The notes: generated by a model not told the origin, from the letters alone. A stretch of DNA of 16,984 nt from Candidatus Micrarchaeota archaeon (GCA_018304385.1 JAGVWJ010000038.1:1-16984); one strand, 5' to 3'; counted from the stretch's first letter, positions 1 through 16,984 are shown. Translations and numbers: made by a program.

Positions 1-507
1 TGCGCCATTGATCAAGATCCTTTTTGGCGCATTCAGAGAGATATCGCAGAGGACTTGGGTTATAAAAAAACTGCTGCCATTCATAGTAAATTTGTACCTC
101 CGCTGCAGGGTATAACTGGGAAGATGAGCGCTTCGCAGGCAGAAACTGCAATATGGTTAAATGATGATGAAAAGGCAGTGAAAAATAAGATAATGAAATA
201 TGCATTCTCTGGCGGGCAGGCAACAATTGATGAGCACAGAAAACTTGGCGGGCGAACTGATGTGGACGTTGCATATCAATGGTTAAGTATTTTATTTGAA
301 GAAAAAGAAAAGAAACTAAGGCAGATACATGATGATTATGAATCAGGTAAATTACTTACTGGCGAGATTAAGCAGATATTGGTTGATAAAATAAATAACT
401 TCCTGAACGAGCACCGTGCGCAAAGAAAGAAAGCGGAAAAGTTAGTTGATAAATTTATGTATTCTGGAAAGTTAGCCAAAAATATGTGGGAAGCGAGATT
501 TGAATAG
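1..507 (+). CDS. trpS: Tryptophanyl-tRNA synthetase, archaeal/eukaryotic type, 5'-truncated by window edge
   Basis: Frame 1 is open from base 1: CAIDQDPFWRIQRD...KFVPPLQG...GKMSAS (AIDQ and KMSAS motifs), then YAFSGG and DVDVAYQWL of the anticodon domain. Confidence 0.96.
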   Translation, partial: CAIDQDPFWRIQRDIAEDLGYKKTAAIHSKFVPPLQGITGKMSASQAETAIWLNDDEKAVKNKIMKYAFSGGQATIDEHRKLGGRTDVDVAYQWLSILFEEKEKKLRQIHDDYESGKLLTGEIKQILVDKINNFLNEHRAQRKKAEKLVDKFMYSGKLAKNMWEARFE

Positions 508-549
508 TTACACATAAACATTATTAAACCAACTTTATATAGTTTAATT

Positions 550-1575
550 ATGCAACGTATAGATGAAGTGCCAGCTCTACGACTACCTTCACAAGTGCTG
601 CGACTCAGGCAACACCCTTTAATTGATAGGATAACTGATCATACATATGCCGTCAAAGGTGGATGGGCACGGACTTTTGTATTTTTACCAGACCCAAGAG
701 ATAAAAGATGCATTATAATCGATCCTGGTGTGAGTAATAGTATTGAAGCAGCTTATCGTGGTAGTATTACAAGAAGGCTTGCGCTGTTAAATGATATGTT
801 GCGAGGGAATGGGGAAATTGAAGCACTTCAGGAAAGAGCAAAACGCCTAGAATTCCTGAGAAGATTAAGGACAGATTTAGAACTTGTTGATTGGAAAGCT
901 GCTGACGATAGAGAATTATTCCTTGAGCGTGCTGCACAACTCGCTTCTGTTGTTGAAGAAACAGGCCTTACAGTAGATTTGATAATCGCCACACACCATC
1001 ATATTGATCATCTAGGTATTGGGGCAGCATTAAGGGATAGGTTAGGTGTGCAGGAAAAGGTCCTAATCCCAGACCCAGGAATATTTAATAGGGATAAGAG
1101 AAGAGGAGATTACCAAATAGAAAACACACCAGAGATGTATGCGCAGCTAGATCGAAGAAGCGAGAGTATGGGATTCAGTGTAATAGATATAAGTGGACAT
1201 ACTACAATGGTTGGGTTTTTACTTCTTGATGGGACACTAATAGTTGGAGATTTAATTGGAACAGAAAATATGTGGAAGCGAACTGTTATGTATATGGAAG
1301 ATGCTGAACGACACTTAAGATCATTGTTGACTGCTCTTGGCACTGATTTTAGGCGTATTGTATTAAGTCATGGTAAAGATTACAACTTAAATGTAGTTAA
1401 ATCGCGCGCACTTTTGAAAGTAAATATTGATAGGGTTTTTGCTGCGAGGCGTGCTGCAATGCGCAATGATCCAATTGAAGCTGCAGAAGAGTATTTAGGA
1501 ATTGATGGAAAGGTTGGAATAGCTGATATTGGCTATACTTTACTCACTGCGCAGCATATTGGTGCATACCATTGA
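550..1575 (+). CDS. MBL-fold metallo-hydrolase with a long helical insertion
   Basis: Motifs IIIDPG, THHHIDH (HxHxDH), SGHT, IVGDL and LSHG give a complete metallo-beta-lactamase metal-ligand set. Confidence 0.85.
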   Translation: MQRIDEVPALRLPSQVLRLRQHPLIDRITDHTYAVKGGWARTFVFLPDPRDKRCIIIDPGVSNSIEAAYRGSITRRLALLNDMLRGNGEIEALQERAKRLEFLRRLRTDLELVDWKAADDRELFLERAAQLASVVEETGLTVDLIIATHHHIDHLGIGAALRDRLGVQEKVLIPDPGIFNRDKRRGDYQIENTPEMYAQLDRRSESMGFSVIDISGHTTMVGFLLLDGTLIVGDLIGTENMWKRTVMYMEDAERHLRSLLTALGTDFRRIVLSHGKDYNLNVVKSRALLKVNIDRVFAARRAAMRNDPIEAAEEYLGIDGKVGIADIGYTLLTAQHIGAYH

Positions 1576-1583
1576 TTTATATA
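1576..1583 (+). promoter_or_regulatory. TATA box of acdB-acdA (probably leaderless transcript)
   Basis: TTTATATA followed by exactly 22 nt and then ATG 1606; no Shine-Dalgarno sequence in between. Confidence 0.6.
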
Positions 1584-1605
1584 AGTTATTTTCTATTTTT
1601 TAACA

Positions 1606-2235
1606 ATGACAATTATTGATGATTATAGACTTCTTGAGAGATATGGTTTCAAACTAATCCCTTATGGCCTAGCCAAGTCTATAGATGATGCGAAAAAACT
1701 TGCAAATAAAATAGGCTATCCAGTTGTAATGAAAATTATTTCGCCACAAGCATCACATAAAACAGAGATTGGTGGTGTCCGCGTTAATATAAAAAACGAA
1801 GGAATGTTAGAATTAACATACAAAGAATTTGAAGAGGTGGCTAGCTCACACAAGCTACGGCTAGATGGAATTCTTATTCAGAAAATGGCGCGAAAAGGAA
1901 TAGAGTTAATTGTTGGCGCAAAACGCGACGAGCAGTTCGGGCATTTAATTATACTTGGGCTTGGTGGCATTTATGTGGAAATATTCAAGGATATTTCTGC
2001 AAGGCTTTGCCCTATTAACGAAAGTGATATAGATGAAATGATCGATGAGCTTAAAAGTCATCCTGTAATAACTGGCGCACGCGGTAAAAAGGCGATTAAT
2101 ATCAATGAACTGAAAAGAATCATGTTAAATGTTTGTAAATTCGTTAGTAAAGAGGATATAAAAGAAATGGATTTGAATCCCATTGTTTTTGATGAAAAGG
2201 GTGGAGATATTATTGATGTACGATTTACCAAGTGA
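1606..2235 (+). CDS. acdB: Acetate--CoA ligase (ADP-forming) beta subunit, ATP-grasp
   Basis: GYPVVMKIISP..SHKTEIGGV, ELIVGAKRDEQFG, GLGGIYVEIFKD, EMDLNP; directly upstream of the alpha subunit. Confidence 0.92.
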   Translation: MTIIDDYRLLERYGFKLIPYGLAKSIDDAKKLANKIGYPVVMKIISPQASHKTEIGGVRVNIKNEGMLELTYKEFEEVASSHKLRLDGILIQKMARKGIELIVGAKRDEQFGHLIILGLGGIYVEIFKDISARLCPINESDIDEMIDELKSHPVITGARGKKAININELKRIMLNVCKFVSKEDIKEMDLNPIVFDEKGGDIIDVRFTK

Positions 2236-3635
2236 GCGTCATGGCTAGCAAAGAACAAATAAAAAACCTGAAATATGTTTTCGAACCAAGAAGCATTGCG
2301 CTGTTCGGTGCATCGCCCACGCCAAACAAGGTTAGTAATGTTATTTTAAAGACATTAATAGAAGGTGGATTCCCAGGAAAGCTATACCCAATAAATCCAA
2401 AATACCAAGAGATTGTCGGATTGAAATGTTATCCAGACCTTAATACAATAAAGAAACAAATTGACTGTGCAATTATTGCTACGCCAGCCGCAACTGTGCC
2501 TGAAATATTAAAGCAATGTGCTGTTTGGAAAGTTAGGGGAGTTGTTTTGATAACTGCTGGTTTTAGCGAAGCAGGAGAAGAGGGAAAAAAATTAGAAGAT
2601 GAAATTAGAGATATTTGTAATAAGAATAATATTAGTTTAATTGGGCCGAATTGTTTGGGAGTCCATAACCCTGCTACGCGTATTGATAGTATTTTCTTGC
2701 CGATTTATAAGCTGCAGAGACCTAAGCCTGGTAATATCGCATTCATAACGCAAAGCGGTGCAATAGGGTCAACCATTGTTGACCTAGCAGCGTATAATGG
2801 AATTGGGATTTCAAAGTTCGTGTCTTATGGAAATGCGGCAGTTATTGATGAAGTAGATTTGTTAGAATATTTGGAAAACGACCCTAAGACAAAAACTATT
2901 GTTGCGTATATTGAGGGCGCGAAAAACGGTAGACGACTATATGAGGCAATGAAGAGAATAAATAAAAAGAAACCAATTATTGCATTAAAGGCAGGAAAAT
3001 TTGCACGAAGCGGAGAGGCAGCGAAGAGCCATACAGGAAACATAGCAGGTAGTTATCTTGCTTATAAGGCTGCGTTCAAGCAGGCAAAGGTAGTGGAGGC
3101 AGATAGCATTGAAGATCTTTTTGATTTTATGAAGATATTCTCCCAACCAATGCCAAAAGGAAATCGGGTTGCAATAGTAACTAATGGTGGGGGTATGGGC
3201 GTGCTGACTGCGGATGCAGTTGAATTAAACGAATTGCAGTTTGCAAACTTTTCCGAAGAAACAAAAGTGGGGTTAAAAAAGATCTTACCTGATTTTGGTA
3301 ATGTTGGAAACCCGTTGGATTTAATTGCAGAAGCAGATGCAGATAAATACGCGAGTGCTTTAGATTTTTTTATGCAAGATGATAACGTAGATGTTATACT
3401 TGTCATTGCACTTTTGCAAACACCACCAATGGATGAACGAGTATTAAATGTTCTAATTAGGGTAAGCGACGAGCGAAAAAAGCCAATAGCTGTTATTAGT
3501 TTGGGTGGAGAGTATACAGAAAATTATCAAAGGCACTTGAATATGTATGATGTACCAAGCTACTCCTCGCCAAATGCTGCGGTTCGAACTATGAAAAAAC
3601 TCATAGAATATGCTAATTATAGAAGAGGGCTCTAG
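2232..3635 (+). CDS. acdA: Acetate--CoA ligase (ADP-forming) alpha subunit
   Basis: FEPRSIALFGAS (CoA-binding), IGPNCLG, TQSGA, SYGN, LKAGK..AAKSHTG (phospho-His), TNGGG, NPLDL. GTG start overlaps the acdB TGA (GTGA); alternative ATG at 2241. Confidence 0.93.
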   Translation: MSVMASKEQIKNLKYVFEPRSIALFGASPTPNKVSNVILKTLIEGGFPGKLYPINPKYQEIVGLKCYPDLNTIKKQIDCAIIATPAATVPEILKQCAVWKVRGVVLITAGFSEAGEEGKKLEDEIRDICNKNNISLIGPNCLGVHNPATRIDSIFLPIYKLQRPKPGNIAFITQSGAIGSTIVDLAAYNGIGISKFVSYGNAAVIDEVDLLEYLENDPKTKTIVAYIEGAKNGRRLYEAMKRINKKKPIIALKAGKFARSGEAAKSHTGNIAGSYLAYKAAFKQAKVVEADSIEDLFDFMKIFSQPMPKGNRVAIVTNGGGMGVLTADAVELNELQFANFSEETKVGLKKILPDFGNVGNPLDLIAEADADKYASALDFFMQDDNVDVILVIALLQTPPMDERVLNVLIRVSDERKKPIAVISLGGEYTENYQRHLNMYDVPSYSSPNAAVRTMKKLIEYANYRRGL

Positions 3636-3676
3636 AGGGCATAATTCAACTATTAATTTTAATTATTAATGAAAAT

Positions 3677-3722
3677 TGTTTATTGTTGTTATGTAACTAT
3701 AGTTACATGATAGTAAAGAATA
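3677..3722 (+). terminator. Long hairpin in the convergent acdA/pheT gap (terminator or structured 3' UTR)
   Basis: Perfect 18-bp palindrome ATGTAACTATAGTTACAT (3691-3708). On the + strand it extends by 14 positions (3677-3690 with 3709-3722), 13 of which pair, 6 as G.U. Confidence 0.45.
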
Positions 3723-3767
3723 TAGTAATATAAAAAAGTTAATTATTACTTGAAGTATAGGCCCTAT

Positions 3768-5348
3768 CTAAAATGTAAATTCTCCTAAGAAAACGTCATA
3801 ATCTTCTAACAAAAACTTCCTTAAAACATCCTTATTTACTTTGCCAAAAACACCATGGTTTCTTCCTTTATTAAAAACAATACTGCTCACTTCTTTATCA
3901 AAAAGGTTGTTTGGTTGCTTTCTTAACTCTAATTGCATTCCTAATTCAGTGAACAGTGTTTGTAAGTACCCACGCACAACAGAAAAGTCAACGTCCTTAC
4001 CCATAACCCCGAAAATAAATCTTCTCTCTAATTTATCTACATACACATTCCCAATCTCGTATAGATTTTGCGGCAAACCGCGCATCTTGTTTAATGCAAA
4101 TGCCTCCAACATGCTAGTAATCAAGTTAGGTCGCAGGACGGTGTATTCTGTCGTCACCGGGTTACTTATCTCCTCTAAATTTGCATTTGGTTCAACCACT
4201 GCCACCTTTTCCTTATTTGTTAATATGAAGTTTTTTAATTCAATAAACCCCATATTTCTCATAACTTCATCTATTCGATCATAATTCTCAAGTACTTCAC
4301 CTTTTGTAAAAAAGTTCGGTAAGCTGGGTTCGAAGCTGTTATACCCATAAACAATTGCAATATCCTCAACTATATCAACAAAATGCATGACGTCTGCACG
4401 GTATCTTGGAATTACTATATAATCGCCATCAATCCCATACCCCATTCTTTTCAAACTTCTAACCACATCACTCTTATTAAACTTCACACCAAGAATTTTA
4501 TCTAAAAAATCCAAATCTAATTTCATTTTTCTATCTTTCATGTCTAGCGATTCAAACTTCTTATCTGGATAATGCATTTGCACAGAATAAGCAGTTCCAC
4601 CCATGTCAATTAATGTTGTGATTACTATATTCAATGCTTGGGTTACTGCGTTCATATCATTCCCAGTTACTTCTACGAATAAACTATTTGTATTGTCATT
4701 TATCATTCCTAATTCTTCAGAATTAACTATAGGTATAAGTACAAGTACCTTGCCTGCAGAGTCAATATACAGTGGATATTTTTCCAAATGCTTAATTAGA
4801 TGCCCGTGTTCCCAACCCTTTGCATGTTTTTCTAAGATTTCCTTGGCATTTGCGACCTTAGGATAGTTTAATGGTTTGTATATAATTTTTTCTGGTTCCA
4901 TTGTAGTGTATTTCACTGGAAACGTAATCTTATTAAGATCAAAAAAACCCAAACCAAATTTCCTTGTCTTTCTCCCGAGCGTTAACATTAATTTCTCTTG
5001 GAGTTGTAATAAATCTTCTACTTTTTCATCAGTTAATTTCAAATCAGTTACAACTGCGCATAATGAGCACGGGCGGATATTTTTTACAGATTTATCAACT
5101 ATAACAACATAGTTTCCTTTTTTTATTTTATATTCTTTCAAACCAGTTTCCTTTCCTAAATACGATTGCATTGCACGAAACATTCCATACTTTGAAAACC
5201 AGTCTGGTCTATTTGGTGATAGTTCTGAAGCGATCTTACCAGCTATCTCTTCTGTTGGCGCGCCTAAATTATTTAGTGTTTCAATGAACTTTTCCTTAGA
5301 AATCCCGAGTTCTTTAACATCATCTAATGTAAAAGTAACAACTACCAT
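3768..5348 (-). CDS. pheT: Phenylalanyl-tRNA synthetase beta subunit (archaeal type)
   Basis: SPNRPDWFS, B3/4 domain (LIPIVNS..LFVEVTG), PRYRADVMHFVDIVEDIAIVYGYN, NPVTTEYTVLRPNL, LYEIG. ATG 5348 is preferred over the GTG at 5369, which lies inside purF. Confidence 0.95.
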   Translation of the reverse strand: MVVVTFTLDDVKELGISKEKFIETLNNLGAPTEEIAGKIASELSPNRPDWFSKYGMFRAMQSYLGKETGLKEYKIKKGNYVVIVDKSVKNIRPCSLCAVVTDLKLTDEKVEDLLQLQEKLMLTLGRKTRKFGLGFFDLNKITFPVKYTTMEPEKIIYKPLNYPKVANAKEILEKHAKGWEHGHLIKHLEKYPLYIDSAGKVLVLIPIVNSEELGMINDNTNSLFVEVTGNDMNAVTQALNIVITTLIDMGGTAYSVQMHYPDKKFESLDMKDRKMKLDLDFLDKILGVKFNKSDVVRSLKRMGYGIDGDYIVIPRYRADVMHFVDIVEDIAIVYGYNSFEPSLPNFFTKGEVLENYDRIDEVMRNMGFIELKNFILTNKEKVAVVEPNANLEEISNPVTTEYTVLRPNLITSMLEAFALNKMRGLPQNLYEIGNVYVDKLERRFIFGVMGKDVDFSVVRGYLQTLFTELGMQLELRKQPNNLFDKEVSSIVFNKGRNHGVFGKVNKDVLRKFLLEDYDVFLGEFTF

Positions 5349-5361
5349 ACTATCATCAACC

Positions 5362-6741
5362 TTACCCACACTTTAATTCATCATCTCTTTTTTCTTTAGC
5401 TAGCTTTTTCGCATATGGTGTAATATAATCTTCGTTCAAGCAGCCTGTGCAAACAGGCAGGCCAATTACTTTCTTCAAACCTTCAATGCTTAAGTATCCG
5501 AGCGTCTCAACACCTAAATACCTTCTAATCTCCTCAACACCCTTATTGCTTGCAATTAATTCTTTATATGTTGCCATATCCACTCCATAGAAACATGGCG
5601 CTTTGATTGGCGGGCACGTAATGCGTAAATGCACCTCTTTCGCACCCGCATTACGTACGAGCTTTACAATTTCACGCAATGTTGTGCCGCGCACAATACT
5701 ATCATCAATAAGTACCACGCGTTTATTAGCAATAATACTTTTTACTGGATTTAATTTTAATCTTACTGCTTCTGCACGTTTATCTGGTGATGGCATGATA
5801 AATGTTCTGCCAACATACCTATTTTTTATTAAACCCTCTTCCATTTGGATGCTGCTAATGCGTGAAAATGCATCCGCAGCAGATCGTGCAGTGTCAGGTA
5901 TTGGAACAACTACATCCGCGCTCACAGGATGTTCTTTAGCAAGTTGCTCGCCCAAGCGCTTTCGTACTTCCAACACACTAAGTTTATTTATTATTGAATC
6001 TGGCCTTGCAAAATAAACATACTCAAACATACAATGCCTGCGCACTCCTGAAGAAACACTTTTCTTTACAATCTTATTATTTTTTATTGTAGCGTACTCG
6101 CCAGCCTCAACATCCCCTACATACTCAATATTATTTATGTCAAGCGCGCAACTCTCGCTTGCAAAACAAATAAAATCCTCACTCTCTCCATAAACCAATT
6201 GTCTGATTGCATGCGGATCGCGAAACGCAACAAGCTCATTATTGATAATTGCCACATTAGAATAAGCGCCATCAACCTTTTCCATAACATATTTTAGTGC
6301 AGCTTCTAATCCTATCTCCATCTTCTTTTTCAATAATATTGCGATGATTTCAGAATCCGCAGTACCCTTAAGCTTAATCCCATCATCCTCTAATTCTTTT
6401 TTTATTACATTATAATTGGATACATGGCCGTTATGCGCAATTGCGATATCTTCATACACAAATGGTTGGACTTCTGCCATAGTTATAAGCCCGCTAGTAG
6501 GATAGCGCGTGTGGCCTATACCAAAACTTCCTTTTATCTCAAGATCATCTTGTTTAAATGCTTCGCTAACCAAACCAAGATTTTTTTTAAGCTCGATTTT
6601 TTTATTAAAAACAGCAATACCAGCAGCGTCTTGTCCGCGATGTTGCAATGCAATTAGCGCGTTATATATTAATGGTGCTACATCCTTGCCTTTCTTAGAA
6701 TAAATAGCAACTATCCCGCATTCCTCGCGTTTTTCTTCCAT
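5362..6741 (-). CDS. purF: Amidophosphoribosyltransferase
   Basis: Propeptide + EECG (catalytic Cys), LQHRGQD, GHTRY, AHNG, CMFEYVYFARPDS, VLIDDSIVRGTT (PRPP site), CFYGVD, CTGC (Fe-S cysteines). Confidence 0.97.
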   Translation of the reverse strand: MEEKREECGIVAIYSKKGKDVAPLIYNALIALQHRGQDAAGIAVFNKKIELKKNLGLVSEAFKQDDLEIKGSFGIGHTRYPTSGLITMAEVQPFVYEDIAIAHNGHVSNYNVIKKELEDDGIKLKGTADSEIIAILLKKKMEIGLEAALKYVMEKVDGAYSNVAIINNELVAFRDPHAIRQLVYGESEDFICFASESCALDINNIEYVGDVEAGEYATIKNNKIVKKSVSSGVRRHCMFEYVYFARPDSIINKLSVLEVRKRLGEQLAKEHPVSADVVVPIPDTARSAADAFSRISSIQMEEGLIKNRYVGRTFIMPSPDKRAEAVRLKLNPVKSIIANKRVVLIDDSIVRGTTLREIVKLVRNAGAKEVHLRITCPPIKAPCFYGVDMATYKELIASNKGVEEIRRYLGVETLGYLSIEGLKKVIGLPVCTGCLNEDYITPYAKKLAKEKRDDELKCG

Positions 6742-6875
6742 AAGTACTATTGATGATTATTATTTAAAAACAATGAGCAGAATCCCCATAAGGGGTTGTA
6801 GGTGTTACGCCCCTTTAAATACCTTCATTGTATATTAGTTATTATAAACGACCAGTTGTAGGAGAGGTAGATGCA

Positions 6876-7376
6876 ATGTTACGAAATGCTCAGCCCAGGT
6901 TATCTCAGTGGGAATTAAAAACAATAGAAATGAGGGGTCAAACAAAGACAATAAAAAGAATTTTAATTGTTGATGACTCACCAATTTTTGCAAGAATGTT
7001 CAGAACAGTATTAGTAGCAGCAGGCTTTGATGTCACTGTTGAAACAGATTCTAGGCGAGCGCTAGCTGCAGTAATTGCGGCGCGTGAATCAGACCAACCT
7101 TTCAATCTCATAATCTCTGATAAATGTATGCCACACATTGATGGGCCAACATTACTTGCAGGCCTGCGCAGAGATTTTCGTGACATGAAAACAATTATTA
7201 CTTCCACTAGTGTAAAATCTGGTGACGCTACTCCATTTGCAGATCTTGCAGTAGGTAAATCAATGGATATTGGAACGATGTTTATTGATATTTTGTGTGC
7301 AGTAGAATTTCTAAATAATATTGCAGAGATACAAAAAAAGAAACCTCTGATAGAACCAATTCAACCAAGTGCATAA
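6876..7376 (+). CDS. Stand-alone response-regulator receiver (REC) protein
   Basis: ILIVDDS (acid pocket), LIISDKCMP (phospho-Asp), IITS, and the conserved Lys in AVGKS. ATG 6876 follows SD-like GGAGAGG (6861-6867); the ORF-track start is TTG 6828. Confidence 0.85.
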   Translation: MLRNAQPRLSQWELKTIEMRGQTKTIKRILIVDDSPIFARMFRTVLVAAGFDVTVETDSRRALAAVIAARESDQPFNLIISDKCMPHIDGPTLLAGLRRDFRDMKTIITSTSVKSGDATPFADLAVGKSMDIGTMFIDILCAVEFLNNIAEIQKKKPLIEPIQPSA

Positions 7377-7408
7377 TTTACATCAATTAGGAAAGTAGCG
7401 TAATCTTC

Positions 7409-8971
7409 TTATATCGTTATTTGGAGTTTGCCTTGCGTATTCAAATATTCAACACACACATTAATTGCCTTTCCAATTTGTGCACTAGTCATTTCATTAT
7501 TTGGTAAGTAAAACACATCATGGCCTACTCTTACTGGATCAGTTGCATCACTAAAGAATATCGCATTTCTTTCTTTATGCAATCTTACACTAAATCCCGC
7601 GCACGTTAGTAAATCATATAGTTCTGCTTTATTTGTTGGTACGCCACTTCTCAATGTTTTTAGTGCATTTGAAGTATCAATATTACTAACTACCTTACCA
7701 TTTGGTTTTCCATTAGTTAATAAAACATCATCCCAAGTAGCTTCGCTGAGTTGTTTCAATATCCAACCATTACTTTTTAGAAAATCTCTTATTCTCTCAT
7801 GGTTTTCAAGAATTTCTGCTAACGCCTTATTCGTATGACTAAATCTCTCTTTTATCAAACATAATATTCGTTCTACAAACTCTTGCCTAACTGTTTTTGA
7901 AAGCGCAGCTTGTATTTCTGTAAAAACAACAGCTGCTCTTTCAGTTCTTTCTTGCCCTAAACGTGCTCGTTCTTCCTCTTTTCTAGCCCTTTCTTCAGGT
8001 GTAGGTTCTATTGGCGGCGTTATTACTCTTTCTCTTGGCTTAACTGATGCAGTACCATTTGTTGGCATTGATGCAGCATGTACTGGCGCAGTTTTAATCC
8101 TAGGCCTCTCTTTTCTTTCCATATCCTTTCGTTTTCTTCTTTCCCTACGTATCTCTGATACAATTGGTTGACCAAAGATTAACCCAGCAAGAATTAATCC
8201 ACCCCAAAAACCATTTCCTAATCCAGCGTAAGCTATGCTGCCAGGCTCATAAAACTGCCCAGTTAGTGCTTCTTGGTGTGCAGCAGCAACCATCCTCTCG
8301 CTTTCAATCCATTCAATATTTTCTATTAAGTTTCGTACAAGTTCTTCTAATTTATCATCAAAAATTTTATCTCCATCCAACACTGCACCCATACTAGAGA
8401 TTCTTTTATTGTATGCATCTACATCATTTAACAATTTTGTAATTGCAGCACATGGATCACAATCTTCAACCTCGCTGCCCCTTGATTCAGGAAGTGGTTC
8501 TGCTATTTTTTTCTCATATTCAGCATCCAATCTTTCAGATGCCTGATTCCTAGTTTCTCTCAATAATTGTAACCATACTAAAATCCTCACATTCTTTTCT
8601 AACTCACTGTTTCTAATCAATTCATATTGCGTCGAGCTTAAGTTTTCAGATGAAAATCTTAACCCACTTTCTTGAAAAATTTGATAAAGCCTAAAAACAA
8701 GCGCATGCGCAGCATTTTTATAAGTCTCTGTAGTTATTGGCCCTTCTTTAACAAGCGTTAACGGGTCTTGATTGGCATGCTCTTTTTGATGTCCATCAAT
8801 TCTTTCTATTTGACCTTCAATTCTTCTAAAATGATCTCTAATATCCCTTTGCGTAATAAGCAACAAACCAAGCCCGCCAACTGCAGTCGATAGAAGTATT
8901 GTTGCACCTGCCCTTTTCATATTTCTTTTAGCATTATCAGTAACTCCTAATGATTTGAAGCCAAGTTCCAT
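7409..8971 (-). CDS. Two-TM receptor-like membrane protein of unknown function
   Basis: 520-aa ORF. Hydrophobic segments at aa 21-39 and ~246-271 are followed by RRERRKRK; they enclose a ~205-aa helical loop, followed by a ~250-aa tail. Has its own TATA box. Confidence 0.7.
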   Translation of the reverse strand: MELGFKSLGVTDNAKRNMKRAGATILLSTAVGGLGLLLITQRDIRDHFRRIEGQIERIDGHQKEHANQDPLTLVKEGPITTETYKNAAHALVFRLYQIFQESGLRFSSENLSSTQYELIRNSELEKNVRILVWLQLLRETRNQASERLDAEYEKKIAEPLPESRGSEVEDCDPCAAITKLLNDVDAYNKRISSMGAVLDGDKIFDDKLEELVRNLIENIEWIESERMVAAAHQEALTGQFYEPGSIAYAGLGNGFWGGLILAGLIFGQPIVSEIRRERRKRKDMERKERPRIKTAPVHAASMPTNGTASVKPRERVITPPIEPTPEERARKEEERARLGQERTERAAVVFTEIQAALSKTVRQEFVERILCLIKERFSHTNKALAEILENHERIRDFLKSNGWILKQLSEATWDDVLLTNGKPNGKVVSNIDTSNALKTLRSGVPTNKAELYDLLTCAGFSVRLHKERNAIFFSDATDPVRVGHDVFYLPNNEMTSAQIGKAINVCVEYLNTQGKLQITI

Positions 8972-8993
8972 ATATCTATATTAATACCCACCC

Positions 8994-9001
8994 TTTATAA
9001 A
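8994..9001. promoter_or_regulatory. Palindromic bidirectional TATA box
   Basis: TTTATAAA lies exactly 22 nt from ATG 8971 (- strand) and exactly 22 nt from ATG 9024 (+ strand). Confidence 0.65.
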
Positions 9002-9023
9002 TATTTGTAACATAAATACCTTT

Positions 9024-10022
9024 ATGAAGTTTGCAGATAACGTACCATATTATGTTAGGGCCAGAGTGCAAAGAGAAATAGCTAATGTAAGAAGAACATT
9101 TAGCAAAGACATTACTCAGCTTCATCAAAAGGCAAGATTTGAATTTAGACTCTCAGGTAACACAACACCTTTGGTTGAGGATCCATTTACACCTATGAAT
9201 ATACTTGCTAGAAAATCCACACCAAGTGAAGAGAATCGAAGAAGAACAACAGACGAAAAAATGCAGCTAGCACCCTATGCTGCCAGATGCATAAGATCGT
9301 TTCAAGAAGTTTTTAGAGATTATCCAGAAGTAGTAACCCAACTAGAACAAAATGAAGGGGATTTTGATTTTGTATTATGCAGAGCAACCCCTCTTGATGA
9401 TTCTGGGAGATTAACTGCTTTACCAAGGATTTTAGAAGTGCACTTATCTGTTGGAGATACATCGCGCAGATTTACTGAAGAGACGCATCCTGAAATTATG
9501 AGGTTACTTGCAGTAATGCAGGTATTTACCCTCCCCGCTACGGGCAACCATTTTGTTTCCAATGTTGTAGAAGATTTCACCAATATGGATTACACTATCA
9601 GAATAGAAGGCAACCCAAATCAAACAGATGTTTTAACAAGACACATTTCAGATAAACTATCCTCTAAATTATTTTCTATAAGAAAAATACTTGTTGTTAG
9701 CGATCTTCAATTAGCAGGCAGGCTAGGTGAACTTGGTTTTGAAGTTGTAGCAGCAGATAATAGTTATGTTGCAGAACGCTTACGCGCTGGCCAATTTGAT
9801 TTACTGATAACCGACGTGCTAACACAATCAGATGGTCCACAAGGCTTTGAACTTATTCGTTTAGCAAAGGGTATACAACCAACACTAAAAACAATATTAC
9901 TTTCTCTAGCTGCAAATACTCGTCTTTCTTATTCAACAGATGCTGTAAATGGCTATGTTGAAAAGAAATCATCTTTCTTCAGTGAGCTTTTAGGAATAAT
10001 AGATTTATTGGCATGTGATTAA
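9024..10022 (+). CDS. Unknown N-terminal domain fused to a C-terminal REC domain
   Basis: C-terminal ~115 aa: KILVVSD, GFEVVAA, FDLLITD (phospho-Asp), GFELIR, ILLS, GYVEKK. The N-terminal ~218 aa are not recognised. Confidence 0.78.
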   Translation: MKFADNVPYYVRARVQREIANVRRTFSKDITQLHQKARFEFRLSGNTTPLVEDPFTPMNILARKSTPSEENRRRTTDEKMQLAPYAARCIRSFQEVFRDYPEVVTQLEQNEGDFDFVLCRATPLDDSGRLTALPRILEVHLSVGDTSRRFTEETHPEIMRLLAVMQVFTLPATGNHFVSNVVEDFTNMDYTIRIEGNPNQTDVLTRHISDKLSSKLFSIRKILVVSDLQLAGRLGELGFEVVAADNSYVAERLRAGQFDLLITDVLTQSDGPQGFELIRLAKGIQPTLKTILLSLAANTRLSYSTDAVNGYVEKKSSFFSELLGIIDLLACD

Positions 10023-10023
10023 T

Positions 10024-10533
10024 ATGTTTCGAAGCGATGGTAGAAATTCATCTTATGGCCCGTTGGCAGATGCGATAAGATATCGCGTCCAGCATGGCGC
10101 GTATCGCATAAAACGCGTTTTGATTGTTGATGATTCAAAGGATGTTGCGCATGGGCTTAAGGAATTTTTAACAAATCATCTTGGCTTGAATGTAGGTGTA
10201 GTGATTAGCTCAGGTCGGGCATACCATTACCTCCGAAGGGCACTGCGCGAAGGCAAGCCATTCCAACTTATTATTTCTGATGTAGAACTTGGAACAAGAA
10301 GCGATGATGGTTTTCTCATTCTTACAAAGGCAAGGCAGCTCGATCCGCGTATCAGAACTATTCTTACGTCCTCGATGGCATCTACAACAATTCACCCCTG
10401 CGAGCACGCTGATTTCACATTACACAAAGGCAAAAAAGACATGCTGACGGAATTGCTATTGCTAATAGATCGCTTAGAAGCGAGATTTCATATGAAAGAA
10501 ATGCAGCCATTAGTAGAACCACCTAGAGGCTAA
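10024..10533 (+). CDS. Stand-alone response-regulator receiver (REC) protein
   Basis: VLIVDDS, PFQLIISD, DGF, ILTS, TLHK. ATG is 1 nt after the upstream TAA; the ORF-track start is GTG 10015. Confidence 0.85.
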   Translation: MFRSDGRNSSYGPLADAIRYRVQHGAYRIKRVLIVDDSKDVAHGLKEFLTNHLGLNVGVVISSGRAYHYLRRALREGKPFQLIISDVELGTRSDDGFLILTKARQLDPRIRTILTSSMASTTIHPCEHADFTLHKGKKDMLTELLLLIDRLEARFHMKEMQPLVEPPRG

Positions 10534-10565
10534 TTACGTCGTTTGTCGCCAGTGATTTCGCTATA

Positions 10566-10573
10566 TTTATAAA
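10566..10573 (+). promoter_or_regulatory. TATA box upstream of the thiolase leader
   Basis: TTTATAAA with an ATG (10596, mini-ORF) at the same 22-nt spacing seen at other promoters. Confidence 0.55.
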
Positions 10574-10593
10574 ATGATTTTAATAACTATTAA

Positions 10594-10669
10594 CAATGAG
10601 CATTGAGCAATGAGCAGTGTGCAAGGTTCTTTTTATTTGTCGGCTCACGGCCCATGGCCCAAGGCTCAA
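10594..10669. repeat. Two inverted arrays of heptamer tandem repeats
   Basis: CAATGAG-CATTGAG-CAATGAG-CAGTGTG (10594-10621) and GGCTCAC-GGCCCAT-GGCCCAA-GGCTCAA (10642-10669). Cores TGAGC and GCTCA are reverse complements. Confidence 0.75.
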
Positions 10670-10683
10670 GGCAGTGATAATTT

Positions 10684-11769
10684 ATGAGACCTGTAGCAGT
10701 AATTGGAGTTGGGATGACAAAATTCGGCGAGCATTGGAACGAAGGATTCCGCGATTTAGTTATAAAAGCAGGTCTACGCGCGATAGAGGATGCAAATATC
10801 CATGGTGAAGAGATTCAAGCAGGTTATGTTGGAACAATGGCCTCTGGCAGGTTAGTTGGCCAAGAGCACATTGGCGCATTGCTTGCAGATCATATGGGCC
10901 TCACCCCAATTCCTATAACGCGTGTTGAAGGCGCTTGTGCAAGCGGTGGATTAGCATTTCGTCAAGGTTACATGGCAGTTGCAAGCGGTATGCATGATAT
11001 TGTAGTTGTTGGCGGCGTAGAAAAAATGACTGATCTAGATGTTGCTGAAGTTAGCGATATTCTTGGAGGCGCAGGAGATCAGGAGTGGGAATTATTTTTA
11101 GGTGCAACATTTCCTGGGTTATATGCAATGATGGCCCGCAGGCACATGTACGAGTATAAAACAACTGCTGAAATGCTTGCAAGCGTTGCTGTTAAGAATC
11201 ATAAAAATGGTGCAAAAAATAAATATGCGCAATATCAAAATGAAATAACAATTGATCAGGTTTTGAAATCAAAAATGATCGCAGATCCATTAAAAGTATT
11301 TGATTGTTCTCCGATTACAGATGGAGCTGCTGCGGTTGTGCTTGCACCATTAGATATTGCGAAAAAATATTGTGAACAGCCTATAGAAATAATTGCATCT
11401 GCGCAAGCAAGCGATCATATTGCATTACATTCTCGTGCTAGTTTAAGCGAGTTATATGCAACAAAGGTAGCTGCTAAGCATGCATTTGAACAAGCAAAAC
11501 TAACAACAAAAGATATTGATGTTGCTGAAGTTCATGATTGCTTTACTATTGCTGAGATAATGGCTATAGAAGATTTAGGATTTTATAAAAAAGGAGAAGG
11601 TGGAAAAGCAACATTAGATGGAAAAACAGCGCTCGACAGTGAAATAGCAGTTAATACCTCTGGTGGATTAAAGGCATGCGGTCATCCTGTTGGCGCAACA
11701 GGCGTTAAGCAAATATGCGAAATAACAAAGCATCCCGTTAACATGGAGAAGAATTCCAGAAAGATATAG
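10684..11769 (+). CDS. Acetyl-CoA acetyltransferase (archaeal/SCP2-type thiolase), C-terminally truncated; possible pseudogene
   Basis: VAVIGVGMTKFG, EGACASG (catalytic Cys), GVEKM, CSPITDGAAA, EVHDCF, NTSGGL, GHPVGATG. Similarity stops after KQICEITK; the usual final ~35-40 aa (Q-L-R-G...HNVGG-type strand) are absent. Confidence 0.9.
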   Translation: MRPVAVIGVGMTKFGEHWNEGFRDLVIKAGLRAIEDANIHGEEIQAGYVGTMASGRLVGQEHIGALLADHMGLTPIPITRVEGACASGGLAFRQGYMAVASGMHDIVVVGGVEKMTDLDVAEVSDILGGAGDQEWELFLGATFPGLYAMMARRHMYEYKTTAEMLASVAVKNHKNGAKNKYAQYQNEITIDQVLKSKMIADPLKVFDCSPITDGAAAVVLAPLDIAKKYCEQPIEIIASAQASDHIALHSRASLSELYATKVAAKHAFEQAKLTTKDIDVAEVHDCFTIAEIMAIEDLGFYKKGEGGKATLDGKTALDSEIAVNTSGGLKACGHPVGATGVKQICEITKHPVNMEKNSRKI

Positions 11770-12121
11770 ATTACTAGGTACGAAATGTACTAATTGTAAA
11801 ACTAATTATTTCCCTAAGCGTAATATCTGCCCAAAATGCAGACGAAAAGGAAAAATAGAAGAAACGCAATACAAAGGAAAAGGTAAGATATTTTCTTTTA
11901 CAGAAATATTTGCACCACCTGCTGGCTTTGAAGATCAGGCACCATATGTTCTAGCAATTATCGAATTAGAGGAAGGCCCAAAACTAACTACACAAATAGT
12001 TAATGCGCATGCGAAAGACGTGGCAATAGGCAATAAGGTCGAGGCAGTATTTCGAGTTATCCAAAGGGATGATCCAGAAGGATTGATTCATTACGGGTTT
12101 AAGTTTAGATTAGTTAAGTAG
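11726..12121 (+). pseudogene. DUF35-family Zn-ribbon/OB-fold thiolase partner, lacking a start codon
   Basis: The +1 frame relative to the thiolase reads QSIPLTWRRIPERYRLLGTKCTNCKTNYFPKRNICPKCRRKG...GKGKIFSFT..PYVLAIIELEEGPKLTTQIV..YGFKFRLVK*. In-frame TAA at 11723-11725 and no ATG/GTG/TTG before the domain. Absent from the ORF track. Confidence 0.88.
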
Positions 12122-12970
12122 TTATCTTATCTCTTCATTCGGGTCTAGAAGAACCCATCTCTCAGGTGTATTTTCTAATTTTAACATAATATCTCCCTCA
12201 CGGAGATCTCTTGAGAATCCAGAATCCATTAAACTTAAATCATCATCATGCCCACTTGTTAATAAAAGTACGCGTATCTCTGTGCCTTTTTTAGTTCCAA
12301 CTAAAAAGCTGTTTGTTAAACTCGCTGAGCATTTTACATACGCTGTTGCACTTGTTTCTCTAGTAACTGTAGTTGAACCATCTGCAGCATAAGTGAATCC
12401 TCCTCCTCCAAGTTCTATATATTGGCAAGTAAATGGGTTAGTAGAAGTTATTGTTTTCTTATTTGGACTAAACGGGGCCAAAATCCATCTTTGAGGGGCC
12501 CCGTTGAGCTTTAGCATAACATCCCCTATTTTTAGCGTTCGACTGAACCCAGAATCCATAGAGCTAGTTAAGCTCGTTGTTCTATCTGTAGATGAAATAC
12601 TTGCCAGCACTCTTAACTCCCTACCATTTCCCTTGCTTGTTTTGAAACATTTCGGTTCATCACAGGTGATTTTCACATATCCTCTAGCTTCTGTTTCTCT
12701 AGTAGTTGTAGTTGATCCATCTGCAACATAAGTGAAACCATTACTTTGGATAACCCTGACTTTTAATGACCTACTTATTGCAGTTGCTGCACGCAATTCA
12801 GCTTCTGTTTCTTCTGACTGAGTGGTTGTTGGTTCTACTTGTGGTATATACTCAGGTACTTTTAATGCAGATTTAGTTGCACCTTTTTCTTCAGTTTTTT
12901 GCTGCGTTGCGCATCCAAAAAACAAAATTAAAATAAAAACAAGTCCGGATAAAATAAGTAATTTTTTCAT
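12122..12970 (-). CDS. Predicted lipoprotein with two tandem copies of a ~90-110 aa domain
   Basis: MKK + hydrophobic stretch + FFGC lipobox, a Thr/Glu/Pro linker, then duplicated GFTYxADGSTT..RET and MDSGFSR..GD.MLKL..P.RW motifs. Confidence 0.78.
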   Translation of the reverse strand: MKKLLILSGLVFILILFFGCATQQKTEEKGATKSALKVPEYIPQVEPTTTQSEETEAELRAATAISRSLKVRVIQSNGFTYVADGSTTTTRETEARGYVKITCDEPKCFKTSKGNGRELRVLASISSTDRTTSLTSSMDSGFSRTLKIGDVMLKLNGAPQRWILAPFSPNKKTITSTNPFTCQYIELGGGGFTYAADGSTTVTRETSATAYVKCSASLTNSFLVGTKKGTEIRVLLLTSGHDDDLSLMDSGFSRDLREGDIMLKLENTPERWVLLDPNEEIR

Positions 12971-12992
12971 AAGTATTATGGGGTGGGGCGGA

Positions 12993-13000
12993 TTTATAAA
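12993..13000 (-). promoter_or_regulatory. TATA box of the duplicated-domain lipoprotein
   Basis: TTTATAAA exactly 22 nt upstream of ATG 12970. Confidence 0.55.
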
Positions 13001-13021
13001 ACTATATAATAATGTGATTTC

Positions 13022-13426
13022 TCATAACAAACCTATTTCTTGCCCATATCGTTCTACAAACATTACAACTTCTCTATTATTTTTTGCTGCATCTAAAATA
13101 TCCAGCTGAAATTGTAATACTTTTCCTTCTCTTTTTATACCTTTGAAATCAGCATGAGTGAGCTTTCCATCATGAAGTGCGCCAGCATAGAAAAATTTAA
13201 ATCCTTCACCAGAAATCCATATTATTCTATAACCATCATAATTTTTTCCAATACCATGGTTAGCAGCTTCTTTATTAAGGGTTGATCTTAAACCCCATTC
13301 AAATATCCCTACTCTTCCAGGTTTGTATCTAATTGGATTAGGAGTATCTACAATTGGACTTGCCCTAATAGCCCATCTAGTTCCAGAATGGCCATTATCG
13401 GACCTTGCAGTTTGTACTGTAATCAT
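13022..13426 (-). CDS. Hypothetical protein (paralogue of the adjacent ORF)
   Basis: 134-aa ATG ORF 12 nt downstream of the previous stop; shares GIxKxYDGY and QFxLDIxxAAxN motifs with the neighbour. Confidence 0.65.
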   Translation of the reverse strand: MITVQTARSDNGHSGTRWAIRASPIVDTPNPIRYKPGRVGIFEWGLRSTLNKEAANHGIGKNYDGYRIIWISGEGFKFFYAGALHDGKLTHADFKGIKREGKVLQFQLDILDAAKNNREVVMFVERYGQEIGLL

Positions 13427-13438
13427 AACAAGACCTTA

Positions 13439-13957
13439 TTATTGCATGGCTACTGTTTCACTTGCTAAAGCTGCTGGCTGCAATCCTATTAATCTTGCAA
13501 TTACATCTCCAGTTGCAAGTTGATGAACTGGCAAGAACATCCTTAGTTTATTTCTTCTCATTGTTTCTATTGCTTCTTCTACATCACGATTAGGGATTTC
13601 ATTTCTTGCAGCAGCTACAATATCTAGTTTGAATTGTTTAATTCTTGCAGCCTCTAATTCAGGATTTCTGTCACCAACAACAGAGAAACCAGGCGTTTCA
13701 GTTTCAGGAGTTTGTAATATCACTTGGTAACCGTCATATCCTTTGCAAATTCCAAAAACAGGGCTATCGCTTGCAGGTCCCTTGAGTACTAGAACTGGTG
13801 TTGGTTTGCGATCATTTAATGCCTGTTGAACAACTAGTTTGAATGCCCCTAATCTCCTCATTGCTTCTATGTCTGCATCAGTTACTGGCATTACTCTTTT
13901 CAGAGCGCTTTCATCTCTACTTCCTGCAGTTGGTCGAAGAGTTATTCTACTTGTCAT
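13439..13957 (-). CDS. Hypothetical protein (paralogue of the adjacent ORF)
   Basis: Open frame with SD-like AAGGTGA 5 nt before ATG 13957 (ORF-track start GTG 13966); shares two motifs with 13022-13426. Confidence 0.65.
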   Translation of the reverse strand: MTSRITLRPTAGSRDESALKRVMPVTDADIEAMRRLGAFKLVVQQALNDRKPTPVLVLKGPASDSPVFGICKGYDGYQVILQTPETETPGFSVVGDRNPELEAARIKQFKLDIVAAARNEIPNRDVEEAIETMRRNKLRMFLPVHQLATGDVIARLIGLQPAALASETVAMQ

Positions 13958-13992
13958 TAACATCACCTTTTACCATATTATATATCAAAATC

Positions 13993-14000
13993 TTTATAAA
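13993..14000 (-). promoter_or_regulatory. TATA box of the paralogue pair
   Basis: TTTATAAA; the 22-nt spacing places the start near 13970, just before the SD-like AAAAGGTGA. Confidence 0.45.
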
Positions 14001-14040
14001 CATGTGTTTCCGTCTTTTTACATCTTTTAATTCATATAAT

Positions 14041-14056
14041 TGTAACCTTAGTTACA
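14041..14056. promoter_or_regulatory. Palindromic operator-like site TGTAAC-N4-GTTACA
   Basis: TGTAAC CTTA GTTACA immediately abuts TTTAAATT (14057-14064), 21 nt before ATG 14086. The same arms occur at 3692-3707. Confidence 0.5.
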
Positions 14057-14085
14057 TTTAAATTCTTTAAGAAGTTAACCCATTT

Positions 14086-14322
14086 ATGCAAATCCTCTAC
14101 CTCTATGATTTAAAAGCAAAAAACAAACGTGAATTTAATCGTGTTAAGCGAGTTTTCTACTATCATTTAGCAAAGCTAGCGCTTCCCAAAACTGCATTTA
14201 TTACTAAATCAACAATAGTTGTTGAAGGTAATCAAGAGCGGATTATGGATTTCTTTTTCAAGAGATTTAAAAAATCTGTAACAATTTACAAGGTTTGCTG
14301 CGAAAGCATCGAAGAGCTATAG
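14086..14322 (+). CDS. Small Cas2/VapD-like protein (stand-alone)
   Basis: 78 aa. N-terminal strand ILYLYDL, basic helix KNKREFNRVKR, TKSTIVV where Cas2 has Q.SVF, C-terminal KSVTIY resembling Cas2 DSV.IY. No cas1 or array in the window. Confidence 0.5.
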   Translation: MQILYLYDLKAKNKREFNRVKRVFYYHLAKLALPKTAFITKSTIVVEGNQERIMDFFFKRFKKSVTIYKVCCESIEEL

Positions 14323-14352
14323 TTTTTAGAATTTTCCCTGTAAATTATATTT

Positions 14353-15117
14353 ATGGATCCAAAAGCATTAGTACTTACGGGCTATGGAATTAATTGCGAA
14401 AAAGAGAGTAAGCTTAGCTTTGAAAAGGTAGGTGGCTCAGCCAGTATCGTGCATGTTAATGAACTTCTGGAAAATCCCTTGCTTTTAGAGAATTATAATC
14501 TACTAATAATTCCAGGTGGTTTCTCTTTTGGCGATGATCTAGGCTCTGGCAAGGTATTTGCAAATAAACTAATTAAAATAAAATATCATCTTCAAAGCTT
14601 TATCAATGCAGGCAAGCTCGTACTTGGCATATGCAATGGGTTTCAAGTGCTCGTGAAAATGGGGCTATTGCCTTATCCAGATTTTAATCAGCGTGTTACG
14701 CTTACTGTTAACGAATCTGGCAAGTTTGAAGACCGTTGGGTCAGATTAAAAATAAATCCTAATTCTCCATGTGTTTTTACAAAAGGCATTGACTATCTAT
14801 GGTTGCCAGTACGCCATGGTGAAGGAAAGTTTTTGCCAGTAGATGAAATTCTTCGAGAGCTAGCAGAAAAGAACCTAATTACTGCACAATATTGCGATGA
14901 ACAAAGCAAGCTAGCTGGTTATCCACATAACCCAAATGGTAGCATAGGAAACATTGCAGGTATTTGCGATCCTAGTGGCAGGGTTTATGGTATGATGCCG
15001 CACCCAGAGGCGTTTAGTGAAATTACAAATGCGCCGTTCTGGCCAAACAGCAGAATAAGTGAGGCACAAGGATTAAAGATATTTAAGAATGCTGTAGCAT
15101 ATCTGAAATCAACCTAA
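14353..15117 (+). CDS. purQ: Phosphoribosylformylglycinamidine synthase subunit PurQ (glutaminase)
   Basis: GYGINCEKE, PGGFSFGD, LGICNGFQVL (catalytic Cys), RHGEG, NPNGS, GMMPHPE (His-Glu). Confidence 0.96.
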   Translation: MDPKALVLTGYGINCEKESKLSFEKVGGSASIVHVNELLENPLLLENYNLLIIPGGFSFGDDLGSGKVFANKLIKIKYHLQSFINAGKLVLGICNGFQVLVKMGLLPYPDFNQRVTLTVNESGKFEDRWVRLKINPNSPCVFTKGIDYLWLPVRHGEGKFLPVDEILRELAEKNLITAQYCDEQSKLAGYPHNPNGSIGNIAGICDPSGRVYGMMPHPEAFSEITNAPFWPNSRISEAQGLKIFKNAVAYLKST

Positions 15118-16083
15118 ATCAAAAACAGATTTATCAAATTCTTCATCAAATTCAACAAGCTTATAAACTAAAAATTCTTTCTCTAATTTTATATCTTTAA
15201 ATTTCTCAATATAGAAAGCTAAACCTAACCCAAGTTTTTTATCTCGTAATTCATAACCATATCCATTCCAATCTTTAGTAACATAAAATTTAACTACCTC
15301 TCGGTCTGCAAATTGCTCGGTCCGCTGTAGAGTATTTGTTTCCTTCACGTATCTTGCGCCATCCCGTGCATAATATTCATCATAATCCCTTTTCACTTGT
15401 TCAACTTCCTTATCATATTCTTCCTCACTTCTATAGTAGTTAGGTTTTGCATATTTGTTCGCATATAAATTATAAACAGCTTCAATTGCTTCTGCACCAT
15501 TGTTGATTTCATTAGCAACTAACCCAGAGCTAAATTCCATTTCACAGTTCCACTCCTCACTACTGCCATTACTTATCGTCTTAGTTATGATAGCATGCTG
15601 CCATTGCTTTAGTGTAATGTCTCTATAAAACTCCCTGCCAACTAATGCATATTTCTTACCTTCATATTCCATAAATTCAGTTGGCGATCCTTTACAAAAA
15701 CCTTTACCTAAATAATCCTCATCATAGCGATCTATGCGCACTAATGCACCTTTTTTCAAAAACCAAATCTTAATTATCCCATTACTTGGCTGCTCTGGAA
15801 TTGCTTCTACTGACCCATATTTTTCAATTCCATCAATATAACCTGATTTAACATAGTAATAATTCAAATAAAAAGAATTCAAATCCTTAAATCCAGTTTC
15901 CCAGGGTAGAAAGCGTTCTTTTGGTTTAGCTTCTACAACTTTCTCTTTTGGTAGTGTTTCTACTTTTGTTTCATTTATTTTTATACTTTCATTTTTTGTT
16001 TCATTTTTCTCAGTAGGCACACTACCTTTAATGCAACCAAAAAGTAAACTGGCAATTAATAATAGAATAATAATTCGTTTCAA
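15109..16083 (-). CDS. Predicted lipoprotein, C-terminus LolA/DUF4412-like
   Basis: TTG start with SD-like AAGGTGG; MKR + hydrophobic stretch + LFGC lipobox; aromatic beta-rich body ending DKKLGLGL...FDKSVFDL. Confidence 0.72.
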   Translation of the reverse strand: MKRIIILLLIASLLFGCIKGSVPTEKNETKNESIKINETKVETLPKEKVVEAKPKERFLPWETGFKDLNSFYLNYYYVKSGYIDGIEKYGSVEAIPEQPSNGIIKIWFLKKGALVRIDRYDEDYLGKGFCKGSPTEFMEYEGKKYALVGREFYRDITLKQWQHAIITKTISNGSSEEWNCEMEFSSGLVANEINNGAEAIEAVYNLYANKYAKPNYYRSEEEYDKEVEQVKRDYDEYYARDGARYVKETNTLQRTEQFADREVVKFYVTKDWNGYGYELRDKKLGLGLAFYIEKFKDIKLEKEFLVYKLVEFDEEFDKSVFDLG

Positions 16084-16115
16084 TTTCCCACCTTATTATT
16101 TAATAATCAGTAACA

Positions 16116-16123
16116 TATTTAAA
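16116..16123. promoter_or_regulatory. Probable shared TATA box of divergent lipoprotein and peptidase genes
   Basis: TATTTAAA (TTTAAATA on the - strand) in the 61-nt divergent gap; 21 nt before ATG 16145. Confidence 0.4.
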
Positions 16124-16144
16124 GATTTGGTGGAGAATTAAAAT

Positions 16145-16984
16145 ATGGGGTTCAAGAAAGAAGAACTATTAGAAAAGGGGCCATATAATCTGAAAGTTGC
16201 TAGGACTGTGGATGAAGCATTAGTTCTACTTAAAAAAGAACTCATTGGTTTCTTAAACGAAGTTGCGTTAACAAGGCAGCAAAAGATCGCTTCCGAAAAA
16301 CCCAGATCCGGTTATCTTCCACCAGCATCAATTGGCTGGGGTGATATTTTTAGTGCATTCTATTGTCATACTGTTGCAACTGCAAAAGACATAGTCAAGG
16401 ATTTTAAAAAAGTTGCAGATGAAATAGAGGTCCAGCAGGCTGGCGAGGGTTATAATCCAAATACATACATTACTTCTGCTGTATTTGGAACACAGCCCCA
16501 TATATTAACTAAACTTAACTTTTTCCTAGAGCGCTTCCCACCATTTTTCGTTGTTGCGAATACAGAGTATGTAAACACAATACAAGGTAAAGATAGCACA
16601 CTTGCTTATTACGGGCAAGGTGCAAACGTTGTTGTAATACGAGATAAGGATTACGAAAATTACAAAGGAACCGATAATCTAACAGCACTATACACACACG
16701 AAACATTTCACTATATTACTAGCGCCTTTAGAAAAGAGAGTTTACCAGAACCCTGGTTAGTAGAAGGAATGACGGAATATTTAACGCAACGCGCAGTTCG
16801 CCATAGAGCCGTCCAACCAGATTATCCATTCTACTCAGAGTATACACGCTCGATCTATTATTTAGCAAAACTTGTTGGTGATGAGGCAATTGCAGAGGTA
16901 CATCTTACTGGAGATATGTCTAAGATAAGAAGCAGTTTGGATTCAACATTCGGTTTTGGAACTTATAACAAAATCATCAGTGCC
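16145..16984 (+). CDS. Gluzincin-type zinc metallopeptidase, 3'-truncated by window edge
   Basis: ATG 16145 after SD-like GGTGGAG; 280 codons open to the end. LYTHETFHY (HExxH) is followed by WLVEGMTEY (third-ligand Glu motif). Absent from the ORF track. Confidence 0.85.
   Translation, partial: MGFKKEELLEKGPYNLKVARTVDEALVLLKKELIGFLNEVALTRQQKIASEKPRSGYLPPASIGWGDIFSAFYCHTVATAKDIVKDFKKVADEIEVQQAGEGYNPNTYITSAVFGTQPHILTKLNFFLERFPPFFVVANTEYVNTIQGKDSTLAYYGQGANVVVIRDKDYENYKGTDNLTALYTHETFHYITSAFRKESLPEPWLVEGMTEYLTQRAVRHRAVQPDYPFYSEYTRSIYYLAKLVGDEAIAEVHLTGDMSKIRSSLDSTFGFGTYNKIISA

What the first reader, a model, noticed from the sequence alone, without database searches (positions are those of the whole stretch)
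6876..10533. Kinase-less signalling cluster: three REC proteins around a 2-TM receptor-like protein
Seen: REC (6876-7376), 2-TM protein (7409-8971), unknown domain + REC (9024-10022) and REC (10024-10533). All three keep the phospho-acceptor Asp, the Ser/Thr and the Lys; the fused one has only one acidic residue in the pocket (VVSD). There is no HisKA/HATPase, CheA, HPt or DNA-binding output in the cluster. The receptor and the two-REC operon share one bidirectional TATA box. Established: archaeal receivers are often stand-alone and two-component systems are patchily distributed in archaea. Inference: an undescribed module in which a non-kinase membrane sensor and receivers communicate by protein contact or are phosphorylated in trans. 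Weak nuclease-like hints in both non-REC domains raise a regulated toxin/defence role.
Basis: partly seen in the sequence, partly recalled or inferred. Interest (0 to 1): 0.7.

Follow-up and report, generated by a model that had tools for sequence, protein, structure and literature searches.

The report
Orphan receiver genes beside unrelated membrane orphan
A tiny groundwater archaeon (Micrarchaeota) carries three fast-evolving "receiver" signalling proteins and no sensor kinase in its 89%-complete genome. The four flagged genes are not a conserved unit, because the membrane protein occurs only in this species and sister species keep kinases elsewhere, so this is an ordinary if interesting case of orphaned signalling genes.

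Summary
REC1 (6876-7376), a probable 2-TM protein (7409-8971, minus strand), an unknown-domain+REC protein "XREC" (9024-10022) and REC3 (10024-10533) are real genes. They hold the only three receiver domains found in the assembled genome, which has no HisKA or Hpt match and only GyrB and TopoVI-B as HATPase_c matches.

- The membrane protein had no homologue in the protein collection searched or in 60 related genomes.
- In sister species G002 the same purF/thiolase gap holds only XREC+REC3. In another genus it holds two plain receivers, and in G022 nothing.
- Sister genomes G001 and G002 each encode two divergent soluble histidine kinases elsewhere. In this genome one of those is cut to a 104-aa stump and another is missing from its syntenic site.

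REC1 and REC3 belong to a family of about ten sequences that keeps the full phospho-site and a conserved C-terminal P-x-x-E tail. XREC is a pseudo-receiver fused to a new 215-aa domain with no fold match. Nuclease, HicA and defence hints found no support.

Best reading: leftovers of a diverged two-component network, now signalling by protein contacts. An earlier scan note (e1-4360027) described similar orphan receivers in another Micrarchaeota genome.

The parts
6876..7376 (+). REC1: stand-alone receiver (166 aa) with a ~25-aa N-terminal extension and a C-terminal tail KKKPLIEPIQPSA. It is a 33%-identical paralogue of REC3.
   Evidence: Pfam PF00072 scores 47.9 bits. The residues DD, D, T/S and K and the P-x-x-E tail are aligned. 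No gene stands at this position in G002.
7409..8971 (-). TM2: 520-aa species-specific orphan membrane protein. Predicted layout: N-in; TM1 (res 21-41, 8849-8911); helical ectodomain (res 42-250); Gly-rich TM2 (res 251-272, 8156-8221); basic/Pro-rich linker; helical region; and a ~120-aa alpha/beta tail (cytoplasmic part 7412-8155).
   Evidence: No Pfam, NCBIfam, PADLOC or PDB hit; one weak PHROG row, E 0.097. Only self in the word-indexed search of 5.8 billion proteins, and nothing for the tail among shorter proteins. None in 60 relatives. Six strain variants at 94-99% identity. Hydropathy. GC skew and a 1.5-kb open frame in a 37% GC genome argue that the gene is real.
8438..8608 (-). Variable patch of the TM2 ectodomain (residues 122-178), surrounding an invariant C171-D-P-C174 motif.
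   Evidence: 17 of the 22 positions that vary among the strain variants fall in this 57-residue stretch. The changes are linked in one haplotype, so they may come from a single recombination tract.
8994..9001 (.). Palindromic TATA-like box TTTATAAA, centred 26.5 nt from both divergent start codons (TM2 at 8971, XREC at 9024). It implies two leaderless transcripts from one promoter core.
   Evidence: Read directly from the sequence. There is no transcript evidence, because no RNA run holds the locus.
9024..9668 (+). XREC N-terminal domain (~215 aa). This is the conserved, family-defining part, with 17 invariant residues: M1, P8, R17, E18, E40, G45, P49, V51, P54, R74, V117, G128, P134, E183-D184 ('VEDF'), Q200 and L204. 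No known fold or family matches it.
   Evidence: Seven-member family alignment. AlphaFold model of the domain alone has pLDDT 65 (residues 60-165 at 78-94; 167-197 below 50). Best PDB match is VIA Z 2.9 and Foldseek E 0.5. No Pfam hit and no Atlas hit.
9669..10022 (+). XREC C-terminal pseudo-receiver. It has the (beta-alpha)5 fold, with S226-D227 in place of the acidic pair, plus D264, S294 and K314. The protein ends right after helix 5 (LLGIIDLLACD) and has no tail.
   Evidence: Pfam scores only 18 bits. Fold match Z 12-13.7. In more distant family members the phospho-Asp is lost (P0004, P0005), Lys becomes Arg or is lost in the four most distant members and P0003, and Pfam no longer detects a receiver in the two tested (P0004, P0006).
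10024..10533 (+). REC3: stand-alone receiver (169 aa) that starts 1 nt after the XREC stop, so the two form an operon. It has the full DD-D-T/S-K site and the tail EMQPLVEPPRG.
   Evidence: Pfam scores 34.3 bits. Orthologues at 83%, 60%, 60%, 54% and 51% identity keep the site and the tail. The XREC+REC3 pair recurs in G002. It probably also recurs on one 4,580-bp ENA contig: P0002 and P0021 both list a 4,580-bp contig.

Best explanation
The locus is not a four-gene machine. It is a lineage-specific, fast-evolving set of orphaned receiver proteins that sits in a gap between purF and the thiolase gene, a gap that holds different lineage-specific genes in different relatives.

The conserved core is the operon XREC-REC3. 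XREC is a new ~215-aa domain fused to a pseudo-receiver. REC3 is a stand-alone receiver with an intact phospho-site and a conserved C-terminal P-x-x-E(P) tail. REC1 is an old paralogue of REC3. The 2-TM protein is a species-specific orphan gene that happens to share the promoter region.

In sister species the likely phosphodonors are divergent, soluble histidine kinases encoded elsewhere. In this genome those kinase genes have been truncated or lost.

Inferred steps:
- REC1 and REC3 now act as protein-protein interaction switches, docking through their tail.
- They are either unphosphorylated or charged by a small-molecule donor such as carbamoyl phosphate, or by a kinase not yet assembled.
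- XREC acts through its N-domain without needing phosphorylation.

Shown: gene content, family membership, active-site residues, synteny, and kinase presence or absence.

Inferred: the signalling mechanism and the partners.
For: 1. The receivers are real, and they are the only ones in the genome.
2. No kinase turns up in the assembled genome. PF02518 matches only GyrB and TopoVI-B. HisKA and Hpt match nothing. A profile built from the genus's own kinases, run at full sensitivity over the six-frame translation, gives a best E of 0.028.
3. Same-genus genomes G001 and G002 each have two proteins with full histidine-kinase-type HATPase_c domains (62-99 bits; N, G1, F and G2 boxes invariant).
4. 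The G002 kinase HK415 has a 65%-identical orthologue in this genome, at G000 C20:24851-25165, next to the same lipoprotein gene. It stops after 104 aa, with only 36 bp before the next gene. The second G002 kinase is absent beside the syntenic S19e gene.
5. Synteny of the purF/thiolase gap: G002 has purF | XREC, REC3, thiolase with no REC1 or TM2. G004 has two plain receivers in the same gap. G026 has a receiver directly upstream of thiolase. G001 has one XREC beside purF and another beside thiolase. G022 has purF and thiolase directly adjacent. The thiolase loci of the other 26 relatives in the 30-locus scan (+/-1.5 kb) hold no receiver.
6. Evolution is fast. Between G000 and G002, purF is 82% and thiolase 91% identical, but REC3 is 54% and XREC 35%. 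GC3 of three of the four genes is 0.22 (REC3 0.38) against a genome mean of 0.27, which argues against recent foreign origin for those three.
7. The stand-alone receiver family keeps D, S/T and K invariant, and also P165 and E168 of the tail, at 23-51% identity to REC3. A database search with that alignment finds only ~7 members above 170 bits, then drops to 92 bits.
8. G004 and G026 (84% and 88% complete) also carry tail-bearing receivers, and their HATPase_c matches are not histidine-kinase-like by match pattern (partial coverage; frames of 634, 530 and 120 aa), though I did not open them. Neither has a HisKA match.
9. CPSase is present, so carbamoyl phosphate is made. Acetate kinase was not found.
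10. Stand-alone receivers and receivers fused to narrow lineage-specific domains are the archaeal norm (PMC5847659).
Against: - The genome is only 89% complete, so a kinase could lie in the unassembled part.
- Strict retention of the full catalytic quintet in REC1 and REC3 argues that phosphorylation is still selected, which fits poorly with complete kinase loss.
- The exact symmetry of the shared TATA box, and the stable four-gene arrangement in several metagenomes (one 3.8-kb contig spans 6602-10424 at ~98.7% identity), allow co-regulation of TM2 with XREC-REC3.
- No partner of the tail or of the XREC N-domain has been identified.
- The 104-aa 'stump' could be a functional stand-alone domain rather than a decayed kinase.
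Confidence: 0.55

Rival explanations
1. This is an ordinary two-component system whose kinase is simply not assembled. The cognate histidine kinase lies in the missing ~10% of the genome or on an unbinned contig, and the receivers are phosphorylated in trans as usual.
For: Completeness is 89.4%. Sister genomes G001 and G002 encode two divergent kinases each, away from their receiver genes. REC1 and REC3 keep all five catalytic residues.
Against: Both kinase loci known from G002 are assembled in this genome and lack a kinase: one holds a 104-aa stump, the other no kinase gene. A genus-specific kinase profile finds nothing in the six-frame translation. Two further genomes with this receiver family (G004, G026) show no HisKA match and no HATPase_c match with a histidine-kinase-like pattern.
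Confidence: 0.2
2. The 2-TM protein is a non-kinase sensor that passes a signal to REC1, XREC and REC3 by direct contact, and the four genes work as one unit.
For: TM2 has a sensor-like N-in / ectodomain / C-in topology. One palindromic TATA box lies exactly midway between the TM2 and XREC start codons. The four-gene order is stable in the population across several studies. The TM2 cytoplasmic linker holds PPIEPTP, which resembles the receivers' P-[LI]-[IV]-E-P tails. Strain variation is concentrated in the ectodomain, as in surface receptors.
Against: TM2 has no homologue anywhere outside this species. XREC-REC3 exist without it in G002 and G001. REC1 is convergent to TM2 and has its own promoter region. 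Nothing in TM2 resembles a known signalling domain. Adjacency in a single species is weak evidence.
Confidence: 0.15
3. The receivers are functionally tied to the neighbouring metabolic genes (the thiolase/DUF35 mevalonate-pathway operon, or purF). They might, for example, tune their expression or bind the enzyme complex.
For: A receiver or XREC gene lies directly upstream of thiolase, and in the same direction, in G000, G001, G002, G004 and G026, with 53-150 bp gaps in four of the five.
Against: These five genomes belong to only two genera of one family, so the pattern can be inherited. The thiolase loci of the other 26 relatives in the 30-locus scan hold no receiver. The same region collects other unrelated orphan genes, such as small membrane ORFs between thiolase and DUF35 in G002, G005 and G022, so it looks like a permissive insertion site.
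Confidence: 0.05
4. This is a regulated toxin or anti-virus defence system, in which the non-receiver domains of TM2 and XREC are nuclease-like effectors controlled by the receivers.
For: There are only motif-level hints. XREC has invariant acidic residues (E18, E40, E183-D184). The TM2 tail has a short helix-strand stretch that hhalign lines up with 12 columns of HicA. Receiver-based defence systems do exist (Detocs, from my own knowledge).
Against: - No PADLOC model matches any of the four proteins at E<=0.01; REC1 has one row at E 0.023.
- No PHROG match beyond the receiver part.
- The HicA profile finds the genome's three true HicA genes but not TM2, even at E<=10. hhalign probability is 0.1%, and the catalytic G-S-H is absent.
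- The XREC N-domain model has no nuclease-like fold match.
- There are no mobile-element or defence-island neighbours. The flanks are purF, pheT, acetyl-CoA synthetase and thiolase.
Confidence: 0.05

Closest known systems
Archaeal stand-alone (CheY-like) receivers and receivers fused to narrow, lineage-specific domains (e.g. NitrOD1-5, HalOD1), as catalogued by Galperin et al. 2018 (PMC5847659)
   Same: REC1 and REC3 are REC-only proteins that keep DD, D, T/S and K. XREC is a receiver fused to a domain found in only a handful of genomes. As in that census, there is no DNA-binding output, there is no functionally informative gene neighbourhood, and signalling by protein-protein contact is expected.
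   Different: The XREC N-domain matches no described family or fold, and it was never found on its own. REC1 and REC3 carry a conserved C-terminal P-x-x-E(P) tail, which I did not find described in the four papers I opened or skimmed. The assembled genome has no kinase at all.
Pseudo-receiver / atypical response regulators, including aspartate-less receivers (PMC12632262; PMC4395418)
   Same: [quoted passage not shown] Its more distant homologues lose the phospho-Asp and the Lys. [quoted passage not shown]
   Different: Those papers treat bacteria. Here the pseudo-receiver is C-terminal to an unknown domain and is paired in an operon with a catalytically intact receiver.
Classical 2-TM sensor histidine kinases (EnvZ/PhoQ-type topology) and methyl-accepting chemoreceptors
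   Same: TM2 has the same predicted membrane layout: a short cytoplasmic N-terminus, TM1, a ~210-aa ectodomain, TM2, then a helical cytoplasmic region.
   Different: TM2 has no HAMP, HisKA, HATPase_c or MCPsignal match. hhalign against the genus's own kinases gives 0.1% probability. Its C-terminal ~120 aa has no DxGxG or GxGxG box.
HicA mRNA-interferase toxins (PF07927)
   Same: A 12-residue helix-to-strand stretch of the TM2 tail (ELYDLLTCAGFS) lines up with the start of HicA.
   Different: The profile search does not report TM2 at E<=10, yet it finds three true HicA genes at E 1e-14 to 1e-18. hhalign probability is 0.1%. The G-S-H catalytic motif is missing.

Membership tests
Response regulator receiver domain (PF00072) | Sequence profile match above the curated cut-off (30.2 bits) | tested here: met
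   REC1 scores 47.9 bits and REC3 34.3 bits. XREC scores only 18 bits, so it does not pass by sequence.
Response regulator receiver domain (PF00072) | (beta-alpha)5 fold | tested here: met
   XREC residues ~216-332 match solved receivers at VIA Z 12-13.7, rmsd 2.0-2.6 A, with 103-106 residues aligned; Foldseek E 2.5e-5.
Response regulator receiver domain (PF00072) | Catalytic quintet DD, D, T/S, K | tested here: met
   REC1 and REC3 have all five residues, and D, S/T and K are invariant across the six-member family alignment. XREC has four of five (S226 replaces the first acidic residue).
Two-component system (kinase + receiver) | A histidine kinase (HisKA/DHp + HATPase_c), CheA or Hpt donor encoded in the genome | tested here: not met
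   HATPase_c matches only GyrB and TopoVI-B. HisKA best E is 0.1 and Hpt matches nothing. The genus kinase profile gives a best E of 0.028. Caveat: the genome is 89% complete.
Pseudo-receiver (as defined in PMC12632262) | [quoted passage not shown] | tested here: met
   XREC reads VVSD in place of DD. Homologues P0004 and P0005 lack the phospho-Asp, and Lys becomes Arg in several members.
Sensor histidine kinase (for the 2-TM protein) | DHp/HisKA H-box domain and HATPase_c catalytic domain | tested here: not met
   No Pfam match, even for sub-regions at E<=10. hhalign against the four kinases of the genus gives probability 0.1%.
Methyl-accepting chemoreceptor (for the 2-TM protein) | MCPsignal cytoplasmic hairpin domain | tested here: not met
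   No Pfam family matches at E<=0.1 for the whole protein or at E<=10 for the cytoplasmic part.
HicA toxin (PF07927) | Profile match and the catalytic Gly-Ser-His motif | tested here: not met
   The six-frame search at E<=10 lists three other genes and not TM2. hhalign gives 0.1% over 12 columns, and there is no G-S-H. The fold of the tail was not modelled.
Known anti-phage defence systems (PADLOC-DB 2.0) | Any component matching a PADLOC model | tested here: not met
   TM2, XREC and REC3 have no hits. REC1 has one chance-level row at E 0.023.
Known fold for the XREC N-domain | Structural match to a solved chain | tested here: inconclusive
   The model of the domain alone has pLDDT 65. Its best matches are VIA Z 2.9 and Foldseek E 0.5. 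The most conserved stretch (167-197) is modelled below pLDDT 50, so a known fold is not excluded.

The most novel reading that the evidence does not exclude
A kinase-independent receiver network. Tail-bearing receivers with intact phospho-sites persist in at least three Micrarchaeota genomes of two genera (G000, G004, G026) in which no histidine kinase was found. That would mean they are charged by something other than a histidine kinase: either a metabolite donor such as carbamoyl phosphate, read as a metabolic signal, or a new kind of phosphodonor, possibly the XREC N-domain or the 2-TM protein. The conserved P-x-x-E(P) tail would be the docking peptide of this system.
Probability: 0.12. Interest if true: 0.7.

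Novelty: new member of a known kind. Interest (0 to 1): 0.3.

Why it matters
Little is known about how ultra-small, host-dependent DPANN archaea sense anything. This locus shows a small Micrarchaeota lineage remodelling its two-component genes quickly. The kinases diverge beyond HisKA recognition, and in one species are truncated or lost. The receivers multiply, acquire a new fused domain, and keep a conserved C-terminal peptide.

If the intact receivers really work without a kinase, they would be a compact natural test case for phosphorylation by metabolites, or for phosphorylation-independent receiver signalling, in archaea. As it stands, the finding adds two very small new families (the XREC N-domain and the tail-bearing receivers) to the known archaeal pattern of orphan receivers. 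It removes the claim of a new four-gene sensor module or defence system.

Tried and rejected
The contexts of the metagenomic homologues P0002, P0003 and P0007 could therefore not be read. I only know that P0002 and P0021 both list a 4,580-bp ENA contig.
- A metagenome-contig scan with the XREC alignment returned only a 100%-identical copy of the window. The genome-contig scan returned only G001 and G002.
- No RNA holder is listed for the locus, so transcription, operon structure and the leaderless starts are untested. Laying contigs of four DNA runs showed the same gene order and no structural variant.
- The TM2 structure was not predicted, because both prediction jobs went to XREC. The Atlas's own model of TM2 is poor (pLDDT 0.46) and its matches have TM <= 0.35. 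The Atlas gave nothing usable for the XREC N-domain either.
- Searching the TM2 tail (335-520) against shorter proteins gave no hit at E<=0.1. A PDB sequence search gave only designed coiled coils at E>=0.1.
- The idea that the TM2 cytoplasmic region (FSHTNKALAEIL) is a diverged DHp was rejected: hhalign to the genus kinases gives 0.1%, and no ATP-binding boxes are present.
- HicA-like tail: rejected.
- Recent horizontal transfer: not supported. GC3 of REC1, TM2 and XREC is 0.22 against a genome mean of 0.27 +/- 0.05; REC3 is 0.38.
- A genome-wide scan for the tail motif P[LIVMA][LIVS]E[PGT] gave 23 hits. Only REC1, REC3 and one unrelated 226-aa orphan (C49:3449-4129) have it at the very C-terminus. 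The third is probably chance.
- Synteny around the G001 kinases is not kept in this genome, so their loss here could not be judged.

Full report
**What is there.** The window is the whole 16,984-bp contig C61 of a 1.53-Mb, 65-contig genome that is 89.4% complete. Same-genus genomes are titled "Candidatus Micrarchaeota archaeon". REC1 and REC3 pass Pfam's receiver cut-off (47.9 and 34.3 bits against 30.2), while the fused protein ("XREC") reaches only 18 bits. An AlphaFold model built on a seven-sequence alignment (pLDDT 69.8) shows XREC residues ~216-332 as a clean (beta-alpha)5 receiver. It matches solved receivers at VIA Z 12-13.7 (rmsd 2.0-2.6 A, 103-106 residues) and Foldseek E 2.5e-5. REC1 and REC3 have DD, D, T/S and K; XREC has S-D ('VVSD'), D264, S294 and K314. 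Homologues support the ATG 6876 and ATG 10024 starts, and REC3 begins 1 nt after the XREC stop. The membrane protein has one strong hydrophobic segment (residues 21-41). Its second segment (251-272) is weaker and Gly-rich but is followed by a net +7 basic stretch, so a 2-TM N-in/C-in topology is likely but not proven. The 52-bp gap between TM2 and XREC holds the palindrome TTTATAAA at 8994-9001, exactly 26.5 nt from each start codon. That fits one TATA core driving two leaderless transcripts, though only on sequence grounds.

**Kinase census.** In this genome the only receiver matches are these three. HATPase_c matches only GyrB and TopoVI-B. HisKA's best hit is E 0.1, and Hpt finds nothing. 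This absence is not a property of the lineage. Same-genus genomes G001 and G002 each encode two soluble proteins with complete histidine-kinase-type HATPase_c domains (62-99 bits; invariant N, G1, F and G2 boxes) but no recognisable HisKA. A profile of those four kinases, run at full sensitivity on the six-frame translation of this genome, finds nothing (best E 0.028). Two of the loci can be traced. The orthologue of G002's 415-aa kinase lies at G000 C20:24851-25165, beside the same lipoprotein gene. It is 65% identical over residues 5-120 of the G002 kinase, but it ends after 104 aa, 36 bp before a convergent gene. G002's second kinase sits next to the S19e gene, and in this genome that neighbour is a different gene. 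So at least two kinase genes were truncated or lost here. A kinase in the missing ~10% of the genome remains possible.

**The receivers.** REC1 and REC3 are 33% identical paralogues. They group with the G002 orthologue of REC3 (54%), a lone G001 receiver, two tandem receivers in G004 and one in G026. Each has a ~25-35-aa N-terminal extension and a C-terminal extension ending in P-x-x-E(-P). In the six-sequence alignment the invariant columns include the phospho-Asp, the Ser and the Lys, and also P165 and E168 of the tail, at 23-51% identity to REC3. G004's first receiver has HN for DD, and G026's has Glu at the phospho-site. Searching 5.8 billion proteins with this alignment gives seven members above 170 bits and then a drop to generic receivers at 92 bits. 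The metagenomic members keep the tail: PLVEP, PKVED, PLTEP. The family is therefore tiny and confined to a few Micrarchaeota. The tail is as conserved as the active site, which suggests a docking peptide. Its partner is unknown.

**XREC.** An exhaustive phmmer search of 1.84 billion representatives finds only six full-length homologues, at 68, 46, 37, 31, 30 and 31% identity. Everything else matches the receiver part alone. Conservation sits in the N-terminal ~215 residues (17 invariant residues, including E18, E40 and E183-D184), whereas the receiver part decays. The phospho-Asp is lost in two members, Lys becomes Arg or is lost in five of the seven, and Pfam no longer sees a receiver in the two members tested, P0004 and P0006. 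By the definition in PMC12632262 it is a pseudo-receiver. The N-domain modelled alone (pLDDT 65) has no structural match (best Z 2.9, Foldseek E 0.5). It also has no Pfam, PHROG, PADLOC or Atlas match. The nuclease idea therefore has no support. The most conserved stretch is poorly modelled, so a known fold is not excluded.

**The membrane protein.**
- TM2 matches nothing in Pfam, NCBIfam, PADLOC or PDB sequences, and has only a chance-level PHROG row at E 0.097.
- It finds only itself among proteins of similar length, nothing for its tail among shorter proteins, and nothing in 60 relatives, including both same-genus genomes.
- Its 90% cluster holds six strain variants. Seventeen of their 22 variable positions fall in ectodomain residues 122-178, around an invariant C-D-P-C. 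This could be one recombination tract or diversifying selection.
- It shows no similarity to the genus's kinases (hhalign 0.1%) or to HicA. The HicA profile finds three true HicA genes but not TM2 at E<=10, and hhalign gives 0.1% over 12 columns.

**Comparative context.**
- In G002 the same gap reads purF | XREC, REC3, thiolase, with about 125-180 bp between purF and XREC, depending on the purF start, and no REC1 or TM2.
- G001 has two XREC paralogues, one beside purF and one beside thiolase.
- G004 has two plain receivers between purF and thiolase, and G026 has a receiver upstream of thiolase.
- In G022, purF and thiolase are directly adjacent and divergent. The thiolase loci of the other 26 relatives scanned (+/-1.5 kb) hold no receiver.
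- Other orphan ORFs are inserted between thiolase and DUF35 in G002, G005 and G022.

The gap is thus a permissive site where lineage-specific genes accumulate. Only XREC+REC3 behave as a unit; the four genes do not. Between G000 and G002, purF is 82% and thiolase 91% identical, against 54% for REC3 and 35% for XREC. GC3 of three of the four genes is at or below the genome mean, so they look like native fast-evolving genes, not recent imports. Within the species the four-gene order is stable: a 3.8-kb contig from another study spans 6602-10424 at ~98.7% identity.

**How it most likely works.**

*Shown:*
- an XREC-REC3 operon conserved in the genus;
- two catalytically intact, tail-bearing receivers;
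- a pseudo-receiver fused to a new domain;
- no kinase in the assembled genome, while sister species have kinases.

*Inferred:*
- These are remnants of a diverged two-component network.
- In sister species the soluble kinases probably charge the REC3-type receivers.
- In this genome the receivers are orphaned and act through protein contacts (the tail, and the XREC N-domain). They are either unphosphorylated or charged by a metabolite donor. Carbamoyl phosphate synthase is present and acetate kinase was not found. That small phosphodonors can charge receivers is from my own knowledge.
- I put this reading at 0.55.

**Comparison and verdict.** The closest known kind is the archaeal pattern described by Galperin et al. 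2018: abundant stand-alone receivers, and receivers fused to domains of very narrow distribution, presumed to signal by protein-protein interaction (PMC5847659). The other close kind is bacterial orphan and pseudo-receivers (PMC12632262, PMC4395418). The new elements here are small: an undescribed N-domain family of seven sequences, a tail-bearing receiver subfamily, and a documented kinase truncation. I rate the finding as a new member of a known kind, interest 0.3.

**Limits.**
- No RNA data exist for the locus.
- TM2 was not modelled.
- All relatives are incomplete MAGs and are not independent of each other.

Noticed in passing
G000 contig C20:24851-25165 (minus strand; outside the window): A 104-aa ORF is 65% identical to residues 5-120 of a 415-aa histidine kinase of sister genome G002 (L060:179-1426), beside the same lipoprotein gene. 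The DHp and ATPase parts are gone. This is either a truncated kinase or a domain now standing alone.
   Followed up: partly
window 10684-11769: Every relative's thiolase matches only residues 1-348 of this 361-aa ORF, so its C-terminal end is altered here. This agrees with another first-stage note about a deletion that fuses the thiolase 3' end to DUF35.
   Followed up: partly
window 7997-8017 (TM2 residues 319-325): The cytoplasmic linker of the membrane protein contains PPIEPTP, which resembles the C-terminal P-[LI]-[IV]-E-P tails of REC1 and REC3. It could be a shared short docking motif or chance.
   Followed up: no
window 8447-8461 (TM2 residues 171-174): The only two cysteines of the ectodomain form a C-D-P-C motif. 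It is invariant among strains although it sits inside the variable patch, so it may be a redox or metal site.
   Followed up: no
G000 C49:3449-4129: An unrelated helical 226-aa orphan ends in GQPMIEGLQR. It is the only other protein in the genome with the receiver-tail-like motif at its very C-terminus.
   Followed up: partly
L028:262-1086 and L028:7051-7887 (G002); G000 C16:40444-41607: Arg-rich orphan paralogues share a motif of the type EFR-DLN--QA-A-AK-EG--VPN--HDRI. Two of them flank the XREC locus in G002 and one lies elsewhere in this genome. No family is assigned.
   Followed up: no
L061, L060, L062 (G001, G002): The genus's histidine kinases have canonical ATPase boxes but no Pfam HisKA. 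Their likely H-boxes read YRHELIGE, YMHEVASL and VRHALGA, which would make this a divergent DHp family.
   Followed up: partly
L070, L071, L028 (G005, G022, G002): One or two small orphan ORFs, several with a hydrophobic stretch by eye, are inserted between thiolase and its DUF35 partner in several relatives. This suggests the operon region is a hot spot for orphan-gene insertion.
   Followed up: no
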